A stretch of DNA of 64,000 bases, taken from Bacteroidales bacterium. GTDB lineage: Bacteria; Bacteroidota; Bacteroidia; Bacteroidales; JAFGUD01. The position numbers and the translations under genes are program-made. Of the stretch, positions 1 through 64,000 are shown piece after piece. The notes beneath the pieces were generated by a model. That model ran no database searches, had not been told where the DNA came from, and worked only from the letters and a program-made list of their open reading frames with translations. The stretch covers positions 1,584 to 65,583 of the forward strand of contig JAFGXO010000171.1 in the NCBI GenBank assembly GCA_016936595.1. Reading direction: 5' to 3'. Within the stretch, counting starts at the first letter, position 1. The number at the start of each line of letters is the position of its first letter.

Positions 1-197
1 TATTTTTGAGTATTCCAATTTTTAGCCCCCAAAGGAGTAAAATCATCTCTAAGTACTTTGGTTGTATCCGGATCAACTATTGTATCAAATAAATTTTCCA
101 GATTGTAAAATGCGATGCAACGTACGTTGTATTGTTGGCCGTTAGAAAAAGCAATTAAACCAACTACAAATAATAAAACTACAGTAATTTTTTTCAC
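1..197 (-). CDS. Endonuclease/exonuclease/phosphatase (EEP)-family secreted protein, N-terminal fragment; the gene continues beyond the left window edge
   Basis: Absent from the ORF track because the window edge truncates it. The reverse strand from GTG (195-197) reads VKKITVVLLFVVGLIAFSNGQQYNVRCIAFYNLENLFDTIVDPDTTKVLRDDFTPLGAKNWNTQK without a stop. It has a signal-peptide-like start followed by the AFYNxENLFD opening typical of Bacteroidota EEP proteins. Confidence 0.5.
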   Translation of the reverse strand, partial: MKKITVVLLFVVGLIAFSNGQQYNVRCIAFYNLENLFDTIVDPDTTKVLRDDFTPLGAKNWNTQK

Positions 198-389
198 GAA
201 ATATGATTTAAAAAATAAACAATATATTAGTTACAAATTTAGTAAAAAAAAATCACCTTAAAAAAAAAAGACTGAAAAATAATATTTCAACATCTATAAG
301 TTCCTAAAGAACAAAAAGTTTGCTCTATTGTTGACGTACAACATTTTTATTTGTTACTTAATTTAATATTTTAGCAAAAAACAATTATT

Positions 390-1703
390 ATGAGAAATAC
401 ACCTATAAATTACGAAATAGTTAAGGAAAAAATAAATTCCTCTGGTTTAAAACCGGATATTTCGTCGTCAACAATTAGAGAAATTGTTAGATTAGTTAAC
501 GAAATTCAGGAGGCCACAGGCGAAAAGTATGTTAGAATGGAAATGGGCGTTCCGGGTTTGCCTACTCCCGAAATTTTACTTGAAGCCGGTAAAAATGCAC
601 TAAAAAGCAGTGTAACTTCAAAATATCCAATGATTGAAGGTGATGCTGATTTAAAAAAAGAAACAGCCAAATTCGTTAAACTTTTTATGAATTTAAACGT
701 TGAAGCAAAACATTGTATTCCGGCTGTTGGCTCCATGCAATCGGCTATGGCTTTATTTTTAACTGTAAATAGAACTTGTATCGACAGAAATAAAATTTTA
801 TTCTTAGATCCGGGCTTTCCTGTTCAAAAACAACAATGTCATGTTTTAGGTATAGATTATGAAACATTTGATGTTTATAATTTTAGAGGCGAAAAATTAA
901 AAGACAAAATAGAATCATATCTTAAAACCGGCAATTTTTCAAGTATTATTTTTTCTAACCCTAATAATCCCTCGTGGATTAGTTTTACTGAACGAGAACT
1001 TAAAATTATTGGTGAACTTGCAACAAAATACGAAACTGTTGTTTTAGAAGATTTAGCCTATTTTGGTATGGATTTTAGAAATGATTATTCGGTTCCCGGA
1101 CAAGCTCCTTATCAACCAAGTGTTGCTAATTATACTAATAACTATGTTATAATGCTTTCGAGTTCAAAAGTTTTTAGCTTTGCGGGTCAAAGATTAGGAC
1201 TTATGGTTGTTTCGCCAAATTTATTTGACAAATCTTTTGAAGGCTTACGCCGAAATTTTAAAAAAGACACATTTGGATATGCCTTAATTTACGGTTCTTT
1301 GTACACTTTATCTGCCGGAGTAAATCACTCGTCGCAAAAAGCAATGGCTGAAATGTTAAAACAAGTAAATGAAGGAAATTACAATTTTATTGAAGGAGTT
1401 AAAGAATATGCCGAAAGAGCTAAAACAATGAAACAATTATTTTTAGAAAACGGTTTTAAAATTGTTTATGATAAAGACGAGGATCAACCAATTGCTGACG
1501 GTTTTTATTTTACTTTTTCGTACGACGGACTTAGCGGAGACGAACTTTTAGAAGAATTGCTTTATTACGGTATAAGTGCAATTTCTTTAAAAATAACCGG
1601 AAGCGAACGAACCGAAGGCATGAGAGCTTGTGTTTCGCAGGTATTACCGGAACAATTTAAAACCCTTGAAGAAAGGTTGAAAAGATTTAAAGAAGATCAC
1701 TAA
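390..1703 (+). CDS. Pyridoxal-phosphate-dependent aminotransferase (class I/II fold)
   Basis: 437-aa ORF. It has the PLP-lysine motif LSSSKVFSFAGQRLGLMV (SxSKxxxxxGxRxG) and NPNNPSW upstream, matching class I/II aminotransferase architecture. Confidence 0.85.
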   Translation: MRNTPINYEIVKEKINSSGLKPDISSSTIREIVRLVNEIQEATGEKYVRMEMGVPGLPTPEILLEAGKNALKSSVTSKYPMIEGDADLKKETAKFVKLFMNLNVEAKHCIPAVGSMQSAMALFLTVNRTCIDRNKILFLDPGFPVQKQQCHVLGIDYETFDVYNFRGEKLKDKIESYLKTGNFSSIIFSNPNNPSWISFTERELKIIGELATKYETVVLEDLAYFGMDFRNDYSVPGQAPYQPSVANYTNNYVIMLSSSKVFSFAGQRLGLMVVSPNLFDKSFEGLRRNFKKDTFGYALIYGSLYTLSAGVNHSSQKAMAEMLKQVNEGNYNFIEGVKEYAERAKTMKQLFLENGFKIVYDKDEDQPIADGFYFTFSYDGLSGDELLEELLYYGISAISLKITGSERTEGMRACVSQVLPEQFKTLEERLKRFKEDH

Positions 1704-1713
1704 AAAAACAATA

Positions 1714-1746
1714 ACGCCGATTGATTTTTTCAATTGGCGTTTTTTT
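1714..1746 (+). terminator. Rho-independent terminator after the aminotransferase gene
   Basis: ACGCCGATTG (1714-1723) pairs with CAATTGGCGT (1731-1740), 10 bp with one G-U, loop ATTTTTT, followed by a T6 run. Confidence 0.6.
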
Positions 1747-1892
1747 AATACACTAATTAAAACGTCATAAACTCTAAATAAAAACACTCATAATCATTTT
1801 AAACACACCTTATAATACATTTATTTTAAACATTCCTTGCAAATGTACGTATAGTGTAATAAACATAAAGTAAACAACTTGACACACTTAAT

Positions 1893-2360
1893 ATGAAAAA
1901 ATTAATTTCCTTTGTTATTCTTTTTTTTATGATCATTACCACCTTTGCTCAAGATCCGTTTCAGCTTTATGTTGAAAAAGACACAGATTGGTATCCTACT
2001 ATTTTTCAAAAATACATAGAACAATATGCCGGAATAAAAGTAAATAAATATTTAATTGATGAAAATAATACCGAAACGATAAAAATTGCAATTGAACAAT
2101 TTGACTACACCGAAACAAAAGACTTTGATCAAGCAATTGATGCTGTTCAACACGGACAAAAAGTTTTCTTTTTTATAGAAACATGGGTTTGGGGCGGCCT
2201 TGAATTAGGAACTGTTTTTTCCGGAAGTTGGCAACGTCAAATGCCAATGTGCAGCGGATTTTATATTCATCAAAAAAAATGTTTCCAAAATCAGGGCATA
2301 AATTATCACTGCGGAAAAAAAGATAATGCACACGAAGTTGTATTTATTATTGTGAATTAA
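1893..2360 (+). CDS. Hypothetical secreted protein
   Basis: 155-aa ORF with an N-terminal signal peptide (MKKLISFVILFFMIITTFAQ). No family recognised. Confidence 0.45.
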   Translation: MKKLISFVILFFMIITTFAQDPFQLYVEKDTDWYPTIFQKYIEQYAGIKVNKYLIDENNTETIKIAIEQFDYTETKDFDQAIDAVQHGQKVFFFIETWVWGGLELGTVFSGSWQRQMPMCSGFYIHQKKCFQNQGINYHCGKKDNAHEVVFIIVN

Positions 2361-2492
2361 AGAGAATATAAAACAATACTATCCTGAATGTTTTTTGTAA
2401 TTAGCTTAATTTTAAGTGATTAATGCACCCTAACCCTCTCTGAAAATCGGGACAAGCTATTTTTTAAGGAAGAATTGTAACTCTATAGAAAT

Positions 2493-2533
2493 AAAAAAAC
2501 CGCCTCAAAAACTAATTTTTAGGGCGATTTTTA
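2493..2533. terminator. Bidirectional hairpin terminator between convergent genes
   Basis: AAAAAAACCGCCTCAAAAACTAATTTTTAGGGCGATTTTT is an imperfect GC-anchored stem (CGCC/GGCG plus an A/T extension) flanked by an A-run and a T-run. It lies just downstream of the oxidoreductase gamma-subunit stop (2552). Confidence 0.5.
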
Positions 2534-2551
2534 TATTAAAAATCACACGTT

Positions 2552-3103
2552 TTACAGTTGATTAATATATTTCACCTCTTCCATACCTTTACTAATAGCT
2601 TCTTCATTAATAGGTATCATGTGATGGTGACGTTCGGGCAATGATTTTTTAAGCCCTTTAATTACATTTTCAAATTTTACAATAGGTTTTACTTTTAAGA
2701 ATGCACCTAAAACAACCATGTTTGCAATTTTTGTATTTCCAAGAGCAGCGGCAACGTTTGCAGCCGAAATCATACAAATATTAATATCTTTACGTTCGGG
2801 GTGTCTGATAATTCCGTTATCATCATATAGTAATAGCCCACCGGGTTTTACAGCCTTTTCAAATTTATCCATAGATTGTTGGTTAAGGATAATAGCTGTG
2901 TCAAAAACTGTAAGAATAGGTGAACTAATTCTTTGGTCGCTAACAATAACAGTAACGTTTGCAGTACCGCCTCTCATTTCGGGTCCGTAAGACGGCATCC
3001 ACGATACTTCTTGGTCTTGCATTATTCCGGAGTATGCCAAAATTTTCCCCATAGAAAGAACACCTTGTCCACCAAATCCGGCAATTATTATTTCTTCTGT
3101 CAT
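2552..3103 (-). CDS. 2-oxoacid:ferredoxin oxidoreductase, gamma subunit
   Basis: 183 aa. The N-terminus IIIAGFGGQGVLSMGKILA and PSYGPEMRGGTANVTV are hallmark motifs of the gamma subunit (POR/KOR family). It is the last gene of the delta-alpha-beta-gamma cluster. Confidence 0.9.
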   Translation of the reverse strand: MTEEIIIAGFGGQGVLSMGKILAYSGIMQDQEVSWMPSYGPEMRGGTANVTVIVSDQRISSPILTVFDTAIILNQQSMDKFEKAVKPGGLLLYDDNGIIRHPERKDINICMISAANVAAALGNTKIANMVVLGAFLKVKPIVKFENVIKGLKKSLPERHHHMIPINEEAISKGMEEVKYINQL

Positions 3104-3118
3104 TTTTTTAAATTTTAA

Positions 3119-3208
3119 TTAAGTTTTTAAAGTTTTAAAGTTTTTAAAGTTTTTAAAGTCTGCTGAAAGTTAATTTTCTTTCAACAATATAACTTTAAAC
3201 TTTAAACT
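3119..3208. repeat. Short tandem (AGTTTTTAA x4) and inverted (AACTTTAAACTTTAAACT) repeats in the beta-gamma intergenic spacer
   Basis: Read directly: AAGTTTTTAAAGTTTTAAAGTTTTTAAAGTTTTTAAAGTC, then hairpin TGAAAG-TTAATTTT-CTTTCA, then AACTTTAAACTTTAAACT, which is the approximate reverse complement of the left repeats. Confidence 0.7.
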
Positions 3209-3210
3209 CA

Positions 3211-3990
3211 TTAATCAAGAGGATCTTCTTTTAGAGTTCCAAGATTATAGTATGGTAACATATTATCTTCAAGCCATTTAATAGATTGAAGAGGTGTTAA
3301 TTTCCAACCAGAATTACAGTTAGAAACTATTTCGACAAAAGCAGTTCCTTTTTTTGCTTTTTGATATTCAAAAGCTTTACGAATTGCTTTTTTAGTTTTA
3401 CGCACTAAAACCGGAGTGTGCACGGCATGACGAGCCACAAAACAAGTTCCGTCTAATTGAGCCACAAGCTCAGTCATTTTAAGCGGATTTCCCATCATTT
3501 GTGTATCTCTTCCATAAGGAGAAGTTGAGGTTTTCATTGCAGGAATAGTAGTAGGAGCCATTTGACCACCTGTCATACCATAAATTCCGTTGTTAATAAA
3601 AATAATTACAATGTTTTCGCCTCTGTTACAAGTATGTATTGTTTCGCCTGTACCAATAGCAGCCAAATCGCCATCGCCTTGATAAGTGAAAACAAATTTT
3701 TCGGGATATACTCGTTTTATTCCGGTAGCCATAGCAGTTGCACGTCCGTGAGCCGCTTCGGCCATATCGATATTCATAAATTCGTAAGACAATACAGAGC
3801 AACCAACCGGAGCAACTCCAATTACATTGTCGGTAATATTCATTTCTTCAATAACTTCGAGTACAAGCCTGTGTGCAACACCATGACCACAACCGGGGCA
3901 ATAGCTCAATGGTTTATCGGTAAAAAGAGGTGTTTTAGAAAAAACCTTATTCTCTTCTTTTATTATATCTTCAAGTTTTAATTCTGCCAT
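3211..3990 (-). CDS. 2-oxoacid:ferredoxin oxidoreductase, beta (TPP-binding) subunit
   Basis: 259 aa. It has an N-terminal CPGCGHG motif and the TPP-binding YQGDGDLAAIG...NNGIYGMTGGQ motif. Confidence 0.92.
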   Translation of the reverse strand: MAELKLEDIIKEENKVFSKTPLFTDKPLSYCPGCGHGVAHRLVLEVIEEMNITDNVIGVAPVGCSVLSYEFMNIDMAEAAHGRATAMATGIKRVYPEKFVFTYQGDGDLAAIGTGETIHTCNRGENIVIIFINNGIYGMTGGQMAPTTIPAMKTSTSPYGRDTQMMGNPLKMTELVAQLDGTCFVARHAVHTPVLVRKTKKAIRKAFEYQKAKKGTAFVEIVSNCNSGWKLTPLQSIKWLEDNMLPYYNLGTLKEDPLD

Positions 3991-3994
3991 ATTA

Positions 3995-5080
3995 TTATCC
4001 TCCTATAATTTTAGTTTTTAAAGCGTCAACAATTTCTTCGGGTGTAGGAATCATTCCACCTACCCTGCCGTAATGTTCAACGGGTACTTTAAATTCAGTT
4101 GCAAGTCTAACGTCTTCAACCATTTGTCCCAAGCTCATTTCAACAGTTAAAACTCCCTTTAATTGAGGCACCATTTCCATAATTTCTTTGTAAGGGAAAG
4201 GATATAAAGTTATAGGACGAAAAAGCCCAACTTTTAAGCCTTGTTCGCGAGCAATAGCAATTGATTTTTGGCAAATACGAGAACTTGAACCATAAGCTAC
4301 AAAAATATAATCGGCATCGTCGCACATTATTTTTTCGTATTTCACCTCAGTTTGTTCAATAATTTTATACTTTGCTTCTAATTTATGGTTAAATTTTTCT
4401 TGACGTTCAGGAACCAAATCAAGCGAAGTAATAACGTTATGTTCTCGTCCAGGAGTACGTCCTGTTAAAGCCCAATCGTCGTATTTATCTTTAATTTCTT
4501 GGTTTGTTAAACGCGGCATTTGTTCAAATAATTCAACTTTTTCCATCATCTGACCAATTACACCATCGCTCTGAATCATTACAGGATTGCGATATTTATA
4601 GGCTAAATCAAAAGCCCAAGGTACAAAATCCACCATTTCTTGAACAGATGACGGAGCTAAAACGATTAAATGATAATCGCCGTGTCCGCCGCCTTTTGTT
4701 GATTGAAAATAATCAGCCTGCGAAGGTTGAATAGTTCCTAATCCGGGTCCTCCTCTTACTACGTTAACAACAACGCAAGGCACCTCTGAGCCGGCAATGT
4801 ATGATAATCCTTCTTGCATAAGACTAACGCCGGGGCTTGAAGAAGTTGTTACCGTTTTTTTTCCGGTACAAGCAGCACCGTAAACCATATTTATTGCAGC
4901 AACTTCGCTTTCGGCCTGAAGAACAACCATTCCTGTTCGTTTATGAGGTTCTTCAGACATTAAATATTCAATAATCTCTGATTGAGGGGTAATAGGATAA
5001 CCGAAATAACCATCAACACCGGCTCTTATAAATGCTTCGGCGATGGCTTCATTTCCTTTCATTAATTTTATTTCTCCCAT
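3995..5080 (-). CDS. 2-oxoacid:ferredoxin oxidoreductase, alpha subunit (KorA/VorB-like)
   Basis: 361 aa. MKGNEAIAEAFIRAGVDGYFGYPITPQSEI is the typical alpha-subunit N-terminus. There is a 4-nt gap to the beta subunit. Confidence 0.92.
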   Translation of the reverse strand: MGEIKLMKGNEAIAEAFIRAGVDGYFGYPITPQSEIIEYLMSEEPHKRTGMVVLQAESEVAAINMVYGAACTGKKTVTTSSSPGVSLMQEGLSYIAGSEVPCVVVNVVRGGPGLGTIQPSQADYFQSTKGGGHGDYHLIVLAPSSVQEMVDFVPWAFDLAYKYRNPVMIQSDGVIGQMMEKVELFEQMPRLTNQEIKDKYDDWALTGRTPGREHNVITSLDLVPERQEKFNHKLEAKYKIIEQTEVKYEKIMCDDADYIFVAYGSSSRICQKSIAIAREQGLKVGLFRPITLYPFPYKEIMEMVPQLKGVLTVEMSLGQMVEDVRLATEFKVPVEHYGRVGGMIPTPEEIVDALKTKIIGG

Positions 5081-5114
5081 TATGTGATTTTTTTTTCTGA
5101 TTAAATAATTTTGC

Positions 5115-5345
5115 CTAAGATGGCTCTTTAACTCTGTAAACAGTTATTACTGTGTCCGGACATACAGTTGCACAATTCATACAACCAGTACAGGCTTCCG
5201 GGTTTGCCATGTAAGAGTAATGATACCCTTTTACATTTACCTTTTCGTGCATCGCCAAAACATTTGTAGGACACACCGCTGTGCATAACTCACAACCTTT
5301 GCATCTATCAATGTTTACGACAACCGCGCCTCTAACTTTTGCCAT
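5115..5345 (-). CDS. 4Fe-4S dicluster ferredoxin, delta subunit of the oxidoreductase
   Basis: 76 aa with two CxxCxxCxxxCP motifs (CKGCELCTAVCP and CTGCMNCATVCP). It is the first gene of the operon. Confidence 0.9.
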   Translation of the reverse strand: MAKVRGAVVVNIDRCKGCELCTAVCPTNVLAMHEKVNVKGYHYSYMANPEACTGCMNCATVCPDTVITVYRVKEPS

Positions 5346-5827
5346 AATTATTTTTTTATATTATTTATAATTATAAAAACCAATAAAAATACTGTGTTTT
5401 TAGCTTTTACTCTTTGAATGTTCCAAAATTATAAAAAAATTTGTATCTGAATTATGTTTTATAACAGAGTTAATTTTAAAAAATATTGATCTGTCTTATT
5501 TCGTCTTTTTTTTGTTGCCTATACATCAATTTATCTTATTTTAAAATAATAATCTATTTTGTTTTAATTTATGCTGCAGTAATTATACTAAAAAAATTAA
5601 GCCTTATTTTTTAAATTAACACTTGGTTATATTGCTAATTTTAGTAGTAAAAGCAAACTTTTTAAATTTATATACAACTATAAATCAATCAATTATTAGA
5701 TATCATCACAAAATCAATTAAACAAATACTCTTTAAAATGTTTTAACTACAATATTTTATGCAGAAAAAAAATTACGAAAAAATTAATTTCTAAAATTAA
5801 AAATAATTGTTAATTTTGAAAGAAAAA

Positions 5828-6001
5828 ATGAGTTCATTTATTTTAAAACATGAGCAAAACACATTTGAAAAAAAGGGTTGGAAAGGCTTGGCAATTTTTA
5901 CGCTTATTTTAAGAATGTTGTTCGGAATTGTTACATTTATTTTTACTATCACTGTTTTTAGTGAGGAAGTTAAAAATTTGAAAAAATATTTAAAAAAATG
6001 A
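5828..6001 (+). CDS. Possible small single-pass membrane protein (hypothetical)
   Basis: A 57-aa reading frame from ATG 5828 with one hydrophobic helix (GLAIFTLILRMLFGIVTFIFTITVF). It lies in an otherwise ORF-free AT-rich region and has no family support. Confidence 0.2.
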   Translation: MSSFILKHEQNTFEKKGWKGLAIFTLILRMLFGIVTFIFTITVFSEEVKNLKKYLKK

Positions 6002-6076
6002 AGCCCTGATTAGGGATTTTATAGTCAACGTAAGATAATACTTTATATCACAAAAAAAGATTAAATATTTTTAAAG

Positions 6077-6448
6077 ATGAAAAAACAATTTTTAGGTTTA
6101 CGTACTGTTGTTTATTTTGTGCCTAATTTAAAAGAAGCTAAAAAATGGTATTCTAAAATTTTTGAAACGGCTCCTTATTTTGACGAAGCTTATTATGTAG
6201 GGTTTAATATTGCCGGCTACGAATTGGGTTTACTACCCGAAGAAAAACCTATAACTGATAAAACAAACAGTGTAGTAACATATTGGGGGGTTGAAGATAT
6301 TAATTTTTCTTATGATTTTATGTTAAAAAATGGTGCTATTGAAGTTGAAAAACCAACTAACGTAGGAGGAGAATTAATGACAGCTTCAGTAAAAGATCCG
6401 TGGGGTAATGAAATTGGAATTATTTACAACCCTCACTTTAAAGTTTAA
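6077..6448 (+). CDS. VOC-family (glyoxalase/bleomycin-resistance fold) protein
   Basis: 123 aa. It matches the VOC pattern in size and in LRTVVYFVPNLKEAKKWY...GFNIAGYELGL...VKDPWGNEIGII. Confidence 0.7.
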   Translation: MKKQFLGLRTVVYFVPNLKEAKKWYSKIFETAPYFDEAYYVGFNIAGYELGLLPEEKPITDKTNSVVTYWGVEDINFSYDFMLKNGAIEVEKPTNVGGELMTASVKDPWGNEIGIIYNPHFKV

Positions 6449-6464
6449 TTAAATTCTATTTTTA

Positions 6465-7169
6465 CTACATATTTTGGAATTGTTGTCCCCACTCTAATCT
6501 TTTTTTCCGCACTTCGTAAGCTGTTAAAGGTCTGAGTTTTATCAACAAATCGTATGCTTCTTGTAAGTCGTATCCTAAAAACACAAGTAAAGCATAAGTA
6601 ATCATACCGGTTCGGTGTAAGCCGGCAGAACAATGTATATATATTTTATTGCCGGCTGTTAATTCGGATTTAATAATGTTGAATGTTTTTAAAATCAGGG
6701 GTAATAATTCCTTAGAAGGAGGATTTCCATTTTCGAGAGGTAGCCATAACCAATTTATTGACAAAGATTGAAATTCTTGTCCGATTTTTGATGCTCCTTC
6801 TCGTTCAGACAGCAAACTTAAAGCAGTATTAGTTCCTTCGTTTTTTAATGTGTTAAATGTTCCGTTTTTTTTTCCGGGAAGATGCCCGATTTTTAAAAAG
6901 CCTTTATAAATTTTAACCCAATAACTATTTTTATCTGTAATTAGTGGACGTTGCACCAACTTAATTCTCGGTTTTTTTATATCAGGTGCAAAAGTTTTTT
7001 TAAATTTAAATAATTGTCCAATTAGAGGTGCTAATTTTTCTCGTTGAGACGTGTTATTGCTAATTATTTCGCGAAGTTCTTCAATTAAGGCGTCAATTTT
7101 AGCTAAATCCACAACATCATCGAGCTGAATCTTTTTTACTTTTTCAAAAATATCAACCTCATGTTTCAT
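6465..7169 (-). CDS. Cys-based protein phosphatase (dual-specificity / PTP-like, CX5R)
   Basis: 234 aa. The active-site P-loop IHCSAGLHRTG (HCxxGxxR[ST]) lies in the C-terminal half. The N-terminal ~90 aa are unassigned. Confidence 0.8.
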   Translation of the reverse strand: MKHEVDIFEKVKKIQLDDVVDLAKIDALIEELREIISNNTSQREKLAPLIGQLFKFKKTFAPDIKKPRIKLVQRPLITDKNSYWVKIYKGFLKIGHLPGKKNGTFNTLKNEGTNTALSLLSEREGASKIGQEFQSLSINWLWLPLENGNPPSKELLPLILKTFNIIKSELTAGNKIYIHCSAGLHRTGMITYALLVFLGYDLQEAYDLLIKLRPLTAYEVRKKRLEWGQQFQNM

Positions 7170-7211
7170 TTTACTTTTTTTACAAAAAAATAGTTTACTC
7201 AGCTCTTAAAA

Positions 7212-7742
7212 CTACAAGTCTAAGATATAATTTTCGTTATTCAAATCATTGATGTAATTTTGGATAAAATTTGTGAAAGAATTAGCAACGAGTGAACGTT
7301 TTGGACTGTCGTGCAACACACGAATAACTTGTCCATAAATACCGTCGGTATCCGGATCTAAATCAATACAATAATGATTTCCGTAGCCATCGTAAGTAAA
7401 GGGTATCCACATTGGATTCCACCAATTATTTTTTATGCCTTTATCGGGGTTAGAATTTAATTGTTCAAATTTTTTATTATCAAACAATTGTTTCCATATT
7501 TTCCATTCAGCAACAATACGATTTAACGACAAAAGTTCCTCACCATAAATAATATTATCGGTCATTTCGTCTTGACCATTATGAATCATATAAAATTCAA
7601 TAAAATCATCAGGAAATTTTACTTTTAATTTTGCTTCGGCATCGGTTATTTCGTGTTCGCCGGCGGCATAGTTAAAAGTTTCTTCTAAATCAACATCATA
7701 TTGATAAAGTTCATTAAAAAGTTGATCCCATAAGTTTTTCAT
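7212..7742 (-). CDS. SMI1/KNR4 (SUKH-1) family protein
   Basis: 176 aa. AEAKLKVKFPDDFIEFYMIHNGQ...WIPFTYDGYGNHYCIDLDPD...GQVIRVLHDSP is the characteristic SUKH-1 pattern. Confidence 0.85.
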   Translation of the reverse strand: MKNLWDQLFNELYQYDVDLEETFNYAAGEHEITDAEAKLKVKFPDDFIEFYMIHNGQDEMTDNIIYGEELLSLNRIVAEWKIWKQLFDNKKFEQLNSNPDKGIKNNWWNPMWIPFTYDGYGNHYCIDLDPDTDGIYGQVIRVLHDSPKRSLVANSFTNFIQNYINDLNNENYILDL

Positions 7743-7864
7743 AACATAAAATTTAAGTTCTGTAAATGTCGAATATAGCTATAACTGCATGAAAATCAGA
7801 GCCAAAACACATACAGGAGTTTTACAAAAAGGAGCACAATATAAATATTTTTTAAAAAATTTAA

Positions 7865-8989
7865 TTAAATTATTTTTTCAAGATAAGAACTTGTTCCGGT
7901 TTTTAATATTTCTTGGATTACTTTAGCCGTAACATCACCTATTCCGTTAATGCTTGCAATTTGTTTTGGTTGAAGAAATTGTATGTTTTGTTCTATTTTA
8001 GATATTTGATAAGCTGCGTAGCCATATGGATTTTTATGTCCTCGTAATTTTAACAAGTAATCTAAATGCTCAAGAATAACCACAACTAAATCATTTTTAG
8101 AAACAAAACGATAGTATAATTTAGGAGGAATTCGCTTTGGAATTTTAAGATTTGTTGCAATTTTATCAAACAAATAATGAGCAGATTGGTTATAATCTTG
8201 GTGAGCTTCGCCCCATTTACTATTATGTTCGTAAATAATATCAAACTGAGTTGTTAAATCGGAAAAATGTTTATTTATTACGTTCATAAAATAATCTTTT
8301 TGTCGCCCCGGTTTAAGTGTCATTGTTCCAAAAATTACAAAGTCAATACCTACCTCTTTTCCTCTCCGAAGAGTTTCTTCCACCATTTTAGGACTGTCTG
8401 TAATAAATGGGATTAACGGCATTAAAAACATACCAACCGAAATACCGTTTTGTTTAAGCTTTTTAATTAATGTAAATCGTTCAGAAGGGCTTGCTACACC
8501 AGGCTCAAAAATTTTGCTGATATTATCGCTTGCCGACGAAAAACTAAAGCTAACAATTGCTCTGCTTTGATTGTTTATTTTTTTAATGATGTCAATATCT
8601 CGCTCTACGAGAGTTGATTTTGTTAAAATATGTACGGGATATTTGTATTTGTACAAGAGTTCTAATGTTTTACGTGCAAGTTCATATTTTTTTTCTGCCG
8701 GTTGATACGAATCACTAACTCCACCGCCAAGCATCATAAAACTTCGGGGCATGGGTTTTCTCTTTCGTGCCGGATCTAATTCTTTTTGCAAAATTTCAAT
8801 TGCATTTGTTTTTATAGAAATATCTCTGCCAAAATCTCCTTCTACGTAATAACCTTCGGCTCTGCCATCACAATAGGCACAATTATGTGAACAGCCTCTA
8901 TATAAATTTAGCCCGTAATGTGTTAAAAACCAACTTTCAATTTTTTTATTTTTTCTTAGAATTGTTTTTGCTTGTGTTTCGGTTATCAT
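7865..8989 (-). CDS. Radical SAM protein (SPL/PA0069-like) with a C-terminal helix-hairpin-helix
   Basis: 374 aa. It has the CxxxCxxC cluster motif CSHNCAYCDG near the N-terminus and a C-terminal IASINGIGDVTAKVIQEIL HhH-like motif. Confidence 0.8.
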   Translation of the reverse strand: MITETQAKTILRKNKKIESWFLTHYGLNLYRGCSHNCAYCDGRAEGYYVEGDFGRDISIKTNAIEILQKELDPARKRKPMPRSFMMLGGGVSDSYQPAEKKYELARKTLELLYKYKYPVHILTKSTLVERDIDIIKKINNQSRAIVSFSFSSASDNISKIFEPGVASPSERFTLIKKLKQNGISVGMFLMPLIPFITDSPKMVEETLRRGKEVGIDFVIFGTMTLKPGRQKDYFMNVINKHFSDLTTQFDIIYEHNSKWGEAHQDYNQSAHYLFDKIATNLKIPKRIPPKLYYRFVSKNDLVVVILEHLDYLLKLRGHKNPYGYAAYQISKIEQNIQFLQPKQIASINGIGDVTAKVIQEILKTGTSSYLEKII

Positions 8990-8990
8990 C

Positions 8991-9052
8991 TGTTAGGGTT
9001 TTGAGAGTTTCAATTTTCGGGTTTCGGGTTTCGGGGTGCGGGTTTCGGGGTT
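8991..9052. repeat. G-tract intergenic element (TTAGGGTTTT...GGGTTTCGGGTTTCGGGGTGCGGGTTTCGGGG)
   Basis: Five G3-4 runs separated by 3-4-nt loops at 9019-9050, in an otherwise AT-rich spacer. It shares TTAGGGTTT, TTTCGGGTT and TTTCGGGGTG blocks with the element at 17181-17237. Confidence 0.75.
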
Positions 9053-9069
9053 CATATTTTTGTGTCATT

Positions 9070-9897
9070 TTAATAATCGTGTCTGTAGTAAATTCGGTTT
9101 TTGTATTTGTATTTATCAATTTTAAGAATATCCATAACTTTTAATGGTTCATTTTTAACTAAATTTCTGCAGGCTCTATATGCTATCCAATATGAATTTT
9201 TATTGCCGGAATCTGCTAATTTTTGCACAATTTTGTAAACTCTTTCTTTATCAATTCTTGCCCAATCACTTAAATTATTGCCAACAGACGAACGCGGATA
9301 ATCTTTTGATTCTGCAAATAAGTTTTTAATAACTTCAAAACAAAATTCAGGATTTTTTTTCAGCCAACTATTATCAGCAACGGGTCTGATAGATTCGCTT
9401 GCAAACCGCCTTGACATTGGATTATCTGAAGTAACTTGCTTTAAATACCATTTTTTCATTCTATCGGGAAATGTTTTTACAAGTTTACGAACAAAGCCGG
9501 CTGAGCATTCTCTTACTTCCCATTTTTCATCTGTTGCCGCTTGTTCAAAAATTGGTAAAACTTCTTCAATTTTTTTTGTTTCAACGCCATAAATTGAAAT
9601 TATCTGAACGCCAAAACTTCTTACAAATTGCTCAAATTGAATATTTGTATATAAATTAGAAGCAAATTCAAGCACATCTATATCATTTTGTTTAAGCATA
9701 GGATACATTTCAATACCCAATTTTTTAATTATACCATATCTACCGTACGAAATACGCTTTTTTTCAGGAATATCATTTCTAATTATTGAAATAAGTTTGT
9801 CTATTTCAGCTGCAACTTCATCAATAGTCAATACATTTATATGTTTAACTATAGTTTCTGCTAATTTTAAATGAGCTTGATTTATTAGTTGAAACAT
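9070..9897 (-). CDS. HEAT-repeat DNA alkylation repair-like protein (AlkC/AlkD superfamily)
   Basis: 275 aa, all-helical repeat character. DEKWEVRECSAGFVRKL and SSVGNNLSDWARIDKERV resemble conserved blocks of DNA-alkylation-repair (COG4335-type) proteins. The assignment is by memory of motifs only. Confidence 0.55.
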   Translation of the reverse strand: MFQLINQAHLKLAETIVKHINVLTIDEVAAEIDKLISIIRNDIPEKKRISYGRYGIIKKLGIEMYPMLKQNDIDVLEFASNLYTNIQFEQFVRSFGVQIISIYGVETKKIEEVLPIFEQAATDEKWEVRECSAGFVRKLVKTFPDRMKKWYLKQVTSDNPMSRRFASESIRPVADNSWLKKNPEFCFEVIKNLFAESKDYPRSSVGNNLSDWARIDKERVYKIVQKLADSGNKNSYWIAYRACRNLVKNEPLKVMDILKIDKYKYKNRIYYRHDY

Positions 9898-10018
9898 GAA
9901 TTTATATTATCTTTAAAGTTTAATTATCTGAAAATAAAGATATCTAAAAATAAACTAAATTCAAATAAAAATATGTTTATCATCGTAAAAATATTTTTAG
10001 ACATCAATTTAAAAACAA

Positions 10019-12505
10019 TTAATCGTTAACTCTCCAAGCCTTCCAAACATTTTGAATTGCGGGATTAATATTAACGTTAGGAGTTTGGGCTTTAAACCCA
10101 TTTTGAGGATTTAAAGTAGTGGTATTAACCTCATTACTTATTTGATCAAATAATTGACCATAAGTTAAATTACCCTTAGTATTTTGCAAAGTTTTTAACA
10201 AATAATAAGTAAATAAACCGTGCTGTTTATCAATATATTCTTGCGAAATTTCTTTTTCGGAAGAAGCAGCAAAAACCACCAAATTAGAACTAACACTATT
10301 AGCATTTGGCGGACGATATAAACCGGTTTTTGCATTAACTAACAACTGACCACTTTTACCACCACCACTAAAACAAGCATCAACAAAAACAAAAACTTTT
10401 TTGTTTCCATCAGGGCTAATTTGAGCATAAAAATCGCCTAATTTAATTCCAAAAGTTCCTATATAATCAGATTTTACACCAACAGGCACTAAATACGATT
10501 CACCTTGGTCGTCTTGAGTTCCATGACCACTATAATAAACATAAAATTCGCTTCCGTCTGGTTTACTTTTAATAAGTTTTGCAAAATTATCAATATAAAG
10601 TTTAATGTAAGTAGCATTTGCATCTTCGATATAATAAATATGATTAGTATTATCCGGAACGCCCAAAACATTAACGCAATACTGTTTAAAAATTGAAGCA
10701 TCATTTATTGAAAAAAGAATATCAACCATATCGGAGCCATGTTCAATATAATGAGAATTACCAATAATTAGAGCATACCGATTGTTATTTGCAGACCCTG
10801 CTTGAGGTATATTAACATCAACATCGCTCTGGCCAACAACAACTTGAGTGTTATCATCAATTGTTGGATCATTTGTTGGAGCGGGCACAATATTTACAGG
10901 ATCAAAGTTATTAACAACCACTATTGAATTAAAAACAACAGGAATACTTGCATCGTAAAAATATGTTTTATTGTTTACAGGATTAGTTATAGTTGCCTGA
11001 TAAATCTCTAATTTGTCTTCGGACGTTAAATTATATTTCATGTCGGTAAAAGTAAGTTTTGAAAAACTATCTTCAAAAATAGGAGCTTCGTTGATAGGAA
11101 CCGGCACGTACATTGGATTAAAATAAGTTAAAGAAATTTTAAAAACTTCGCTTTCCGAATCATAATCAAGTGTAGAAAGTTTAATATCTTTAATAAAAAT
11201 TGGTTCGCCAATTTGGCCGAAAAAAGTATCGGTAAGTTCAGTTATTTTTTGTTGACGAGTATGGATTGTTACCCTAAGTTGATAATCTTCAAGCTTTTCG
11301 TAGCGTCCTTTTTGTTGCCAATCATTAATTTTATTTTCGATGTAAGTAGTTGCTCTTTCGCGAATAGAAAAGTTCAATTTTACTAACCATAAATCTTTTT
11401 TCCCTGCCCCCCTGGATTTTGTATGTCCAACAACAGCCAAACCACCGTCAAAAGTTTTGGTAAATGCAGTAGCCTTTTCTTCTTCGGAACCACCAAAAGT
11501 ATTTTCCCACAACAAATTACCCATGTTATCTATTCCTAAAATCCAATAGTCCCAATCGCCTGCCCCCGAAGATTTTGTACTTCCGGCAATTAAATACCCG
11601 TCACCATTTGGAATAATGCTACAAAGTTCATCATTTTGTCCACCGCCATAAGTTTTATTCCAAATTTTATTTCCGTTATCATCAATTTTTATAAGCCAAC
11701 CATCAATCCAACCTGCTCCATACGATGAAGTATTCCCTGCAATAAGATAACCTCCGTCGTTAGCTTTTACAACATAAACAGCTTCGTCGCCACCACCGCC
11801 TTCTAATGAGAATTCCCATTTTACTGTGCCGACTGCGTCAATTTTTAAAGCATATAAATCAGCAAATCCATCAACTGTTGCTTGGGAATACCCAACAATT
11901 AAGTATCCATTATCCGAAGTTTGGATAATCTTATTTCCAAAATTCTTATATTGACTTTGATAGGATTTTGTCCATTTTTGAGATCCATTTTTGTCAGTTT
12001 TATACAAATTGATGGAATATTTGTCTTCTACAGAACTTGAATTACCAAGCACCATCATACCTCCATCATTTGTATTTATTACATCTAATCCATAATTACT
12101 CTCATATTGTCCAAAACTTTTATTCCACTGATTACCCAAAGAACTGCTAAATTTTAGTAAAGAGATAGTATTCCCATCAACAGAGTTTGAGAAACCAAGT
12201 GTAGCATATCCATTATCAGAAGTTTGTATAACCGAACAATAATTGGCAATAAAAACTCCTCTTGGCGAATTTTCATTTAAAAGATTTCCTTCAATATCGG
12301 TTTTTATTATCCATGGAAGCCATCCAACTCCAATCGATTGATTTCCACCAATAACTAATTCATAGTTTCTACTTTGAATAATTGATGTTGCCGATTGATT
12401 TTTTTTGTCGCCAAAAGTTTTATCCCACTCAATTTGAAGCGAACTTTGCCCCATAACAAAAAAGGAAGAGAACAATAAAAATAAAAAAAATGATAATTTT
12501 TTCAT
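10019..12505 (-). CDS. Secreted beta-propeller-repeat / caspase (peptidase C14) fusion protein
   Basis: 828 aa. Signal peptide MKKLSFFLFLLFSSFFVMGQ. About 7 degenerate ~45-aa repeats follow (xDGGYLIAGxTxSxGAGxxDxWLIKxDxxGNxxW). The C-terminal caspase fold has RYALIIGNSHY, the His dyad residue in YYSGHGTQ and the Cys in FVDACFSGG. Confidence 0.85.
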   Translation of the reverse strand: MKKLSFFLFLLFSSFFVMGQSSLQIEWDKTFGDKKNQSATSIIQSRNYELVIGGNQSIGVGWLPWIIKTDIEGNLLNENSPRGVFIANYCSVIQTSDNGYATLGFSNSVDGNTISLLKFSSSLGNQWNKSFGQYESNYGLDVINTNDGGMMVLGNSSSVEDKYSINLYKTDKNGSQKWTKSYQSQYKNFGNKIIQTSDNGYLIVGYSQATVDGFADLYALKIDAVGTVKWEFSLEGGGGDEAVYVVKANDGGYLIAGNTSSYGAGWIDGWLIKIDDNGNKIWNKTYGGGQNDELCSIIPNGDGYLIAGSTKSSGAGDWDYWILGIDNMGNLLWENTFGGSEEEKATAFTKTFDGGLAVVGHTKSRGAGKKDLWLVKLNFSIRERATTYIENKINDWQQKGRYEKLEDYQLRVTIHTRQQKITELTDTFFGQIGEPIFIKDIKLSTLDYDSESEVFKISLTYFNPMYVPVPINEAPIFEDSFSKLTFTDMKYNLTSEDKLEIYQATITNPVNNKTYFYDASIPVVFNSIVVVNNFDPVNIVPAPTNDPTIDDNTQVVVGQSDVDVNIPQAGSANNNRYALIIGNSHYIEHGSDMVDILFSINDASIFKQYCVNVLGVPDNTNHIYYIEDANATYIKLYIDNFAKLIKSKPDGSEFYVYYSGHGTQDDQGESYLVPVGVKSDYIGTFGIKLGDFYAQISPDGNKKVFVFVDACFSGGGKSGQLLVNAKTGLYRPPNANSVSSNLVVFAASSEKEISQEYIDKQHGLFTYYLLKTLQNTKGNLTYGQLFDQISNEVNTTTLNPQNGFKAQTPNVNINPAIQNVWKAWRVND

Positions 12506-12669
12506 AATAATATAATTTGAGTTTTTTGCATTTCATTAAACTTCAAAATTAAATAAAGTTTAATACTAAACCTGAAAAACAAACATCAAATTTGTTTTTA
12601 ACCATTATAAAAGTAATTTTCTGTTCATTTAGATAATTTTTATACTTTTACACAAATAATTTTTGATAC

Positions 12670-14157
12670 ATGAAAAAAACAGCATTTATATTTTTCGCAA
12701 CATTTTTACTACTAAATATCAGTTGTATCAATTCACAAAATACAATATTAACTCCACTAAAAAGTAATTTTAATTTTAAAAGTAGAGAAGTAAAAAGCAC
12801 ATTGATAATAAATCAAACATTTTTAGGAAACTGGGAGCGAAATTATTACGGCAACGAAGCTCCAGATAATTTAAACATAAACTGGACATGTTTGCTCGGA
12901 ACGGGACAAACCAGAGTTGGGGCAAATTTAGTTAAATGGTCGGGAGCCGGGTGGACAGGACAACCTCTTATGGTGAAATTAAACAATGAATTGTTTATTA
13001 TTCAAGGTGCTTATGATCATCACTTGAAAAAAATTAGAGTTTCGGACGGAAAGGTTGTTGACCAGTATGAATATGACGACGTTATTAAAGGCACGGCATC
13101 AATATGGCAAAAAGTTGATGAAAACAATAATTTTGTAGATTTTTTAATTTTACAAGGAAGCCGAAAAGGATTACAATATAGCTTAAATTCCCCTATTGTG
13201 CCAAGTTACAGAGCTGTAGCTTTTTCTAATATGCAAGATGTTTGGAAATATAACAGCATAAAAATGAGATCGTACAGTAGAGACGTTGACGCATCGACTG
13301 TAATAATTAACGACACAGCGTACTTAGGCTTAGAAAACGGATTATTTATTGTTTTTAGCCCCGATCCAAAAGATGCCCAAATTATTGATGGGATTTTACA
13401 GCCTCTTATTTACGATGTTGACACATTATTTTATCCATCTGATGCAAATACCCATGGGGGAAATCTTGTTACGGAAGCTTCGCCTACGTATATGAACGGA
13501 AAAATTTACATTAGTTCAGGAGCCGGTCACGTTTTTGCCTACAATATGAAAACTAAAAATATTGATTGGGTTTTTGATACTGGTTCTGATATGGACGGTT
13601 CTCCCGTAGTAACAAACGACGGTTGCCTTATTATTACCATTGAAAAAGAATACATCAGCGGACAAGGAGGAGTGATGAAATTAAACCCCAATTTACCACC
13701 CAATAACGCTGTAGTTTGGTTTTTTCCAACAAAAAACAAACATTTTGCTTTATGGTACGGTGGTGTTATTGGATCGGTAGGAATAAGTGATTCTTACAGC
13801 TCAACTGACAATCTTGCAGTTTTTATTGCAATCGACAGCTTTTTATACGTAGTAAAACACGACGAAATTGACAATAACATCTTAGTTTTTGGTCCGATGA
13901 AAAAGTTCCAATATTCAACCCCAAAATTAGTTTTCAAATACCAAACAGGCCCTTCAATTTCAACACCTATTATTGTTGGGAATAAAATTATTGCAGCAAC
14001 TTACAATGGCGTATATCTTTTTGAATATGACGAAAATTTAAATTTTAAACTTCTATCTCATCAAGATTTAGGCTCATTTGAAGCTACTCCTTTTGTTTGG
14101 AACAAAAAAATATATGTAGCAGGCAGAGACGGTTTATTATATTGTTTTGGTAATTAA
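12670..14157 (+). CDS. Secreted PQQ-like (BamB-like) beta-propeller repeat protein
   Basis: 495 aa with a signal peptide. It has repeated G-K-I/V-Y-hydrophobic...G.hhAh....G...W blades (for example GKIYISSGAGHVFAYNMKTKNIDWVF and KKIYVAGRDGLLYCF). Confidence 0.7.
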   Translation: MKKTAFIFFATFLLLNISCINSQNTILTPLKSNFNFKSREVKSTLIINQTFLGNWERNYYGNEAPDNLNINWTCLLGTGQTRVGANLVKWSGAGWTGQPLMVKLNNELFIIQGAYDHHLKKIRVSDGKVVDQYEYDDVIKGTASIWQKVDENNNFVDFLILQGSRKGLQYSLNSPIVPSYRAVAFSNMQDVWKYNSIKMRSYSRDVDASTVIINDTAYLGLENGLFIVFSPDPKDAQIIDGILQPLIYDVDTLFYPSDANTHGGNLVTEASPTYMNGKIYISSGAGHVFAYNMKTKNIDWVFDTGSDMDGSPVVTNDGCLIITIEKEYISGQGGVMKLNPNLPPNNAVVWFFPTKNKHFALWYGGVIGSVGISDSYSSTDNLAVFIAIDSFLYVVKHDEIDNNILVFGPMKKFQYSTPKLVFKYQTGPSISTPIIVGNKIIAATYNGVYLFEYDENLNFKLLSHQDLGSFEATPFVWNKKIYVAGRDGLLYCFGN

Positions 14158-14161
14158 AATT

Positions 14162-15196
14162 TTACAACTTTTTAATATCATCAACAGATAAGCCTGTTTC
14201 TTTAGATATTTCTTCTACTGGTGTCCCTACTTGTAACATCATTTTTGCCATTTTATTTTGAAATGTATGCTTTTCGTGTTCAGCGTTTTCTTTCTCTTGT
14301 AATGCTTTTTCTTTTTCCTGTTGAGCTTTTTCTTTTTCCTGTTGAGCTTTTTCTTTTTCCTGTTGAGCTTTTTCTTTTTCCTGTTGAGCTTTTTGAACTT
14401 CTGTTATCGCCTTTTCTCTTGCTTTCAAAGCCTCTTCTTCTTTCTTTTGAGCCTCCTTCATTTTTTTTATAGCATCATCAATAGCAGAGCGTTCTATTCT
14501 TATTCTATCCCAATAATTATCATAATAGTCCAACTCGTTTTTTGAAAAAGCTGATACTTGCAAATGTTCCAAAGCTTCTTTTATTTCTTCGTCTGCATTA
14601 AAATCTTCATCAACATTGATAGTATTTTCATTTATCTCGGTTAAAAAACGCAACCACAAATTAGTTATTTTCTTTTCTGTAAATGATTTTGGTGTAAACT
14701 TTGGTAGTTCAATAAATATCAATTCAATACCATCAATTACTTCATTAGGAATTTCTTTATGAGCTAATTTATAATGATGATAAAATTTATCTTTATATTT
14801 TTCCTCTGTAAGATAAATATCATCAACTAAACTAAGCCCATAAACGGGCAGTAATTTATCGTATTTACCTCCTCTATCTAACTGTTTTACATACGCTTTA
14901 CCCGAATTAAAAAGCATACGACTCTTAAATGAATTAGTCCAATACATTTGCATTTCCACAATAAACTGTCGGCCAAAATTGTCTGTGCACTTTACATCTA
15001 CCACTGAATGTTTTAATTCGGGAATTTCAGGCAATAACGCAGGATCTTGATAAATTAAACTTTCAATATACTGGTCATCATTTAATGGCAATAGCGAATT
15101 TAAAAAACTTTTCATTATGTTGGCATTCTGACCAAATATTTTACGAAAAGTTAAATCATTTTTTGGATCTAAATATTTTATATTACGAAAGTCCAT
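14162..15196 (-). CDS. Rpn-family recombination-promoting nuclease / PD-(D/E)XK putative transposase with a C-terminal heptad-repeat tail
   Basis: 344 aa. The N-terminus LDPKNDLTFRKIFGQ and the nuclease core VVDVKCTDNFGRQFIVEMQ are typical of the PDDEXK_2/Rpn family. The C-terminus contains (EKAQQEK)x4. Confidence 0.8.
   Translation of the reverse strand: MDFRNIKYLDPKNDLTFRKIFGQNANIMKSFLNSLLPLNDDQYIESLIYQDPALLPEIPELKHSVVDVKCTDNFGRQFIVEMQMYWTNSFKSRMLFNSGKAYVKQLDRGGKYDKLLPVYGLSLVDDIYLTEEKYKDKFYHHYKLAHKEIPNEVIDGIELIFIELPKFTPKSFTEKKITNLWLRFLTEINENTINVDEDFNADEEIKEALEHLQVSAFSKNELDYYDNYWDRIRIERSAIDDAIKKMKEAQKKEEEALKAREKAITEVQKAQQEKEKAQQEKEKAQQEKEKAQQEKEKALQEKENAEHEKHTFQNKMAKMMLQVGTPVEEISKETGLSVDDIKKL
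14305..14388. repeat. Perfect 21-bp tandem repeat x4 (GCTTTTTCTTTTTCCTGTTGA) inside the Rpn-like CDS
   Basis: Four identical contiguous copies were read directly (14305-14325, -14346, -14367, -14388), plus degenerate flanking copies. They are in frame, 7 codons per unit. Confidence 0.9.
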
Positions 15197-15262
15197 TCTG
15201 TTTTTTTACAAAAATACAAAATTTTATTCGCAATTTGTTTTACTTTTGCCAAAATTTTTAAA

Positions 15263-16672
15263 ATGAGAAAAAAAAGAAACAATAAAGTTATAGAAAATCT
15301 TGAAATAATCGACATCGTACCCGAAGGAAAAGGTCTTGGACGAAAAGATGATTTAGTAATATTTGTAAAAAATGTTGTTCCGGGAGATATTGTTGATGTT
15401 GTTATTACTCGAAATAAACCTTCTTTTAAAGAAGGAAAAGCAATAAATTTTCATAAATATTCCAATTTACGAGTTAACGCAAAATGCAGCCACTTTGATC
15501 TTTGCGGAGGCTGTAAGTGGCAAAACATTACTTACGAACAACAGCTTAAATATAAACAAAAAATTATTGAAGATGCTTTTCAGCGAATTGCTAAAGTAGA
15601 AATTGATGAAATTTTTCCTATTATGCAATCGCCGGAAACTTACTTTTATAGAAATAAATTAGAATACACTTTTTCTTCTCGAAAATGGCTCGAAAAATCA
15701 CAACTGCAAGATACTGAAAACATTAACATGAATGGATTAGGATTTCACCTGCCCGGAATGTTCGACAGAATTTTAGACATTAACCAATGCTACTTACAAA
15801 GCACTATTTCAGATAAAATTAGAAATGGTGTTCGTGAATTTGCTTTTAAAAATGAATATACTTTTTACGATACTCGCGAACATCAAGGGTTTTTACGTAA
15901 TTTAATTGTACGCAGTTCAAATTCTACAGGCGAATATATGATTGTGCTTATTGTTGGCAAAAACGATGAACAAAAAATTTCTGATATTCTGAATTTTATT
16001 GCTGATAATTATAACGAAGTAACTTCAATATATTATATTGTTAACGAAAAGAAAAATGATAGTTACTCTGACTTAGAGCCGATTTTATTTAAAGGAAACG
16101 AATTTATCATCGAAAATTTAGGCAACTTAAAATTTCAGATAGGACCAAAATCTTTCTTCCAAACAAACACAAATCAGGCTAAACAAATGTACGATGTTGC
16201 ATTAAAATTTGCCGACCTCGATGGAACCGAAACTGTTTACGATTTATATACAGGAACCGGAACAATTGCATTATATGCTTCGCAAAAAGCCAAAAATGTT
16301 ATTGGTGTTGAAATTATTAAAGAAGCCATTGACGATGCAAACAAAAATGCAAAAATTAACAATATCTCAAATGCAAAATTTGTTGTGGGCGATATGAAAG
16401 ATGTTCTTAACAATCAATTTATTGCTGAAAATGGAAAACCTGACGTTGTTTTGCTTGATCCCCCTCGTGCCGGTGTACATCAAGACGCTTTAGAGGTTAT
16501 TAAAAATGCTGAACCAAATAAAATTGTTTATATTAGTTGCAATCCGGGTACTCAAGCAAGAGATGTTGCTATTCTTTCTGACAAATACGATGTTCTTAAA
16601 ATTATGCCCGTTGATATGTTTCCGCATACTTTTCATGTTGAAAATATAGCTCTGCTTAAACTCAAAAAATAA
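15263..16672 (+). CDS. rlmD: 23S rRNA (uracil-C5)-methyltransferase RlmD/RumA
   Basis: 469 aa. It has an N-terminal TRAM-like segment, the Fe-S cysteines CSHFDLCGGCKWQ, the SAM-MTase motifs DLYTGTGTIAL and LDPPRAG, and the catalytic Cys in YISCNP. Confidence 0.9.
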   Translation: MRKKRNNKVIENLEIIDIVPEGKGLGRKDDLVIFVKNVVPGDIVDVVITRNKPSFKEGKAINFHKYSNLRVNAKCSHFDLCGGCKWQNITYEQQLKYKQKIIEDAFQRIAKVEIDEIFPIMQSPETYFYRNKLEYTFSSRKWLEKSQLQDTENINMNGLGFHLPGMFDRILDINQCYLQSTISDKIRNGVREFAFKNEYTFYDTREHQGFLRNLIVRSSNSTGEYMIVLIVGKNDEQKISDILNFIADNYNEVTSIYYIVNEKKNDSYSDLEPILFKGNEFIIENLGNLKFQIGPKSFFQTNTNQAKQMYDVALKFADLDGTETVYDLYTGTGTIALYASQKAKNVIGVEIIKEAIDDANKNAKINNISNAKFVVGDMKDVLNNQFIAENGKPDVVLLDPPRAGVHQDALEVIKNAEPNKIVYISCNPGTQARDVAILSDKYDVLKIMPVDMFPHTFHVENIALLKLKK

Positions 16673-16736
16673 TTTAAACTTTATATTTATTGTTGATAAA
16701 ACTCTTTTCAGTTATTCAACTTTAAATAAAAAACTT

Positions 16737-17186
16737 ATGAAACTTAAAAAAATACATACAAGCAAATTGATTGAATTTTTCAGCGTTTCGACAATCTACA
16801 GCATTGAGTTACCGTTAATTGAAGCCGGTATTAGTGCCGGATTCCCTTCGCCGGCTGATGATTTTTTAGATATTTCAATCGACTTAAATAAAGAGCTTAT
16901 TAAAAATCCTTCGGCTACATTTTTTGGAAGAGTTAACGGCGATTCTATGAAAGATCTTGGTATTGATGATGGCGATTTACTTATCATAGATAAAAGTATT
17001 GAACCTCAAACCGGTAAAATTGCTGTTTGTTTTATTGATGGTGAATTTACTTTAAAAACTATTCAATTTGAAGCTAATTTATGCTGGCTTGTTCCGGCTA
17101 ACGAAAAATATAAACCTATAAAAGTTACTCCCGATAATGAATTTATTGTATGGGGTATAGTAAAACACGTAATTAAATCTTTTTAG
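16737..17186 (+). CDS. umuD: Translesion polymerase V accessory subunit UmuD (S24 LexA-like peptidase)
   Basis: 149 aa. It has ISAGFPSPADDF, the catalytic Ser in VNGDSMKD and a Lys in GEFTLKT. It lies immediately upstream of umuC. Confidence 0.85.
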   Translation: MKLKKIHTSKLIEFFSVSTIYSIELPLIEAGISAGFPSPADDFLDISIDLNKELIKNPSATFFGRVNGDSMKDLGIDDGDLLIIDKSIEPQTGKIAVCFIDGEFTLKTIQFEANLCWLVPANEKYKPIKVTPDNEFIVWGIVKHVIKSF

Positions 17187-17237
17187 GGTTTCGGGTTGTG
17201 AGCTGCAAGATACGGGTTTTCGGGGTGAGAGGAGAGG
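17181..17237. repeat. G-tract intergenic element, second copy, abutting the umuD stop codon
   Basis: TTTTAGGGTTTCGGGTTGTGAGCTGCAAGATACGGGTTTTCGGGGTGAGAGGAGAGG. It shares sequence blocks with 8991-9052 and fills most of the unusual 107-bp umuD-umuC gap. Confidence 0.75.
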
Positions 17238-17293
17238 TATTCTGGTTTTAAAAAATTGCAAGCTATTGGTTGTTAATTACAAATTACTTATAA

Positions 17294-18556
17294 ATGTTCG
17301 CTTTAGTTGATTGTAATAATTTTTACGCATCATGCGAGCGGGTTTTTCGCCCCGACTTGAATGGCAAACCCGTTGTAATACTCTCAAACAACGATGGTTG
17401 CGTTATTGCCCGAAGCAACGAAGCAAAAGCTCTTGATATTCCTATGGGTGCTCCGGCTTTTAAATTTGCCGAAATCTTTAAACAAAACAACGTTAATGTT
17501 TTCTCTTCTAATTTTGCTCTTTATGGCGATATGAGTGCCAGAGTAATGAATATTTTATCTGAAATTGCTCCCGAAATTGAAATTTACAGCATCGATGAAG
17601 CTTTTCTTAAATTTACAGGTTTCCAAAATTACGATTTAAACGATTACGGTTTAATGATTCGTAAAAAAATACTTAAACATACCGGTATTCCGGTTAGTGT
17701 TGGGTTTGCTCCCACAAAAGCTCTATCAAAAGTTGCCGTTCATGTTGCAAAAAAATTCCCCGAACGAACTAAAGGAGTGTATGTTATCGATAACGAAGAA
17801 AAAAGAATAAAAGCTTTAAAGTGGCTACAAATTGAAGATGTGTGGGGTATTGGACGAAAACATGCCGAAAAATTAAAAAATGTTGGAATCTTAAATGCTC
17901 TTCGATTTACCGAAACATCGGATTCGTGGATAAAAAAACACATGTCGGTATTAGGACTTCGTCTAAAAAATGAACTCCTCGGAAAATCAACTCTTGATTT
18001 AGATAAAGTTAAAAACAAAAAAAGTATAGCCACAACACGAACTTTTGAAAAAAATTATGCCGATTTTGAACTCATAAAAGAACGAGTTGTTACTTTTGCC
18101 GTAACTTGTTCTGAAAAACTACGTAAGCAAAAATCAAACTGCAATTCAATAATGATTTTTTTACACACAAATTGGCACAGAAAAGACTTACCACAAATAA
18201 ACCCAAATATTGTAATACAACTACCCTACCCTACAAACTCGGCTATTGAAATAGCAAAATTTGCCGTAAAAGGATTAAAACAAATTTTTAAAGAAGGATA
18301 TTTATACAAAAAAGCAGGTGTTGTAGTTATGAATTTTACGCCCGAAAATCCACAACAATTATCTATTTTTGAAAACTCAAATCCTAAGCACAAAAAGCTT
18401 ATGAAAACTATAGATCATATTAACAACAATATTGGAGCAAAAAAACTTAAACTTGCAGCTCAGGATTTAGAAAGAACATGGAAAATGAATCAAGAAAAAA
18501 TTTCGCCTCGATACACAACAAAAATCAACGAAATTTTAAAAATAAAAACCGATTAA
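17294..18556 (+). CDS. umuC: Y-family DNA polymerase V catalytic subunit UmuC
   Basis: 420 aa. MFALVDCNNFYASCERVFRPDL...VVILSNNDGCVIARS...YSIDEAF are canonical UmuC/DinB palm motifs. Confidence 0.9.
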   Translation: MFALVDCNNFYASCERVFRPDLNGKPVVILSNNDGCVIARSNEAKALDIPMGAPAFKFAEIFKQNNVNVFSSNFALYGDMSARVMNILSEIAPEIEIYSIDEAFLKFTGFQNYDLNDYGLMIRKKILKHTGIPVSVGFAPTKALSKVAVHVAKKFPERTKGVYVIDNEEKRIKALKWLQIEDVWGIGRKHAEKLKNVGILNALRFTETSDSWIKKHMSVLGLRLKNELLGKSTLDLDKVKNKKSIATTRTFEKNYADFELIKERVVTFAVTCSEKLRKQKSNCNSIMIFLHTNWHRKDLPQINPNIVIQLPYPTNSAIEIAKFAVKGLKQIFKEGYLYKKAGVVVMNFTPENPQQLSIFENSNPKHKKLMKTIDHINNNIGAKKLKLAAQDLERTWKMNQEKISPRYTTKINEILKIKTD

Positions 18557-18605
18557 ATTCAATTTTAATCAAAACTATAATAAATTTGCGTTTTATAAAA
18601 GTTAG

Positions 18606-19136
18606 ATGAAAAAAAATTTTTTAGCAATATTATTTATCTTAATGCTTACAGCTCCATTTTTAGGAAGCGTTATTTTTATAAAATTTCAGAAAAATGCTAT
18701 CAAAAATGAAGTGAAAAATTATTTGCTAAAAAACACAACAATTAACAACCTTTACAAGATAACTCTTTCTACTAAAGATGCTAAAAACCTAATAAATTGG
18801 AAAAGTAATTATGAATTTGAATATCAAAATAAAATGTTTGATGTTGCAAAATCCGAAATAAAAAAAGACTCCATTAGCTTTTGGTGCTTACAAGATTTTA
18901 AAGAAACTGAGTTAAATAAAAAAACCGGAATTATTGTTAATATTTTACTCGGAAATAATCAAACGAATAAAAACAACCAAAATAATTTTATATCATTTTT
19001 AAATAACCTTTTTTTTACAGATATTTTAAAATGGAAATTTCACATAAATCAATCAAAGTTAAATGATTTTAATATTTTGGTATTTTTTATGTCACAAAAT
19101 ATTTCGCCCTTAACTCCCCCTCCAAAATTATTTTAA
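18606..19136 (+). CDS. Hypothetical membrane-anchored protein
   Basis: 176 aa with an N-terminal TM/signal segment (FLAILFILMLTAPFLGSVIFI). It lies upstream of and co-directional with the TonB-dependent receptor. No family recognised. Confidence 0.45.
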   Translation: MKKNFLAILFILMLTAPFLGSVIFIKFQKNAIKNEVKNYLLKNTTINNLYKITLSTKDAKNLINWKSNYEFEYQNKMFDVAKSEIKKDSISFWCLQDFKETELNKKTGIIVNILLGNNQTNKNNQNNFISFLNNLFFTDILKWKFHINQSKLNDFNILVFFMSQNISPLTPPPKLF

Positions 19137-19333
19137 TTAAAATAATTTATTGTAATAATTAGTAGTTTTTGTAGCTAATTAACAAACATTGTTACCAAAA
19201 CACAACTAAAAATTGCACAAAAAAACCAACGACATACGGTTTTTAAATCATTAACATTCAACACATTAGCTATATGTTTAAATCTGTATTGCTATAACAG
19301 AACACATATGCATAATTAAAACAAAAAAAACTA

Positions 19334-21736
19334 ATGAAAAAAATATTTTTTATACTTATTGCATTATTGTTTTCAATATATGCAAACTCTCAAGTAATTA
19401 CAATTAAGAGTAAAACTAACGAGCAGCCACTTGATTTGGTTGGAATAACAAGTAATAAATCAAGTGCATTTTTAACAACAAATTCCAAAGGCGAAGCCGA
19501 TATATCAGTATTTAAAGGAGCAGATGAAATACACCTCCAATTAATTGGTTATGCAACAGTTATAAAAAGTTATGATGAACTAATAAATAACAATATTGTT
19601 TTTCTTGAAATGGAAAGCATAAACATGGACAGAATAGTTGTTTCGGCAAACCGTTCGGGACAATCGTCGGCAAGTGTGCCAACAAAAATTACATCTATAG
19701 CACGAAAAGACGTAACACTTTTAAATCCACAAACTGCAGCCGATTTACTAACAATTTCGGGAAACGTTTTTATTCAAAAAAGTCAACAAGGAGGCGGAAG
19801 CCCTATGATTAGAGGTTTTTCAACAAATCGTCTTTTATATACCGTTGACGGAGTGCGTATGAACACTGCTATTTTTAGAGGCGGAAACATTCAAAACGTC
19901 ATTTCTCTTGATCCTTTTGCAATTGAAAATACCGAGGTGTTTTTTGGCCCCGGCTCGGTTATTTATGGCAGCGATGCTATTGGTGGCGTAATGAGTTTTC
20001 AAACACTTGTAGCTGAACTTTCAGCTACCGATGAACCTTTTATTACCGGAAATGCCACTACCAGATATTCTTCGGCTAACAACGAAAAAACTGTTCATTT
20101 TGACGTAAATGTAGGTTGGAAAAAATGGGCTCTTTTAACAAGCATTAGCTCAAATGATTATGGAGATTTGCGTATGGGAACAAACGGTCCCGAAGAATAT
20201 TTGCGTCCGTTTTATGTTATTCGTCAGGATAGTGTTGATATTATCCAAACTAACAACAATCCTTTAATTCAAAAACCTTCAGGATATTCTCAAATAAATA
20301 TGATGCAAAAATTACGCTTTAAACCAAATCATAATTGGGACATTCAATACGGTTTTCATTATTCCGAAACATCTGACTATGCTCGTTACGATCGTCATAT
20401 CAGATATAAAAAAGGATTGCCAAGATACGGCGAATGGAGTTATGGTCCTCAAATTTGGATGATGAACAATTTAAACATCACAAATAATAATGATATTTTT
20501 TTATACGATCAACTTGCAATCAGATTAGCTCAGCAATATTTTGAAGAAAGCCGAATTAGCAGAGATATTAACGATGATTTAAGAGAAACAAGAACCGAAA
20601 AAGTTGACGCTTACTCGGCAAACATAGATTTATCTAAAACTATTGGTGTAAAAAATACTATTTTTTACGGAGGTGAATTTATTTTAAATAATGTAACTTC
20701 AACCGGTATAAACACAGATATTTCAACAAATGTAAGCGTTCCCGGACCTTCAAGATATCCTCAAGCATCGTGGTTATCTTACGGTGCTTATATTACTGAT
20801 AAAATTGAATTTAATGATAAATTTATTATTCAAGCCGGATTAAGATATAATCAATATCAATTAGATGCTGTTTTTGACACAACATTTTATCCGTTTCCGT
20901 TTACTACGGCTAATTTAAACGATGGAAAATTTAACGGAAGCTTTGGTTTTGTTTTTCGACCAACAAAAAAATGGATAATTTCGGCAAACGCCGCAACCGG
21001 TTTCCGTTCGCCTAATGTTGATGATGTTGGAAAAGTTTTTGATTCTGAACCCGGTTCGGTTATTGTTCCTAATCCAAATTTAAAAGCCGAATATGTTTAT
21101 AGTGCCGATTTTGGTGTTGCTAAAATGTTTGGTGATTTTATAAAAATTGATTTTAATGTTTACTACACAATATTAGAAAATGCTTTAGTTAGAAGAAATT
21201 ATACTTTGAATGGAATAGACAGCATTATGTACGACGGAACTTTGAGTCAAGTACAAGCCATACAAAATGCAGCCGTAGCAAACGTTTATGGTTTACAAGC
21301 AGGCTTCAACATAAAACTTCCAAGCGGATTTGCTTTAAAATCAGATTTTAATTACCAAAAAGGCCAAGAAGAACTCGACGACGGCACTGTTAGTCCTTCT
21401 CGACATGCTCCACCTTGGTTTGGTGTTACCAGATTAAGTTACTCAACAAATGACCTTAGTTTTCAGTTTTATTCTTTATATAGTGGTGAAAAAAGTTTTG
21501 AAGAAATGCCCGCCGAAGAAATAGGCAAAGATTACATGTATGCTATTGATGCTGAAGGAAATCCGTATTCTCCGGCTTGGTTCACTTTAAATTTTAAAAC
21601 CATGTATAAAATTAATCAAAACTTTACAGTTTCTGCCGGATTAGAAAACATAACCGATCAACGCTACCGTCCATATAGTTCGGGAATTGTTGCTCCTGGT
21701 AGAAATCTTGTGTTTTCGATGAAAGCAAAATTTTAA
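19334..21736 (+). CDS. TonB-dependent outer-membrane receptor with an N-terminal CarboxypepD_reg-like domain
   Basis: 800 aa. It has a signal peptide, plug motifs (DRIVVSANR, PMIRGFSTNRLLYTVDGVRMN, YGSDAIGGVMSF), a long beta-barrel region, and a C-terminal NLVFSMKAKF ending in Phe. Confidence 0.9.
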   Translation: MKKIFFILIALLFSIYANSQVITIKSKTNEQPLDLVGITSNKSSAFLTTNSKGEADISVFKGADEIHLQLIGYATVIKSYDELINNNIVFLEMESINMDRIVVSANRSGQSSASVPTKITSIARKDVTLLNPQTAADLLTISGNVFIQKSQQGGGSPMIRGFSTNRLLYTVDGVRMNTAIFRGGNIQNVISLDPFAIENTEVFFGPGSVIYGSDAIGGVMSFQTLVAELSATDEPFITGNATTRYSSANNEKTVHFDVNVGWKKWALLTSISSNDYGDLRMGTNGPEEYLRPFYVIRQDSVDIIQTNNNPLIQKPSGYSQINMMQKLRFKPNHNWDIQYGFHYSETSDYARYDRHIRYKKGLPRYGEWSYGPQIWMMNNLNITNNNDIFLYDQLAIRLAQQYFEESRISRDINDDLRETRTEKVDAYSANIDLSKTIGVKNTIFYGGEFILNNVTSTGINTDISTNVSVPGPSRYPQASWLSYGAYITDKIEFNDKFIIQAGLRYNQYQLDAVFDTTFYPFPFTTANLNDGKFNGSFGFVFRPTKKWIISANAATGFRSPNVDDVGKVFDSEPGSVIVPNPNLKAEYVYSADFGVAKMFGDFIKIDFNVYYTILENALVRRNYTLNGIDSIMYDGTLSQVQAIQNAAVANVYGLQAGFNIKLPSGFALKSDFNYQKGQEELDDGTVSPSRHAPPWFGVTRLSYSTNDLSFQFYSLYSGEKSFEEMPAEEIGKDYMYAIDAEGNPYSPAWFTLNFKTMYKINQNFTVSAGLENITDQRYRPYSSGIVAPGRNLVFSMKAKF

Positions 21737-22025
21737 ATTATTGAAGGATAACGAATAATAATTTGTTAAAATAACCTCTTTCTATAAACTCCTTATAAAA
21801 TCGGAATAACAAAACCTGTAAAACAACAAGTTTTGTACTACTCCGAAAAATAAGGAGTCTTTTTATAGTAAAAACATATTGAATTATAAACTCCTCCCAT
21901 CGTCAGAGAGACAAACGGTTCAAATTATTAATCATCTGTAATTATACTTTTAAATAGAATTAACCCCTCATAAAATTTTGCCCGTATAAATATAGTTTCA
22001 CCTATTTGTATTATCTTTGCTAACT

Positions 22026-23390
22026 ATGGAAGCCTTAAGATTATCAGAATTAACACTTTTAATAAAAGAAACAATTAACATTTCTTTTGCCGAATTTTAC
22101 ACTGTAATTGCCGAAGTTAACCAACTAAATGTTAATAATTACAGCGGGCATGCTTATTTGCAACTTGTTGAAAAAAAAGAAAATTCAGATTCTGTTATTT
22201 CAAACATCAGAGCAATAATTTGGGCAAATAAGTTTAAAATGTTACAAGCTTATTTTAGAACTATTACCGGAGCCGAAATTACCGAAGACATTAAAATTCT
22301 TGCAAAAGTTGAAGTAAGTTATCACGAAGTTTACGGAATGAGCTTAATTATACATGATATTGACCCAACTTACACTCTTGGAGATATTGAAAAACGACGT
22401 CAGGAAATTATAGACCAGCTAACAGATGACGGCGTAATTAATATGAACAAAAATATTGAATTTCCGCTTGTACCTCAACGAATTGCTGTTATTTCATCGG
22501 CAACGGCGGCGGGTTTATCCGATTTTTTGGATCATCTTACCAATAACGAGCAAGGATACAATGTCTCTTTCAAACTTTTTGAAGCTACAATGCAGGGCGA
22601 AAAAACTGAAAAAAGCATTATTAAAGCTTTAGATGATATTTTTAATAATGTAAATAATTTTGACCTTGTTGTAATTATTCGTGGCGGCGGTTCAAAACTT
22701 GATTTAAGTGCATTTGATTCCTACAATATTGCAGTTAATATTGCTCAATTCCCTTTACCTGTTATTACCGGAATTGGACACCACAGAGACTCTTCAATTG
22801 CAGATATTGTTGCATATAAAAGCCTTAAAACACCTACGGCTGTTGCCGATTTCATTATTCAAAAAATTGACAACTTTTACAATTATTTGTCAGAAAAATA
22901 CGACTATTTAACTAAAATAATTCAAGAAAAAATCAGCACCGAAGAATTTTATTTAGAAAAAGCTCAATCCAAACTTAAAATTGCTATTTCTGATTATATT
23001 TTTCAAAACCAAATCACTATAACTAATTTATCTAACAATTTAAAATATTCTTCATTAAAATTTATTGAAAATAAAATTCAATTTTTAAATCAAAAAAAAC
23101 ACGAAATAAAACTTTTATCAAAAAACAGTATTTCACAAAATATCAATAAGCTTCAAAAGCAAGAAATGTATTTTAATAATCAAATGAAAATTGCACTAAA
23201 TAATGCCGAAAACAAATTAAAAATAATTGATGCAAAATTGCAAACTATTGATCCTCAAAACATTTTAAATATCGGATTTTCAATAACATATAAAAACGGC
23301 AAAGCCATTAAAAATACAGAAAACTTAATAAAGGGCGATAAAATATACACAAAGTTAAAATCCGGAAATATTAACTCCACAGTTGAATAA
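22026..23390 (+). CDS. xseA: Exodeoxyribonuclease VII large subunit
   Basis: It has an N-terminal OB-fold region (LSELTLLIKETIN...GHAYLQL), catalytic-region motifs IAVISSATAAGLSDF, IRGGGSKLDL and TGIGHHRDSSIADIVA, and a C-terminal coiled coil. I chose ATG 22026; the ORF-track start 22017 is TTG. Confidence 0.85.
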   Translation: MEALRLSELTLLIKETINISFAEFYTVIAEVNQLNVNNYSGHAYLQLVEKKENSDSVISNIRAIIWANKFKMLQAYFRTITGAEITEDIKILAKVEVSYHEVYGMSLIIHDIDPTYTLGDIEKRRQEIIDQLTDDGVINMNKNIEFPLVPQRIAVISSATAAGLSDFLDHLTNNEQGYNVSFKLFEATMQGEKTEKSIIKALDDIFNNVNNFDLVVIIRGGGSKLDLSAFDSYNIAVNIAQFPLPVITGIGHHRDSSIADIVAYKSLKTPTAVADFIIQKIDNFYNYLSEKYDYLTKIIQEKISTEEFYLEKAQSKLKIAISDYIFQNQITITNLSNNLKYSSLKFIENKIQFLNQKKHEIKLLSKNSISQNINKLQKQEMYFNNQMKIALNNAENKLKIIDAKLQTIDPQNILNIGFSITYKNGKAIKNTENLIKGDKIYTKLKSGNINSTVE

Positions 23391-23481
23391 ACTAAAACCT
23401 ATAAATATCCGTTCATCAAATAAATTTGGATAAAAATTTACTTTAACTTACTTTTAATGCGAATTTTAAAATCTTACTATC

Positions 23482-24564
23482 ATGTTAAAATCTTTTGAAG
23501 AGTTATCTCAAGACGGATTGAATTATCAAGAATTTGAAACAATTCGCCAAGAAGCCCATGCAAAAAGCAAAAAAGGGCTTATGATTGGAGGTATTATTGG
23601 CGGCACATTGGTTGTTGTAGGTATTATTTTATTTGCAGTTTCTAATCCTGCAATTGGATTTTTTACTATTTTTATAGGTGCAATTATTTTTGGTATTTAC
23701 TACGCTATTGTTAATTCGAAAGCTAAAAAACAAGTAAAAGAAAAAGTTCTTGGAGACCTTCTAAAATCAATAGACCCAACTTTTAACTACTCCAAAGGCG
23801 ATCGGGAATTTGTTCCAAACTTTAGAAAAGCAGGCTTTGTTAAATCAACTTCGGCTGTTCATGTTGACGATGTTTTTATAGGCCAAATTAACGGTTTACA
23901 ATTTAGTTTAGGTGAACTAAAAGTTACCAGACAACAAGGTAAAAACAAACATATTACTGTTTATCAAGGACCATTTGCTTTTACTACAACATCAGCAAAC
24001 TACGGCTTTACTTCAATAATTCCTGACACAATGGAAAAATCACTTGGAGGAATAGGAAAACTTCTTCAAAAAGCCGATATTAGCCGACTAAATCAAAAAA
24101 ATATTAGAATAGACGAAGATCCTGATTTTGAACGAACTTTTGCTGTATGGACAAAAGATGAAACCACTACACGACAAATTTTAAATCCTGAATTTAGAAG
24201 CTATTTAACAGGTTTAGCCACTTTAAGCAGAACATACATAGGCTGGAGAGATAACAATATTTATTTTGGAATGGACAATCGTAGAGATTTATTTAACCTA
24301 AAACTAAAAAATGTAATTTCTCAAAGCACTGTTCGACAATTTTATGACGATTTTGCTCAATATTACAATATTTTAGAAAATATCATTTCGTTTGTAACAA
24401 CAGGTATTGGAGCAGAAAGCAGTACAAATATTAACTCAGGAGATGTACCTCCGCCGCCGGCTGCAAACAATAACGAATATTATGGGGGCAACCAAAATGA
24501 AACTCCGCCACCACCGCCAAGTGGAAATACTACTCCCCCGCCGCCGCCAAAACCTAAATTTTAA
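23482..24564 (+). CDS. DUF3137-like membrane protein with a proline-rich C-terminal tail
   Basis: 360 aa. It has two N-terminal TM helices and a central block (VDDVFIGQINGLQFSLGELKVTRQQGKNKHITVYQGPFAFTT) resembling DUF3137. The tail is PPPPAANNNEYYGGNQNETPPPPPSGNTTPPPPPKPKF. Confidence 0.55.
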   Translation: MLKSFEELSQDGLNYQEFETIRQEAHAKSKKGLMIGGIIGGTLVVVGIILFAVSNPAIGFFTIFIGAIIFGIYYAIVNSKAKKQVKEKVLGDLLKSIDPTFNYSKGDREFVPNFRKAGFVKSTSAVHVDDVFIGQINGLQFSLGELKVTRQQGKNKHITVYQGPFAFTTTSANYGFTSIIPDTMEKSLGGIGKLLQKADISRLNQKNIRIDEDPDFERTFAVWTKDETTTRQILNPEFRSYLTGLATLSRTYIGWRDNNIYFGMDNRRDLFNLKLKNVISQSTVRQFYDDFAQYYNILENIISFVTTGIGAESSTNINSGDVPPPPAANNNEYYGGNQNETPPPPPSGNTTPPPPPKPKF

Positions 24565-24575
24565 ATCTTAATTAA

Positions 24576-24601
24576 CAGCCCTATCAAAGGGCTGTTTTTT
24601 A
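24576..24601 (+). terminator. Rho-independent terminator after the DUF3137-like gene
   Basis: CAGCCCT-ATCAA-AGGGCTG hairpin (7-bp stem) followed by a T6 run. It overlaps the 3' end of the convergent MFS gene. Confidence 0.55.
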
Positions 24602-25984
24602 TTTATTTATATTTTGCTCTAATAATTGTTTTTCCTGTTCTTTATTTTTTAATCTTAATGCCACAAACGTTATAACAACAAGAATAACAACAAGATACAA
24701 AAATGTGTTTTTATAACCATTAACCTGACCAAATTCAGAAACAACAACTCCTATGGCAGCTGCACCAACAATTTGACCTAAACTAATAAAAATTGTAAGC
24801 ATTCCTTGAGTAACAGCTCTATCGGTTGCCGGAACTTCATTTAACATAATATACCTCAATGAACTACCTGATAAAACAGATAAACCAAGGCCAATAAAAA
24901 CTCCTGAGAAATAAAATAAAAATTTACTATCGATTACACGATACAATAAATAAAAACCCACAAAAGTTAAAATAATACCCGTAATTACAACAATTTTAGA
25001 ACCATAACTATCTATTAACCGGCCAAATACAGGAGCTCCAATAGCTGTAGCAATAACAATTGGCAAAAGCATAAAACTTGCAGCCGCAGGCTCTACATCA
25101 AATACACCTGTTGCAAATGTTGGAATAAACACAAACGACGATTGAACTAAACCTGTTGTAAAAGCAATAATTCCAACAATTCTTATTTCTTTATTTCTAA
25201 AAAAACTTAATTTAATAATTGGAGCAGGTGCTTTTCTTTCAATATAAATTGAAATAAAAAATAGAATAATTGAAAAAACTACAAATGGAAAAACATGAAT
25301 AGACAAAATACTTTGTGCTAAATTTTCACTGTCGATATTGTTAACACCGTAAGCAAACGAGCCAAGAGTAAGTCCAATAGTGATTATTCCTTTCCAATCA
25401 AAAAAAGTATATTCTAAACTTTTAGTATTAGGCAAAATTTTAAAACTTCCTAAGATTATAATAATAGCAATAGGAATATTAATTAAAAAAAGCGAATGCC
25501 AAGAAAAATAATGCAATAAAACTCCTGCAATTACAGGTCCTATTATAAAAGCAATGCCAAAAACAGCTCCTATAAGTCCCAAAATTCGACCTCTTTTTTC
25601 CGGTGGAAAAACATCACCAACTACGGCCGAAGCAACGGGCAAAAATCCACTTGCCCCAAATCCTTGAATTGATCTGCCAATCAATAATACAGTAAAGTCA
25701 TTTGAGAAAGAAACAACTATAGAACCTAAAGCAAAAATCGAAACAGCAACAACATAAATAATTTTGCGGCCAAAAATATCAGATAATTTAGCAAATAAGG
25801 AAATTCCTATTAAATTGAACAATATGTATATAGAAAAAATCCACCCAAGCATTCGAGGCTCTATTGAAATTGTTGTTTCAATAGATGGAATTGCCGGACC
25901 AACTATAGAAATATCCAAAGCTCCCATTAAAACACCGGTAAATAACAGTGCTATAAGCCATTTTTTACTGCTTTTTTGTTCCAT
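24599..25984 (-). CDS. MFS transporter (DHA2/EmrB-QacA-like drug:H+ antiporter)
   Basis: 461 aa with about 14 predicted hydrophobic helices. It has the MFS motif-A-like LSDIFGRKIIY and IGRSIQGFGASGFLP. Confidence 0.85.
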   Translation of the reverse strand: MEQKSSKKWLIALLFTGVLMGALDISIVGPAIPSIETTISIEPRMLGWIFSIYILFNLIGISLFAKLSDIFGRKIIYVVAVSIFALGSIVVSFSNDFTVLLIGRSIQGFGASGFLPVASAVVGDVFPPEKRGRILGLIGAVFGIAFIIGPVIAGVLLHYFSWHSLFLINIPIAIIIILGSFKILPNTKSLEYTFFDWKGIITIGLTLGSFAYGVNNIDSENLAQSILSIHVFPFVVFSIILFFISIYIERKAPAPIIKLSFFRNKEIRIVGIIAFTTGLVQSSFVFIPTFATGVFDVEPAAASFMLLPIVIATAIGAPVFGRLIDSYGSKIVVITGIILTFVGFYLLYRVIDSKFLFYFSGVFIGLGLSVLSGSSLRYIMLNEVPATDRAVTQGMLTIFISLGQIVGAAAIGVVVSEFGQVNGYKNTFLYLVVILVVITFVALRLKNKEQEKQLLEQNINK

Positions 25985-26057
25985 TATATAAATATTATCT
26001 CGACAAAATTAAAAAAATATTTTAATTTTGTTATATTTATACAATATTCAAACTATC

Positions 26058-26543
26058 TTAATTTAAAAAATCAGATGTAATTTCTTGAATTTGAAACGAC
26101 CAGTAGAAACTATTTTTAATCATTTTTGCAAATGAACTTCCATTAGAGCAAAAAAACACAAAATTAACAATCATATCATTATTTGTTTTTTGAGCATAAA
26201 TAAAATCCTGTTTATTAGGCGAATATAAATTTATTTCATTAATATTGTCTAAATTTTTCAGCTCGTCGGCATTAATTTTAATTTGCGGATTAATTTTTAT
26301 ATCATCATCAATTTTTGTAATCCAACCATCTGTTAAAGAATAAATAAACTCTACAACAATCAACTGATTTGCTGCTTTTGTATGATTTGGAGTTTGTAAA
26401 TCATAATACTGAGACGTAGTATCAATATAATCACTAAGCTTATAAACAATAACAGGAGGTGTTCCGTCTGAAATAGCAAATACTGAATTTGAAAAAACAA
26501 GAAACAAAACGATGAAAACAGGTTTAATTATAGTCATAATCAA
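26058..26543 (-). CDS. Hypothetical secreted protein
   Basis: 161 aa with a signal peptide (IIKPVFIVLFLVFSNSVFA). No family recognised. Confidence 0.45.
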   Translation of the reverse strand: MIMTIIKPVFIVLFLVFSNSVFAISDGTPPVIVYKLSDYIDTTSQYYDLQTPNHTKAANQLIVVEFIYSLTDGWITKIDDDIKINPQIKINADELKNLDNINEINLYSPNKQDFIYAQKTNNDMIVNFVFFCSNGSSFAKMIKNSFYWSFQIQEITSDFLN

Positions 26544-26756
26544 TGTGTATTAAATGAGCAAAATAGAAAATGTATATTATTAAAACGAAAAAAAAATTAG
26601 AGTAGAGTCCCACATTAAAAAAAAGGGACGGTTCTACACAGTACATTAAATCGCTTAAAATAAGATAGTTAAAACAAATTTATAAAAATGGGAAATTAAG
26701 TTTTTCCTTTTGGACAAAAAAAAATAAATTTACACCTGTAAAACAAAAATAATTTA

Positions 26757-27851
26757 ATGAATTTTATTTTAATAATAGGCTTAGTTATCAGTTTAGGTTT
26801 TTCAACTTATTTTTATGCAATAAGTTTAAAACAATCAAATGTTGACAAGTATCTCGGTGTTGTTTTTTTTATGATTTTTCTTACATTTTTATACAATTAT
26901 TTATGGTATAACGATTTTTTAAAAAATCACCCCGATTATTTATTTTTAGACATTGGTATTCCTTTTTTACTTGGTCCGATGATATGGTTTTATGTTCAAA
27001 GTCTTACTAATCAGAACAAGCCAAAACCGGCAAAATTTATGCACTATGTTCCGGTAATAATAATTTACATGAGTATTTTTGATCTGCTTATATTGCCTGC
27101 CGATCAAAAATTAGAAATTGTTTCGCAACAAGCCCGTCAAGCCGGCTTACGATTTAGCATTTTAACAATTATGCAATTTTTACCCGTGCCTATTTATTTA
27201 ACAGCCGGAATAATAAGAGTAAAAAAATATGAGAAGAGCCTAAAAAACGTTTTTTCATCGGTTCAAACAATCAATCAAAAATGGTTAATAATTCTTTTGT
27301 TTGCTTTTTTAATTTTTTGGCTGATTATTTCAATCGGATTAGTTATTTTAAACTTCTTTATACTTAAAAAAGTATTGTCTTACATTGTTATTATCACATT
27401 TATTGTTTTCCTGTTATTTGTTGGAATATACGGCATTCATAAAAATAAAAGCATAAAAAAATCTAATGAAATAATTGAAAAGACAAAAATCTCAAACGAA
27501 AATAGTTCAAAGAAAACAGAAAAAAAATATGATTTTATTGATGTTTACGTTGCCGAAAAAAAACCTTTTTTATCGGCTGATTTAACCATTAACGATTTAG
27601 CGAAGTCATTAAAAATGCCACCTCACAGATTATCAAAAATATTAAACAACCAATATAACAGCAACTTTTTTGATTATATAAATTTAAAACGAGTAGAAGA
27701 ATTTAAAGAAAAAATTAACAATAATGAACACAAAAAATACTCTATACTATCGTTAGCCTATGAAAGCGGATTTAACTCTAAATCAGCATTTTACAGATAT
27801 TTTAAAAAAATAGAAGGTATTACTCCCGGAGAATTTATTAAACAAAAATAA
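26757..27851 (+). CDS. Membrane-embedded AraC-family transcriptional regulator
   Basis: 364 aa. About 6-7 N-terminal TM helices are followed by a C-terminal AraC HTH (LTINDLAKSLKMPPHRLSKILN...LSLAYESGFNSKSAFYRYFKKIEGITPGEF). Confidence 0.8.
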   Translation: MNFILIIGLVISLGFSTYFYAISLKQSNVDKYLGVVFFMIFLTFLYNYLWYNDFLKNHPDYLFLDIGIPFLLGPMIWFYVQSLTNQNKPKPAKFMHYVPVIIIYMSIFDLLILPADQKLEIVSQQARQAGLRFSILTIMQFLPVPIYLTAGIIRVKKYEKSLKNVFSSVQTINQKWLIILLFAFLIFWLIISIGLVILNFFILKKVLSYIVIITFIVFLLFVGIYGIHKNKSIKKSNEIIEKTKISNENSSKKTEKKYDFIDVYVAEKKPFLSADLTINDLAKSLKMPPHRLSKILNNQYNSNFFDYINLKRVEEFKEKINNNEHKKYSILSLAYESGFNSKSAFYRYFKKIEGITPGEFIKQK

Positions 27852-27920
27852 AATTTTGCATCTGTAATTTTTTTAAAAATTGCAACCATTTTATAAAGCA
27901 AAAACTTTTCTGTCTTTATT

Positions 27921-28510
27921 TTAGCATTTTTGTTTAAATTTACTCAAAACAGGTTCAAATTTAAATCCGCTAATTTCATCTAACAGTTCAAAACATAATT
28001 TAAACTCTCCTTTGTATCTGTTCAGTTCTACTGCAAAAATTTTCTGGTTATTATCTGTTAAATCTAACAATTCCAAAAGTTTGTTTATATTACTTTTCCA
28101 TAACAAATTATATTTTAATTTTGAAATTATTTTATTTTTGTTTCTCGAAAAATCATAAAATTTCCACAAAAGATGTTGCCTTAAAAAAACTCTTCATCGG
28201 TTGATCTAAAAACTTTTTTTCCAAAGCTTCGGCATACTCTTCGATGGATAAAAAATCAGATTTTTAATAATCATCGTTTATAATATAAATTGATATTTTT
28301 TTATTAATCTACTCTACTTCATTTGTTTTTTCAAGCCAATAAATAGTGCCACATTTTTTGCACTTTATTATTGCTGGATATTCCGGCAACATTGGTGCAC
28401 TTAAATATCAATCGGAATATCTAATTGAACCAAATGTATTACCACTTAATAAGCTTTTTTTAAAAATCCTTTTTTTACATTTAGGACATTCTTAAATTAA
28501 AGCAGGGCAT
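27921..28510 (-). pseudogene. Decayed gene for a small zinc-ribbon protein (multiple in-frame stops and frameshifts)
   Basis: My own reverse-strand translation gives MPCFNLR/(fs)/ECPKCKKRIFKKSLLSGNTFGSIRYSD*YLSAPMLPEYPAIIKCKKCGTIYWLEKTNEVE*INKKISIYIINDDY*KSDFLSIEEYAEALEKKFLDQPMKSFF/(fs)/LRQHLLWKFYDFSRNK...KQKC*. Only the last 82 aa survive as an ORF (27921-28169). Confidence 0.5.
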
Positions 28511-28554
28511 GGTTAAATATTGTTGTTTTTATTTATAAAAAACAGCTACAAAAA

Positions 28555-30867
28555 CTAATTATTAACAATAATAAATTTACTGTTTAAAACGATATGCTTA
28601 TTTGAAAAATCATTTACAACAGCAGAAATAAAATAAATTCCATTAGTAAAATTTGACACATCAATTGATAATATTTCATCTGAATTTTCGAATAACGAAT
28701 AAATAATTTTTCCGTTAATATCATAAATCTTTACACTTTCAATATTGCCTTGAGCAAACTTAGCATTTAAAATATCCGAAACAGGATTTGGAAATAATTG
28801 TAATTCAATATTTGTTGAAATGGTTGAAATATTTGCATTATTATTTGAATATCCTGGGGTTGACGACGAAAAAAACACATAATTTGGGCTTGCATCTGTT
28901 TGGCAGCCAAACGAAACATCAGTATTTTGAGCACCAAACGACAGAGTATCAACAACTAAATACTCATCACCATTTTTTAAGAACACTCCAATTTGTTCAC
29001 CGTCTTTACTTAATTTAAACGAAGCGTGTAAACTACCTTCTTCGGAATCGCTATCAGTCCAAACTAACAAAAATTCGTGTGGTTGCAAATGCATATCGGG
29101 TAAACGCCACATTCCGGCATCCTGCAAATCATCGGTTAAATAAATATCACCCAAAAAAATGGCATCATTTCCATAGTTGTAAAGCTCAAGCCAATCCTCA
29201 AAAATTCCGGATTCATCGGCTATTGTAGAAGAGTTATCTGCCATAAATTCATTGATAACAATAGTTAAATCTGATGCTTGCGGACTTACAACCGTAAAAT
29301 ATCCTTGATACGGCTCACGAGTTACATTTCCGGCATTATCTGTAAATTCATAAAAAAAATCAATTTGCATTACACCACTAAGTTGCTCTGTATTAACAGA
29401 ATAAACATTATCATTTGCTAATGTATCTCCATTATTTCCGGCATCGTTCATGTTTATATTATTCCATGCACCCTCATCTAAACTATAATTAAAAACAGCC
29501 GAAGTAATTGAACCATCATCTTCAACAAAAACTTCGGAGTTAAAAAAAGAATTATTTGTTAAAAAGCCATAATCAACAATTGAAACTATTGGACTAATTG
29601 GTTGCAAATCAAGCTGAGAAAGGGCAGAAATGATTCGTTTAGAGATATAAGGTTTTAAACCTTCTTTAACGTGCATACCAAGAGCTTGGATATAAGAGTT
29701 ATTAAAATCATCAACCGAAAAACCATAGTCGAGAGTTCTAAAATTATCAGCTTCGGCAAAAGGAGTAATCTTCGTTTTTAAGTCATCAATTATCGGATAA
29801 ATTAGAGATGTTTCAAAACTGGTTTCAATAATCAAATTAATATAAAAAGAAAATCTATCCCGATATACATCATTTTGAAGCAATTTATTAGCCAAGGGGC
29901 GATCATTTTCTGCCCAAGTATAAATATTTCTCTCTGTCCAATCTATATTAAACCAATCAATTCCAAAAGTATTATCCATATCGTAAGGAAGATATTCAAA
30001 TCGGTCGGTTGTTGGATTATGATACAAATAATAATTGTTTTGATTAAACGCATAACCGTCCCAATGCCCTGTTAATACTTCAAAAGCCAAAGTTTTAAGA
30101 TACAAATTAACATTAAAAACAGGTTCAAGATTTATTGGGAAGTCATCAACCGGAGTATTATTAAGAATATTAATAAAATTAGCTAAATCAGAATAATCGT
30201 CAACACTTTCATTTGATTTTAATTCATATATACGTCTTCCGTCTCCGTTTGTGAATTTATAATCGTCGGGATTATTACTTATAAACATCAAATTTGAACC
30301 CCAATAACATTTATATAAATTTCCAAACGAACGAGTATATCTTTTATCAAGAAAATTATCGTCAATATTTTCAACACTTATATAAAGTCCGAAATAATTA
30401 TTATTAATATAAACAGCAACATGATTTGCCCGAGCTGCCGGAATATGAATTTGTCGTAAAATATCACTATTTAATTTTGACCTAATTATTGAAGGATCGT
30501 TATGTTCGCCATTTAAATTTAAATTATCCAAATCGTAAAACTCAATATTTTCAAAAGTATTAAAACTTACTCTAAATGATTTTTTTTGAGCATAACGCGA
30601 GGTATTACCTCTTAATCTGAACCCCACTAAATTAAAAGTATCACACACCAAACTACTTGTAAAAATAAAAGTTGCCGGATATTCATGATCACTTTCAAGA
30701 TTTTCGGCGAGATAAAGTTCATCAAGAGAATCTTGGTTTATATAAATATCAATTCGAGGCACATCTTGATCAAAATATACAGGAGTTTGAATTGGAAAAT
30801 ATTGCTGAGATATTACATAAGTAAATAAACCAACCATTAATACAAATAAAAAGACTATTTTTTTCAT
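28555..30867 (-). CDS. CotH kinase-family protein with a lamin-tail domain (LTD) and a T9SS C-terminal sorting domain
   Basis: 770 aa. It has a signal peptide and an N-terminal CotH-like region (FRLRGNTSR, LNGEHNDPSIIRSKL, YLYHNP...EYLPYDMDNTFG). The LTD is VINEFMADNSS...FEDWLELYNYGNDAIFLGDIYLTDD. The C-terminal LQLFPNPVSDIL...VKIYDINGKIIYS...GIYFISAV is a T9SS CTD pattern. Confidence 0.85.
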   Translation of the reverse strand: MKKIVFLFVLMVGLFTYVISQQYFPIQTPVYFDQDVPRIDIYINQDSLDELYLAENLESDHEYPATFIFTSSLVCDTFNLVGFRLRGNTSRYAQKKSFRVSFNTFENIEFYDLDNLNLNGEHNDPSIIRSKLNSDILRQIHIPAARANHVAVYINNNYFGLYISVENIDDNFLDKRYTRSFGNLYKCYWGSNLMFISNNPDDYKFTNGDGRRIYELKSNESVDDYSDLANFINILNNTPVDDFPINLEPVFNVNLYLKTLAFEVLTGHWDGYAFNQNNYYLYHNPTTDRFEYLPYDMDNTFGIDWFNIDWTERNIYTWAENDRPLANKLLQNDVYRDRFSFYINLIIETSFETSLIYPIIDDLKTKITPFAEADNFRTLDYGFSVDDFNNSYIQALGMHVKEGLKPYISKRIISALSQLDLQPISPIVSIVDYGFLTNNSFFNSEVFVEDDGSITSAVFNYSLDEGAWNNINMNDAGNNGDTLANDNVYSVNTEQLSGVMQIDFFYEFTDNAGNVTREPYQGYFTVVSPQASDLTIVINEFMADNSSTIADESGIFEDWLELYNYGNDAIFLGDIYLTDDLQDAGMWRLPDMHLQPHEFLLVWTDSDSEEGSLHASFKLSKDGEQIGVFLKNGDEYLVVDTLSFGAQNTDVSFGCQTDASPNYVFFSSSTPGYSNNNANISTISTNIELQLFPNPVSDILNAKFAQGNIESVKIYDINGKIIYSLFENSDEILSIDVSNFTNGIYFISAVVNDFSNKHIVLNSKFIIVNN

Positions 30868-31104
30868 ACTATTGTTTTTTAAAAAATAAATATTTTTTAA
30901 ATGATTTTTATCAAAATTTGAGCAATAAATAATTCTTTATATGCTTAAAAACAACTATTTTAATTAAATTAATTTTTTAATAATTTAACATTTATTATGC
31001 TCCACTATCTACAAAGATACCATTTTATCTTAAAAAAAATATTTTATTCGTGCAAATAAAAAAAAAATTGCAACTTTGAAGAATTAAGAATCAAATATCG
31101 TATT

Positions 31105-31608
31105 ATGGAAATAAATTTTAAAAATAATTTAGTCCAAAATTTTAATGATGAAAAACTTGTTTTATTTGTAAACAAAAATAATGAGAATTTCACTTTTGCA
31201 ATGAAAATAGCACTTGCAGATGAACAACCTTACGCTTGGAGGGCAACGTGGGTTATTAATCATGCAACAAAAAATAATGACCCAAGACTAACAGAGTACA
31301 TATATTTAATAACAAAAGATTTACAAAAAAAACAAGACGGGCATCAACGAGAATTACTAAAACTCATTGAAAAAATTAAAATTGCAGAAGAAAATGAAGG
31401 CTTAATTTTTGACATTTGTATGACTATTTGGGAAGACGTTGATAAAATTCCTTCGGTAAGAATAATTGCACTTAAAATGTTAGTAAAAATCGTAAAAAAG
31501 TACCCCGAACTAATGAACGAACTAAAATTTATCACTCAAGAACACTACACAGAAACATTATCTCCCGGAATAAAAAATTCAATGAAAAAGATGATGAAAA
31601 ATTTATGA
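31105..31608 (+). CDS. Hypothetical helical protein
   Basis: 167-aa ORF with good coding character and predicted helical/HEAT-like composition. No family recognised. Confidence 0.45.
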   Translation: MEINFKNNLVQNFNDEKLVLFVNKNNENFTFAMKIALADEQPYAWRATWVINHATKNNDPRLTEYIYLITKDLQKKQDGHQRELLKLIEKIKIAEENEGLIFDICMTIWEDVDKIPSVRIIALKMLVKIVKKYPELMNELKFITQEHYTETLSPGIKNSMKKMMKNL

Positions 31609-31747
31609 ATTTAAACTAAATATTTTCCCTGATTTATTTATGAAAAATTGAACATCAGAACAAAAAAACTGCTCTGAGCTTACAAATTTTAATCATTAAA
31701 ATAATAACTTTGCACACTGAATAAAAAATAAAATAAAGCAAAATATC

Positions 31748-32851
31748 ATGGCACTAAAAGTAGGAATTATTGGACTAACAAACACCGGCAAAACAACCAT
31801 ATTTAACTGTTTTTCAAACACTAAAGCCGAAACTTCAAATTATAGTTTTTCTACAAATAAATCAAACTTTGGCATGGCGTATGTTCCCGACGCCCGACTA
31901 CATAAACTTTCTGAACTTGTTCCCACAAAAAAAATAGTTTACACAACTATGGAATTTGTTGATATTCCGGGCTTAACAAAAGGAGCATCAGAAGGACAAG
32001 GAATAGGAAATTCTTTTTTATCCGACATCAGAAACGTTGACGCAATAATCCACGTTACCCGTTGTTTTGAAGACGAAAATTTACCCCACGTTGAAGGTTC
32101 TATTAATCCCGTAAGAGACATTGAAATTCTTAATCTTGAACTTCAAATTAAAGACCTTGACAGTATTGAAAAACGCTTAGATAAAGTTGCTAAAAAACTT
32201 AAAGCCGGCGACAAAGAAGCAAAAAAAGAACACGAAATTCTTACTAATTACAAAGATCATTTAGAAAATTTTGAAAACGCACGAAGTATTGATATCAAAG
32301 AAGAAGATAAAAAATTCGTTGACGATTTATTCCTTTTAACCAATAAACCGGTAATGTATGTTTGTAATGTTGATGACGATTCAGCAAATTCGGGAAACAA
32401 ATACTCTAAAGAAGTAGAAAAGTATATTAAAGAAAACGACGCAAACGCAGATGTTCTTTTTATTGCTGCAAAACTCGAAGCCGATATCGCAGAACTTGAA
32501 AGCCAAGAGGATAGAGTGGAATTTTTAAAAGACGCCGGCCTTACTGAACCCGGAATAAACAAACTAATTCAAAAAGCATACGAACTACTAAATTTAAGCA
32601 CTTTTTTTACTGTTGGCGAACAAGAAAACAGAGCTTGGACTATTCACGCCGGCATAAAAGCCCCCGACGCTGCCGGAGTTATTCATAGCGACCTTAAACG
32701 TGGATTCATTCGTGCCGAAGTTATTGCTTACAACGATTTTATTGCCTTAGGTTCTGAACACGCCTGCAAAGAAAACGGAAAACTCCGACTTGAAGGAAAA
32801 GAATATATTATTAACGAAGGCGACATTTTACACATCAGATTTAACGTGTAA
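31748..32851 (+). CDS. ychF: Redox-regulated ribosome-binding ATPase YchF
   Basis: 367 aa. It has the P-loop GIIGLTNTGKTTIFN, G-motifs DIPGL and the YchF-type NVDD, plus a C-terminal TGS-like domain (RAWTIHAGIKAPDAAGVIHSDLKRGFIRAEV). Confidence 0.93.
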   Translation: MALKVGIIGLTNTGKTTIFNCFSNTKAETSNYSFSTNKSNFGMAYVPDARLHKLSELVPTKKIVYTTMEFVDIPGLTKGASEGQGIGNSFLSDIRNVDAIIHVTRCFEDENLPHVEGSINPVRDIEILNLELQIKDLDSIEKRLDKVAKKLKAGDKEAKKEHEILTNYKDHLENFENARSIDIKEEDKKFVDDLFLLTNKPVMYVCNVDDDSANSGNKYSKEVEKYIKENDANADVLFIAAKLEADIAELESQEDRVEFLKDAGLTEPGINKLIQKAYELLNLSTFFTVGEQENRAWTIHAGIKAPDAAGVIHSDLKRGFIRAEVIAYNDFIALGSEHACKENGKLRLEGKEYIINEGDILHIRFNV

Positions 32852-33020
32852 ACTAATTAAATAAATCAACAAAAAAATCCCTTTAAACTGCATACTATCA
32901 CAAAAAATGAAAAAAAAAAGCAATTTATCGGGATTTTTTTGTACTTTTAAAACCCAAATATTACGCGTACACAAAAACCAACAATATTTTTTTCTTTGTA
33001 AAACAATAAAAAACAATAAC

Positions 33021-33953
33021 ATGAAAAAAATCTACTTTATCTTTTTCGCCATTTTAATTACCCTTTCATCTTGCGAAAAAAAAGGGAATATAACTATCAA
33101 TAACTTAGATTATTATATAAAAAATAACACCGCACCATATGAAGTTGAATTATATCGCGCTGTAACTTATCAACCCTCCGAAGCAACAATAACTTGGGAT
33201 TTTGGCGACGGAACAACCTCTAATGACAAATCGCCTGTTCATATCTACGAACAAACCGGAAAATACAACGTAAAACTTACAATTGTTAACTACAAAACAA
33301 TTTCCGAAGAAACTATTATTATAGATGTAAGCCAAGACCCTATGCCTATAAAAAGCGATTTTGATTATCATTTTTTAACCAATAAAAGATACGCTCCATG
33401 CGAAGTTCAGTTCTACAATACCTCGCAATACGCATCAGATTTTTTCTGGAATTTTGACGACGGATTAGGTTCTAACGATGATTCTCCAAGCCATATTTTT
33501 GATTCAGTAGGTATCCATCGCGTTTATCTATACGCAATGAGTGGCGGTGATACTGCTGCATCTGTGCTTGAATTAGAAATTCTTCCTCCTCCCGAAAAAA
33601 TATCGGTTGATGTTGTTAGTATTTGGTTGCCAGGCACTTTATTAGGAGAGGATTACAGTCTTTATTATTATCTCGATATTTTTAATGAAACGCCTACAAA
33701 TTTACCTATGGTTAATGCTTCAACTATTCCTTTTGGTTGGATAATTGATAAAGAACTTTTCTTTTTTAATGGCGAATATAATTCCGATAATTTATATTTT
33801 GAAGTATGGAGCCCATACAATAACCAAGCTCCAACGTATAGTTTTGGTATTAGAATGGAAGAAATTCAAGACTTATACTACCCCGACACACTGTTTTGGG
33901 ACAACGGAAACGGATATGCCGCCGAAGTTCTTTTATCATATTATGATGATTAA
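33021..33953 (+). CDS. PKD-domain lipoprotein
   Basis: The start was moved to ATG 33021, giving MKKIYFIFFAILITLSSCEKK (lipobox LSSC). There are two PKD-like repeats (TWDFGDGTTSNDKSPVHIYEQTGKYNVKLTIVN and FWNFDDGLGSNDDSPSHIFDSVGIHRVYLYAM). Confidence 0.75.
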   Translation: MKKIYFIFFAILITLSSCEKKGNITINNLDYYIKNNTAPYEVELYRAVTYQPSEATITWDFGDGTTSNDKSPVHIYEQTGKYNVKLTIVNYKTISEETIIIDVSQDPMPIKSDFDYHFLTNKRYAPCEVQFYNTSQYASDFFWNFDDGLGSNDDSPSHIFDSVGIHRVYLYAMSGGDTAASVLELEILPPPEKISVDVVSIWLPGTLLGEDYSLYYYLDIFNETPTNLPMVNASTIPFGWIIDKELFFFNGEYNSDNLYFEVWSPYNNQAPTYSFGIRMEEIQDLYYPDTLFWDNGNGYAAEVLLSYYDD

Positions 33954-34041
33954 ATTTTAAATATTGAATTTTATTCTATTAATTGCTTTTTTTCTATCAT
34001 ATTAAATTAAAAACTTAAAACACAAATAATAACACCAAATC

Positions 34042-34653
34042 ATGAAAATATTTTGCATAGGCAGAAATTACCTTAATCATGCCAAGGAATTAAATAATTC
34101 TGTACCCACAGAACCCGTTGTTTTCTTAAAACCCGACACTGCTCTTTTACGTAATAATGACCCTTTTTATTTACCCGATTTTTCTGATGAAATTCATCAT
34201 GAAATTGAACTTGTTGTTAAAATTAACAAAGTAGGAAAACACATTGCCAAAGAATTTGCCCACAGATATTACAACGAAATAGGACTGGGTGTTGATTTTA
34301 CTGCAAGAGACCTTCAAGCAAAACTAAAAGAAAAAGGTTTACCCTGGGAAAAAGCAAAAGCATTCGATTTTTCTGCCCCAATTTCTACAAATTTTATTAA
34401 CAAAGAAGATTTAGAGCTCGAAAATTTGAACTTTTCGTTAGAAATTAACAACAAAATAGTACAAAATGGCAATACAGCCGATATGATTTTTAAAATTGAT
34501 GAGTTAATTGAACATATTTCAAAATTTTTTACTCTAAAAATTGGCGACTTAATTTACACCGGAACACCGGCAGGTGTTGGCAAAATAGAAATTGGAGATC
34601 ATTTACAAGGCTTTATTAATGAAAAAATAATGCTCGATTTTTTGATAAAATAA
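34042..34653 (+). CDS. Fumarylacetoacetate hydrolase (FAH)-family protein
   Basis: 203 aa. It has KIFCIGRNYLNHAKEL, HHEIELVVKI (metal ligands) and GDLIYTGTPAGVG. Confidence 0.85.
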   Translation: MKIFCIGRNYLNHAKELNNSVPTEPVVFLKPDTALLRNNDPFYLPDFSDEIHHEIELVVKINKVGKHIAKEFAHRYYNEIGLGVDFTARDLQAKLKEKGLPWEKAKAFDFSAPISTNFINKEDLELENLNFSLEINNKIVQNGNTADMIFKIDELIEHISKFFTLKIGDLIYTGTPAGVGKIEIGDHLQGFINEKIMLDFLIK

Positions 34654-34698
34654 CAAACCATTTGTTTTTTAATAAAAATTCAACTTTTATAGAACATA

Positions 34699-34735
34699 AA
34701 AACCGCCTAATAATTAAAATTAGGCGGTTTTTTCT
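34699..34735 (+). terminator. Rho-independent terminator after the FAH gene
   Basis: AACCGCCTAA-TAATTAAAA-TTAGGCGGTT is a perfect 10-bp stem followed by a T-run. Confidence 0.75.
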
Positions 34736-34897
34736 ATAAAAATCACATCTAAAAAATTATTCAGAAAAATTCAATTATCTAAACTTTTCAAAGATATGTA
34801 AATAAGAAATTTACACTTGATTTTTTGGTATATTTGTTTTATATTTGGAATCAAATTTGCACGGTAATTTTTACTAACCTTTAAAAACATCACAAAG

Positions 34898-36844
34898 ATG
34901 AAAAAAATTTACACTATTTTTTTATTGCTCTCTTCACTTTTGCTGAATTTACCTCATTTAAATGCACAAGTAGCAGTAAATACCACTGGAGCCGCACCTA
35001 ACTCAAGTGCCATGCTCGACGTTTCGGCAACTAACAAAGGAATACTAATTCCAAGAGTTACTTTAACTGCCGTAAACGATGCAACAACTATCCCCAGCCC
35101 GGCAAACGGTTTAATGGTTTTTCATACAGGAACCGGTTCAATGCAAGAAGGCTTTTATTTTTGGTCATCTACTGATAGCAATTGGAAACTTTTATACAGC
35201 GGTAATGTCCCCTCTGTGCCCGGAAATACAGTATATTGGGTTCGTCCAACCGGAATGCCTTACATACAGCCGGAAGGAAATGACTATATAAGAGTAAACG
35301 ATGCAGGTGAATCATACGGACTTTATTATAATGGAGCAACTAACCAATATGGTATTTTTTCAAGAACAACAGATGGAACAGGTACTACTGCGGCCATAGT
35401 GGGTTTTTCTGATGTTACGGGAAATCAAACGTATGGTTATTTGGGTTATAACGGTACATGGAATCCTCCTGCCTATAGTGGATTCGGAGCAATAAATGGA
35501 GCAGCAGTATATGGTGTGGTTGATGACCCCGGAAGAATTGCAGGTTTTTTTAGAACAACCTCAAACGCAAGCTATGCTGCAAACATTGGTTATTCCGATG
35601 TTTGGATAGCCGGTTATTATTATGCTGATGTAAATAGCACTTCATATAACTCACGTCCAGCTCTTTATGGACAAATGAATGTTTTTGTTGACAAAGCCGG
35701 TTACCAAAACGGAATTAAAGGTATTTCCTTTTACGAAGGTAGCGGTGGCACATCTGGTATTTCAACAGGTGGTTCTTTTATCGGTATTGGATACTCTCAA
35801 AAAGCTGTGGGTTCTTATGGTTATGCTTATGGAGAAACAGCAGGATTAGGTTATTTATATGAACTTTCAAATTCCGTTGGAGCAGTAGGCTTATCTGAAC
35901 ATTCTGGTTTAAATTATCCAGATGCAAGCATGTATCAATTTGGAGTTATTGGACAAAAATACCAGGACTGGTCAGGATCATATGGCTACGATTTAAGAAG
36001 TGGTGGAGTTTTAGGAGTTACTTTTAGAATTGACAATTCCACTATTCAATCGTGGGGGGCTTTGGGTTATAAATCTTCTAGCGGAGTAAATTACGGAGCA
36101 TACTTTGGCACAGGAGGTTCAGGAGCCGGTGGAGGAAAAAAACCAGCTATAGCTCAAAATATTGGTTTTGGTAGCAACTCAGACTTAATGGGAGGATGGG
36201 TATCCGGTGATATTTATGGTTTAGCTGTAAGTGGCGACAGATTTAGCTTATATGTTGATGGACGACAATATAATAACGATGTTATCACTCAATTTTCTAA
36301 TAACGGCTCAGATATTAGAACTTCAACTTATGTTCCAACATCAACGTCAGTTGATATTATTGCAAAAGGTACTGCAATTTTATCCGAAGGAAAAGCTACA
36401 ATAATTTTTGATGAAAATTTCACAAATATTGTGTCTGCTTCTGAACCAATTATTATAACAGTTACTCCTCAAGGAAAAACTCAGGGCGTCTATGTTGATG
36501 CAGTAAAGAACACAGGCTTTATTATTGCAGAAAATAATGACGGAAAATCCTCAACAACAGTAAATTGGATTGCTATTGGAACTAAAAAAGGATATGAAAA
36601 CATTGACGAACCAACAGAATTGATCTCAAATGATTTTGATAATAATTTAAAAAAGGTTATGTTTAATGAAACCTTAACCGGTAGTGCAAGTCCTATTTGG
36701 TGGGATGGACAACAGCTTCGATTTGACGCAATCACAAAAGATATTGATAAATCAATTTTTACTCAACCTGTAAATATTAATAATATCAATGCCACTAAAC
36801 AAAATAATCAACCTAATAATCCAAATAACAATATAAAGAACTAA
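34898..36844 (+). CDS. Secreted Gly/Tyr/Ser-rich protein of unknown function
   Basis: 648 aa. It has a signal peptide and an N-terminal module (VAVNTTGAAPNSSAMLDVSATNKGILIPRVTLTA...PANGLMVFHTG) that recurs in Bacteroidota surface proteins. A long G/Y/S-rich central region follows, and the tail is Asn-rich. Confidence 0.6.
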   Translation: MKKIYTIFLLLSSLLLNLPHLNAQVAVNTTGAAPNSSAMLDVSATNKGILIPRVTLTAVNDATTIPSPANGLMVFHTGTGSMQEGFYFWSSTDSNWKLLYSGNVPSVPGNTVYWVRPTGMPYIQPEGNDYIRVNDAGESYGLYYNGATNQYGIFSRTTDGTGTTAAIVGFSDVTGNQTYGYLGYNGTWNPPAYSGFGAINGAAVYGVVDDPGRIAGFFRTTSNASYAANIGYSDVWIAGYYYADVNSTSYNSRPALYGQMNVFVDKAGYQNGIKGISFYEGSGGTSGISTGGSFIGIGYSQKAVGSYGYAYGETAGLGYLYELSNSVGAVGLSEHSGLNYPDASMYQFGVIGQKYQDWSGSYGYDLRSGGVLGVTFRIDNSTIQSWGALGYKSSSGVNYGAYFGTGGSGAGGGKKPAIAQNIGFGSNSDLMGGWVSGDIYGLAVSGDRFSLYVDGRQYNNDVITQFSNNGSDIRTSTYVPTSTSVDIIAKGTAILSEGKATIIFDENFTNIVSASEPIIITVTPQGKTQGVYVDAVKNTGFIIAENNDGKSSTTVNWIAIGTKKGYENIDEPTELISNDFDNNLKKVMFNETLTGSASPIWWDGQQLRFDAITKDIDKSIFTQPVNINNINATKQNNQPNNPNNNIKN

Positions 36845-36871
36845 AAAAAGGGGCTTATAATGCCCCTTTTA
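36844..36871 (+). terminator. Rho-independent terminator
   Basis: AAAGGGGC-TTATAAT-GCCCCTTTT hairpin directly after the stop codon. Confidence 0.7.
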
Positions 36872-36956
36872 AAAAATCAATTTAAATTCGTCAAAATTTG
36901 TTTGGATTTTATTAAAGCTTTATTTATATTTGAACAAAAATAAAAAACAAATAAAC

Positions 36957-37349
36957 ATGAAAGAGAATTTTAAAAAAGTAAGAGAATTTTTGTTTGACTT
37001 AGAAATGACTATTGTCAGCGAAGATACTGTAAACGAAATATTTGTTGTTCAAAAAGAAGATGATGGAGTAATGAACATGGTTATTGCACTTGCAGATCCT
37101 GTATTAATTCTCGAACAACAACTTTTTGAAATAAAAACAGAAAGCATTGATTTATACAAACAACTTCTGATGAAAAACCGAGACATAATACATGGTGCTA
37201 TGGTTTTAGACGAAGAAGGAAAAACCCTTTTGTATAGAGACACCTTAGAGTTAGAAAACTTAGACTTAAATGAACTCGAAGCTTCTGTAGAATCTCTATC
37301 TTTACTTCTATCTGAATTTGGAGAAGATATTTTAAAATACGCTCAATAA
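36957..37349 (+). CDS. YbjN-like / secretion-chaperone-like small acidic protein (hypothetical)
   Basis: 130 aa from ATG 36957 (the ORF-track start 36930 is TTG). It is acidic, and the pattern FLFDLEMTIVSED...IFVVQKEDDGVMNMVIAL...LYRDTLELENLDLNELE resembles the YbjN/T3SS-chaperone-like fold family. This is a weak assignment. Confidence 0.45.
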   Translation: MKENFKKVREFLFDLEMTIVSEDTVNEIFVVQKEDDGVMNMVIALADPVLILEQQLFEIKTESIDLYKQLLMKNRDIIHGAMVLDEEGKTLLYRDTLELENLDLNELEASVESLSLLLSEFGEDILKYAQ

Positions 37350-37360
37350 AAACAAACATA

Positions 37361-37388
37361 AAAAAACCTCCGCAATGGAGGTTTTTTT
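37361..37388. terminator. Bidirectional terminator between convergent genes (also ends the ribosomal super-operon after rplQ)
   Basis: AAAAAACCTCC-GCAAT-GGAGGTTTTTTT is a hairpin flanked by an A-run and a T-run. Confidence 0.7.
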
Positions 37389-37395
37389 ATAGTAT

Positions 37396-37962
37396 TTATT
37401 TGTCGTCTTCTTCTTTATTTTCTTCTTTTATCTCTTCAACTTCATTAGTAATTTCTTCAGTTAAATTTTCAACAATCTCTTCAACATCAGGTTTTACTTC
37501 TTCAACTTTGTTACTTAAAACTTCTTGAGTTGCGTCAGAAGTTTTTTTACCACGACGAGAGCGGCGTTTTTTGCCATCTGATTTTTCGTTTGGAGCATAA
37601 GTTGTATTAAAATCTACAAGCTCAATATAACATATTTCAGCATTGTCACCAACTCTATGTCCAATTTTTAAAATCCTTGTATATCCACCCGGACGATCGC
37701 CCACTTTAGGGGCAATTGTTCTAAAAAGTTCACTTACTGCATATTTATCTCTAAAATATCTAAATGCAGTTCTTCTATTATGAGTAGTATCATTTTTGGC
37801 TTTAGTAATAATTGGTTCAATGTATGTGCGTAAAACTTTTGCTTTTGCAAGCGTGGTTTTAATACGTTTATGCATAACAAGCGAGGTTGCCATATTCGCA
37901 AGCATTGCTTTTCTGTGCGATGCAGTTCTGCTTAAATTGTTATTCTTATTTCTATGTCTCAT
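37396..37962 (-). CDS. rplQ: 50S ribosomal protein L17 (with a long Lys/Glu-rich C-terminal tail)
   Basis: [28 protein letters not shown]... is the L17 signature. It is the last gene after rpoA. It is 188 aa because of a ~60-aa charged tail. Confidence 0.96.
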
Positions 37963-38000
37963 CTTTTAAAGTATTTTATTGTTAAAAAAAATGACCTGAA

Positions 38001-39002
38001 TTATTCTTCGTCATCGAGGTTATATTTAGAGGTATCGAGCCCAAAGTCAAGATTAAGATTATCAAGTAAAAGTTCTAACTCAGAAAGAGATTTTTTGCCA
38101 AAATTTCTGAACTTTAACAAGTCTTCTTTTTGATAACTTACTAAATCTCCAAGAGAATGAACATCAGCACTTTTAAGGCAATTTAATGCTCTAACAGACA
38201 AGTCCATATCAACTAATTTTTTCTTAAGCAGCTGTCTAACTCTTAAAAATTCTTCGTCAAATTCTTGTGTTTTTTTCTTCTCTTCAGTTTCAACAGTTAT
38301 TTTCTCATCAGAAAATAGCATAAAGTGATAAATTAAAATCTTAGCAGCTTCTTTTAAAGCCTCTTTAGGATGTATAGAGCCGTCAGTAGAAATTTCTAAT
38401 GCAAGTTTTTCGTAGTCTGTTTTTCTACCTACGCGATAATTTTCAATAGTAAATTTCACGTTTTTAATAGGTGTAAAAATTGAATCAATAGCTACAGAAC
38501 CAAAAGGCATATCATCTATTTCGTTATCTTCTGCTTGGATATATCCTCTGCCTTTTTCTACATCAATTTCTATTTGTAGTTTAACAAAACTCTCTAATTT
38601 ACAAATAGTTAAATCTTTGTTAATAACTTCAAAATTGGCTAAAAATTTATCTAAATCTCCTGCTTTAAACTCTTCTTGACCGGTTATTGTAACAAATATT
38701 TTTTCTCCATCTAAATCATCTTCTTCGCTTTTTCTTCTGAATCGAACTTGTTTAAAATTTAAAACTATTTCTGTTACGTCTTCAACAACTCCAGTAATAG
38801 TACTAAATTCATGGTCGACACCTTCAATTTTTATTCTGGTAATAGCAAAACCTTCAAGAGAAGACAAAAGAATTCTTCTGATTGTGTTACCTATTGTCAT
38901 ACCAAAACCGGGTTCGAGAGGTCTAAACTCGAACTTCCCATAAAACTCATCAGACTGAAGTTGTATAACTTTTTCAGGTTTTTGGAAGTCTAAAATTGCC
39001 AT
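38001..39002 (-). CDS. rpoA: DNA-directed RNA polymerase alpha subunit
   Basis: [12 protein letters not shown]...; the NTD is followed by a CTD ([21 protein letters not shown]). I chose ATG at 39000-39002 over the TTG-extended ORF-track start (39026). Confidence 0.96.
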
Positions 39003-39064
39003 AAAGCTAAATTTGTTTTTTAACAAATCTGTTGTGCATAATAAACATGCCCAACAGAATATTA

Positions 39065-39673
39065 TTATTTTGAATATAATTCAACGATAAGTTGTTCGTT
39101 GATTTTTTCAGGAATATCCTCGCGAGCAGGAGTATTAATCATCTTTCCGCTCATCAACTTTACGTCCCACTCTAACCAAGAGTATTGTCCGGCGCGTCCT
39201 CTTTCAACACTTTCGGTAATAGCTAAAAGAGATTTTGATCTTTCTCTTACGCTAATAATATCGCCAACTTTCACTTCGTAAGAAGGAATGTTTAATACTT
39301 TACCGTTAATTAAAATATGTTTGTGTGAAACTAACTGACGTGCAGCCCTTCGAGTTGGAGCAATGCCCAAGCGAAAAACCATATTATCTAATCGAGCTTC
39401 CAATAATTGAAGCAAAATTTCGCCTGTAACTCCCTCTTTACGTGTTGCCTTATCGAAAGTTTTTCTAAACTGTCTTTCAAGTACGCCGTAAGTATATTTT
39501 ACTTTCTGTTTTTCATTTAACTGAATACCGTAAACTGAAAGTTTTTTTCTACGGTTCAATTTTCCATGTTGACCGGGAGGATAATTTCTTCTTTCTAAAT
39601 ATTTATCAGGTCCGAATAATTGTTCTCCAAAACGTCTGGAAATTTTTGTTGTTGGTCCAGTATATCTTGCCAT
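39065..39673 (-). CDS. rpsD: 30S ribosomal protein S4
   Basis: [21 protein letters not shown]...; alpha-operon position. Confidence 0.97.
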
Positions 39674-39693
39674 TTTATTTTTTTATTTTGAAA

Positions 39694-40086
39694 TTAAACT
39701 CTTCTTCTTTTAGGAGGTCTGCAACCATTATGAGGTATTGGGGTAACATCAACTATTTCATTAACGTCAATACCAACCCCCGAAATAGCTCTTACGGCAG
39801 CTTCACGTCCGTTTCCGGGCCCTTTTACATAAACTTTAACTCTTCGAAGCCCTAAATTAAAAGCTTCTTGAGCTGCTTCTTCAGCTGCTGTTTGTGCAGC
39901 ATAGGGAGTGTTCTTTTTTGAGCCTCTAAATCCCTTTTTTCCGGCTGACGACCAACTTATTGTTTGCCCTTGGGCGTTGGTCAAGGTGATGATTATATTA
40001 TTGAACGATGAGTGGATATGTGCCTCACCCATAGGTTCAATATTAACCTTTTTCTTTCTTTTAACAACTTTTGTTTTTTTTGCCAT
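39694..40086 (-). CDS. rpsK: 30S ribosomal protein S11
   Basis: [28 protein letters not shown]...[13 protein letters not shown]. Confidence 0.97.
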
Positions 40087-40123
40087 TGCGAGATGTTTTT
40101 CACTAAATCAATGAATAAAAATT

Positions 40124-40504
40124 TTATTTTCTTGGTGCCTTTTTCTTTCCGGCAATAGTTTTTTTACGACCTTTTCGAGTACGCGCATTTGTACTGGTTC
40201 TTTGGCCATTTACAGGTAATCCTAGTCGGTGTCTAATACCGCGATAACAACCTATATCCTGAAGTCTTTTAATGTTCTGAATAACTTCTGATCTTAAAGC
40301 ACCTTCTACAGTGTATTCGTCGCTAACGATTCGTCTAATTTCAGAAACTTGTTCATCTGTCCAATCCTTAATTTTAATTGAACCATCAACTCCTGCTTTT
40401 TCTAATATTTCTGCAGAAATTGCTTTCCCGATCCCGTAGATATATGTAAGTCCTATATCACCGCGTTTATTCTTGGGTAAATCAATACCAACAATACGTG
40501 CCAT
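40124..40504 (-). CDS. rpsM: 30S ribosomal protein S13
   Basis: [26 protein letters not shown]... Confidence 0.97.
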
Positions 40505-40531
40505 ATTATTATTGTTTTTTTATATTAAAAA

Positions 40532-40648
40532 TTATCCCTGTCTTTGTTTAAATCGTGGGTTTTTTTTGTTTATGACGTATAAGCGTCCTTTGCGTTTTAC
40601 AATCTTGCAATCAGCACTTCTTTTTTTTATTGATGCTCTTACTTTCAT
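40532..40648 (-). CDS. rpmJ: 50S ribosomal protein L36
   Basis: It is not in the ORF track (38 aa). My own translation of the reverse strand is [38 protein letters not shown]. It sits in the canonical slot between infA and rpsM. Confidence 0.93.
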
Positions 40649-40717
40649 TATTTATATTTTTTTTAAAAAGTTTTTTAAAGTTTGCAAAAATAATCTTAAT
40701 TTATGAGAATCGAAAAA

Positions 40718-40939
40718 TTAATTTTTGTATCTAAAAACAATTCTCCCTTTTTCTAAGTCATAAGGCGATAATTCTACTTGTACTTTATCTCCCGGTAAGA
40801 TTTTTATGTAATTTAATCTCATTCTTCCGGCTAAGTGTGCAAGTATTACTCTCCCGTTTTCTAATTCTACTCTAAAACGTGCATTTGCTAATGCTTCTAC
40901 TACTACTCCGTCTTTTTGTATTGATTGTTGTTTTGCCAT
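40718..40939 (-). CDS. infA: Translation initiation factor IF-1
   Basis: 73 aa; [45 protein letters not shown]. Confidence 0.97.
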
Positions 40940-40941
40940 TT

Positions 40942-41742
40942 TTAAATTTTTGGTGCCGTTATAAATTCATTTTTTTCGATTGCCTCATAAATGTAATCAA
41001 ATGTAGATAAAATATCCACCTTATTTGCTTTTACAGCTATTGATAACTCATAATGAGCCGAAGGCATTCCATCTTTAGTTTTAGTTGTCCATCCATCATT
41101 TTCAATAAAAATTTCTTTGCCACCTAAATTTATCATGGGTTCTATTGCAATCGTTAACCCTTTTTTTATCTTTTTGCCTGACCCTCTTCTACCATAATTA
41201 GGAACCGAAGGATCTTCATGCAATCTTTTCCCTATTCCGTGTCCGGTCATTTCTCTAACAACGGTACAATTATTAGTTTCAGCAAAATGTTGAATTGCAT
41301 TTCCAATATCACCTATTCTATTACCTACAGTGGCAACACTTATGCCTTTATAAAGAGATTGTAACGTTGTTTCCATTAAACTCCAAACTTCTTTACTAAC
41401 TTCTCCAACAGCGTAAGTGAATGCAGAATCACCAACATAGCCATTTAATACTGTACCACAATCAACCGACACAATATCTCCATTTTTTAACTTATAATCT
41501 GAAGGAAAACCATGTACAACTACATCATTTACTGATATACAAAGTGTATATGGAAATCCATTATAATTAAGAAATGCAGGTTTTGCACCATTTGCTCTAA
41601 TAAACTCTTCGGCAATTTTGTCTAATTCTATAGTTGTTACTCCAGGTTTAATATGCTTTGCAATTTCAGCATGTGTTTTGCCTAAAAGTAAGTTGCTTTG
41701 CCTTAAAAGCTCAATTTCATTATCAGTTTTATAAAATATCAT
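40942..41742 (-). CDS. map: Type I methionine aminopeptidase
   Basis: 266 aa; [22 protein letters not shown]...GHGIG...IEPM metal-ligand blocks. Confidence 0.95.
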
Positions 41743-41744
41743 AA

Positions 41745-43085
41745 CTATAGAGCTGCACCAACACCAGCACGTCCTTTAAGTCGTCCACCTTTAGTAAATC
41801 CATCGTAATGACGCATTTTCATGTGGCTTTCTATTTGTTGTAAAGTGTCTAAAACAACGCCTACTAAAATTAGCAGAGAAGTTCCTCCATAAAAATAAGC
41901 AAATGCTCTATTTACTCCGGCCAACATTGCAAATGCAGGTAATATTGCAATAATTGCAAGTAATATTGATCCGGGTAAAGTAATTTTTGACATTACGCTA
42001 TCTAAATGTTCAACGGTTTTTCTTCCCGGTTTTATTCCAGGAATAAATCCCCCATTTTTACGCAAATCTTCGGCCATTTGTGTTGGATTAATAATTACTG
42101 CTGTATAAAAATAAGTAAAAAGAATAATCATTAAAGCATAAACAAAATTGTACCAAAAACCTGTTATATCAGAAAACGCAGCTCCAATACCAGACAATGC
42201 ATCTGATTTAAAACCAGAAAACATTAAAGGTATGAACATTAAAGCTTGAGCAAAAATGATTGGCATAACACCAGAAGCATTAACTTTAAGAGGTAAATAC
42301 TGTCGAGCTCCACCATATTGCTTGTTACCAATAATTCTTTTAGCATATTGTACAGGTACTTGCCTAACAGCCTGTATAAGAGCTATAGCAAAAACAAATA
42401 CTACAAAAAGAATTACTATTTCAACCAAGAATGCAATTAGCCCACCTCCTGTTGCTTCAAGACGTGACCCGAACTCATAAAAAACAGACGAGGGTAAATT
42501 AGCAATAATACCTATCATAATCAACAATGATATACCATTTCCAACACCTTTATCGGTTATCCTTTCTCCAAGCCACATAACAAAAATGGTACCTGTAGTA
42601 AGAATTAAAATAGAAGGAATTGTGAAGCCCCATTTACTGGTTACAACAAAAGCCTCCATTGGAAGTTGATAATTTAAGTTTGCTAAATATGCCGGTGCTT
42701 GGAAAAGAAGAATTAAAATGGTTAAATAACGAGTTATTTGATTTATTTTCTTCCGACCGCTTTCACCTTCACGTTGTAACTTTTGAAAATAAGGAACAGC
42801 CATACCTAAAAGTTGAACAACAATTGATGCAGAAATGTAAGGCATAATTCCCAAAGCAAAAACAGATGCGTTAGCAAATGCACCACCCGAAAACATATTT
42901 AATAAAGACATCAAGCCTTGATCGGATTGAGCTTTTAAATTTCCTAACATACCTGGATCTAATCCGGGTAAAACAACATGAGCACCAAATCTATAAACCA
43001 CAATAAATCCTAAAGTAACTAGGATTTTATTGCGTAGATCTTCTATTTTATATATTGTTTTAAATATTTCAATAAGTCGTTTCAT
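41745..43085 (-). CDS. secY: Preprotein translocase subunit SecY
   Basis: 446 aa with 10 TM helices; GIMPYISASIVVQLL and GGFIPGIKPGRKT motifs. Confidence 0.97.
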   Translation of the reverse strand: MKRLIEIFKTIYKIEDLRNKILVTLGFIVVYRFGAHVVLPGLDPGMLGNLKAQSDQGLMSLLNMFSGGAFANASVFALGIMPYISASIVVQLLGMAVPYFQKLQREGESGRKKINQITRYLTILILLFQAPAYLANLNYQLPMEAFVVTSKWGFTIPSILILTTGTIFVMWLGERITDKGVGNGISLLIMIGIIANLPSSVFYEFGSRLEATGGGLIAFLVEIVILFVVFVFAIALIQAVRQVPVQYAKRIIGNKQYGGARQYLPLKVNASGVMPIIFAQALMFIPLMFSGFKSDALSGIGAAFSDITGFWYNFVYALMIILFTYFYTAVIINPTQMAEDLRKNGGFIPGIKPGRKTVEHLDSVMSKITLPGSILLAIIAILPAFAMLAGVNRAFAYFYGGTSLLILVGVVLDTLQQIESHMKMRHYDGFTKGGRLKGRAGVGAAL

Positions 43086-43109
43086 CAGAATGATTTAATT
43101 AGTTTTTTT

Positions 43110-43556
43110 TTAGATAAGAACTGCTTCGGCGCCTAATTTTTCGATGGCTTCTTTAGCCGATTTAGAAAATGCGTGTGCGTGAACTGTAACTTTTTTTGTT
43201 ATTTCGCCATTTCCTAAAATTTTAACTTTGTCATTCTTAGCTACTAAGCTTGCTTCTCTAAGAATTTCAAAAGTAATAAGCTCAAGATTCTTATCTGTTG
43301 CTAATTTTTCAATTACAGATAAATTAATTGGTTTGTATTCAACGCGATTTCTGTTTTTAAATCCGAATTTAGGAACGCGTCTGGTTAAAGACATTTGCCC
43401 TCCCTCAAATCCAATTTTTTTGCTGTATCCTGAACGAGACTTTGCACCTTTGTGGCCTCTAGTAGAAGTTCCGCCACGTCCGCTTCCCTGACCGCGTGCA
43501 ATACGTTTGCGATTTTTAGTTGATCCTTTCGCAGGTGTTAAATTACTTAAGTCCAT
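43110..43556 (-). CDS. rplO: 50S ribosomal protein L15
   Basis: MDLSNLTPAKGSTKNRKRIARGQGSGRGGTSTRGHKG... Confidence 0.97.
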   Translation of the reverse strand: MDLSNLTPAKGSTKNRKRIARGQGSGRGGTSTRGHKGAKSRSGYSKKIGFEGGQMSLTRRVPKFGFKNRNRVEYKPINLSVIEKLATDKNLELITFEILREASLVAKNDKVKILGNGEITKKVTVHAHAFSKSAKEAIEKLGAEAVLI

Positions 43557-43600
43557 TGTTCTTAATTTTTTCAGTTTTTCGTATAATACGAAAATAATTT

Positions 43601-43780
43601 TTAAATATTTTCTACTTTAATTAGGTGATTTACCTTATTTACCATTCCTAAAACTTGAGGTGAGGCAGTATGCTCACTGCTAGAATTGATTTTTCTAAGC
43701 CCAAGTGCCTGAACGGTTCTTTTTTGACGTTTTGAAGCACCTATAATGCTTCTGATTAATGTAACTTTAATTTTTTCCAT
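43601..43780 (-). CDS. rpmD: 50S ribosomal protein L30
   Basis: MEKIKVTLIRSIIGASKRQKRTVQALGLRK... (59 aa). I trimmed the ORF-track start (43852), which overlaps rpsE, to ATG 43778-43780. Confidence 0.93.
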   Translation of the reverse strand: MEKIKVTLIRSIIGASKRQKRTVQALGLRKINSSSEHTASPQVLGMVNKVNHLIKVENI

Positions 43781-43793
43781 TTTGATAAAAATC

Positions 43794-44309
43794 TTAACCG
43801 TTAAAAACTTTTTGGATTGAAATACCTCTCTGCTCTGCAACAGTTTTTGCATCTCTAATTTCAGTTAATGCTTTGATAGTAGCTTTAACTACATTGTGAG
43901 GATTTGATGATCCTTTGGAACCGGCAAGAACATCGGTAATTCCGGCACTCTCAAGAACGGCACGCATTGCGTTACCGGCTTTAATTCCAGTACCACTTGT
44001 AGCCGGACGAACAAATACATGAGCTCCTCTGTATCGAGCTTCTTGTTCGTGAGGTATTGTTCCTTTATAAACAGGAACTTTTATTAGATTCTTTTTTGCT
44101 TGGTCAACTGCTTTAGAAATAGCACTATTTACTTCACCGGCTTTTCCTTGTCCGTAACCAACTATCATATCACCATTTCCAACAACAACAATTGCCGAAA
44201 ATGTGAATGTGCGTCCACCTTTAGTAACTTTGGTTACTCTTCTGATGTCAACAACCTTTTCTTGAAGGTCTAAATCGCTTACTTTAACTCTACGTATATT
44301 ATTTGCCAT
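43794..44309 (-). CDS. rpsE: 30S ribosomal protein S5
   Basis: [35 protein letters not shown]. Confidence 0.97.
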
Positions 44310-44324
44310 AATTTTTTTGTTTTA

Positions 44325-44687
44325 TTAAAAGATTAAACCTCCTTTTCTGATCCCATCTGCTAAAGATTTAACTCTACCGTGGTATCTGTATCCGCCTCTA
44401 TCAAAAACTACTGTTTTAATGGTTGAATTAAGTGCTTTTTCTGCCAACACTTTTCCAACTAATTCAGCTTGTTGAGATTTGTTTAAACCTTCCAATTTTT
44501 CGGCTACTTCTTTTGTTTTTGTAGATGCAGAAACTAAAGTTGAACCTTGTACATCGTCGATAATTTGAGCGTATATGTGTTTGTTGCTTCTAAAAATAGA
44601 GATGCGAGGTTTTTCAGTTGTTCCTGATATTTTTTTTCTTATTCTCGTCTTAACATTGTTTCTGCGAGATATTTTATCTAATGCCAT
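44325..44687 (-). CDS. rplR: 50S ribosomal protein L18
   Basis: [21 protein letters not shown]... Confidence 0.97.
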
Positions 44688-44740
44688 CTTTTTTGTATTT
44701 AAAAATTAATTAAATAAAGCAATGTAATAATTATGCTACT

Positions 44741-45292
44741 TTATTTAGAAGCAGTTTTACCTTGTTTACGACGTATTTCTTCGCCTTTGAATTTAATTCC
44801 TTTCCCTTTATATGGCTCAGGTGGTCTGTATGAACGTATCTTTGCAACAACCTGTCCTAAAAGTTGTTTGTCGTATGACTTTAAGGTTAATACAGGATTT
44901 GCACGCTTTTCTTGCAATACTTCTGCTTGAACTTCTTCCGGGAGTTCAAATAAAAGGTCGTGAGAAAATCCTAACGACATTTCTAATTGCTGAGCATTAA
45001 CAGTTGCTTTGTATCCTACGCCTACTAATTCAAGTACTGTAGTATATCCTTCCGAAACACCTTGAACCATGTTATTCAATAAAGAACGATATAATCCGTG
45101 CATAGAACTGTGTTGACGACTATCTGAAGGTCTTTTTACAAGGAGTTGATTATCTGCAATTTCTATAGTTATATCAGGGTGCAATTCTTGGGTTAATTCT
45201 CCTAATTTACCTTTAACAGTAACTATATTATTATCGTTTTTTATTTCAACGCCTTGAGGAATAACTATTGGTAATTTTCCTATTCTTGACAT
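44741..45292 (-). CDS. rplF: 50S ribosomal protein L6
   Basis: MSRIGKLPIVIPQGVEIK... Confidence 0.97.
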   Translation of the reverse strand: MSRIGKLPIVIPQGVEIKNDNNIVTVKGKLGELTQELHPDITIEIADNQLLVKRPSDSRQHSSMHGLYRSLLNNMVQGVSEGYTTVLELVGVGYKATVNAQQLEMSLGFSHDLLFELPEEVQAEVLQEKRANPVLTLKSYDKQLLGQVVAKIRSYRPPEPYKGKGIKFKGEEIRRKQGKTASK

Positions 45293-45311
45293 TTTTTTTG
45301 ACTTTTAGATT

Positions 45312-45710
45312 TTAATAAACATAGCAAATTACTTCGCCGCCAATTTTTTGAGCTCTGGCTTCTTTATCTGTCATAAGCCCAGCCGAGGTAGATATAATTG
45401 CTATACCTAAGCCGTTTAAAACGCGAGGCAAATTTTCACTATTTACATACTTACGTAATCCCGGTTTACTTACTCTGTCAATTTTTTTAATTGCCGGAGT
45501 TTTTGAAACAGGGTGATATTTAAGAGCAATTTTAATTTTGCCCTGAATTTTTTCATCAACAAACTTGTAGCTTAATATATAACCCTTATCAAAAAGAATT
45601 TCAGTCATTCTTTTTTTCATTTTAGAAGCAGGAATCTCAACAACTTTGTGTTTAGCACTCACGGCATTTCTAATTCGAGTAAGGTAATCTGCTATAGTAT
45701 CTGTATACAT
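45312..45710 (-). CDS. rpsH: 30S ribosomal protein S8
   Basis: [16 protein letters not shown]... Confidence 0.97.
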
Positions 45711-45737
45711 TTTATTCTCTGTTTATGATTAATAATT

Positions 45738-46025
45738 TTACCAGCTTGCTTTTTTAATTCCGGGAATGATTCCGTTAGAAGCCATTTCTCTAAAATTAAT
45801 TCTGCTGATTCCAAATTGACGCATGTAACCGCGAGGACGTCCCGAAAGTTTACAGCGATTTCTGTATCTGATAGAAGATGAATTTGCAGGAAGTTTTTGC
45901 AATTCTAACATAGCCTCGATATCCCCTTCTTTTACTCTTTTTTTGAGTTCTGCTCTTTTTTGAGCGTATTTGTCTATAAGGACCGCACGTTTTCTGTCAC
46001 GTGCTTTCATTGATTCTTTTGCCAT
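45738..46025 (-). CDS. rpsN: 30S ribosomal protein S14 (long, non-zinc type)
   Basis: [20 protein letters not shown]...[26 protein letters not shown]; it lacks CxxC pairs. Confidence 0.96.
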
Positions 46026-46049
46026 AGTATAGATTATATTTTTACTATT

Positions 46050-46601
46050 TTAGTTTTTCTTAAATGGAAATCCAAATTCTTTTAATAAATCGAAAGCGTC
46101 TTGGTCTGAGTCTGTGTTAGTTACAAAAGTGATATTATAACCCATAATTTTGTAAACTTTTTCGAGCTCAATTTCAGGAAAAATAATTTGTTCTTCTATA
46201 CCCAAAGTATAGTTTCCGTGTCCATCAAATTTAGTGTGAACACCATTAAAGTCTTTAATACGAGGCATTGCAGCAGCAATAAGTCTTTCCAAAAATTCGT
46301 ACATTCTTTGTCCTCTTAAAGTAACTTTAACTCCAATTTTTCTGCCTTTACGAAGTTTAAAGTTTGAAATATCTCGTTTAGAAACAGTAGCAACAGGTTT
46401 TTGTCCGGTAATAGCAGCTAATTCTTCTAAACCTTTTTCAATAAATTTTTTATCATTCAAAGCTTGTCCTAAACCCTGATTAATAACTATTTTCTTTAAT
46501 TGAGGAACCTGCATAATACTTTTATAACTTTTCTTTTCCATCATTGCAGGACGAATTTCCTCCAAGTATTTTGTCTTGTAATTAGGTATATATTTTTCCA
46601 T
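46050..46601 (-). CDS. rplE: 50S ribosomal protein L5
   Basis: YKSIMQVPQLKKIVINQGLG...; its start overlaps the rplX stop (TAATG). Confidence 0.97.
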   Translation of the reverse strand: MEKYIPNYKTKYLEEIRPAMMEKKSYKSIMQVPQLKKIVINQGLGQALNDKKFIEKGLEELAAITGQKPVATVSKRDISNFKLRKGRKIGVKVTLRGQRMYEFLERLIAAAMPRIKDFNGVHTKFDGHGNYTLGIEEQIIFPEIELEKVYKIMGYNITFVTNTDSDQDAFDLLKEFGFPFKKN

Positions 46602-46924
46602 TACTTAATCTCCACTTTATTATCCGATTTTTTAGAATATCTAACTAATTTACCGGCGTCATTAAGCTTTCTGCCGATACGAGTAGGTTTGCCTGTTTCG
46701 GGGCAAATTAACTTGAGATTTGAGAGATGAATAGGAGCTTCACTTTCTTCAATTCCTGTTTGACCTTCTTGTTTAGGTTTTCGGTGTTTTGTGACAATAT
46801 TAACGCCTTCAACAATTGCGAGGTTTTTTTCGGGTAATACTTTAAGTACTCTCCCTTGTTTTTCTTTGTCTTCACCGGTAATAACGTAAACAATGTCTCC
46901 TTTTTTAATATGTAACTTTGCCAT
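46601..46924 (-). CDS. rplX: 50S ribosomal protein L24
   Basis: [29 protein letters not shown]... Confidence 0.97.
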
Positions 46925-46945
46925 AGTTGTAAGGTGTTTTATAAA

Positions 46946-47311
46946 TTATATAACTTCGGGTGCTAAAGATACGATTTTCATGTATTCTTTTCTTAGTTCT
47001 CTCGGAACGGGGCCAAAAATACGTGTACCTCTAATTTCACCAGCATTATTGATTAGTACGCAAGCGTTATCGTCGAAACGAATATATGTACCATCAACTC
47101 TTCGTACTTCTTTTTTTGTTCTGACAACAACAGCTCTAGTAACAGTACCTTTTTTCATTTCTGTATTTGGAGCAGCACTTTTAACACTAACTACTATTTT
47201 GTCGCCAACTGAGGCATATCTTTTTTTAGTGCCACCAAGTACTCCAATACATAATACTTCTTTTGCGCCGGAGTTATCTGCAACTGCTAAGCGTGATTCT
47301 TTCTGTATCAT
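46946..47311 (-). CDS. rplN: 50S ribosomal protein L14
   Basis: [27 protein letters not shown]... Confidence 0.97.
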
Positions 47312-47313
47312 AA

Positions 47314-47574
47314 TTATTTAGCTCTTTCAAGTATTTCAACTAATCTCCACTTTTTGTTTTTACTTAGTGGACGTGTTTCCATTATTTTTACAGTGTCACC
47401 AACGTGACAAGTATTGTCATTGTCGTGAGCAAGGTAATTTTTCTTACGCATAATGAATTTCCCGTACTTAGGGTGTTTCATTTTTGTAGTAACCTCAACC
47501 TTTATAGTTTTGTCCATGCTGGTACCAACGACAACTCCTGTTCGTTGTTTTCTGAGTTTTCTTTGAGTTTCCAT
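47314..47574 (-). CDS. rpsQ: 30S ribosomal protein S17
   Basis: [30 protein letters not shown]... Confidence 0.97.
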
Positions 47575-47576
47575 TT

Positions 47577-47786
47577 TTAACTATTTTGTTTTTGTTCTTC
47601 TGCCATTCTTTTTGTCAATTGAGTTTTAAGTCTGGCAATAAGTCTCTTGGTTGATTTTAGTAAATGAGTTTGTTCTAGATTGCTAACAGCATGAGTTGCT
47701 CTAAGATTATAAAGTTTAACCTTTTGCTCCTCAATAGTTTCAACAATTTCTTTTGTAGATAGTTCGCGGATTTCAGAATTTTTCAT
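47577..47786 (-). CDS. rpmC: 50S ribosomal protein L29
   Basis: [29 protein letters not shown]... Confidence 0.96.
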
Positions 47787-47805
47787 CGCTTTAATTTTTT
47801 ATTTT

Positions 47806-48222
47806 TTAAACGTAGTCACGTCGTACAATAAACTTTGTTTTAACTGGTAATTTTTGAGCAGCAAGTCTAAGAGCTTCTTTAGCTAAATCTAATTCAACTC
47901 CTTCAACTTCAAAAAGGATTCTTCCCGGATTAACACGAGCAACATATTGATCTATATCACCTTTACCTTTACCCATTCTAACCTCTGCCGGTTTAGATGT
48001 AATAGGTTTGTCAGGAAAAATACGTATCCAAATTTTACCCTGACGTTTAAGGTGACGGGTAACAGCCTGACGAGCAGCTTCTATTTGTCGAGATGTGATA
48101 AATTTTTGTTCTAAAGTTTTTATCCCAAAATCGCCAAAAGCAAGTTGATGTCCTCTCTGCGCGTTACCTTTCATCTTGCCTTTTTGAGGCTTTCTATATT
48201 TTAATTTCTTTGGTTGTAACAT
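47806..48222 (-). CDS. rplP: 50S ribosomal protein L16
   Basis: [19 protein letters not shown]... Confidence 0.97.
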
Positions 48223-48244
48223 CGTCTTGAAATTTGTAAATTAG

Positions 48245-48952
48245 TTAATTACTTTTTTTTCTACGTTTAGTAGTAGTCTTTTTTTGCTTCAATTTTTTAT
48301 TAACGTTTGGAGCTAAATCGGGGCGTCCGTAAATTTCGCCTTTAAAGATCCATACTTTAACACCTAATCTACCAACTTTAGTGTGAGCTTCAACCCAAGC
48401 ATAATCAATGTTTGCACGAAAAGTATGAAGTGGTGTACGTCCTTCTTTATATGTTTCTGTACGAGCCATTTCAACACCGTTTAAACGTCCTGATACCTGA
48501 ACTTTGATACCTAAAGCACCCATTCGCATAGTAGTAGAAATTGAGTTTTTAACTGCTCTACGATATGCCACACGACCTTCTATTTGACGTGCAACTGAAT
48601 TTGCTACGATTAACGCATCAAGTTCGGGGCGTTTAACTTCTAGTATGTTTACTTGAACCTCTTTATCACTTGTTATTTTTTTCAGCTCTTCTTTTAACTT
48701 GTCAACATCTTTTCCGCCTTTTCCGATAATTATTCCGGGGCGTGCAGTATTGATAGTAACAGTAATTAGTTTAACTGTTCTTTCAATTATTATTCTTGAA
48801 AGATTGGCTTTTGCTAAACGAACATTTAGATATTTTCTGATTTTGTCATCTTCAACTAAATTATCGGCATAGTTATCGCCACCAAACCAGTTTGAATCCC
48901 AACCTCGAATAAAGCCAAGTCTGTTACTTATTGGATTAACCTTTTGTCCCAT
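48245..48952 (-). CDS. rpsC: 30S ribosomal protein S3
   Basis: [23 protein letters not shown]... Confidence 0.97.
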
Positions 48953-48966
48953 TCTGCTTTATAAAT

Positions 48967-49377
48967 TTAATTATTTTCTTCTTTTTGAATAGTGTCTAAA
49001 TAAATAGTTACGTGATTTGAACGTTTTCGTACTCTAAAAGCTCTACCTTGAGCTCGTGGTTGAATACGTTTTAACGTTTTTGCTTGATCCACGTTTACAG
49101 TTTTAATATACAAATCAGAAACAGAATATTCTGAACCTTGATTTTTTTGCTCCCAATTAGAGATTGCTGAAAGTAGTAATTTTCGAAGTCTTCCAGCAGC
49201 ATCTTTTGGAGAGAATGCAAGAATATTTAAGGCGTCTTCAACTGCTTTTCCTCGTACTAAATCAACAACTAGTCTCATTTTTCGTGGTGAAACGGGGCTA
49301 TTGCGTAGTACAGCATAAGTTGAATTTCCTTTTTGCTCTTTAAGTTTTTCAGCACTTAAGCGTTTTCTTTTTCCCAT
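48967..49377 (-). CDS. rplV: 50S ribosomal protein L22
   Basis: VSPRKMRLVVDLVRGKAVEDALNIL... Confidence 0.97.
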   Translation of the reverse strand: MGKRKRLSAEKLKEQKGNSTYAVLRNSPVSPRKMRLVVDLVRGKAVEDALNILAFSPKDAAGRLRKLLLSAISNWEQKNQGSEYSVSDLYIKTVNVDQAKTLKRIQPRAQGRAFRVRKRSNHVTIYLDTIQKEENN

Positions 49378-49415
49378 TGTCTTATATTTTAATAAGCTTT
49401 TATGCTTTTAAATTT

Positions 49416-49691
49416 TTACTTCTTTTTCTTTTTCTTATCAGCGTGCCCGCGATATGTTCTTGTGGGCGCAAATTCACCTAATTTGTGTCCAACCATGTTT
49501 TCTGTAACATAAACAGGGATAAATCTGTTTCCATTATGAACTGCTAATGTATGCCCAACAAAATCAGGAATTATCATTGAGCTTCGTGACCAGGTTTTAA
49601 TGGTTTGTTTTTTCCCTGAATCATTCATCAGACTTATTCTCTTCCAAAGTTTGTGATGTACAAATGGACCTTTTTTTAATGAGCGACTCAT
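49416..49691 (-). CDS. rpsS: 30S ribosomal protein S19
   Basis: [15 protein letters not shown]... Confidence 0.97.
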
Positions 49692-49716
49692 ATTATAAAA
49701 TTTTCTTAATTATTAA

Positions 49717-50556
49717 TTATTTTTTTCTCTTTCGTGATCTGGCACGTTCTAAAATAAATTTATTAGAGATTTTTTTAGGTGAACGTGTAGGCATACCTTT
49801 TGCGTAAAGTCCATTTCTTGAACGTGGGTGTCCTCCGGATGATCTTCCTTCTCCTCCGCCCATTGGGTGATCTACAGGGTTCATTGCAACACCTCTTACT
49901 CTTGGTCTGCGTCCTAACCATCTTCTGCGTCCGGCTTTACCGTGTTTAACGTTTTTATGATCAGAATTTGAGACATAACCTATGGTTGCTTTGCAGGTAA
50001 CCAAAATTTTTCTTGTTTCACCTGATGGTAACTTAACAATTGCATATTTACCTTCGCGTGCAACTAGTTGAACATAAGTTCCGGCACTACGAGCCATTAT
50101 TCCGCCCTTGCCTGGATATAATTCAACGTTATGTACTATTGTACCTAAAGGAATATCTGATAAAAATAGTGTATTTCCAATTTCAGGAGAAACACCTTTT
50201 CCTGACATAACTTCTTGCCCTACTTCTATACCACGAGGAGCCAAAATGTATCTTTTCTCTCCGTCTTTGTAAAAAAGTAATGCAATTCTTGCGCTTCTGT
50301 TTGGATCGTATTCTATAGCGTTAACTATTGCAGGAATACCATCTTTGTTGCGTTTGAAATCGATAAGTCTGTATTTTTTCTTGTGACCACCACCAATATT
50401 TCTGGTAGTCATACGCCCATCACTGTTGCGTCCTCCACTTCTTGTTTTTGAAGTAGTTAAGCTCTTTTCGGGCGATGTTTTAGTTATATTATCGAATACT
50501 GGAGCAATTTTTCCTCTTTGTCCCGGTGTAGTGGGTTTTATTTTCTTTACAGCCAT
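49717..50556 (-). CDS. rplB: 50S ribosomal protein L2
   Basis: [16 protein letters not shown]...[15 protein letters not shown]. Confidence 0.98.
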
Positions 50557-50574
50557 TGTTAATAATTTTCTGAA

Positions 50575-50859
50575 TTAGTTGTTGAAAATATCAATTTTAT
50601 CTCCCTCAGCTAAAGTGACATAAGCTTTTTTAAACGAACGTTTTTTCCCTTTTACAAGACCGGTTTTTGTGAAACGTTCTTTTCTTTTACCTGCGTATAT
50701 TACTGTGTTAACGTTGGTCACTTTAACATCATATAATTTTTCTACTGCACCTTTAACCTGAATTTTGTTTGCATTTTTATGAACAAAAAATAAGTATTGA
50801 TTTAGCTTTTGTAGTTCCGCAGATTTTTCTGTATTTACCGGTTTTAATAAAATGTCCAT
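50575..50859 (-). CDS. rplW: 50S ribosomal protein L23
   Basis: 94 aa; LLKPVNTEKS...VKGAVEKLYDVKV. Confidence 0.96.
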   Translation of the reverse strand: MDILLKPVNTEKSAELQKLNQYLFFVHKNANKIQVKGAVEKLYDVKVTNVNTVIYAGKRKERFTKTGLVKGKKRSFKKAYVTLAEGDKIDIFNN

Positions 50860-50910
50860 CTTTGACAGTTTTTTTTTAATTACAATAATAAGATGTTTAA
50901 CAACAAATCA

Positions 50911-51534
50911 CTATAGAATACTATTTAAAAATTCAACTGATCCTTCCGAAAGCACTAAAGATTTATTGTTTAAAATCTTGTAAGTGTTTAATTCATTGAC
51001 AGTTATAACGCTTGTATTCTGTAAGTTACGCGACGACAAATATACGTTAATATTTGTATTTTTAAAAACAAATACCGATTTTTTATCGTTAATTTTCAGA
51101 TTTTCTTTAAGTTTTAGCATTTCCTTAGTTTTGGGAGCGCTAAAATCAAAATCTTCAATTATAATTATTTCGTTGTTATTGAATTTAGTTGATAGTGCAG
51201 AACGACGTGCTAATTGCTTAACTTTTTTGTTTATTTTAGAATCATAAGTACGTGGTCTTGGGCCAAAAACTCTTCCTCCGCCTCTAAAGAGTGGATTTTT
51301 TATACTACCAACTCTGGCAGCTCCGCTTCCTTTTTGACGTCTAAGTTTTTTTGTACTTCCGGCAATTTCACCTCTTTCTTTCGATTTATGCGTTCCTTGA
51401 CGTTTATTCGCTAAGTGTTGTTTTACGTCTAAGTAAATCGCATGCTCATTAGGCTCGATATTAAATATTGAATCTTTCAATTCAATAGTACGGCCTGTCT
51501 CTTGTCCTTGTGCATTTAAAACTTTAACTTCCAT
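50911..51534 (-). CDS. rplD: 50S ribosomal protein L4
   Basis: 207 aa; RQGTHKSKERGEIAGSTKKLRRQKGSGAARVGS. Its start overlaps the rplC stop (TAATG). Confidence 0.97.
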   Translation of the reverse strand: MEVKVLNAQGQETGRTIELKDSIFNIEPNEHAIYLDVKQHLANKRQGTHKSKERGEIAGSTKKLRRQKGSGAARVGSIKNPLFRGGGRVFGPRPRTYDSKINKKVKQLARRSALSTKFNNNEIIIIEDFDFSAPKTKEMLKLKENLKINDKKSVFVFKNTNINVYLSSRNLQNTSVITVNELNTYKILNNKSLVLSEGSVEFLNSIL

Positions 51535-52151
51535 TACTTTTCGATTATTAAATATGAACCTTTATATCCCGGCACTGCGCCTTTAACAAGAAGCAAATTA
51601 TCTTCTGGAATAATTTTAATTACTCTAAGGTTTTGAATTTTAACTTTTTGGTTACCGGTTCTTCCGGCCATTCGCATTCCCTTAAATACTCTAGATGGAT
51701 CAGAAGATGCTCCGATAGATCCAGGTGCTCTTAAACGGTTGTGCTGTCCGTGGGTACTTTGTCCTACTCCGGCAAAACCATGTCTTTTTACTACGCCTTG
51801 AAAACCTTTTCCTTTCGATAGACCTGTTACATCTAACCAAGTATCGCCTTCAAATAAGTCAACAGTGATTACTGAACCTAAGTTTAGTTCTTCAAATTTA
51901 CCTCTGAATTCTACAATCTTACGTTTAGGAGTTGTTCCTGCTTTTTTAAAGTGTCCTAATTCAGCTTTAGTTGAATTTTTCTCTTTTTTGTCGTCGTAAG
52001 CTATTTGGATAGCATCATATCCGTCGATATCTGAAGTTTTAACTTGAGTAACAACGCAAGGCCCGGCTTGGATGATTGTACATGGAATATTTTTTCCTTG
52101 CTCATCGTAAATAGAGGTCATTCCTATTTTCTTTCCTATTAATCCTGGCAT
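51534..52151 (-). CDS. rplC: 50S ribosomal protein L3
   Basis: [32 protein letters not shown]... Confidence 0.97.
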
Positions 52152-52189
52152 TTTATCTGTGTTTGGTTAATAATTAAATAAATTAGAAC

Positions 52190-52495
52190 TTAAATTTTAA
52201 TTTCTACATCAACACCGCTTGGTAGTTCCATGTTTCCCAATGCGTCTATTGTTTTACCTGTAGCATTGTAAATATCGATAACTCTTTTATGAGTTGACAA
52301 TTGAAACTGTTCTCTAGCTTCTTTATTTACAAATGTTGAACGGTTAACTGTAAAAATTCGTTTGTGTGTTGGTAAAGGTATAGGACCTCTGATAAAAGCT
52401 CCAGTATTTTTTACCGTCTTAACGATCTTTTGTGCCGAATTATCAACCAAATTGTGATCGTATGATTTTAACTTTATTCTGATCTTTTGGGTCAT
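52190..52495 (-). CDS. rpsJ: 30S ribosomal protein S10
   Basis: [25 protein letters not shown]... Confidence 0.97.
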
Positions 52496-52532
52496 AAGGT
52501 CAAAAAATTTAAATGTTTTTCTTAATAACTTT

Positions 52533-54641
52533 TTAATTCATAAAATAAATTCGACCAGTAACTGTATCGATTATCTTCTGTTGTATTTCATTAGGAACAT
52601 GTTCAAAGTGAATAAATTCCATTGATGAATTTGCTCTTCCGGAGGACATGCTGCGTAATTGAGTAATATATCCAAAAGTTTCGGATAGAGGCACTAAACC
52701 ATAAATTACTCTTAATCCGTTTTTTACATCGGATTTTGTTACATTTCCTCTTCTCTTATTTAAATCAGAAACTACATCTCCGTAGTATTCATCAGGAGTA
52801 GTGATTTCGATTTTCATAATAGGTTCAAGTAAAACGGGTGCTGCATTTTTTGTTGCATTTATTAATGCTTGACGTGCTGCTATTTCAAAAGCTAATGCGT
52901 CGGAATCAACCGAGTGTGTTGCTCCATCAATAAGTTCTACTTTTAAACTGTTAATTTTATATCCAACAAGCGGTCCATTGCTCATTGCGGATGTTAATCC
53001 TTTTTCTATTGCAGGGATAAATTCTTTAGGAATTGCTCCTCCTCTAATTTTATTTTCAAAAACTAAACCTTTAAACTCGTCATCTTTGCAAGGACTAATT
53101 CTAATAGTTAAATCTGCAAACTTACCTTTTCCTCCGGTTTGTTGTTTGAATATTTCGTGATGTTCAATAGTTTTTGTTATTGCTTCTTTATATGTAACTG
53201 TAGGTTTTCCTTGATTACAAACGACCTTAAATTCATTAATTAAGCGATCAGCAAGAATATCGAGATGCAATTCGCCCATTCCACTCATGATTGTTTGGCC
53301 TGTTTCTTCGTTTATTTGTATTTGTAAACTTGGGTCTTCGTCTTCTAATTTTCTAAGAGCACTTACAAGTTTTTCGGTATCGGCTTGTGTTTTTGCTTCA
53401 ACAGCAACACTAATAACAGGTTCGGGGAAAATAATATTTTCTAAAGCAATTGGGTGAGAATTATCGGATAAAGTATCACCGGTTTTGATGTCTTTAAAAC
53501 CAACAATTGCTCCAATATCTCCAGCTTTTAATTCATCAACCAAAGTTTGTTTGTTTGCATGCATTCTGTATAAGTTTGCTATCCGTTCTTTTTTATCAGT
53601 ACGAGAATTATAAACTATACTTCCGCTTTTAAGAATTCCGGAATAAACGCGAACATAAGCTAAACTTCCAACAAAAGGATTATTAGCTATTTTAAAAACA
53701 AGTGAAGAAAGAGGTTTATTAAAATCTGTTTCTCTTGTTTCTTCTTTTTGGTTGTGAGGGTTAATACCTGTAACGGCATTAACATCTATTGGGCTTGGGA
53801 GGTATTGTGTAACGGCATCAATTAAGGGTTGAACACCTTTATTTTTAAGAGAAGAGCCACATAAAACAGGTGTAAGTTTAAGATTTAGAGTGAGTTTACG
53901 AAGTAAAACATTTATCTCTTCAACTGATAAATTTTGAGGAGAATCTAAATATTTTTCCATAAACTGATCGTCAAAATCAGATAGTTTATCAAATAATTTT
54001 TCTCTCCATTCTTGTGCTTCTTCTAAATATTTTTTAGGAATATCATTTGCAAAAAATTTAATTCCTTCGTCGTTATCCCAAGTAATAGCTTTAAAAGTAA
54101 TTAGATCAATAATTCCTTCAAATTCATCTTCGAGCCCCATTGGAATTTGAATAACAACAGGATTAGTTTTAAGTTTATCTTCAATTTCTGCAACAACACC
54201 AAAAAAATCGGCACCAATTCTATCGAGTTTATTAACAAATGCTAATCGAGGAACTTTGTATTTATCAGCTTGTCTCCAAACAGTTTCAGATTGAGGTTCA
54301 ACACCTCCCACGCCACAAAAAACAGCAACTGCTCCGTCTAATACACGAAGCGAGCGCTCAACTTCAACTGTGAAGTCAACGTGTCCGGGGGTATCAATTA
54401 TGTTAATTTGAAATATTTGTTTATTGTAATTCCAATAAATGGTGGTAGCAGCAGATGTGATAGTTATACCTCTTTCTTGCTCTTGTTTCATCCAATCCAT
54501 AGTGGCAGCACCTTCGTGAACTTCGCCCATTTTGTGTATAATGCCCGAGTAGAACAAAATACGCTCAGTGGTTGTAGTTTTTCCGGCATCAATGTGCGCC
54601 ATTATGCCAATGTTTCTGATATGTTTTAAAGTGTCAATCAT
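52533..54641 (-). CDS. fusA: Translation elongation factor G
   Basis: 702 aa; [40 protein letters not shown]-motifs. Confidence 0.98.
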
Positions 54642-54715
54642 AGCTCTTGGACCATCGGATTGAATGAATTTTGAATATTAATAAATCTAAATTATTTAAA
54701 GAACATCGAATGAAA

Positions 54716-55192
54716 TTACATTCTAAAGTGGGCAAAAGCTTTATTTGCATCTGCCATTCTGTGAATTTCTTCTTTTCTTTTAAAAGCTCCTCCTTCTTCG
54801 TTGTAAGCTGCAATAATTTCTTCCGCTAATCTTTGAGCCATTTCTTTTCCTCTTCTTTTTCGTGCGAACGAAATCATATTTTTCATACTGATAGATAATT
54901 TTCTGTCGGTACGAATTTCCATAGGAACTTGAAAAGTGGCACCACCAATACGGCGGCTTTTAACTTCAACGTTAGGAGTAACGTTTTCAACAGCTTTTTT
55001 CCAAATTTCTAAAGGTGATTTTTCTTCACTACTTAATTTTTCACTTACGATATCAAGCGCGTGGTAAAAAATCTTGAATGATTTATTTTTCTTTCCGTCT
55101 AACATCAAATTGTTAACGAATTTTGTAACCATTGCGTCGTTAAACTTAGGATCGGGAAGTATATATCTTTTTTTAGGTGAACCTTTTCTCAT
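54716..55192 (-). CDS. rpsG: 30S ribosomal protein S7
   Basis: [26 protein letters not shown]... Confidence 0.97.
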
Positions 55193-55210
55193 TTTTCAAT
55201 AAATTTTCGA

Positions 55211-55585
55211 TTATTTTTTAGGTTTTTTAGCGCCATACTTAGATCTTTGTTGACGTCTTCCTTCAACGCCGTCGGAGTCTAAAGTTCCACGAACGATGTG
55301 ATATCTTACACCGGGTAAATCTTTTACTCTTCCTCCACGTACAAGAACTATTGAGTGTTCCTGCAAGTTGTGACCTTCACCTGGAATGTATGCATTTACT
55401 TCTTTTCCGTTAGTTAATCTAACACGGGCAACCTTACGCATTGCTGAATTAGGTTTTTTCGGTGTAGTGGTGTAAACTCTTACACATACACCTCTTCTTT
55501 GGGGACAACTATCTAATGCCGGAGATTTACTCTTCTTCGTAAGTTGCTTACGTCCCTTTCTAATAAGTTGTTGTATAGTTGGCAT
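55211..55585 (-). CDS. rpsL: 30S ribosomal protein S12
   Basis: [15 protein letters not shown]...[22 protein letters not shown]. Confidence 0.98.
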
Positions 55586-55642
55586 AAATCAAATAATGAT
55601 TTTGAAGTTTGGTTAATAAATTAACGTATTCTTTTTCGGACT

Positions 55643-55674
55643 GCAAAAGTAGGTCTTTAATTTATGTAATGCAA
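55643..55674 (-). promoter_or_regulatory. Candidate Bacteroidota sigma-A promoter for the rpsL super-operon (-33 TTTG / -7 TAnnTTTG)
   Basis: The reverse strand reads TTTG-cattacataaattaaagacc-TACTTTTG, a 20-nt spacer. The -7 box ends about 57 nt upstream of the rpsL ATG. It matches the published Bacteroides consensus form. No experimental support. Confidence 0.45.
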
Positions 55675-55820
55675 ATTTTTCTTGCTATTTTTTTTAAGTA
55701 ATGTTGAAAACTTAATTTATTTTACTGATTTTCAATCACTTAAACAAAAAAATATTTTTTTCAAAAAAAATATCCTGTCTAAACAAGCTTTTACAAATCT
55801 GCATACAATATAATATTGTT

Positions 55821-56336
55821 TTATGTGAAAATTAGTTTAAGTCTTTTTTCATCAATTTTTTCGATATTGATTTTAGTGTTGTATTTTTCGCCTATTTGAG
55901 ATAGTATATTTTTAGCTAATTCAATTAATCCACGTGAGGAGATATAGGTTAAAATTAATTCGTTTTCATTTATCCAATCAAATTCAAAAACAGGAGGTGT
56001 TGCATTTAGCACGCTTTCGGTCATAAAATCGTGAATAGAAGGAATATTTTTTATAAATTCACGGGCTGATGAAAACTGAAAAGAGGGGTAAACCTCAGAA
56101 ATATATGAAAAGATCCAATATTTTGCATATTCAGATAATAGATCATCTTTGGATATATTTAGTACTTGGGCTGAATTTTTTAAAATGCCCATAACTTTAT
56201 CATCAGAAACATCATCTCTTATTAAAAAAACATGATCTTTTTCAAAGCCTGTTCTATAAAGAATTTCTTCCCATTTTTCAACTCCATAAGTTGAGATAAT
56301 CATTCTTTCGGCGGCTTTAACAATGGTTCCTTTCAT
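55821..56336 (-). CDS. Stand-alone H-NOX (haem NO/O2-binding, HNOB) domain protein
   Basis: 171 aa. The N-terminus MKGTIVKAAERMIISTYGVEKWEEIL fits the HNOB opening. Proximal His102 is in PSIHDF (codon 56031-56033), Pro114/115 is in ATPP, and the YxSxR haem-propionate motif is Y131-I-S133-S-R135. Confidence 0.85.
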   Translation of the reverse strand: MKGTIVKAAERMIISTYGVEKWEEILYRTGFEKDHVFLIRDDVSDDKVMGILKNSAQVLNISKDDLLSEYAKYWIFSYISEVYPSFQFSSAREFIKNIPSIHDFMTESVLNATPPVFEFDWINENELILTYISSRGLIELAKNILSQIGEKYNTKINIEKIDEKRLKLIFT

Positions 56337-56339
56337 AGC

Positions 56340-59333
56340 TTAATTATTCATATTTTTTAGTTCTTGAATTTGTTTTTTAAGAATATAAATTTCTGCATCT
56401 TTTTGTTCAAGTAATACATCTAATTTTTCTAATTTTGTTCTAAATTCACGTGCTTTATGTTTATTTTTTTCTGCTTCTGCTTTGTATTGTTTATCTTTAG
56501 AAATTAATTGATTTCGCAAAGTTAAATCCTGAATTAAAGCGTATAAAAACAATTCATCTTTTTGAGTAAATGAAACCAAAGTAACATTTGCAGGGAATTC
56601 GGTTCCGTTACTTTTTTTATGCACCCATTCAAATGAATTAAAACCTTTTTCGATGGCGATATTAATCATTTCTGCAACTTTTTTCATTGAATTTTGACCA
56701 TCGGGCTGAAGTTCAGGAGATACAAATGATGGGGATATTCCAATAAATTCGTCTTTACTTTCAAACTCAAATAGTTCTAAAGTGGCATTGTTACAATCAA
56801 TAAAATTGCCGTTTTTAATTACTTGAATTGAATCAGAAGAATGCTCAAAAAGAAATTTAAATTGTTCGGCTTGATATTCGGCTCTTTTAACCAATTCTTC
56901 ATTTTTTTTGAGTTGCAAATTATTTCTTTCAAGTGATTTTTTTAAAACATCTTCAGAAGCATGAATTTTTTGGGATAATTCCTGAGCAGCTTTTTTCTCT
57001 TTAAGAGCTAAATCAGAAACAGATTGTAATTCATTTATTTTTTTAAGAATTTCTTGTTCTTTAATTTGAAGTTCATTTGTTTGAGTAAGTAATTCTTCTT
57101 GCATTTCAATTTGTTCGGTAATTTCAATAATTATGCTTATAAACTTAATTACCTCACCTGTTTTATCAGTAAAAGGCACAATATACAGCTTGAACCAGAA
57201 TATTTTATTTGTTTTAACAAATTTTAATTGATGTTGAGTTTCTTTGCCTTCAATTAAATCTTGCCATAAATTTAAATCAGCCAGCCTACTTTCTTCATTG
57301 TAATCAAATTCAGATATATGATGTCCAATAATGTCGTTGCTTTCCATCTCAAAAGTTTTATTTAATCTTTCGGGAACCGACACAATGTTACCATCAACAT
57401 CTAACTCAATAATAAATGCGGCTTTATTAATTGCAGAAAGCAGGTTATTAAGCTCAGATTCTCTCTGAGTTGCTCTTTCTTGAGTTGCCTGAAGCTCTTC
57501 AAGGTTTTGCCTTAACTCTTCTTCTTTAAGAGACCGTTGTTCGGCTTCAATTTTTGCCGAATCAAGAAGCTTAACAGTTCGTTGATTTATTTTTGCAATA
57601 GAGATAGTTGAAGCAATTGATTCGGCAATTTTTTCAACAAATACTATTTGATGTTTTTCTAACTTATTAAAAGAAGCAAGCTCGATAACACCCAAAACAT
57701 TTTCTTCAAACTTAAGCGGAACAATAAGCAAACTTCGAGGATTAGCACCACCCAAGCCTGAAGTAATACTGATATAATCTTCGGGTATTTCGGTCATGTA
57801 AATTGTTGCCTTTTCAACAGCACAAGTTCCAATTAACCCTTCTCCCATTAAAAATTCTTTTCTCTTTTTCCTTTCTTTACTATAAGCATAAGAAGCAATT
57901 AATTCAATAATTTTATCTTTATGTTCATCATTTATAATAAACATTCCTCCTTGATTTGCTTCTAAATAATTAACTAAGTCTTTAATAATAAGAGAAGCTA
58001 ATTCAGAAATATCTTTTGTTGATTGACGCAAAACATCTGAGAATTTAGCAATACCGGTATTAACCCACTCTCTAATTTTATCCTCTTCTTTTCTTTTTAC
58101 ATCTTCAATTTGGGCATTTTTCAAATTATCTCTTAAAAGAATAAGAGCATTACCCAGTTCATCTTGGTCGCTAACAGGCGAATAATTATATTTAAAATTA
58201 CCATTACCAATTTCAGAAGCAAACACGGAGGCATCTTTGAGCGATTTTACAACCAGACCAATAGTGTCGGACATTTGTACTAATTCGGAAAAATATTTAG
58301 GCTCAAAAACAAAATCGGGTATTCTACCAGTTTTAAGAGGTTCAATAAATTCTTTCAATTCCTGAATTCTACGAAATAAAATTCGAGGAAGGAAAATATT
58401 AATAAGCATAAAAAACAAGAAAAAAGAAACAGCGAGATATAAAATAAACTTTTTAGTTTCAACTCTTTTTGATGTAACATCTTGAACGATATAATTTACT
58501 GAAGTAATAAATGCGTCTTCAAAAGAATTATTTATATCACTCCATTGCATCATTAAATTGGCTTGGTCGTTCAAAAAGAGTTTTCTGTCGATATTAACTA
58601 ATTTACTGAAAGATTGTTTATAATCATTTACACTTGAAATAAATTCGCTAGAGATGTTATTTGAAACAGGAATAAATTGAGTTGTGTCGATAACACCTGT
58701 ATCTCTAACGATTTGTTGTTGGCGAACGTATGAATTAAGGTACGTAAAATAATCTAAATATTCTTCGTAGCTGTCAAAATTTGGAGAATTAAGATAAGCT
58801 AAGAAATTATTGTTCATTGAATTGAGATAGCGTAGAATTTGTGGATCATTAGTGGAGCTTATTGCAGTTTGATAAAAAGAGAAACAGTTGCCAATTATTC
58901 CGGTTTTTTTAGACCCCCGAAGGAACAGATTATGAGAGATTTGGAAAAAAACATCTTTAATTTGTTCAATATTTTCGGTGTAAAGTTGAATATCATCACC
59001 TAACTCCAATTTTTCGGTAAGCTCCAAGGCTTTTAAAGAATCCATGGTTAATTTTGCATCAGAAAGGATAATTTCTTGTCTTTTAAGGAATTTACTTTGT
59101 TCGGTTTGAAAAAAAACAGGATCGTTTTCGTAATGAATTAAGAAATCTTTTTGGGCTTGCTGTGCTTTAGTCCATTTCAAATAGGCTTTTCTAAATGAAC
59201 TTGAATAATCGATATAATTATATGTTTTTGATACGTCGTCAACGAGTCCGATGAACACTATTAGAAAAAAAACTGACGTAATAGTTAATATAAGAATAAG
59301 AAATAGACGAATACTTATTTTTTTCATGAGCAT
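56340..59333 (-). CDS. Membrane multi-sensor protein: TM, ~270-aa extracytoplasmic domain, TM, HAMP, GAF, coiled coil, PAS, coiled coil, PAS, coiled coil; no recognisable output domain
   Basis: 997 aa. TM1 is LFLILILTITSVFFLIVFIGL and TM2 is FILYLAVSFFLFFMLINIFL. The HAMP-like segment follows. The GAF region is LANQGGMFIIND...GEGLIGTCAVEKATIYM...LIVPLKFEENVLGVIELAS. Two PAS-like segments are present (FIIELDVDGNIVSV... and FKFLFEHSSDSIQVI...FEWVHKKSNGTEFPANV). I found no H-box/HATPase, GGDEF/EAL, MCP or HTH motif. Its stop lies 3 nt before the H-NOX start. Confidence 0.8.
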   Translation of the reverse strand: MLMKKISIRLFLILILTITSVFFLIVFIGLVDDVSKTYNYIDYSSSFRKAYLKWTKAQQAQKDFLIHYENDPVFFQTEQSKFLKRQEIILSDAKLTMDSLKALELTEKLELGDDIQLYTENIEQIKDVFFQISHNLFLRGSKKTGIIGNCFSFYQTAISSTNDPQILRYLNSMNNNFLAYLNSPNFDSYEEYLDYFTYLNSYVRQQQIVRDTGVIDTTQFIPVSNNISSEFISSVNDYKQSFSKLVNIDRKLFLNDQANLMMQWSDINNSFEDAFITSVNYIVQDVTSKRVETKKFILYLAVSFFLFFMLINIFLPRILFRRIQELKEFIEPLKTGRIPDFVFEPKYFSELVQMSDTIGLVVKSLKDASVFASEIGNGNFKYNYSPVSDQDELGNALILLRDNLKNAQIEDVKRKEEDKIREWVNTGIAKFSDVLRQSTKDISELASLIIKDLVNYLEANQGGMFIINDEHKDKIIELIASYAYSKERKKRKEFLMGEGLIGTCAVEKATIYMTEIPEDYISITSGLGGANPRSLLIVPLKFEENVLGVIELASFNKLEKHQIVFVEKIAESIASTISIAKINQRTVKLLDSAKIEAEQRSLKEEELRQNLEELQATQERATQRESELNNLLSAINKAAFIIELDVDGNIVSVPERLNKTFEMESNDIIGHHISEFDYNEESRLADLNLWQDLIEGKETQHQLKFVKTNKIFWFKLYIVPFTDKTGEVIKFISIIIEITEQIEMQEELLTQTNELQIKEQEILKKINELQSVSDLALKEKKAAQELSQKIHASEDVLKKSLERNNLQLKKNEELVKRAEYQAEQFKFLFEHSSDSIQVIKNGNFIDCNNATLELFEFESKDEFIGISPSFVSPELQPDGQNSMKKVAEMINIAIEKGFNSFEWVHKKSNGTEFPANVTLVSFTQKDELFLYALIQDLTLRNQLISKDKQYKAEAEKNKHKAREFRTKLEKLDVLLEQKDAEIYILKKQIQELKNMNN

Positions 59334-59643
59334 ACTATTTTATTAATACAAAATAAGAGAAACAAAACACATCTATTTAAAAATAATTTTAAAAGTCTTT
59401 GTTCAAAAAAATGATATTTTGACAAATTTATAAATTTTTATTTTAAATAAAAAAGGTAAAAAAAAGGCAGATACAAATATTTTGTTCCACAAGCATTAAT
59501 ATTCAATTAATCAACACATTACAAGTATTGTGATTATCTAAAAAAAAAAGAATAAAAAGTATGTACAGCAATATATTTTTCGATTTTTTCGATTTTTTTG
59601 ATATTATTGCCAAATATAAAACTTATCAGTAAAAATTTCAGTT

Positions 59644-61470
59644 ATGAAAAAAATTACGTTTTTGTTTATATCTTTTTTCCTTTTTCACCTAACAATATTA
59701 AGCCAAGGAAAAGATGCGATGATACAAGAAGACACAAACATTTATCCAATTGAGCTTGATTTTCAGATAAATAATAAAAGTGCAGATATAAATGATGGTT
59801 TTGTTATTGTAGATGTTTATGGAGGAGTTCCGCCATACAAGTATTACTGGTCAAAACCTGACTTATCTTTAAATACATCAATTGGTGAAAAATTAACTGA
59901 AGGGCAGAAATATGAACTCACTGTTTATGATTCAAATGGAGATAGTGCAACTGCAGAAATAATGGTTCCTGTAAAGTCTTTAAACGAAAGATTTAACTCT
60001 GCGTTGGTTCCAGTTGTAAATATGATGAGTAAATTTATTATGGCTGATATATTTGCGTTGCTTAATTTGTACGACCCCATAATAAGAGATGATCAAGGTG
60101 AAATTTTACGTTCACCAAACGGAGATCCACAAAAAGTGAGTATTCCATTTATTGTAGTTTGGTTAATAATTGGAGCAACATTTTTCACTTTATATTTAGG
60201 ATTTATAAATATTAGGGGTTTTAAACTTGCGATACAACATGTAGCCGGCAAATTTGACAAGAAGGAGCAAAAAGGAGAAGTATCTCATTTTCAGGCTTTA
60301 ACAACTGCACTTTCGGCAACAGTAGGGTTAGGAAACATAGCCGGAGTAGCAATTGCAATAGCCATTGGCGGACCCGGGGCAACTTTTTGGATGATTGTTG
60401 CCGGTTTATTAGGCATGTCAACAAAATTTGCTGAGTGTACTTTAGGTGTAAAATACAGAAATATAAATAAAGACGGAGTTGTTTCAGGTGGCCCCATGTA
60501 CTATATAAATAAAGCGTTTAAAGACCGAAAAATGGGTGGTTTAGGAAAAGTTTTAGCAGCAGTTTTTGCTGTGTTAATAATTGGAGGTTCGCTTGGCGGA
60601 GGGAATATGTTTCAGGCAAATCAGGCGTTTGCACAATTAAGCAATATGATGCCACAAATTAGCAACTTTGGAGCGTTGTTTGGAGTTATTTTAGCTGTTT
60701 TAGTTGGATCGGTTGTATTAGGAGGTATAAAAAGTATTGCAAAAGTTACAGACAAAATTGTTCCTTTTATGGCTTTATTTTATGTGCTTGTTGCATTTAT
60801 TATTATTATCATGAACATTAAAAATTCGGGACAAGCATTTCATTTAATTATTAATGGAGCTTTTAGTGCATCGGCATTAAAAGGAGGTGTTATTGGAGTT
60901 ATGATTGTAGGATTTCAAAGAGCAGCATTCTCAAATGAAGCCGGGGTTGGATCTGCTTCGGTTGCTCATTCGGCAGTAAAAACAGATGAGCCTGTTACAG
61001 AAGGACTTGTATCCTTATTAGAACCATTTATAGATACAGTTGTAATATGTACAATGACAGCATTAGTAATAATTTTTACCGGATTTTATAATAATCCGGG
61101 GGAATTAAACGGAGTTGAATTAACTTCGGCGGCTTTTGGCTCAGTTTTTTCATGGTTTCCATACTTGTTAATAGTTGCCATAATGCTATTTGCTTTTTCA
61201 ACAATGATTTCGTGGTCATACTATGGTTTAAACGGCTTTAAATATTTATTTGGCGGCATTATTAAAAACGAAAAAACTCTTAGAAATATATATTATGCAA
61301 TCTTTTTAATATTCATAGTAATAGGCTCTGCTTCAAGTTTAGGTGCAGTGATTGATTTTTCGGATATGATGATTTTAAGCATGGCATTACCTAATATATT
61401 TGCTCTTTATGTGCTTTCTAAAGAATTAAAACTTGATTTAAATAAATACTTGAAAAAAATAAAAAAATAA
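59644..61470 (+). CDS. Alanine/glycine:cation symporter (AGCS family) with an N-terminal signal peptide and SprB-repeat-like domain
   Basis: 608 aa. The core motifs are [30 protein letters not shown] and [11 protein letters not shown]. Residues ~25-105 read [24 protein letters not shown]...[26 protein letters not shown] and resemble a SprB repeat. Confidence 0.85.
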
Positions 61471-61521
61471 TCAATCTGCAAGTAAAGCTATAAATTTATA
61501 AAATTATTTAAAATTATTTTT

Positions 61522-63087
61522 TTGAAAAATAAATTCGTAAAATATTATTTAGGTTCAATTATACTATTGTTTATTGGTTTAGCCTTTTCAAAAATAATTA
61601 TAAGTTTATCCCAAATTGCATTATTAGTTATATGGATTTTTGAAGGTGATTTTAATCAAAAATTTAAAAATCTAAAACAAAACAAAGCTGCATTAATTTT
61701 TTTGTCGATATTTGGGTTATTTATCATTGGTATGTTATGGACGAATAACCTAAAAGCAGGATTAAATGAACTCAAATTAAAATTACCTTTATTCATACTT
61801 CCATTTATATTTTCTACAATTACACATTTTAGTAAAAAAGAACTGCAAATTATTCTGTCGGCGTTTGTTTTTGTTGTTTTTTCAAAAACTATCGAAAGCA
61901 GCTTTTTTATTATTGGCGGCAAATTTTCTCCATCATTGGAACAAATTTCAAATAAAATATCTCATATCAGATATTCTTTGATGATTGATTTTGCAATTTT
62001 TTCGATTATTTACATTATAACTTCCTATAAAAAAACAAAAACTAAATATAAAATACTATCGCTAAGTTTAATTGTTTGGTTTCTTGCTTTTCTAATTTTT
62101 ATTCAATCACTTACAGGAATAATAATACTTTTTTTATTAGTTATCGGATTAGGTATTTACTTTATTTCAAAATCAAATAAAATATCAATTAAAATTACAT
62201 CTCTAATTATTGTTCTTTTTCTAATTTTTTCCACTTCAATTTATTTATATAATCAATATAAAAACTTTTACACAATTAAAGATCCTAACTTTAATAGTTT
62301 GCCACAATACACCGAATCAGGAAACGAATATTATCATAATATTGATAATTTTAGATTTGAAAATGGACATCATGTTGGATATTTTTACTGCAAGAAAGAA
62401 ATTGAACAAGAATGGAATAAAATTAGCCACGTGAAATTTAATCAAAAAGGAAGCAATGGTTTTCTGATTAAATTTACGATAGTAAGGTATATGACTTCTT
62501 TGGGTTTACCAAAAGATTCGGTTGGAGTGTCAAAACTAACACCCACTGATATTGCTAATATTGAGAAAGGATTATCTAACTACAAATTTGCCAACACATT
62601 AAGCATTTCTAATAGAATATATAAAGTAATTTGGCAAATACACGAATACAAAAACACAAAAGACGCTAATAATCAATCAATTACACAAAGATACGAATAT
62701 TTATTAACAAGTTTTGAAATTATTCAGAAAAATTTATTTTTGGGAGTGGGAACCGGCGACGTAAAAGACGCATTTAAACAACAATACATTGAAGACAATA
62801 GTATATTAAAAGAAAAAAACAGACGCAGAAGTCATAATCAATTAGTTACTTTTATTCTTACTTTAGGTATTATTTTGGGTACTTGGTGTATTATAGCTCT
62901 ATTTTTACCTTTTATTATTAATAAAAAACATGCGGAATTTTTACCAACAATATTTTTAGTTATAAGTATTTTATCAATGCTAACAGACAATACTTTAGAA
63001 ACTTCGATTAGCGTGAGTTTTTTTGCTGTTTTTTATTCTTTATTGATTTTACAAATCACAGAAAAAAAATCAAATATTGACAATTAA
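61522..63087 (+). CDS. O-antigen ligase / polymerase-like polytopic membrane protein
   Basis: 521 aa (TTG start as tracked). It has many TM helices, a large loop (residues ~250-420), then the RRRSHNQLVTFILTLGIILG motif resembling the Wzy_C/O-antigen ligase signature. Confidence 0.65.
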   Translation: MKNKFVKYYLGSIILLFIGLAFSKIIISLSQIALLVIWIFEGDFNQKFKNLKQNKAALIFLSIFGLFIIGMLWTNNLKAGLNELKLKLPLFILPFIFSTITHFSKKELQIILSAFVFVVFSKTIESSFFIIGGKFSPSLEQISNKISHIRYSLMIDFAIFSIIYIITSYKKTKTKYKILSLSLIVWFLAFLIFIQSLTGIIILFLLVIGLGIYFISKSNKISIKITSLIIVLFLIFSTSIYLYNQYKNFYTIKDPNFNSLPQYTESGNEYYHNIDNFRFENGHHVGYFYCKKEIEQEWNKISHVKFNQKGSNGFLIKFTIVRYMTSLGLPKDSVGVSKLTPTDIANIEKGLSNYKFANTLSISNRIYKVIWQIHEYKNTKDANNQSITQRYEYLLTSFEIIQKNLFLGVGTGDVKDAFKQQYIEDNSILKEKNRRRSHNQLVTFILTLGIILGTWCIIALFLPFIINKKHAEFLPTIFLVISILSMLTDNTLETSISVSFFAVFYSLLILQITEKKSNIDN

Positions 63088-63112
63088 TTTTATAACTTTT
63101 AAAATTACAAAT

Positions 63113-64000
63113 ATGATTTCAAATCAACTAATTAACCCTAAAAGCATAGTAGTAATTGGGGGCTCAAACGATATAGAAAAACCCGGGGGGAAAGTATTAA
63201 AAAACATCATTGACGGAAAATTTGGCGGTGAATTATATGTGTCTAATCCAAAACTTGAAGAAGTTCAGGGAATTAAAAGCTACAAAAACCTTGAAAATTT
63301 ACCACAAGTTGACCTTGCAATTATAGCAATAGCTGCAAAATACACTGTTAAAACAGTTGAATATTTAGCCAATAATAAAAATACTCGCGGTTTTATTATA
63401 CTATCTGCCGGTTACAGTGAAGAAAGTACCGAAGGTGCTGAACTTGAACAAAAAATTGTTAATATTATTAAAGAGGTTAACGGTTCTTTAATTGGACCTA
63501 ATTGCATTGGACTTTTAAACACAAATTACAACGGAGTTTTTACAACACCTATTCCAAAACTCGACCCCACAGGAATAGACTTAGTATCCGGTTCGGGAGC
63601 AACTGCTGTTTTTATTATGGAATCGGCTTTACCAAAAGGGCTTACATTTAACAGCGTTTGGTCGGTAGGAAATAGTGCCCAGCTTGGAGTTGAAGACGTA
63701 ATTGAATATCTTGATGAAACTTTTGATCCCAAAACAAGTTCAACGGTTAAACTTTTGTACATCGAAAAAGTAGAAAAACCGCAAAAACTACTTAAACACG
63801 CTTCGTCGTTGATACGAAAAGGTTGTAAAATTGCGGCAATAAAAGCCGGAAGTTCCGACGCAGGTAGTAGAGCAGCTTCGTCGCATACCGGAGCATTAGC
63901 AAGCTCTGACGTTGCTGTAAGCACTTTATTTAAAAAAGCCGGAATTGTTCGTTGTTATGGACGCGAAGAATTAGCGACAGTTGCTGCTATTTTTCAACAA
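63113..64000 (+). CDS. ADP-forming acetate/acyl-CoA ligase family protein (CoA-binding N-terminal part); truncated by the right window edge
   Basis: It is not in the ORF track because no stop falls in the window. My own translation from ATG 63113 is open for 296 codons: MISNQLINPKSIVVIGGSNDIEKPGGKVLKNI...SLIGPNCIGLLNT...LVSGSGATAVFIME...GNSAQLGVEDV...IKAGSSDAGSRAASSHTGALASSD. The active-site His-loop (SHTGA) is typical of the NDP-forming acyl-CoA synthetase / succinyl-CoA synthetase-alpha fold. Confidence 0.85.
   Translation, partial: MISNQLINPKSIVVIGGSNDIEKPGGKVLKNIIDGKFGGELYVSNPKLEEVQGIKSYKNLENLPQVDLAIIAIAAKYTVKTVEYLANNKNTRGFIILSAGYSEESTEGAELEQKIVNIIKEVNGSLIGPNCIGLLNTNYNGVFTTPIPKLDPTGIDLVSGSGATAVFIMESALPKGLTFNSVWSVGNSAQLGVEDVIEYLDETFDPKTSSTVKLLYIEKVEKPQKLLKHASSLIRKGCKIAAIKAGSSDAGSRAASSHTGALASSDVAVSTLFKKAGIVRCYGREELATVAAIFQQ

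What the first reader, a model, noticed from the sequence alone, without database searches (positions are those of the whole stretch)
8991..9052. G-tract (GGGTTTCGGG) intergenic element with canonical G-quadruplex spacing, one of a small repeat family
An AT-rich genome here has an 80-bp spacer containing GGGTTTCGGGTTTCGGGGTGCGGGTTTCGGGG (9019-9050). That is five G3-4 runs with 3-4-nt loops, which satisfies the G3+N1-7 x4 quadruplex rule, and it is preceded by TTAGGGTTTT. A second copy built from the same blocks (TTAGGGTTT, TTTCGGGTT, TTTCGGGGTG, GAGAG) lies at 17181-17237. A possible inverted, degenerate third copy lies at 2425-2457 (reverse complement GAGAGGGTTAGGGTGC). The first two copies both lie between co-directional genes linked to DNA damage, namely the alkylation-repair-like/radical-SAM-HhH pair and umuD/umuC. 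They have opposite orientation relative to transcription, which argues for a DNA-level or orientation-independent role, or for a small mobile or REP-like repeat, rather than a simple RNA attenuator.
Basis: seen in the sequence. Interest (0 to 1): 0.55.

Follow-up and report, generated by a model that had tools for sequence, protein, structure and literature searches.

The report
Strain-specific G-rich heptamer repeat between genes
The G-tract is a short tandem repeat of the 7-base unit TTTCGGG in the spacer between two co-transcribed genes of an uncultured Bacteroidales bacterium; it is a bacterial example of an already described class of quadruplex-capable heptamer repeats, and its G-runs are missing from the closest relative, so it is real but fairly ordinary.

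Summary
The sequence is as described. Window 9015-9053 is (TTTCGGG)x5.6, and it is the only canonical G-quadruplex motif in 64 kb (0 of 400 shuffles give one). It is a heptanucleotide simple-sequence repeat, not a REP/MITE-like element: it has no inverted repeats, no insertion signature and no near-identical dispersed copies.

The second locus (17186-17227) shares only about 2 + 2 heptamer units (E~0.002). However, these are the only two of 37 non-coding segments with significant 7-nt periodicity, so the two loci are alike in kind. The proposed third copy (2425-2457) is not supported.

The opposite orientations match the position/strand rule published for G-rich heptamer repeats in Xanthomonas and Nostoc (Rehm 2015). 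[quoted passage not shown]

The sister lineage (~90% nt identity in genes) has homologous spacers without G-runs at both loci. More distant relatives have 17-44 nt spacers or other repeats. Identical (CCCGAAA)n leader arrays occur upstream of unrelated genes in other contigs, one of them Flavobacteriaceae, where the copy number is polymorphic.

Best reading: a slippage-driven, fast-evolving repeat that gives an unstructured C/A-rich leader. Quadruplex potential is incidental, and the link to DNA damage is unsupported.

The parts
9015..9053 (+). Tandem heptamer array (TTTCGGG)x5.6. G-runs are at 9019, 9026, 9033, 9040 and 9047. The canonical quadruplex motif is 9019-9050. The G-rich strand is the template (non-coding) strand of the operon, so the mRNA carries (CCCGAAA)n.
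   Evidence: TRF; PQS regex and G4Hunter 1.92; 0 of 400 shuffles; ViennaRNA gquad predicts a 3-layer quadruplex
8993..9001 (+). Isolated degenerate unit TTAGGGTTT, 4 nt from the radical-SAM start codon. On the sense strand it is AAACCCTAA, part of the A-rich translation-initiation region. That region is partly conserved in the sister lineage (CTCAAAACTTTACC) and in L130 (CTATCAAAACTAAAC).
8990..9069 (-). 80-nt spacer inside the operon. The sense RNA has A36 C27 G9 U8, has lag-7 periodicity and is predicted to be essentially unstructured.
   Evidence: composition; MFE -0.5 kcal/mol over 101 nt; lag-7 z=4.9
7865..8989 (-). Downstream cistron: radical SAM + HHH_8 protein (SplB-like, annotated 'DNA repair photolyase'), 374 aa.
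9070..9897 (-). Upstream cistron: DNA_alkylation/HEAT-repeat protein, 275 aa. It is absent from the sister lineage.
17186..17198 (+). Locus 2, first island GGGTTTCGGGTTG (about 2 units). It overlaps the G of the umuD TAG stop codon. The G-rich strand is the coding strand.
17214..17227 (+). Locus 2, second island GGGTTTTCGGGGTG (about 2 units), followed by GAGAGGAGAGG.
17187..17293 (+). 107-nt umuD-umuC spacer. It is G31/C10 on the sense strand and has lag-7 periodicity. It is the only other heptamer-periodic non-coding segment in the window.
   Evidence: z=3.6
16737..17186 (+). umuD (Peptidase_S24), 149 aa.
17294..18556 (+). umuC (Y-family polymerase; IMS, IMS_C, DUF4113), 420 aa.

Best explanation
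The element is a G-rich heptanucleotide simple-sequence repeat, (TTTCGGG)~5.6. It sits in the 80-nt spacer of a two-gene operon (DNA_alkylation-like gene, then radical-SAM/HhH gene) in an uncultured, ~31% GC Bacteroidales bacterium.

Origin (inferred). The array arose and is resized by replication slippage and unit homogenisation inside a spacer that was already a degenerate 7-nt-periodic array. It is specific to this lineage.

Likely effect (inferred). The array is transcribed as (CCCGAAA)n, a C/A-rich, G-poor, structure-free leader directly upstream of the downstream cistron. In Bacteroidota, which do not rely on Shine-Dalgarno pairing, such a leader would be compatible with, and possibly helpful for, internal initiation. 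This last point rests on my own knowledge of Bacteroidota translation initiation, not on a paper read here.

Quadruplex potential. The motif lies on the template DNA strand and follows from the unit sequence. It is not a conserved regulatory device.

Locus 2 (umuD-umuC spacer) is a second, weaker heptamer-periodic spacer carrying about 2 + 2 of the same units on the coding strand, starting at the stop codon.

Together the two loci follow the position/strand rule described for quadruplex-forming heptameric SSRs of Xanthomonas and Nostoc.

Shown: the repeat anatomy, its non-randomness, its position and strand, lack of RNA structure, absence of mobile-element hallmarks, loss or non-conservation of G-runs in relatives, recurrence of the same array elsewhere, and copy-number polymorphism there. 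Inferred: the slippage origin, co-transcription, and the leader/linker role.
For: 1. Anatomy. Period-7 array. It is the only PQS in the window.
2. Periodicity. Loci 1 and 2 are the only 2 of 37 non-coding segments with lag-7 periodicity. The sister-lineage spacers keep a weaker lag-7 signal (p~0.001).
3. Fast turnover. The sister lineage is colinear over 20 kb, with 89-93% nt identity in genes. Its spacers are homologous at both loci but lack the G-runs. Relatives at ~80% aa identity have 17-44 nt spacers with no element. L005 has (GAATAATA)x15 in the same spacer. There is no PQS in about 80 kb of non-redundant relative sequence. Nearly all long intergenic spacers between the two lineages fail to align.
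4. [quoted passage not shown]
5. Same unit, same configuration elsewhere. (CCCGAAA)x6 abuts the ATG of a dciA-like gene (L226). About 20 units end 5 nt before an ATG in a Flavobacteriaceae contig (L149). There the array differs by a 15-nt double unit between contigs that encode the identical protein.
6. Related phage contigs also differ in unit number.
7. The sense RNA is unstructured (MFE -0.5 kcal/mol over 101 nt) with C27/G9.
8. No Rfam match, even at E<=1. No inverted repeats.
Against: - Genome-wide abundance, a hallmark of the published class, could not be measured. Only two loci in 64 kb are known.
- In Xanthomonas 83% of such repeats are conserved at the same locus between species. Here 0 of 2 keep their G-runs in the sister lineage.
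- No length polymorphism was seen at this locus itself. Only one population was available, and the window and L001 are identical.
- Two independent spacers in one genome acquiring the same 10-13-mers (E~0.002) is not fully explained by independent slippage. It hints at a shared process or shared selection.
- Persistence of 7-nt periodicity in both lineages could reflect selection rather than decay of an ancestral array.
- Co-transcription and any effect on translation are untested.
Confidence: 0.7

Rival explanations
1. Functional quadruplex/i-motif switch. The G4 on the template strand (locus 1) and on the coding strand or mRNA (locus 2) modulates transcription or translation of DNA-damage genes, for example in response to damage or to G4-binding factors.
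For: Locus 1 is a strong predicted G4 former: five G3-4 runs, 3-4 nt loops, G4Hunter 1.92, and a gquad MFE structure. Related heptamer repeats form K+-dependent G4s in vitro (PMC4692102). G4s have been linked to DNA repair in Deinococcus radiodurans (PMC12607872, title and abstract listing only). Both loci flank repair genes.
Against: The G-runs are absent at both loci in the sister lineage, which has the same radical-SAM, umuD and umuC genes. More distant relatives lack the spacer altogether. Locus 2 is not a canonical PQS because it has an 18-nt loop, and no gquad structure is predicted. The same array lies upstream of unrelated genes elsewhere. Rehm et al. found no enrichment for any functional class and no regulatory role.
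Confidence: 0.1
2. Binding array read in a 7-nt register. The heptamer units are sites for an RNA- or DNA-binding factor. Candidates are ribosomal protein S1 or Csp-like proteins on the leader RNA, Rho on the C-rich G-poor RNA, or a regulator of repair genes on the DNA. Selection would then maintain the periodicity while the unit sequence drifts.
For: Lag-7 periodicity is present at both loci in both lineages although the unit sequence has changed. The sense RNA of locus 1 is C-rich, G-poor and unstructured, which is a rut-like composition. MacGregor 2015 proposed S1, Csp or CsrA binding for TAACTGA heptamer repeats just upstream of start codons, including in Bacteroidetes (PMC4679880). (CCCGAAA)n abuts start codons in L226 and L149.
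Against: The two loci present opposite strands to the transcript, so a single RNA-binding factor cannot read both. In the sister lineage the periodicity falls below z=3 when whole segments are tested, and it could be a decaying relic. No binding factor has been identified. Relatives do well with 17-44 nt spacers.
Confidence: 0.12
3. Small dispersed mobile repeat (REP/MITE-like), or a family spread by gene conversion, of which loci 1 and 2 are two copies.
For: Two loci in one genome share 10-13-mers that the sister lineage lacks at both positions. Both have the G-rich strand on the same DNA strand.
Against: There are no inverted repeats or hairpins. There is no discrete insertion or target duplication relative to the sister spacers, which align end to end. 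Similarity between the loci is limited to low-complexity units (39 nt at 74%). The third copy is rejected. There are no other copies in 64 kb.
Confidence: 0.05
4. mRNA-mRNA pairing. Because the loci are transcribed in opposite senses, the two operon transcripts are complementary over about 17 nt (UUUUAGGGUUUCGGGUU with AACCCGAAACCCGAAAA). They could therefore cross-regulate.
For: The predicted duplex energy is -49.3 kcal/mol against a background of -29.8 +/- 6.8 for other 80-nt windows (z about -2.9).
Against: Several unrelated windows score better (down to -55.6). The complementarity is lost in the sister lineage. It is simply the mirror image of the repeat similarity, and no precedent was examined here.
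Confidence: 0.03

Closest known systems
Quadruplex-forming G-rich heptameric SSRs of Xanthomonas (GGGAATC) and Nostoc (GGGGA(C/T)T), Rehm et al. 2015, PLoS One (PMC4692102)
   Same: Tandem 7-nt unit with a G3-4 run, about 4-6 units, and therefore a G4 motif. Non-coding location, preferentially between co-directional ORFs. [quoted passage not shown] Length and sequence vary between close relatives, there is no association with mobile elements, and the function is unknown.
   Different: The unit is GGGTTTC. No bacterial report of this unit was found in the held literature, where TTTCGGG appears only as a Mimulus telomere variant. The host is a low-GC Bacteroidales bacterium. Genome-wide abundance is unknown. 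The G-runs are not conserved in the sister lineage, whereas 83% of loci are conserved between Xcc and Xac. In vitro G4 formation is untested.
TAACTGA and other heptamer direct repeats in intergenic regions of Beggiatoaceae, Cyanobacteria and some Bacteroidetes (MacGregor 2015, PMC4679880); cyanobacterial STRR heptamers (the Calothrix heptanucleotide repeats mentioned in PMC4692102; the name STRR is from my own knowledge)
   Same: Direct heptamer repeats in sense orientation a few to tens of nt upstream of start codons. They occur in Bacteroidetes, sometimes alongside other heptamer repeats in the same spacer. Close relatives have the same gene neighbourhood but shorter spacers without the repeats. 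That is the pattern seen here.
   Different: The unit is different and is G/C-run-containing, so it is G4/i-motif capable. Only two loci are known here. No candidate binding protein has been identified.
REP/BIME and MITE-type intergenic repeats
   Same: Short intergenic elements, often lying between co-directional genes of an operon.
   Different: Those elements are imperfect palindromes or carry terminal inverted repeats, and they occur as many similar copies. This element has no inverted repeats and is a tandem direct repeat.
Contingency-locus SSRs (phase variation)
   Same: A slippage-prone tandem repeat whose unit number can change. Such change was seen for the same unit in L149 versus L311 and in phage contigs.
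   Different: The repeat is not inside an ORF and does not lie between the hexamers of any sigma-70-type promoter match (that scan does not cover Bacteroidota-type promoters). It is not associated with surface or variable genes. No on/off logic is evident.

Membership tests
G-rich heptameric quadruplex-forming SSR (Rehm 2015 class) | Tandem repeat of a 7-nt unit containing a G3-4 run | tested here: met
   TRF finds period 7, 5.6 copies, unit TTTCGGG at 9015-9053. Locus 2 has about 2 + 2 units.
G-rich heptameric quadruplex-forming SSR (Rehm 2015 class) | At least four G-tracts with short loops (PQS) | tested here: met
   Locus 1 has five G3-4 runs with loops of 3-4 nt. Locus 2 does not qualify, because its loops are 4, 18 and 5 nt.
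G-rich heptameric quadruplex-forming SSR (Rehm 2015 class) | [quoted passage not shown] | tested here: met
   At locus 1 the array starts 26 nt upstream of the radical-SAM ATG, on the non-coding strand. At locus 2 the first G-run overlaps the umuD TAG, on the coding strand. The rule is quoted from PMC4692102.
G-rich heptameric quadruplex-forming SSR (Rehm 2015 class) | Unit consensus GGGNATC / GGGGA(C/T)T | tested here: not met
   The unit here is GGGTTTC. This is the same kind of element, not the same sequence family.
G-rich heptameric quadruplex-forming SSR (Rehm 2015 class) | Highly abundant and dispersed over the genome (tens to more than 100 loci) | not testable with these tools
   Only 64 kb of the genome is available. 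There are two loci per 64 kb.
G-rich heptameric quadruplex-forming SSR (Rehm 2015 class) | K+-dependent G4 formation in vitro | not testable with these tools
   Only predictions are available: G4Hunter 1.92 and a ViennaRNA gquad structure.
G-rich heptameric quadruplex-forming SSR (Rehm 2015 class) | The repeat is usually retained at the same locus in a related species | tested here: not met
   The sister lineage has homologous spacers without G3 x4 runs at both loci. Only two C-runs survive at locus 1.
Heptamer direct repeats upstream of start codons (MacGregor 2015 TAACTGA type) | Direct heptamer repeats, sense orientation, within about 1-43 nt of the downstream start codon | tested here: met
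   At locus 1 the (CCCGAAA)n array on the sense strand ends 26 nt from the ATG, and a further degenerate unit ends 4 nt from it. L226 and L149 place the same unit 0-5 nt from an ATG.
Heptamer direct repeats upstream of start codons (MacGregor 2015 TAACTGA type) | Unit TAACTGA | tested here: not met
   The unit is CCCGAAA.
REP / MITE-like mobile intergenic repeat | Palindromic core or terminal inverted repeats | tested here: not met
   There are 0 inverted-repeat pairs in 8900-9150, and only trivial AT-rich ones at locus 2.
REP / MITE-like mobile intergenic repeat | Multiple similar full-length copies; presence/absence with clean boundaries or a target-site duplication relative to relatives | tested here: not met
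   Inter-locus similarity is 39 nt at 74%. The spacers align end to end with the sister lineage, with no discrete insertion.
Known structured RNA family (Rfam) | Covariance-model match | tested here: not met
   No match at gathering thresholds over the whole window, and none at E<=1 for either locus.
Phase-variable contingency SSR | Unit-number polymorphism at this locus within a population, with the repeat inside an ORF or promoter spacer | tested here: inconclusive
   The window and L001 are identical, and only one population was sampled. The repeat lies between cistrons, not in an ORF. Polymorphism was shown only for analogous arrays.

The most novel reading that the evidence does not exclude
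Heptamer-periodic leader arrays, of which (CCCGAAA)n is one sequence state, may form a Bacteroidota-wide class of cis-elements. They would sit between cistrons and be read in a 7-nt register by an RNA-binding factor (S1/Csp-like, or Rho). They would replace Shine-Dalgarno-type signals for initiation or polarity control at internal cistrons. The G-run version would add a quadruplex on the template strand that couples expression of repair genes to DNA or replication stress. The persistence of 7-nt periodicity at both loci in two lineages, despite unit turnover, would then be due to selection.
Probability: 0.1. Interest if true: 0.6.

Novelty: new member of a known kind. Interest (0 to 1): 0.3.

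Why it matters
The finding extends the little-studied class of quadruplex-capable heptameric SSRs to low-GC Bacteroidota, with a new unit (GGGTTTC / CCCGAAA). That class was described in Xanthomonas and Nostoc, and its function is still unknown.

It also shows that the published position/strand rule holds in a third phylum. The puzzling opposite orientation of the two copies is the expected pattern, not evidence for a mobile or orientation-independent element.

The comparison with a ~90%-identical sister genome gives a clean natural experiment. The genes and the 7-nt periodicity are the same, but the G-runs are present in one lineage and absent in the other. This argues that quadruplex potential is dispensable here.

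If the minority reading is right, and a factor reads the array in a 7-nt register, it would bear on how Bacteroidota initiate translation at internal cistrons without Shine-Dalgarno pairing.

Tried and rejected
The hits were almost entirely GC-rich genomes or conserved coding sequence (Collinsella, Pseudomonas, actinomycetes). The one Bacteroidales hit (L062) is coding sequence.

2. The metagenome scan with the 22-mer TTTTMGGGTTTCGGGTTKYGRG was also capped. It was dominated by one metagenome (Ga0307489) full of TTTAGGG/TTTCGGG mixed arrays, which I read as eukaryotic telomere-variant repeats (TTTCGGG is a Mimulus telomere variant). Only a handful of low-GC, prokaryote-like contigs were useful (L149, L226, L168, L176/L202).

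3. The third copy at 2425-2457 was rejected.

4. A small ORF across the array (ATGAACCCCGAA..., 20 codons) was rejected. The sister lineage truncates it after 10 codons and changes its sequence, as read from the spacer sequences. The 57-aa and 85-aa ORFs overlap real genes.

5. Internal promoter or terminator. Only one sigma-70-like match touches the spacer, in a region that scores below shuffle expectation overall. The single 'terminator' on the + strand is a G-T-pair artefact of the repeat. Bacteroidota-type promoters are not covered by the tool.

6. Rfam found nothing.

7. Cluster look-ups for more strains gave only one sister population, with identical spacers in six contigs. No array-length polymorphism could therefore be tested at this locus.

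8. Trans mRNA-mRNA pairing is strong but not exceptional.

9. A general claim that all spacers in this genome are heptamer arrays was rejected. Only 2 of 37 segments are. Other spacers carry 8-, 9- or 11-nt periodicities.

Full report
WHAT IS THERE

The window is ~31% GC. At 9015-9053 the plus strand reads TTTTCGGGTTTCGGGTTTCGGGGTGCGGGTTTCGGGGTTC. Tandem Repeats Finder calls this a period-7 array of 5.6 copies with unit TTTCGGG. It is the only G3+N1-7 x4 motif on either strand of the 64 kb window, with G4Hunter 1.92. None of 400 composition-preserving shuffles contains such a motif. GGGTTTCGGG with up to one mismatch occurs 6 times against 1.1 expected. An independent Logan assembly of run SRR13394436 carries the identical spacer (L001). 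The observation at the stated coordinates is therefore real and non-random.

CONTEXT

The array lies in an 80-nt spacer (8990-9069) between two minus-strand genes.
- Upstream cistron: a DNA_alkylation/HEAT protein (9070-9897).
- Downstream cistron: a radical-SAM + HHH_8 protein (7865-8989).

The G-rich strand is therefore the template strand, and the mRNA carries (CCCGAAA)n. The array ends 26 nt before the downstream ATG. A further degenerate unit (AAACCCTAA) ends 4 nt before it.

The sense RNA has A36 C27 G9 U8 and is predicted to be essentially unstructured. Its MFE is -0.5 kcal/mol over 101 nt, as expected from its composition. Rfam has no match at gathering thresholds or at E<=1. There are no inverted repeats.

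The organism is an uncultured Bacteroidales bacterium. Cluster mates of both flanking proteins are named 'MAG... [Bacteroidales bacterium]' (MBN2664134.1, MBN2664141.1).

THE OTHER COPIES

Locus 2 (umuD-umuC spacer, 17187-17293) carries GGGTTTCGGGTTG starting at the G of the umuD TAG. It also carries GGGTTTTCGGGGTG 18 nt further on. Here the G-rich strand is the coding strand.

- The best local alignment between the loci is 39 nt at 74% identity, E~0.002-0.003 within the window.
- The TTAGGGTTT block is not significant on its own. At locus 2 it is partly the conserved coding end of umuD.
- Locus 2 is not a canonical quadruplex motif because its central loop is 18 nt.
- An independent test supports kinship in kind. 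Of 37 non-coding segments of at least 50 nt in the window, exactly two show significant lag-7 autocorrelation, and they are these two spacers (z 4.9 and 3.6).

The proposed third copy (2425-2457) has no detectable similarity to either locus. It lies in a 128-nt indel relative to the sister genome.

COMPARATIVE EVIDENCE

A sister lineage is available as L002, L127 and L307-L310, from ERR150877xx runs and ERZ28505417. It is colinear with the window over about 20 kb. Nucleotide identity in genes is 89-93%, and 77-85% at third codon positions.

At both loci its spacers are homologous, sharing flanks and scattered blocks. Over the aligned core of spacer 1, my count from the alignment is about 66% identity. 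These spacers lack the G-runs. Locus 1 keeps only AACCCTAAAACCCGAAC, and locus 2 reads AAAAGTGAGAAGTGA...CAAGTTTTAAAGGAGTAAGATG. They retain a weaker 7-nt periodicity (p~0.001). That signal falls below z=3 when whole segments are tested.

Further observations from relatives:
- The sister lineage has also lost the DNA_alkylation gene.
- Relatives at about 80% aa identity have spacers of 26, 17 and 44 nt with no element.
- A 74% relative has (GAATAATA)x15 in the same spacer.
- Another relative has (ACTATCTCA)x2.7 just upstream of the radical-SAM ATG.
- No quadruplex motif exists in about 80 kb of non-redundant relative sequence.
- Nearly every long intergenic spacer fails to align between the two lineages.
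- Other operon-internal spacers carry different 9-nt repeats in the two lineages.

The spacers therefore turn over fast. The G-run state is lineage-specific, and three perfect consecutive units point to recent expansion or homogenisation.

THE SAME UNIT ELSEWHERE

The collection scans were largely swamped. The genome scan returned GC-rich chance or coding hits. The metagenome scan returned telomere-variant arrays that I read as eukaryotic. A few low-GC contigs are informative.

- L226 has (CCCGAAA)x6 abutting the ATG of a dciA-like gene, downstream of recF.
- L149 comes from a Flavobacteriaceae organism; its best named relatives are Mesonia, Christiangramia and Salegentibacter at about 70% identity. 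It has about 20 units ending 5 nt before an ATG.
- Contigs encoding the identical downstream protein differ by a 15-nt double unit. This demonstrates length instability of this array type.
- Related viral contigs also differ in unit number.
- In low-GC contigs the arrays are mostly intergenic. They lie closer to the ORF that is 5' on the G-rich strand (crude ORF calls, redundant contigs).

COMPARISON WITH WHAT IS KNOWN

Rehm et al. 2015 (PMC4692102) describe G-rich heptameric SSRs: GGGAATC in Xanthomonas and GGGGA(C/T)T in Nostoc. Their features are:
- over-represented in non-coding DNA between aligned ORFs;
- about four units preferred;
- G4-forming in vitro;
- not linked to mobile elements or to any functional gene class;
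- variable between close relatives;
- function unknown, with polymerase slippage on about 7-nt segments suggested as the origin.

Locus 1 and locus 2 fit this rule exactly.

MacGregor 2015 (PMC4679880) describes TAACTGA and other heptamer direct repeats just upstream of start codons, including in Bacteroidetes. There, close relatives have the same neighbourhood but shorter, repeat-free spacers. The same pattern is seen here.

The differences from these classes are as follows. The unit GGGTTTC was not found in the held bacterial literature. Genome-wide abundance is untested. The G-runs are not conserved in the sister lineage, whereas 83% of Xanthomonas loci are conserved.

MECHANISM

Shown:
- a tandem direct repeat with no mobile-element hallmarks;
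- lineage-specific G-runs;
- length polymorphism of the same array type elsewhere;
- an unstructured C/A-rich sense RNA.

Inferred:
- The array arises and resizes by replication slippage within an already heptamer-periodic spacer.
- It is co-transcribed with both cistrons.
- Its tolerated, and possibly useful, property is a structure-free, G-poor leader ahead of the downstream start codon. This is plausible in a phylum that does not depend on Shine-Dalgarno pairing. That last point is my own knowledge of established work on Bacteroidota translation initiation, not tested or read here.

The quadruplex motif on the template strand is a by-product of the unit sequence.

I give this reading 0.7. 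The rivals and their confidences are:
- a genuine G4 switch on repair genes, 0.1;
- a 7-nt-register binding array (S1, Csp, Rho or a regulator), 0.12;
- a mobile REP/MITE-like family, 0.05;
- mRNA-mRNA pairing between the two operons, 0.03.

VERDICT

It is a new member, with a new unit and in a new phylum, of a known kind of element. Interest is 0.3.

Noticed in passing
window 3090-3215 (minus-strand sense); L307 15698-15927: The spacer between the TPP_enzyme_C and POR (gamma) genes of a 2-oxoacid:ferredoxin oxidoreductase operon contains tandem 9-mers. These differ between the two lineages: (ACTTTAAAA)x4-6 in the window, versus (AGTTTAGAT)x4.6 plus (AAACTCGAT)x3.2 in the sister. In the window an upstream (GTTTAAA)n stretch is roughly complementary to the downstream repeat.
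   Followed up: partly
L005 3471-3593: A 74%-aa relative (Bacteroidales MAG GCA_016938685.1) fills the same DNA_alkylation / radical-SAM spacer (186 nt) with an octamer array, (GAATAATA)x15. So the same spacer holds a different repeat in this lineage.
   Followed up: partly
window 9070-9897 vs L002 2613-3000 / L307 9613-10000: The DNA_alkylation/HEAT gene is present in the window and in the 74-80% relatives. In the ~90%-identical sister lineage about 290 nt of AT-rich non-coding DNA takes its place. The boundary lies within about 10 nt of the gene's stop codon, next to the repeat.
   Followed up: partly
window 14271-14417 vs L307 5254-5309: A 21-nt in-frame tandem repeat near the 3' end of a PDDEXK_2-family gene has 5.9 copies in the window but 2.7 in the sister lineage. 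This is a coding VNTR.
   Followed up: no
   Followed up: no
L254, L261, L265, L270, L297 and L176, L202, L280, L292, L293 (viral and metagenome contigs): Two groups of low-GC viral contigs carry (GGGTTTC)n arrays of 3-6 units at the same intergenic position. The arrays lie just upstream of AT-rich, palindrome-containing sequences that look like promoters or operators. Unit number differs between otherwise near-identical contigs.
   Followed up: partly
L134-L252, mostly metagenome Ga0307489: Dozens of short contigs consist of mixed TTTAGGG / TTTCGGG / TTCAGGG heptamer arrays at 45-60% GC. They look like eukaryotic (plant- or algal-type) telomere-variant or subtelomeric repeats. They swamp any pattern search for this unit.
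   Followed up: no
L149 2084-2440: Upstream of the (CCCGAAA)~20 array in the Flavobacteriaceae contig there is a duplicated segment of about 120 nt, rich in words such as GAATATCGAATACTGAATATCGAATAG and GTACGATTTACGAAGT. These resemble the low-complexity words in L005 (GATTGAATAACTGAATGAC, ACGAGTTTACGAGT). The L005 stretch contains the TAACTGA heptamer of MacGregor 2015.
   Followed up: no
window 59576-59602: (TTTTTCGAT)x3 lies about 45 nt upstream of the ORF starting at 59644, in a divergent intergenic region.
   Followed up: no
window ~56000-58000: Cumulative GC skew falls steadily from position 1 and turns upward near 56-58 kb, which suggests a replication origin or terminus nearby. Both G-rich arrays lie on the plus strand, which is the C-rich strand of that replichore.
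   Followed up: no
L180, L217, L221 (metagenome contigs): In some higher-GC contigs (GGGTTTC)n is followed by its own reverse complement, giving a long hairpin. One of these lies directly after what looks like a tRNA 3' end (read by eye; not checked with the tRNA finder). The same unit may therefore also be used as arms of terminator-like hairpins.
   Followed up: no

Follow-up and report, generated by a model that had tools for sequence, protein, structure and literature searches.

Organization of the locus

The window, by which the whole analysed stretch of 64,000 nucleotides is meant, carries on its minus strand an open reading frame whose product joins a signal peptide, a beta-propeller, a middle module and a C-terminal C14 peptidase domain, a four-part architecture that an earlier reading, made from the sequence alone (the sequence-only reading), had described correctly. 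The gene and its parts lie at the following positions of the window:

10019..12505, minus strand: whole open reading frame, 828 amino acids plus stop (propeller, middle module, C14 peptidase; predicted to be exported), from the ATG start and the translation
12544..12551, minus strand: putative Bacteroidota-type -7 promoter box, TAATTTTG, by consensus match only
12449..12505, minus strand: Sec / signal peptidase I signal peptide, residues 1-19 (MKKLSFFLFLLFSSFFVMG), from the sequence and a model helix at residues 2-17
11369..12436, minus strand: seven-bladed beta-propeller of the CylK / DUF5122-related repeat type, residues 24-379, from repeats, model and homology
10916..11368, minus strand: conserved middle module, an uncharacterised domain, residues 380-530, from model and alignments
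10838..10915, minus strand: flexible, weakly conserved linker, residues 531-556, from model and alignment
10805..10837, minus strand: VGxSDVDxNIP, residues 557-567, a motif kept across the clade at the N-terminal edge of the caspase domain
10022..10780, minus strand: Peptidase_C14 domain (caspase/hemoglobinase fold), residues 576-828, six strands and five helices

The putative -7 box is located 38 nt upstream of the caspase start codon, within a divergent intergenic region of 164 bp and 17% GC; a sigma-70 promoter scan was uninformative, with 27 sites found and 21.9 expected, and a scan for terminators gave none. No RNA families of Rfam were found in the window, and no paralogues of the caspase gene were detected there either.

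The divergent gene (12670-14157, plus strand) encodes a 495-aa PQQ-like propeller protein with a lipoprotein-type signal, whose hydrophobic stretch ends with a Cys, in agreement with the earlier description of this neighbour as a propeller protein carrying an export signal. A two-gene system formed by both genes was considered and rejected: the BamB-like lipoprotein is ubiquitous (1,482 homologues), three further genomes have no caspase gene within 6 kb of it, and the adjacency is kept only among close relatives. An all-against-all comparison of the unannotated neighbours gave a sole recurrent exported protein (L003_347 / L005_342, 41% identity), which is absent from the window, and no gene conserved beside the caspase gene hints at a substrate.

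Signal peptide and export

The N-terminal sequence MKKLSFFLFLLFSSFFVMG, after which the chain continues with QSS, consists of a basic n-region and a hydrophobic core, the sole long hydrophobic run that a scan of the protein revealed, followed by Gln. Of 154 family members whose N-terminus resembles a signal, 132 likewise have a Gln where the hydrophobic region ends, and nearly all complete members of the caspase clade possess signal peptides. Export of the propeller-caspase protein by the Sec pathway is supported by these sequence features, and Gln20 is the predicted new N-terminus, with a putative cleavage site directly before it.

The signal is of the non-lipoprotein type, as no lipobox and no Cys within residues 1-89 were found. 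Searches of Pfam and NCBIfam for a T9SS C-terminal sorting domain (Por_Secre_tail / TIGR04183) gave no match at E values up to 0.1, and there is no room for such a domain, since the caspase fold reaches the last residue, 828. Given that both signals are absent, a diderm cell of the Bacteroidota would by default keep the protein in the periplasm or the vesicle lumen, and it most likely resides in the periplasm or in outer-membrane vesicles. The term "secreted", under which it had been described, goes further than the evidence, by which Sec export is supported and extracellular release is not.

The beta-propeller

The seven repeat units (residues 27-77, 78-127, 128-178, 179-230, 231-282, 283-333 and 334-379) differ in how well they are recognized at the sequence level. 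When only repeats 5 and 6 were used to build a profile, it detected repeats 1, 4 and 7 with 17-27 bits and repeat 3 with 8 bits, whereas repeat 2 reached only 2.5 bits, below the best of 200 shuffled controls (5.7 bits); five of the seven repeats exceed the shuffle controls. The AF2 model places 28 strands in residues 24-378, that is, seven blades of four strands each, and the match to the CylK propeller, which also has seven blades, is clear in sequence (E 1.6e-11) and in structure (Foldseek E 1e-18). The propeller nature of the repeats, until then read from their sequence, is borne out by this count of the blades in a structure model.

No Pfam repeat family matches the query propeller, even at E 10, and this includes the DUF5122 model, which only some of the propeller homologues reach. 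The C-terminal propeller of CylK (PDB 7fh7, 7ron) and the DUF5122 / "delta-60" repeat propellers share with the query the repeat motif …DGG…G.T.S…G..D.W..K.D..G…W; nevertheless, CylK acts in the cytoplasm as a Friedel-Crafts alkylating enzyme and carries a Ca-binding domain at its N-terminus, and no sign of such chemistry is found in the query. Propeller homologues sit in surface proteins with PKD, PGF-CTERM or T9SS tails, and Foldseek also relates the propeller to the seven-bladed sugar-binding lectins PHL and PLL. The propeller is presumed to be a target-binding module.

The middle module

The region between the propeller and the caspase domain, taken in the sequence-only reading for a linker of ~180 aa, is instead composed of a folded conserved domain of ~150 aa and a flexible linker of ~45 aa. 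The domain is confidently folded, with three helices and a six-stranded beta unit in the model, contains the invariant residues W396, E403 and R411 and the near-invariant Y448 and D449, and is previously undescribed: no Pfam family matches it at E 0.1, and Foldseek gave nothing significant against PDB (best E 0.16) or BFVD (best E 0.09). The clusters at 50% identity that contain it number 621; in 132 of 150 representatives it is followed by the caspase domain, and it is essentially dedicated to the caspase clade.

The stretch of low pLDDT at residues 552-559 extends three residues beyond the linker into the VGxSDVDxNIP motif, which is kept also in members without the middle module (e.g., Segatella copri, L084). 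The arrangement between the domains is uncertain in the AF2 model, whose pTM is 0.65.

The caspase domain and its predicted specificity

The C-terminal domain matches Pfam Peptidase_C14 (PF00656) over residues 576-812 with 62.2 bits, the cutoff being 21.4, which bears out its assignment to C14. The residues on which catalysis and specificity would depend, together with the loop after the catalytic Cys, are encoded as follows:

10700..10702, minus strand: Asp602 codon (N-D-A), invariant, aligned with the S1-pocket Asp365 of MALT1
10523..10525, minus strand: catalytic His661 codon (G-H-G), directly after the strand at residues 653-659
10379..10381, minus strand: Asp709 codon, two residues before Cys711, invariant, aligned with MALT1 Asp462 and with the Asp of the metacaspase D-x-C
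10373..10375, minus strand: catalytic Cys711 codon (D-A-C-F-S-G), directly after the strand at residues 703-709
10289..10369, minus strand: disordered loop, residues 713-739, right after Cys711, with K717, K726 and R732

The fold is complete and the dyad intact, as had been claimed, with each catalytic residue located at the end of a strand and aligned with H415 or C464 of MALT1. His661 (YYSGHG) and Cys711 (DACFSGG) are invariant in 64 of 64 caspase-bearing sequences (alignment A1), the motifs GHG and DAC[FY][ST]G are kept in all 80 genomic loci listed, and in alignment A3 no variation is seen at D602, H661, D709 or C711, whose conservation is still 90% or more in two sets of 133 and 69 distant representatives. 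This strict conservation of the dyad and the S1 residues argues against a pseudo-enzyme.

The best profile and fold matches are the MALT1 paracaspase and the type I metacaspases (yeast Yca1, TbMCA2), of family C14B. By Foldseek, caspase-9, caspase-8, MALT1 and AtMC9 were matched (E 6e-10 to 3e-8, target TM 0.5-0.74), whereas a search with the family profile gave its best alignments to MALT1 (E 3e-7) and to yeast metacaspase-1. There, GHG corresponds to MALT1 H415, DAC to D462/C464 and NDA to D365, a number counted back from H415 in the MALT1 sequence; of the acidic S1 residues of MALT1, D462 and D365 are placed in this way, whereas E500 has no confident placement. All characterised non-caspase C14 enzymes are specific for Arg/Lys owing to an acidic pocket (PMC5756287). 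Since the invariant Asp602 and Asp709 match S1 residues of MALT1, specificity for Arg/Lys rather than Asp at P1 is predicted from the sequence, and the name "caspase" should not be taken to imply specificity for Asp.

The query has GHG, D-x-C and putative acidic S1 residues at positions equivalent to those of MALT1 and the type I metacaspases. As in these enzymes, a complete fold of the p20 plus p10-like kind is formed by a single chain, and a flexible loop follows the catalytic Cys. In the query, this loop (residues 713-739) has pLDDT below 50 and an Arg/Lys-rich family consensus, and is a candidate autoprocessing linker of the p20/p10 type. Nevertheless, the structural alignment has only ~16% identity; MALT1 and the metacaspases are cytoplasmic eukaryotic proteins with death, Ig or Pro-rich accessory domains, whereas the query carries a Sec signal, a propeller and an unrelated middle module.

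A modular family in Bacteroidota

Far from being singular, the fusion represents one variant within a very large, Bacteroidota-wide modular family of exported caspase homologues, in which the signal peptide is followed by a variable repeat domain (WG, WD40, TPR, CARDB and others), usually by the middle module, and then by the caspase. The C-terminal 450 aa are covered to 97-100% in over 1,400 proteins with differing N-terminal repeat domains, and the minimal form of the clade, of ~480 aa, has no targeting domain at all. The architecture of the query recurs in Xanthovirga aplysinae (L082), whereas Segatella copri (L084) carries a short form. Species-representative genomes contain at least 563 loci of the clade, which was found only in Bacteroidota among the loci listed, these being 80 loci of the profile scan (alignment A3), outside which lie the close orthologues and the genome of the window itself. 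Among the genera of the human gut, the clade extends to Segatella, Alistipes and Phocaeicola. Orthologues of the query occur as single, syntenic copies (56-93% identity) in housekeeping contexts, which points to vertical inheritance. When the C-terminal 450 aa served as query, the full-length orthologues P0001-P0011 were not among the matches listed.

Surveys of 2012 (PMC3501461, PMC3482391) had already drawn attention to prokaryotic caspase homologues that are exported and bear repeat domains. In the open-access papers and preprints searched, no characterised exported C14 enzyme of Bacteroidota and no characterised member of the clade was found, which agrees with the sequence-only reading, in which no target was assigned.

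Relation to other prokaryotic and clan CD proteases

The cyanobacterial orthocaspases (e.g., MaOC1) and prokaryotic metacaspase-like proteins have in common with the query that they are prokaryotic C14 proteins with a His/Cys dyad; they prefer a basic P1 where tested, are frequently fused to WD40, TPR or other interaction domains and, according to the survey of the metacaspase-like proteins, may bear N-terminal helices, probably signal peptides, with a possible extracellular location (PMC3501461, PMC5756287). The characterised orthocaspases are, however, cytoplasmic and have an N-terminal caspase domain, whereas in the query clade this domain is always C-terminal and, unlike in orthocaspases, is preceded by the clade-specific module and the SDVDxNIP motif.

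Gingipains (C25) and clostripain, PmC11 and fragipain (C11) are exported, Arg/Lys-specific cysteine proteases of clan CD in Bacteroidota and Firmicutes. They have the caspase-hemoglobinase fold and indicate that exported clan CD enzymes are normal in the phylum; nevertheless, they belong to C25 and C11, not C14, and have no sequence-level similarity to the query, and gingipains carry adhesin domains and the T9SS C-terminal domain that the query does not have. Secreted clan CD proteases are also mentioned in PMC3482391.

Proposed function and alternative readings

The reading favored here, to which a probability of about 0.6 is assigned, is that of an exported, latent C14 cysteine endopeptidase of the metacaspase/paracaspase-like type, targeted by its propeller and cleaving after Arg or Lys. 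The Sec pathway would carry the protein across the inner membrane, signal peptidase I would cut before Gln20 and, with neither a lipid anchor nor a T9SS signal, the product would most likely stay in the periplasm or in outer-membrane vesicles. There, the N-terminal propeller may act as an interchangeable targeting module that brings the enzyme to a certain protein or glycan of the envelope and binds it there, whereas the middle module and the caspase domain would form the constant enzymatic cassette of the family. The predicted acidic S1 pocket (Asp602, Asp709) would direct cleavage to Arg or Lys and not to Asp, and the enzyme would probably become active by cutting itself within the disordered basic loop that follows Cys711, as metacaspases and orthocaspases do. 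The middle module, as a clade-specific accessory domain, may regulate the enzyme, serve as a prodomain or dock the substrate.

The substrate-capture role suggested by the sequence-only reading, taken here as that of a truly extracellular or surface protease for nutrient acquisition, is considered unlikely. Degradation of extracellular protein by Bacteroidetes metacaspases has been the subject of speculation (PMC4933709), the propeller homologues are typical of cell-surface proteins, and the fold resembles that of sugar-binding lectin propellers; however, the T9SS domain and the lipoprotein signal, by which proteins of Bacteroidota usually reach the surface, are both absent, the caspase domain occupies the sequence up to its last residue, and the gene lies outside any SusC/D-type utilisation locus. 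Furthermore, to our knowledge, the characterised C14 enzymes are processors of specific sites and not bulk digestive proteases, which also speaks against this role; their specificity is treated in PMC5756287. Quite unlikely, too, is a Tox-Caspase-type exported toxin, in which the C-terminal caspase-like domain would harm competing bacteria or host cells. Sec/T2SS-exported beta-propeller, TPR or Sel1 repeat proteins with a C-terminal caspase-like toxin, including some from Bacteroidetes, have been proposed in silico (PMC3482391), and the layout of the query is superficially the same, with a signal peptide, repeats, and the caspase-like domain as the C-terminal-most part. Nevertheless, the polymorphism is reversed, the C-terminal cassette being constant and the N-terminus variable; neither the window nor any of 8 related loci contains a conserved immunity gene downstream, the genes at that place being different in each locus; no RHS, PAAR, T6SS, T7SS, PVC or T9SS trafficking elements were found with Pfam and NCBIfam; and the vertical inheritance of single-copy, syntenic orthologues in housekeeping contexts also differs from what a toxin would suggest.

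The combination of variable sensor-like repeats with a constant protease cassette resembles bacterial conflict systems (PMC7159879), the generic "caspase" model is the only match in the defence-system library PADLOC (42 bits), and paralogous exported caspases are clustered in some loci (L003, L009). The cassette might accordingly be conceived as the effector of a Bacteroidota-specific extracytoplasmic surveillance, an envelope immune system in which swappable repeats would sense foreign or damaged envelope components, the middle domain would relay the signal and a periplasmic Arg/Lys caspase would fire, triggering dormancy or death. This is distinctly improbable, because no effector partner, such as an NTPase, a gasdermin or EACC1, was found near the caspase gene, the match to NCBIfam caspase_w_EACC1 (NF047832) reaches 46 bits against a cutoff of 140, with no EACC1-like neighbour, and the gene contexts are of the housekeeping type and not defence islands; the only mobile-element-like gene nearby, a PDDEXK_2 insertion, is unrelated to the caspase gene. 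Were it true, such a surveillance cassette would be a previously unrecognised, compartment-shifted analogue of the cytoplasmic sensor-caspase immune proteins. A non-hydrolytic role, either as a transpeptidase or ligase, for which PorU, legumain and GPI8 could serve as models, or as a non-catalytic scaffold, is very improbable. Clan CD does include transpeptidases, and a weak match to the NCBIfam PorU N-terminus exists (16.8 bits, residues 1-49), although it covers only the signal peptide; against this, the dyad and the S1 residues are strictly conserved, the best matches are members of C14, and no similarity to C25 or C13 is seen beyond the common fold.

Significance

Bacterial caspase homologues have mostly been discussed as cytoplasmic effectors of death or defence, whereas the large clade described here is nearly always exported. 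The individual gene at 10019-12505 is not exceptional inside its family; the role of the middle domain and the substrates of the enzyme, once worked out, would open up an unexplored area of envelope proteolysis in Bacteroidota.

Gene Product and Export

The protein is encoded by a single long ORF, and its internal coordinates were all verified by translation:

10019..12505, minus strand, caspase ORF, 828 aa, ATG start

The protein begins with a classical Sec signal, MKKLSFFLFLLFSSFFVMG|QSS, in which a hydrophobic core follows a basic n-region; MKKLSFFLFLLFSSFFVMG contains no Cys and is therefore not a lipoprotein signal, and no further long hydrophobic run occurs in the 828 residues. Of the 154 signal-like N-termini in the caspase clade (exported Bacteroidota C14 proteins related to the window protein), 132 have Gln after the hydrophobic stretch, against a Gln background of 4%, which fits the preference of Bacteroidota signal peptidase I for substrates with an N-terminal Gln, converted to pyroglutamate. 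Predicted export through the Sec pathway is well supported by these features. The sequence-only reading had called the protein secreted; export stands, but release from the cell is not supported, and "exported" is the better term. Since no T9SS C-terminal sorting domain was detected (Pfam, NCBIfam), the N-terminus lacks a lipobox and the modelled caspase fold reaches the final residue, such a protein would by default end up in the periplasm of a diderm Bacteroidota cell, or in periplasm-derived vesicles. The intergenic region in front of the gene, 164 bp long with 17% GC, contains a match to the Bacteroidota-type -7 box, TAATTTTG, 38 nt ahead of the start codon.

Caspase Domain and Predicted Specificity

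Peptidase_C14 (Pfam) matches residues 576-812 at 62.2 bits, against a cutoff of 21.4, and the dyad motifs are YYSGHG (His661) and DACFSGG (Cys711). In the AlphaFold2 model, built from a 75-sequence alignment (mean pLDDT 87.3, pTM 0.65), residues 576-828 form an alpha/beta domain of six strands and five helices, and a linker at 552-559 is of low confidence; His661 is placed at the end of strand 653-659 and Cys711 at that of strand 703-709, so that the modelled placement of the dyad is canonical for the caspase-hemoglobinase fold. Foldseek searches against the PDB relate this domain to caspase-9, caspase-8, MALT1 and metacaspase-9 (target TM about 0.7). Its start is marked by the motif VGxSDVDxNIP (residues 557-567), which is kept in members without the middle module, such as a 340-aa Segatella copri protein (locus L084).

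A caspase-domain profile of 20 sequences gave its best alignments with the MALT1 paracaspase (E 2.9e-7) and yeast metacaspase-1. In the former, GHG corresponds to MALT1 His415, D-A-C to Asp462-x-Cys464, and the invariant Asp602 (N-D-A) to Asp365, numbered by counting backwards along MALT1 from H415; Asp365 and Asp462 are two of the three acidic residues of the MALT1 S1 pocket. The C14 enzymes characterised so far, true caspases excepted, all cut after Arg or Lys owing to such an acidic pocket (PMC5756287), and Arg or Lys is therefore predicted, by analogy, at P1 of the window enzyme. Directly C-terminal to Cys711, the loop 713-739 is disordered in the model and Arg/Lys-rich throughout the family alignment; it is the obvious candidate for a putative site of activating self-cleavage.

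Propeller

Seven repeat units of 46-52 aa follow the signal peptide:

residues 27-77, 78-127, 128-178, 179-230, 231-282, 283-333, 334-379

A profile made from repeats 5 and 6 alone recovered four of the others, repeats 1, 4 and 7 with scores of 17-27 bits and repeat 3 with 8 bits, whereas 200 shuffles of the region gave no score above 5.7 bits; repeat 2 was too degenerate for detection with this profile. Residues 24-378 are modelled by AlphaFold2 with 28 strands, that is, seven blades of four strands. The signal, the approximately seven repeats, the C14 domain and the His/Cys motifs noted in the sequence-only reading are thus all present. In Foldseek searches against the PDB the propeller resembles CylK (E 1e-18) and also the seven-bladed PHL/PLL lectins, and CylK is matched from the sequence alone (E 1.6e-11). 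No Pfam repeat family matches the propeller up to E 10; DUF5122 repeats are present in some of its homologues.

Middle Module

The segment between propeller and caspase, which the sequence-only reading took for a linker of about 180 aa, is instead a conserved folded domain. The full-length model shows helices at 381-442 and then a beta unit at 445-530; modelled alone, the segment folds confidently into three helices and six strands, its first 150 residues having a pLDDT of about 95. W396, E403 and R411 are invariant across alignments of 75, 133 and 69 sequences, and Y448 and D449 are invariant among the 75 and at least 90% conserved among the 133 and 69. No significant structural neighbour was found in the PDB (Foldseek, best E 0.16, TM below 0.2) or BFVD, and Pfam gave no match. 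Exhaustive HMMER searching of 1.84 billion representatives placed the module in 621 clusters at 50% identity; the caspase domain follows directly in 132 of the 150 best representatives, the other 18 being mostly truncated fragments, with about four carrying another C-terminal tail. From its conservation, its own fold and this position, the module is therefore predicted to serve this caspase clade as a dedicated accessory domain. In rare homologues (P0328, P0339, P0342, P0359), 108-211 non-caspase residues stand behind it, which might give a view of other couplings.

Family Distribution

With the C-terminal 450 aa as query, over 1,400 proteins were retrieved that align across 97-100% of its length at 33-40% identity and differ in their N-terminal regions. 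Full-length orthologues form 11 close clusters (51-93% identity, all 803-831 aa), one titled 'caspase family protein [Bacteroidales bacterium]'; the fusion also occurs in a Saprospiraceae MAG (L027) and in Xanthovirga aplysinae (L082, Cytophagales), with identities of 24-33% in the propeller, 34% in the middle module and 34-40% in the caspase domain. A scan of species-representative genomes found at least 563 confirmed loci of the clade, those listed covering many Bacteroidales families (Segatella, Alistipes, Phocaeicola, Muribaculaceae) as well as Flavobacteriales, Cytophagales and Saprospiraceae. GHG and DAC[FY][ST]G are retained in all 80 loci examined of these 563 or more, and of the 77 ORFs in these loci whose 5' end is intact, a crude heuristic assigned a signal peptide, in some cases of lipoprotein type, to 69. 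The constant cassette of middle module and caspase carries, among others, WG repeats, WD40 propellers, TPR, CARDB, F5/8-C, LamG or DUF7477 at its N-terminal side, and in its minimal version, about 480 aa long, only a signal peptide.

Second exported caspase paralogues near a family member, at 6735-9929 of L003 (DUF7477 + C14, 1,064 aa) and 6312-8195 of L009 (Glucodextran_B + C14, 627 aa), suggest local paralogue arrays; the window holds no caspase paralogue.

Genomic Neighbourhood

The neighbouring genes are:

7865-8989, minus strand, radical SAM protein, C-terminal helix-hairpin-helix, weak spore-photoproduct-lyase-like match
9070-9897, minus strand, HEAT-repeat protein, DNA alkylation repair family, adjoining the radical SAM gene
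12670-14157, plus strand, PQQ-like beta-propeller lipoprotein, 495 aa, divergent from the caspase gene, lipoprotein-type signal …LLLNISC|INSQ
14162-15196, minus strand, PD-(D/E)XK_2 'transposase-like' gene, 136 bits

The divergent propeller neighbour pointed out in the sequence-only reading is a lipoprotein, and its association with the caspase is only lineage-specific synteny. The orthologues of the two genes are neighbours in L001/L002 (caspase identity 73%) and L007/L008 (58%) and 6 kb apart in L003 (56%), while in L005 (52%) the lipoprotein gene is not within 8 kb upstream. The lipoprotein family occurs throughout Bacteroidota and is tightly conserved there (1,482 homologues, many of them 50% identical or more), and three other genomes have no caspase gene within 6 kb of the homologue (69%, 55% and 54% identical); a two-gene system is therefore not supported. 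Some homologues bear the JGI label BamB or BamB-like, and the lipoprotein scores about 21 bits against BamB equivalog models, far below their cutoffs of 285-423; its Bacteroidota family appears uncharacterised in function. No other gene was consistently adjacent to family members in the loci compared.

Homologous exported proteins of 347 and 342 aa (41% identity) lie near the propeller-caspase orthologue in L003 (4040-5083) and L005 (6730-7758), with no Pfam match and no homologue in the window. The PD-(D/E)XK_2 gene looks like an insertion, because its flanking PQQ-like and tRNA U5-methyltransferase genes are directly adjacent in L007; a tandem repeat at 14271-14417 (21 bp, 5.9 copies, 89% matches) encodes its C-terminal coiled-coil (EKAQQEK)n. 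The radical SAM product could be a putative DNA-repair enzyme in a non-sporulating Bacteroidota genome; TTTCGGG is repeated 5.6 times at 9015-9053 (7-bp or 14-bp unit), between this gene and the HEAT-repeat gene.

Functional Interpretation

Gingipains and C11 enzymes are well-known exported clan CD proteases of Bacteroidota. The window protein is probably (about 60%) an Arg/Lys-specific C14 endopeptidase that is latent and exported by the Sec pathway; its propeller would be a module for targeting, interchangeable within the family, and the middle domain would be a clade-specific accessory to the protease. A digestive role outside the cell has a small chance of being correct, as no path to the cell surface is apparent for the protein. 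Action as an exported toxin is quite unlikely: 'Tox-Caspase' domains have been described at the C-terminus of Sec-exported beta-propeller/TPR-repeat proteins, Bacteroidetes included (Zhang et al. 2012; PMC3482391), but here the polymorphism pattern is reversed and an immunity gene is missing. A defence effector is highly improbable, there being neither a partner gene nor a defence-island context.

A 2012 survey of prokaryotic caspase homologues had recorded N-terminal helices, probably signal peptides, and had inferred that some of the proteins are extracellular (PMC3501461). In the open-access literature and preprints, no paper was found that characterises a clade member or describes the middle module. 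In summary, the earlier observation is confirmed and its interpretation partly supported; the window gene is ordinary within its family, and it is the family, large, uncharacterised, exported and equipped with a domain of no known counterpart, that is worth following up.

Follow-up and report, generated by a model that had tools for sequence, protein, structure and literature searches.

A perfect 21-bp tandem repeat array encodes heptads in the helical linker of a Bacteroidales Rpn-family nuclease gene

Among the genes in a 64-kb window of Bacteroidales DNA (the whole stretch that was analysed), one member of the Rpn family carries four perfect in-frame copies of a 21-bp unit, and this array is a 7-residue variant of the hypervariable feature already known in Rpn proteins. 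We consider it reasonably probable that the array consists of recently expanded heptads in the helix leading from the Rpn nuclease to an RpnS-type domain, where a length varied by slippage would set the pairing between partners.

Rpn proteins form a widespread and recently recognised defence family of toxins with intragenic antitoxins, in which silencing of the nuclease by the antitoxin fragment depends on how many repeats a shared helix carries. As described in the passages of Zhong et al. (2023, PNAS, PMC10400941) on which we draw, RpnL is a toxic DNA endonuclease, and RpnS, the C-terminal domain, is also made as a protein of its own, starting at an internal codon (M244 in RpnA), and serves as the antitoxin. 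The long first helix of RpnS holds a hypervariable repeat of 4 aa, whose number differs among strains of E. coli, B. cereus, B. fragilis, C. difficile and L. interrogans, and in E. coli RpnC a single repeat added to one of the partners abolishes the inhibition of RpnL by RpnS (PMC10400941). The same passages describe the protection from phage that a plasmid-borne Rpn gives. The first-pass annotation of this DNA had spoken of a family implicated in recombination, a description that is now out of date, as the site of the array is the known hypervariable region of these toxin/intragenic-antitoxin systems (PMC10400941).

The repeat array and the gene that carries it

The repeat unit, GCTTTTTCTTTTTCCTGTTGA (21 bp), occurs in exact copies at 14304, 14325, 14346 and 14367, which together cover 14304-14387 with 0 substitutions among them. 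The four perfect units reported in the first-pass annotation are therefore real, but its interval of 14305-14388 has to be moved 1 base to the left. The complete perfect run (Table 1) corresponds to residues 268-298, with the heptad QQEKEKA repeated four times at 271-298, and a scan of the window at periods 4-99 gave no second perfect periodic run reaching 30 nt. When degenerate units are allowed, TRF reports an array at 14271-14394 (period 21, 5.9 copies, 89% matches, score 192), which outscores by far every other array in the window. Degenerate copies do lie on both sides of the perfect ones, as had been noticed before, with 15/21 matches at 14283-14303 and 16/21 at 14430-14450. On the minus strand, the array is read in frame with the ORF of the gene, whose translation contains QKAQQEKEKAQQEKEKAQQEKEKAQQEKEKALQEKENAEHEK, just as the earlier annotation had written it. 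The plus-strand ORFs that run over the repeat (14221-14472 and 14321-14545) were discarded as low-complexity artefacts of the reverse frame.

Table 1. Features of the Rpn-family gene and of its repeat array, with positions in the window
Feature	Position	Strand	Basis
Rpn-family (PDDEXK_2) gene, 344 aa + stop codon	14162..15196	-	ORF list, Pfam, TIGR01784
Bacteroidetes-type -7 promoter box TATTTTTG	15209..15216	-	Motif scan; 11 nt upstream of the gene's ATG
PD-(D/E)XK nuclease domain, residues 11-240	14477..15166	-	Pfam match, alignment, AF2 fold
Single continuous predicted alpha-helix, residues 219-322 (~104 residues)	14231..14542	-	AF2 model
In-frame ATG (M246), candidate internal start	14459..14461	-	Position parallels RpnA M244 (PMC10400941); hypothetical
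Whole E/K/A/Q-rich heptad-like linker, residues 246-315, with degenerate units	14252..14461	-	TRF, register table
Perfect period-21 run (4 identical units + 7 bases)	14304-14394	-	91 nt, 4.33 copies
C-terminal RpnS-like three-helix (HTH-like) module, residues 306-344	14165..14281	-	Profile and fold match to 7th0

The encoded protein is identical to NCBI MBN2664138.1, from a MAG of a Bacteroidales bacterium. Its assignment to the Rpn/PD-(D/E)XK nucleases, already proposed from the letters of the DNA, is confirmed by two models that score above their curated cut-offs: Pfam PF12784 (PDDEXK_2; E=2.3e-39, 135.9 bits vs 27.4, residues 11-240) and the Rpn family model TIGR01784 (E=4.9e-29, 102 bits vs 52.1). 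In an alignment of 83 homologs, D67 and E81 are invariant and Q83 is nearly so. The three residues, which on the basis of family knowledge we take to be the catalytic ones of a PD-(D/E)XK nuclease, are located in beta-strands of an AF2 model built from 83 sequences (mean pLDDT 83.9), which predicts an alpha/beta fold for this domain. A Foldseek search with the full-length model returned weak matches only, the best of them to McrBC at E=0.028, and tblastn found no paralogous Rpn gene in the window. The consensus Bacteroidetes -7 promoter box is TAnnTTTG, and a box of this type stands ahead of the gene.

A long helix between two conserved domains

In the AF2 model, the repeat region (pLDDT 86-97) is part of one uninterrupted helix, which is followed by two short ones at residues 327-334 and 338-343. 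The repeat had been described as a terminal tail; it is in fact an internal helical linker, with 46 residues, including the conserved C-terminal module, downstream of the perfect copies. An alignment of homologs shows this linker, variable in length, standing between the nuclease domain and the ~35 conserved residues that form the C-terminal module, and every homolog examined retains it between the same conserved flanks.

The linker is composed mainly of four residues (E18, K17, Q12 and A10 per 70 residues), and its heptad register is unbroken over ~100 residues, with Ala at one position in 10 consecutive heptads from A242 to A305. A hydrophobic seam is found ahead of the array (I239, I243, M246, L257, I264 and V267) and again past it (L299, F312, M316, M319 and V323), and inside the four perfect units Lys takes core position a and Ala core position d. 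The number of E(i)-K(i+4) pairs is low (2 in 70 linker residues). The earlier description of the tract as coiled-coil-like thus stands for its continuous heptad register and its predicted helicity, but not for the core of the perfect units. Since this core is made of Lys and Ala, the expanded block looks more like an in-phase charged helical spacer than like a classical coiled-coil core, as far as its residues indicate, and any pairing interface within the four perfect units would be weak.

Comparison of a profile of 55 homologous C-terminal modules with the PDB retrieved 7th0, the crystal structure of E. coli RpnA-S (E=2e-6), and in a pairwise alignment residues 314-341 (NKMAKMMLQVGTPVEEISKETGLSVDDI) align with residues 17-44 of 7th0 (LHIAKIMLESGVPLADIMRFTGLSEEEL). 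A separate AF2 model of residues 306-344 (pLDDT 89), a short model of this kind being needed to recover 7th0, was searched against 350,542 PDB chains and gave 7th0 again as the top fold match (TM 0.83, rmsd 0.9 A over 36 columns, probability 0.99). The fold matches that follow are DNA-binding HTH domains of serine recombinases/resolvases and of the IstA and Tc3 transposases. Moreover, precomputed annotation of the homologs names Pfam PF27070 “HTH_Rpn_C”, and homolog P0020 has a sub-threshold match to HTH_7. A strong profile match to 8vd6, “CAP REPEAT” (E=2e-27), was dropped as evidence of homology, this being a de novo designed protein. As judged from profile and predicted fold, the C-terminal module is homologous to the RpnS domain. 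In three clusters of homologs, this module has been exchanged between otherwise near-identical proteins. If the numbering of 7th0 starts at M244, the insertion point of the E. coli repeats (H261 of RpnA) falls at about K315 of our protein, right at the C-terminal edge of the heptad block.

Length variation among homologs and the age of the array

Copy-number variation between strains, anticipated in the first-pass annotation, does occur at the level of the family. When the members of 19 clusters at >=90% identity were aligned, linker length differed within 17 of these clusters, and the internal gaps in the linkers of these 19 clusters almost always measure 7, 14, 21, 28, 35 or 42 residues; a single gap of 18 residues departs from this pattern, as do gaps of 3 and 25 residues, which occur together with a replaced C-terminal module. 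Within one cluster, alleles carry ~2, 5 and 7 copies of KAKSEAD. In control clusters whose representatives have weak repeats, length still varies in 8/10, and this comparison gave no dose-response of length variation with repeat perfection. The clearest pair is formed by two loci with the same neighbouring genes (L021 and L022), whose Rpn genes are 96.5% identical and whose 3 kb upstream are 97.9% identical: the sole indel between the two genes is one of 42 nt, exactly two units, within the array.

As for the protein of the window, its 90% cluster has one member, scans of metagenome contigs and of species-representative genomes returned nothing closer than ~60%, and no second copy of this allele was found in the collections searched, including an exact-protein contig look-up. 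Variation at this particular locus would be expected by extrapolation from the homologs. Two orthologs (L001 and L002), with 81-82% protein identity, bear on the age of the array. The L001 locus is syntenic, with umuD/umuC, rlmD-like methyltransferase, beta-propeller and caspase-domain neighbours, and L002 is so in part. Their flanks align with mostly synonymous differences, and their repeat blocks differ in sequence and in length, giving proteins of 323 and 330 aa vs 344; L001 carries a 2.7-copy unit of its own. The 0 substitutions among the four units, together with the different block in both orthologs between conserved flanks, show that the units were expanded, or else homogenised, recently relative to the divergence of the species, which agrees with the recent origin that had been read from the perfect identity of the units.

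Repeat classes across the family

A strong tandem repeat is present in the linker of 46 of the 104 closest homologs having the anchor motif, with a period of 7 aa in 35 of them, 14 in 7, 21 in 3 and 11 in 1. As many as 45/46 of these repeats thus have a period of 7, 14 or 21 aa, and period-4 repeats were absent from the 104 close homologs. None of 2,080 linkers shuffled as a control attained the threshold, and multiples of 7 make up 17% of the best periods obtained by chance. The units themselves are unrelated in sequence between close homologs (KAKSEAD, AQQKAEK, QKREKEA, KEEAEKQ and EQTQAQM, among others), which indicates that the expansions are independent.

More distant Bacteroidales homologs show another class, made of 12-nt/4-aa repeats that contain Gly (GRAE, GMEI and GMKE, from TRF and translations). 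The 12-nt repeats are carried by Prevotella (L015, L019) and Phocaeicola (L016, L018), as well as by L004, L006, L007 and L014, and the 21-nt repeats by closer homologs (L001, L003 and L010-L013). Both classes share the same flanks, YDKYWD..RE.. and AK.ML..G.....I...TGLS..EI. An exhaustive search gave 5,429 proteins at E<=0.001, from which 96 near-full-length representatives at 50% identity were inspected; strong repeats among them have periods of 4/8/12/16 in 24 cases, 7/14/28 in 17, 11 in 3 and 15 in 1. With 17 representatives, the heptad class is common and present in more than one clade. Periodicities of 7, 11 and 15 residues are the classical ones of alpha-helical coiled coils, and the periods observed in this family therefore point to a constraint on helical phase.

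Candidate internal start and genomic neighbourhood

Translation from the candidate internal start M246 would yield an RpnS-like product of 99 aa that includes the whole repeat. Eight A residues precede this ATG, which is conserved in both orthologs (L001 and L002); Met is found at this column in only 8/104 homologs, and the 250 nt upstream of M246 contain no perfect match to the TAnnTTTG box. Short cluster members of 97-113 aa, considered as stand-alone RpnS-like proteins, turned out to be N-terminal fragments.

The gene is surrounded by an rlmD-like methyltransferase, umuDC, a beta-propeller protein, a caspase-domain protein, and radical SAM and alkylation-repair-like genes, a neighbourhood of mostly housekeeping and DNA-repair genes that is syntenic in the relative at 82% protein identity. 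PADLOC marks, at a distance of ~6.5 kb, a gene for a SUKH-type immunity protein of candidate family PDC-M40A. The gene at 10019-12505 matches by its caspase domain, the adjacent methyltransferase as mad2/MTase, and OloA is matched weakly; these matches in the surrounding genes make up no recognisable defence system. For the Rpn gene itself, PADLOC gave matches to JetC, which were rejected as spurious coiled-coil matches, and no other. The locus is not clearly a defence island, and a neighbourhood of defence genes, or recent mobility, is a statistical tendency of Rpn systems rather than a strict criterion.

Proposed mechanism and alternative explanations

Identical 21-bp units would misalign during replication slippage or unequal recombination, with the gain or loss of whole heptads. 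Because 21 = 3 x 7, every such step would preserve the reading frame and, owing to the geometry of the helix, would hold the heptad (two-turn) phase within ~20 degrees while changing the length by ~10 A. If the case of E. coli RpnC is taken as a guide, the length of the helix would then set which partner helices pair in register, the possible partners being RpnL with RpnL or RpnL with an RpnS product, and alleles of different length would give a self-specific control of the toxic nuclease. Slippage as the mechanism, a function in specificity, an RpnS product of this gene and any role against phages are inferred, whereas the repeat, the family of the gene, the helix, the homology and fold of the C-terminal module, the equivalence of position and the polymorphism in steps of 7 across the family are results of the analysis.

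A simpler possibility is that the array is a neutral spacer, a low-complexity expansion tolerated within a charged single alpha-helix, whose length slippage would alter without functional consequence. Such a spacer would be consistent with the E/K/Q/A-rich composition, with the Lys/Ala core of the perfect units, with the large differences in length that near-identical proteins tolerate (from 2 to 7 units within one cluster), and with the lack of a defence-island context. However, maintenance of the frame alone would permit any multiple of 3 nt, yet the independent expansions have periods of 7, 14 or 21 in 45/46 cases vs 17% by chance, so that helical phase appears to be constrained; the linker is kept between the same conserved flanks in every homolog examined, and a change in repeat number has a demonstrated effect in E. 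coli (PMC10400941). On balance, we regard a neutral role as unlikely. A switch of another kind, in which slippage would toggle the gene in and out of frame as in phase variation, is scarcely credible. A frameshifted product that reads through the repeat region does exist among the cluster members (P0168), but a whole-unit change of 21 nt never shifts the frame, which effectively refutes the idea, and the indels observed are nearly all whole multiples of 7 aa.

The affinities of the C-terminal module raise the question of whether it binds DNA, in which case the helix could act as a molecular ruler, its length setting the distance from a recognition site to the active site. The number of heptads would then alter the place of the cut or the spacing of the target, like the TAEL repeats in the specificity subunit of EcoR124I/II. 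The DNA-binding HTH domains of recombinases and transposases that follow 7th0 among the fold matches, and the sub-threshold HTH_7 match in a homolog, fit this idea, and the analogy with EcoR124I was drawn by Zhong et al. themselves (PMC10400941). In the passages of that paper, however, RpnA-S acts as an antitoxin and mediates protein-protein dimerisation, with DNA binding unreported, and the cleavage of pUC19 in vitro by purified RpnA is described without a recognition sequence (PMC10400941), and we find a ruler quite improbable. Still less probable is that the metagenome assembly of a repeat produced the copy number or the perfect identity. The array does come from a single MAG contig, and its allele was met only once in the collections searched, but the perfect run of 91 nt is below ordinary short-read length, the array is anchored by degenerate flanking units, and similar arrays appear in many independent assemblies from different sources.

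The reading of the array as recently expanded heptads that would tune the pairing of partners could be extended to the family as a whole, although here we are clearly more tentative. The hypervariable site of Rpn proteins might be a phase-locked helical length code rather than just a tetrad repeat, in which the length of heptad helices, stepped by slippage, would determine the pairing of toxin with antitoxin, or of toxin with toxin, and constitute a private, rapidly evolvable lock on the nuclease for each strain, possibly without a separate RpnS in Bacteroidota. On this reading, independent lineages expand their units at a small set of periods only (4n with Gly, 7n, and now and then 11 or 15), and the heptad class forms helices of at least 100 residues.

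Whatever its function, a second common class of repeat, 7 aa long and rich in E/K/A/Q, occupies the same site of Rpn proteins with a copy number that shifts between close strains, which makes the principle of length variation more general than the published tetrads. A structural rule would follow for this site, where insertions that preserve the phase should be tolerated and define specificity, and those that break it should not. In terms of annotation, these observations explain the differences in length of the “putative transposase” genes of Bacteroidota between near-identical strains.

Comparison with known systems

As a continuous helix rich in E/K/Q/A with Ala every 7 residues, the linker resembles alanine zippers and single alpha-helices of the ER/K type. 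The heptad array of one homolog (P0007) even passes Pfam Alanine_zipper PF11839 (31.2 bits vs a cut-off of 23.1). The protein of the window differs in having no PF11839 match itself and few E(i)-K(i+4) pairs. With simple-sequence contingency loci the gene shares perfect, slippage-prone tandem repeats in a coding region and a family linked to phage defence, but here the unit is a multiple of three, with variation in protein length instead of on/off switching as the outcome.

A closer parallel in form is found in the TAEL repeats of HsdS in EcoR124I and EcoR124II, whose copy number alters the geometry of a nuclease complex (cited in PMC10400941). Both cases involve in-frame tandem repeats in a helical spacer with a copy number that shifts by recombination or slippage, whereas the restriction enzymes belong to another protein family, have a 4-aa unit, and show the effect in the length of the spacer in the DNA target.

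The characterised Rpn toxin/antitoxin proteins differ from the one described here in the unit, which is typically Gly-containing and measures 4 aa/12 nt in published cases (GRAE, KGIE) versus 7 aa/21 nt, E/K/A/Q-rich and without Gly in our array, and in the helix, which is far longer here, at ~104 residues. The close homologs of our protein do not generally conserve an ATG from which an RpnS with the repeat could start. No mention of heptad or seven-residue repeats was found in the main text of Zhong et al., in the accompanying commentary or in the other literature consulted. On the other hand, our gene and the characterised systems belong to the same protein family and have homologous C-terminal three-helix modules, and just as RpnS is described as highly variable, the module varies widely among the homologs studied here and is swapped between near-identical ones. 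In both, the repeat lies towards the N-terminal end of the long first helix, directly ahead of the (I/M)AK(I/M)ML core, and consists of in-frame units that extend this helix and differ in copy number among near-identical homologs.

Probable Exchange of the C-terminal Module among Rpn Homologs

In the three homolog clusters P0080, P0069 and P0071, the C-terminal HTH-like modules differ considerably between proteins with an overall identity of 90% or more (the difference was seen in P0127-P0133, P0164, P0165 and P0167), which suggests that the RpnS-type domain has been replaced in a cassette-like manner, on top of the change in repeat number. Long heptad arrays, such as nine copies of KETEIQH, occur in some representatives of the Rpn family at 50% identity (P0199, P0244, P0251, P0253 and P0299); no C-terminal HTH module could be recognised in these five, whose termini are coiled-coil-like sequence, and they may constitute a third architecture. 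Interrupted reading frames were also encountered: P0168 is a frameshifted read-through of its own repeat region (KKKPKN...), and on a 1.5-kb contig a single homolog gene is divided between the ORFs P0122 and P0123. Both cases reflect either occasional pseudogenisation or sequencing errors.

When the consensus of the C-terminal module was compared with PDB sequences, the entry 8vd6 was matched at E=2e-27 (residues 316-344 of the Rpn protein in the window), and was rejected as a homolog because it is a repeat protein that was designed de novo (ProteinGenerator ‘CAP REPEAT’). Sequence searches of the PDB call for caution in this respect, as true homologs can score below idealised designed helical repeats.

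Other Repeats and the Gene Neighbourhood

Further short tandem repeats lie between minus-strand genes or ORFs (see table). The plus strand of the TTTCGGG repeat holds at least four GGG runs, which could fold into a G-quadruplex. An Rfam scan of the whole window (1-64000) matched no RNA family at the gathering threshold.

Repeats and neighbouring genes in the window
Feature	Position	Strand	Remarks
(TTTTTAAAG) x6 tandem repeat	3105-3159		intergenic, between two minus-strand ORFs
AACTTTA x2.6 repeat	3191-3208		close to the x6 repeat
Radical SAM/HHH gene	7865-8989	-	borders the TTTCGGG gap
(TTTCGGG) x5.6 G-run tandem repeat	9015-9053		short intergenic gap between two minus-strand genes
DNA_alkylation-like gene	9070-9897	-	other border of the gap
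DSP-PTPase phosphatase	within 6465-12505		PF22785 ‘polymorphic toxin system’
SUKH/SMI1_KNR4 immunity-type protein	within 6465-12505		PADLOC candidate PDC-M40A, E=4e-53
Secreted protein, 828 aa	within 6465-12505		C-terminal caspase (C14) domain
umuD-like S24 peptidase and umuC-like Y-family polymerase operon	16737-18556

The genes at 6465-12505 form a cluster with a polymorphic-toxin/immunity flavour. The umuDC-like operon adjoins an rlmD-like methyltransferase gene, which itself flanks the Rpn gene. This last arrangement is kept in the related locus L001, which has also retained the caspase, radical-SAM and SUKH genes.

Follow-up and report, generated by a model that had tools for sequence, protein, structure and literature searches.

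Intervening sequences (IVS) of 23S rRNA genes that carry an S23p open reading frame (ORF), as in Coxiella burnetii and Leptospira, combine a gene of the family PF05635 with complementary arms that form a stem. The IVS of Coxiella is described as a selfish element that contains an S23p ORF, is bordered by ends forming a 28-bp stem, and is excised through cleavage of this stem by RNase III (PMC4990558). Genes annotated as "four helix bundle protein" (TIGR02436/PF05635) are found also outside rRNA, in Bacteroidota and Cyanobacteriota. The STRR of cyanobacteria, heptanucleotide tandem repeats, were reportedly described by Mazel et al. in 1990, and to our knowledge they have not been linked to IVP genes. 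In turn, umuD and umuC of E. coli, with their one-base stop/start overlap, represent the canonical form of the operon in which the element discussed here is located.

The window, that is, the whole 64-kb stretch of DNA that was analysed (from an uncultured member of Bacteroidales, with a G+C content of 31.6%), contains a umuDC operon in which the two genes are separated by a non-coding spacer starting with a series of G-tracts. These G-tracts probably represent an orphan arm of an IVS-like S23p/IVP cassette, a decaying remnant with a passive effect. The nucleotide sequence supports assigning the insert to a specific repeat class, the heptamer arrays of the IVP-cassette type, and its status as the remnant of a cassette is one that we infer from the similarity of the arm alone.

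The umuD–umuC junction and its spacer

The gene umuD (positions 16737–17186, forward strand) encodes a protein of 149 residues, an S24 peptidase corresponding to the autoproteolytic subunit of Pol V, which matches Pfam PF00717 (Peptidase_S24) and NCBIfam NF007621 above their cut-offs (158 bits for the latter, with a cut-off of 110). [quoted passage not shown] The gene content is thus that of a umuDC operon, with the gene of an S24-peptidase UmuD followed on the same strand by that of a Y-family UmuC. The TAG stop codon of umuD occupies positions 17184–17186 and the non-coding gap that follows extends over 107 nt (17187–17293), whereas the first GGG is found at 17186–17188, so that its first base is the final G of the stop codon. 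Both the 107-bp spacer and the G-run beginning on the last base of TAG had been reported in the earlier note, and both are correct; the 52-nt string quoted there matches exactly at 17186–17237. The T-rich tail that it described is present as well, but its composition is better termed A+T-rich.

In eight related loci of Bacteroidia with the same gene order and UmuC proteins 60–80% identical (L002, L003, L004, L143, L140, L006, L005, and L013), the umuD stop and the umuC start are −1, −1, +1, +1, +3, +5, +12, and +17 nt apart, respectively, the value of +5 for L006 being uncertain, as the inferred start of umuC there is not a start codon. The premise that the two genes are normally tightly linked is therefore borne out by this comparison, in which the 107 nt of the window stand against −1 to +17 nt and neither overlap nor near-abutment is retained. 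A long gap is found only in the window organism and in its sister species (131 nt), and the loss of the tight juxtaposition of umuD and umuC is real. In two other relatives (L010, with UmuC 82% identical, and L141, with 73%) umuC has no adjacent umuD, which indicates that tight pairing is common in the clade and not obligatory. A second assembly (L001) has an identical spacer and differs by one SNP in 5.5 kb; both assemblies may come from the same source sample.

The spacer begins with an array of five in-phase heptamers, GGGTTTC, GGGTTGT, GAGCTGC, AAGATAC, and GGGTTTT (17186–17220, forward strand), which is G-rich on the mRNA strand and of the type of an orphan 5′ arm. The following segment, CGGGG with a purine-rich run (17221–17240, forward strand; GGGGTGAGAGGAGAGG), carries the fourth G-tract of the quadruplex proposed earlier. 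Purine repeats of the GGTGAAA type, resembling this segment, are also present upstream of IVP genes in the metagenomic locus L084. The remainder of the spacer is the A+T-rich leader of umuC (17241–17293, forward strand), with a weak residual period of 7 (AAATTGC, AAGCTAT, TGGTTGT, TAATTAC, and AAATTAC) and a lag-7 identity of 0.43 (p 0.04). Over the whole spacer the autocorrelation has a specific peak at lag 7 (0.45, z 3.8), which is absent from four control spacers. Four runs of three or more G with loops of up to 21 nt are found at only three loci of the 64 kb. A hidden small ORF or readthrough product was considered and rejected, since TAG GGT TTC GGG TTG TGA offers four codons only, as was a 60-residue ORF on the reverse strand (17079–17261), which overlaps the 3′ end of umuD and is unsupported.

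In the sister species (L009 and L148–L150), whose UmuC is 94% identical, the corresponding spacer of 131 nt is G-poor and has no run of three G; the G-tracts are thus not conserved at the orthologous position and, judged by this comparison, are dispensable in that species. Over 14.7 kb of synteny the genes of the window and the sister are 81–93% identical and three spacers are 90–100% identical, whereas the umuD–umuC spacers share 44% identity, with the spacers upstream of umuD (49%) and of the gene of a TonB receptor (51%) similarly diverged. Direct alignment of the two umuD–umuC spacers, at the same 44% identity, is marginal relative to shuffled sequences (z 3.5), and they may represent either one fast-diverging ancestral insert or a junction that was hit twice. 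The sister spacer nevertheless has a lag-7 peak of 0.45 (z 3.0), again absent from the four controls. That period 7 has survived the turnover of the sequence in the two species could reflect selection on the periodic structure.

Heptamer arrays in the window and around IVP genes

A second array (9005–9053, reverse strand) is located in the 80-nt gap that leads from an alkD-like gene (9070–9897, reverse strand) to a splB-like radical-SAM gene (7865–8989, reverse strand). Tandem Repeats Finder assigns to positions 9015–9053 a period of 7 with 5.6 copies. On its own mRNA the array reads (GAAACCC)n, the orientation of a 3′ arm, directly 5′ of the splB-like start codon; its G-rich strand is antisense to the operon, so that the mRNA carries C-tracts. 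The umuD–umuC copy is a single arm of the 5′ type and the copy at 9019–9053 a single arm of the 3′ type, each in the sense of its own operon. The two arrays were also considered as the ends of one island, a possibility rejected because they are direct and not inverted and the order of the intervening genes is kept in the sister species. In addition, a gene-less, two-arm, A+T-rich repeat hairpin (3104–3210, reverse strand) fills a 107-nt gap within an operon, between the subunit genes of a 2-oxoacid:ferredoxin oxidoreductase (TPP_enzyme_C and POR). It consists of an array of period 9, which as the left arm lies outside the scoring by the heptamer matrix introduced below, followed by complementary AACTTTA units of period 7, and its RNA fold has a z of −3.4. 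The layout of this repeat resembles the flanks of the IVP gene at position 2997 of L084.

A metagenome scan for the core common to both G-rich window arrays returned at least 120 loci, mostly telomere-like TTTAGGG arrays or bacterial repeats of high G+C content, so that those of low G+C content alone were useful. A scan of viral contigs yielded three matches in contexts of high G+C content and was uninformative. In L084 and L102, both bacterial and low in G+C, and in L082, arrays flank small genes of the 23S_rRNA_IVP or four helix bundle protein family (PF05635 and TIGR02436, matched in Pfam and NCBIfam), with G-rich heptamers 5′ of the IVP gene and complementary heptamers 3′ of it. These three of the six cassette loci were reached by way of a pattern taken from the window; to break this circularity, the other three (L144, L146, and L147) were selected by protein homology only, as homologues of one IVP protein.

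In the loci found by homology, the IVP gene is positioned between co-directional genes of an operon, nuoF-like and gltD-like in L144 and L146, and mraY and murD in L147, where the full cassette spans 9725–10260. An array of GGGTTRC or GAGTTGC units starts at, or no more than about 10 nt past, the stop codon of the preceding gene, and its complement follows the stop of the IVP gene. The junctions read TGA|GTTACGGG in L144, TAG|GTTACGGG in L146, and TAG...GGGTTGCG in L147, to be compared with TAG|GG at 17184–17188 of the window. The arm-bracketed layout is present at all six IVP loci examined, and the duplexes between the arms of real cassettes have z values of −10.2, −6.1, −5.5, and −2.3. In the minimum-energy fold of the whole cassette of L147, the arms enclose the entire ORF (z −5.1). 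The operons in which IVP-flanking arrays sit serve cell division, redox enzymes, ABC transport, and chemotaxis, and an equivalent layout of the flanks is found in other phyla, in Riemerella anatipestifer and in a 23S rRNA intervening sequence of Azospirillum, where Rfam confirms LSU rRNA. We found no published description of arms made of heptamer arrays or of intra-operon, stop-adjacent cassettes; with subscription journals outside the coverage of the search, this counts as weak evidence.

A position matrix, low in information, was built from 22 heptamers of L144, L146, and L147 and run along the window on either strand, with five units in phase per site. The two G-rich arrays are its highest-scoring sites, with 47.4 bits for 9019–9053 and 38.6 bits for 17186–17220, and the next site reaches 12.8 bits; in 30 simulated sequences of 64 kb the maxima were 3.7 ± 3.7 bits, the highest being 14.0. 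Thus, by a matrix derived independently from cassettes, the umuD–umuC array has the in-phase, 7-nt composition of arms of the G(G/A)GTTNC type, and it also has their placement, that of a 5′ arm in sense orientation at the upstream stop codon between co-directional genes. An orthologous, degenerate array precedes splB in the sister species (L148, 2406–2433, 24.3 bits), and one is also kept, in degenerate form, in a relative at 80%.

In approximately 90 kb of IVP-bearing loci, 15 of the 17 arrays above 20 bits adjoin an IVP gene (within 250 nt), and the remaining two form a gene-less inverted pair in L082. None was present in approximately 105 kb of IVP-free relatives; the one exception to this association identified since is the orthologous array that precedes splB in the sister. 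No single orphan arm was seen among the other loci sampled. In the window itself, a profile search of all six-frame ORFs detected none of the family PF05635/TIGR02436, and a relaxed tblastn search of the spacers detected no remnant of IVP coding sequence. Nor was a partner found for the arm at 17186–17240, the duplex z being 0.0 with the rest of the spacer, −0.4 with the spacer downstream of umuC, and −1.65 with that upstream of umuD; a distant partner arm enclosing umuC was likewise rejected by the duplex test. With ORF and stem absent and the composition and placement of an arm present, the umuD–umuC element is placed outside the cassettes proper, as a derivative that consists of an orphan arm.

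Origin of the insert and its possible effect

In the scenario that we regard as the most probable, a cassette or an array would have entered the junction right after the umuD stop codon in the recent ancestry of the lineage. Whereas the two arms of full cassettes elsewhere would pair into a long stem around the IVP ORF, the present insert would be a fast-evolving and probably non-adaptive remnant, from which the IVP ORF and the 3′ arm are gone. Because neither a terminator nor a promoter was found, continuing co-transcription is expected, with a transcript that would still comprise umuD and umuC. Processing by RNase III is not predicted, since the junction has one arm, no ORF, and no stem, and double-stranded RNA for this enzyme would accordingly be missing from it. 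Bacteroidota are not known to rely on Shine–Dalgarno pairing, and umuC would be initiated independently on its A+U-rich leader, not by the stop/start coupling predicted for its relatives. The main effect of the insert would then be passive, with the translation of umuC uncoupled from that of umuD. The history could also be reversed, with the arrays as primary elements, either landing pads or products of slippage, that were later invaded by IVP genes. The suggestion of the earlier note that insertion merely took place where it was tolerated, at a permissive site, agrees with the restriction of the long spacer to this organism and its sister and with the occurrence of the same type of array at a second operon junction, and it gains further from the finding that arrays of this type are arms of IVP cassettes in unrelated operons elsewhere.

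Rather unlikely, but the strongest of the alternatives, is that the heptamer array is functional even though orphaned. It might serve as a DNA or RNA recognition platform for an IVP-family protein encoded elsewhere or for another factor, or as a landing pad for cassettes, with binding that would affect how the umuC portion of the mRNA is processed or translated, or how stable it is. The best argument for such a role is the persistence of period 7 through the turnover of the sequence in both sister species. At every locus sampled, across phyla, IVP genes come with arrays, which suggests that protein and repeats belong together, and the array near splB has retained its position in the sister and, in degenerate form, in the relative at 80%. 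In addition, one IVP homologue has a weak bAvd-like match in Pfam, Avd being a nucleic-acid-binding accessory protein of diversity-generating retroelements. However, there is no IVP gene within the 64 kb, the sequence of the unit has not been preserved between umuD and umuC, where the spacer of the sister reaches 1.6 bits with the heptamer matrix, and the two copies in the window differ in how they are oriented on their mRNAs.

The earlier note envisaged, as a regulatory device, an RNA G-quadruplex or hairpin that could uncouple or throttle the synthesis of UmuC relative to UmuD. Such a structure in the umuDC mRNA, which would lower the yield of UmuC by impeding ribosomes or polymerase, now appears improbable. 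Four G-tracts of three or more residues lie within 40 nt on the sense strand, with a borderline G4Hunter peak of 1.40, and the spacer does abolish the stop/start overlap of the relatives. The loops between these tracts are nevertheless of 4, 18, and 5 nt, and with its 18-nt central loop the motif fails the definitions with loops of 1–7 and 1–12 nt and matches only when loops of 21 nt are allowed; the G-quadruplex option of ViennaRNA returned an unchanged structure, with no quadruplex predicted. The spacer RNA contains no stable hairpin and is less structured than its shuffled versions (z +2.1; the folds of 197 of 200 shuffles are equally good or better), and no intrinsic terminator, that is, a G+C-rich hairpin with a U-run, was found in 16400–18800, so that a hairpin or terminator in the spacer was rejected. 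A structured or small RNA was rejected as well, the covariance models of Rfam 15 giving no match at E ≤ 1 in 16000–19500. Moreover, the sister species, in which the genes are ordered identically, has no such G-tracts, the stronger, canonical G4 motif of the window (9019–9042, G4Hunter 1.92) is antisense to its operon, and the relatives in which umuC has no adjacent umuD (L010 and L141) indicate that tight co-expression is not obligatory in the clade.

We consider it similarly improbable that the array is an unrelated microsatellite, in which replication slippage amplified a heptamer and the likeness to IVP arms is accidental. Arrays of (TTTCGGG)n do occur widely in metagenomes, whatever the G+C content, many of them on short contigs with no IVP gene and many within telomere-like TTTAGGG arrays. 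The umuD–umuC array, however, matches cassette arms in position, orientation, and its start at a stop codon, and also in the variants of its unit, GAGCTGC being close to GAGTTGC, and AAGATAC to GGGATAC and AAGATCC. Furthermore, loci of low-G+C Bacteroidia with enough flanking sequence had arrays that adjoin IVP genes.

[quoted passage not shown] The spacer also lacks, even with one mismatch allowed, a −7 box of the form TAnnTTTG, which is the consensus of Bacteroidetes promoters.

Comparison with known systems

With the insert read as an orphan arm, the outcome for umuDC is mostly deflationary, in that the odd spacer would be an intrusion specific to the lineage and not a conserved control device. 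Through the G-tracts, an otherwise anonymous repeat between genes would, in turn, be connected with the arms of S23p/IVP cassettes, and these share their gene family and layout with the intervening sequences of 23S rRNA. The cassettes sampled here are embedded in essential operons, one of them between mraY and murD, and their arms are built of 7-nt units; if this were general, it would provide a simple sequence signature by which S23p/IVP cassettes and their remnants could be found. It raises the questions of how such cassettes move and whether their stems or orphan arms reshape the expression of operons.

We can speculate, tentatively and with low confidence, that inverted heptamer arrays together with an S23p/IVP four-helix-bundle gene constitute widespread, apparently undescribed, IVS-like selfish cassettes that home just past stop codons in operons, from Bacteroidota to the rRNA of Alphaproteobacteria, with the arrays as the cis-recognition module, and that orphan arms are still active, either bound in trans or as landing pads, altering the expression of downstream genes. 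If this were true, the orphan arm between umuD and umuC would break the coupling between the mutagenic subunit of the polymerase and the subunit that regulates it.

The full cassettes resemble the 23S rRNA IVS of Coxiella burnetii and Leptospira in gene family and in their stem-forming complementary arms, and the Azospirillum IVS, with an ORF of the S23p type, has arms of period 7 as well. The umuD–umuC element differs from these rRNA sequences in being located at an operon junction in mRNA and in having one arm, no ORF, and no stem. With the loci of four helix bundle protein genes outside rRNA it shares the heptamer vocabulary of their 5′ flanks, a start at the upstream stop codon, and the same direction as the operon, whereas neither the spacer nor the window contains a gene of this kind. 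Cyanobacterial STRR are likewise short intergenic arrays of tandem 7-nt units, with different unit sequences, and heptanucleotide arrays are present at the flanks of the Nostoc IVP gene examined. Repeats of the REP/BIME and MITE types are also small, non-coding, and located in the gaps of co-transcribed genes, where they can be labile, but the umuD–umuC copy is a tandem array of 7-mers in which no palindrome, terminal inverted repeats, or target-site duplication was found. Regulatory RNA G-quadruplexes have in common with this junction four sense-strand tracts of three or more G before a start codon, and differ from it with respect to the long central loop, the borderline score, the lack of conservation of the tracts, and the absence of a predicted quadruplex. 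Finally, the canonical umuDC operon has the same gene pair, gene order, and protein families, to which the lineage of the window adds a non-coding insert of 107 nt, or 131 nt in the sister species.

Intergenic divergence and repeats near umuDC and splB

Comparison of the window with the corresponding locus of the sister species (L148) reveals a bimodal distribution of intergenic identity, with values of either 0.90-1.00 or 0.44-0.51. The umuD promoter region (window 16673-16736) and the region upstream of the TonB-receptor gene (19137-19333) are, like the umuD-umuC spacer, unalignable with L148, and in this comparison neither of the two has a period of 7. Among the genes, the lowest conservation between the sister species (81% nucleotide identity) is found in the PDDEXK_2 transposase-like gene located on the minus strand (14162-15196). 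This gene includes a 21-nt tandem repeat (14271-14417, ~6 copies, 89% match), which is translated as (QEKEKAQ)n in the protein.

A C/A-rich heptamer array placed immediately 5' of the splB start codon is common to the window organism and the sister species, and its degenerate form is also present in an 80% relative (L013). The window organism carries an alkD-like DNA-alkylation-repair gene 5' of splB (9070-9897), the place of which is taken in the sister species (region compared, L148 2384-2771) by ~290 nt of A+T-rich non-coding DNA.

In two relatives, L010 (9375-11263) and L141 (2806-4260), with UmuC identity of 82% and 73%, respectively, umuC has no neighbouring umuD; the gene that precedes umuC in L010 encodes a DUF6272 protein. 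In Allomuricauda sp. M10 (L007), umuC precedes umuD, and a C-rich repeat, CTAACCCCAACTCTAACCCCAACCCTAACCCCAAC, lies ~300 nt 5' of umuC (2654-2681).

Repeats in other genomes and metagenomes

Five short metagenome contigs of high G+C content (L023, L055, L110, L132, and L137) include (TTTCGRG)n arrays and their complements positioned around G+C-rich terminator-like hairpins, with no IVP gene on any of them. Such flanked hairpins of high-G+C bacteria may be gene-less versions of the element class to which the IVP cassettes belong. The motif CCCCCACACCCCCCGAAGGGG occurs twice in an intergenic region (6117-6200) of L006, a Bacteroidia MAG of 46% G+C.

A single sample, metagenome Ga0307489, accounts for ~40 of the at least 120 loci of the pattern scan, many of them short contigs made up of extended, degenerate arrays of TTTCGGG/TTTAGGG units. 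Such arrays probably represent telomere-like repeats of eukaryotes and bear no relation to the bacterial heptamer element, although any exact-pattern scan for the latter is dominated by arrays of this type.

IVP cassettes in operons and a 23S rRNA intervening sequence

Small IVP (four-helix-bundle) genes are found within conserved operons, for example at the mraY-murD junction of the cell-division cluster. Heptamer arrays in inverted orientation, beginning at the upstream stop codon, flank these genes on both sides. The cassettes are located at 9725-10260 in L147, at about 9835-10480 in L144 and L146, at 2997-7830 in L084, and at 5470-6117 in L102. L084 carries three IVP genes in 5 kb, with repeat units that differ gene by gene (GGGTTTC-, GGTGAAA-, and AAAGTTT-type).

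A genuine 23S rRNA intervening sequence is present on plasmid AZO_p2 of Azospirillum lipoferum 4B (L154, NC_016586.1 13792-15345; Rfam LSU rRNA, 925 bits). It holds an unannotated S23p-like ORF, and its arms, CAGAGGACGGATGACAGAGGACGGAGGACAG ... CCGTCCTCTGTCTTCTGTCATCCGTCTTCTG, also have a period of 7.
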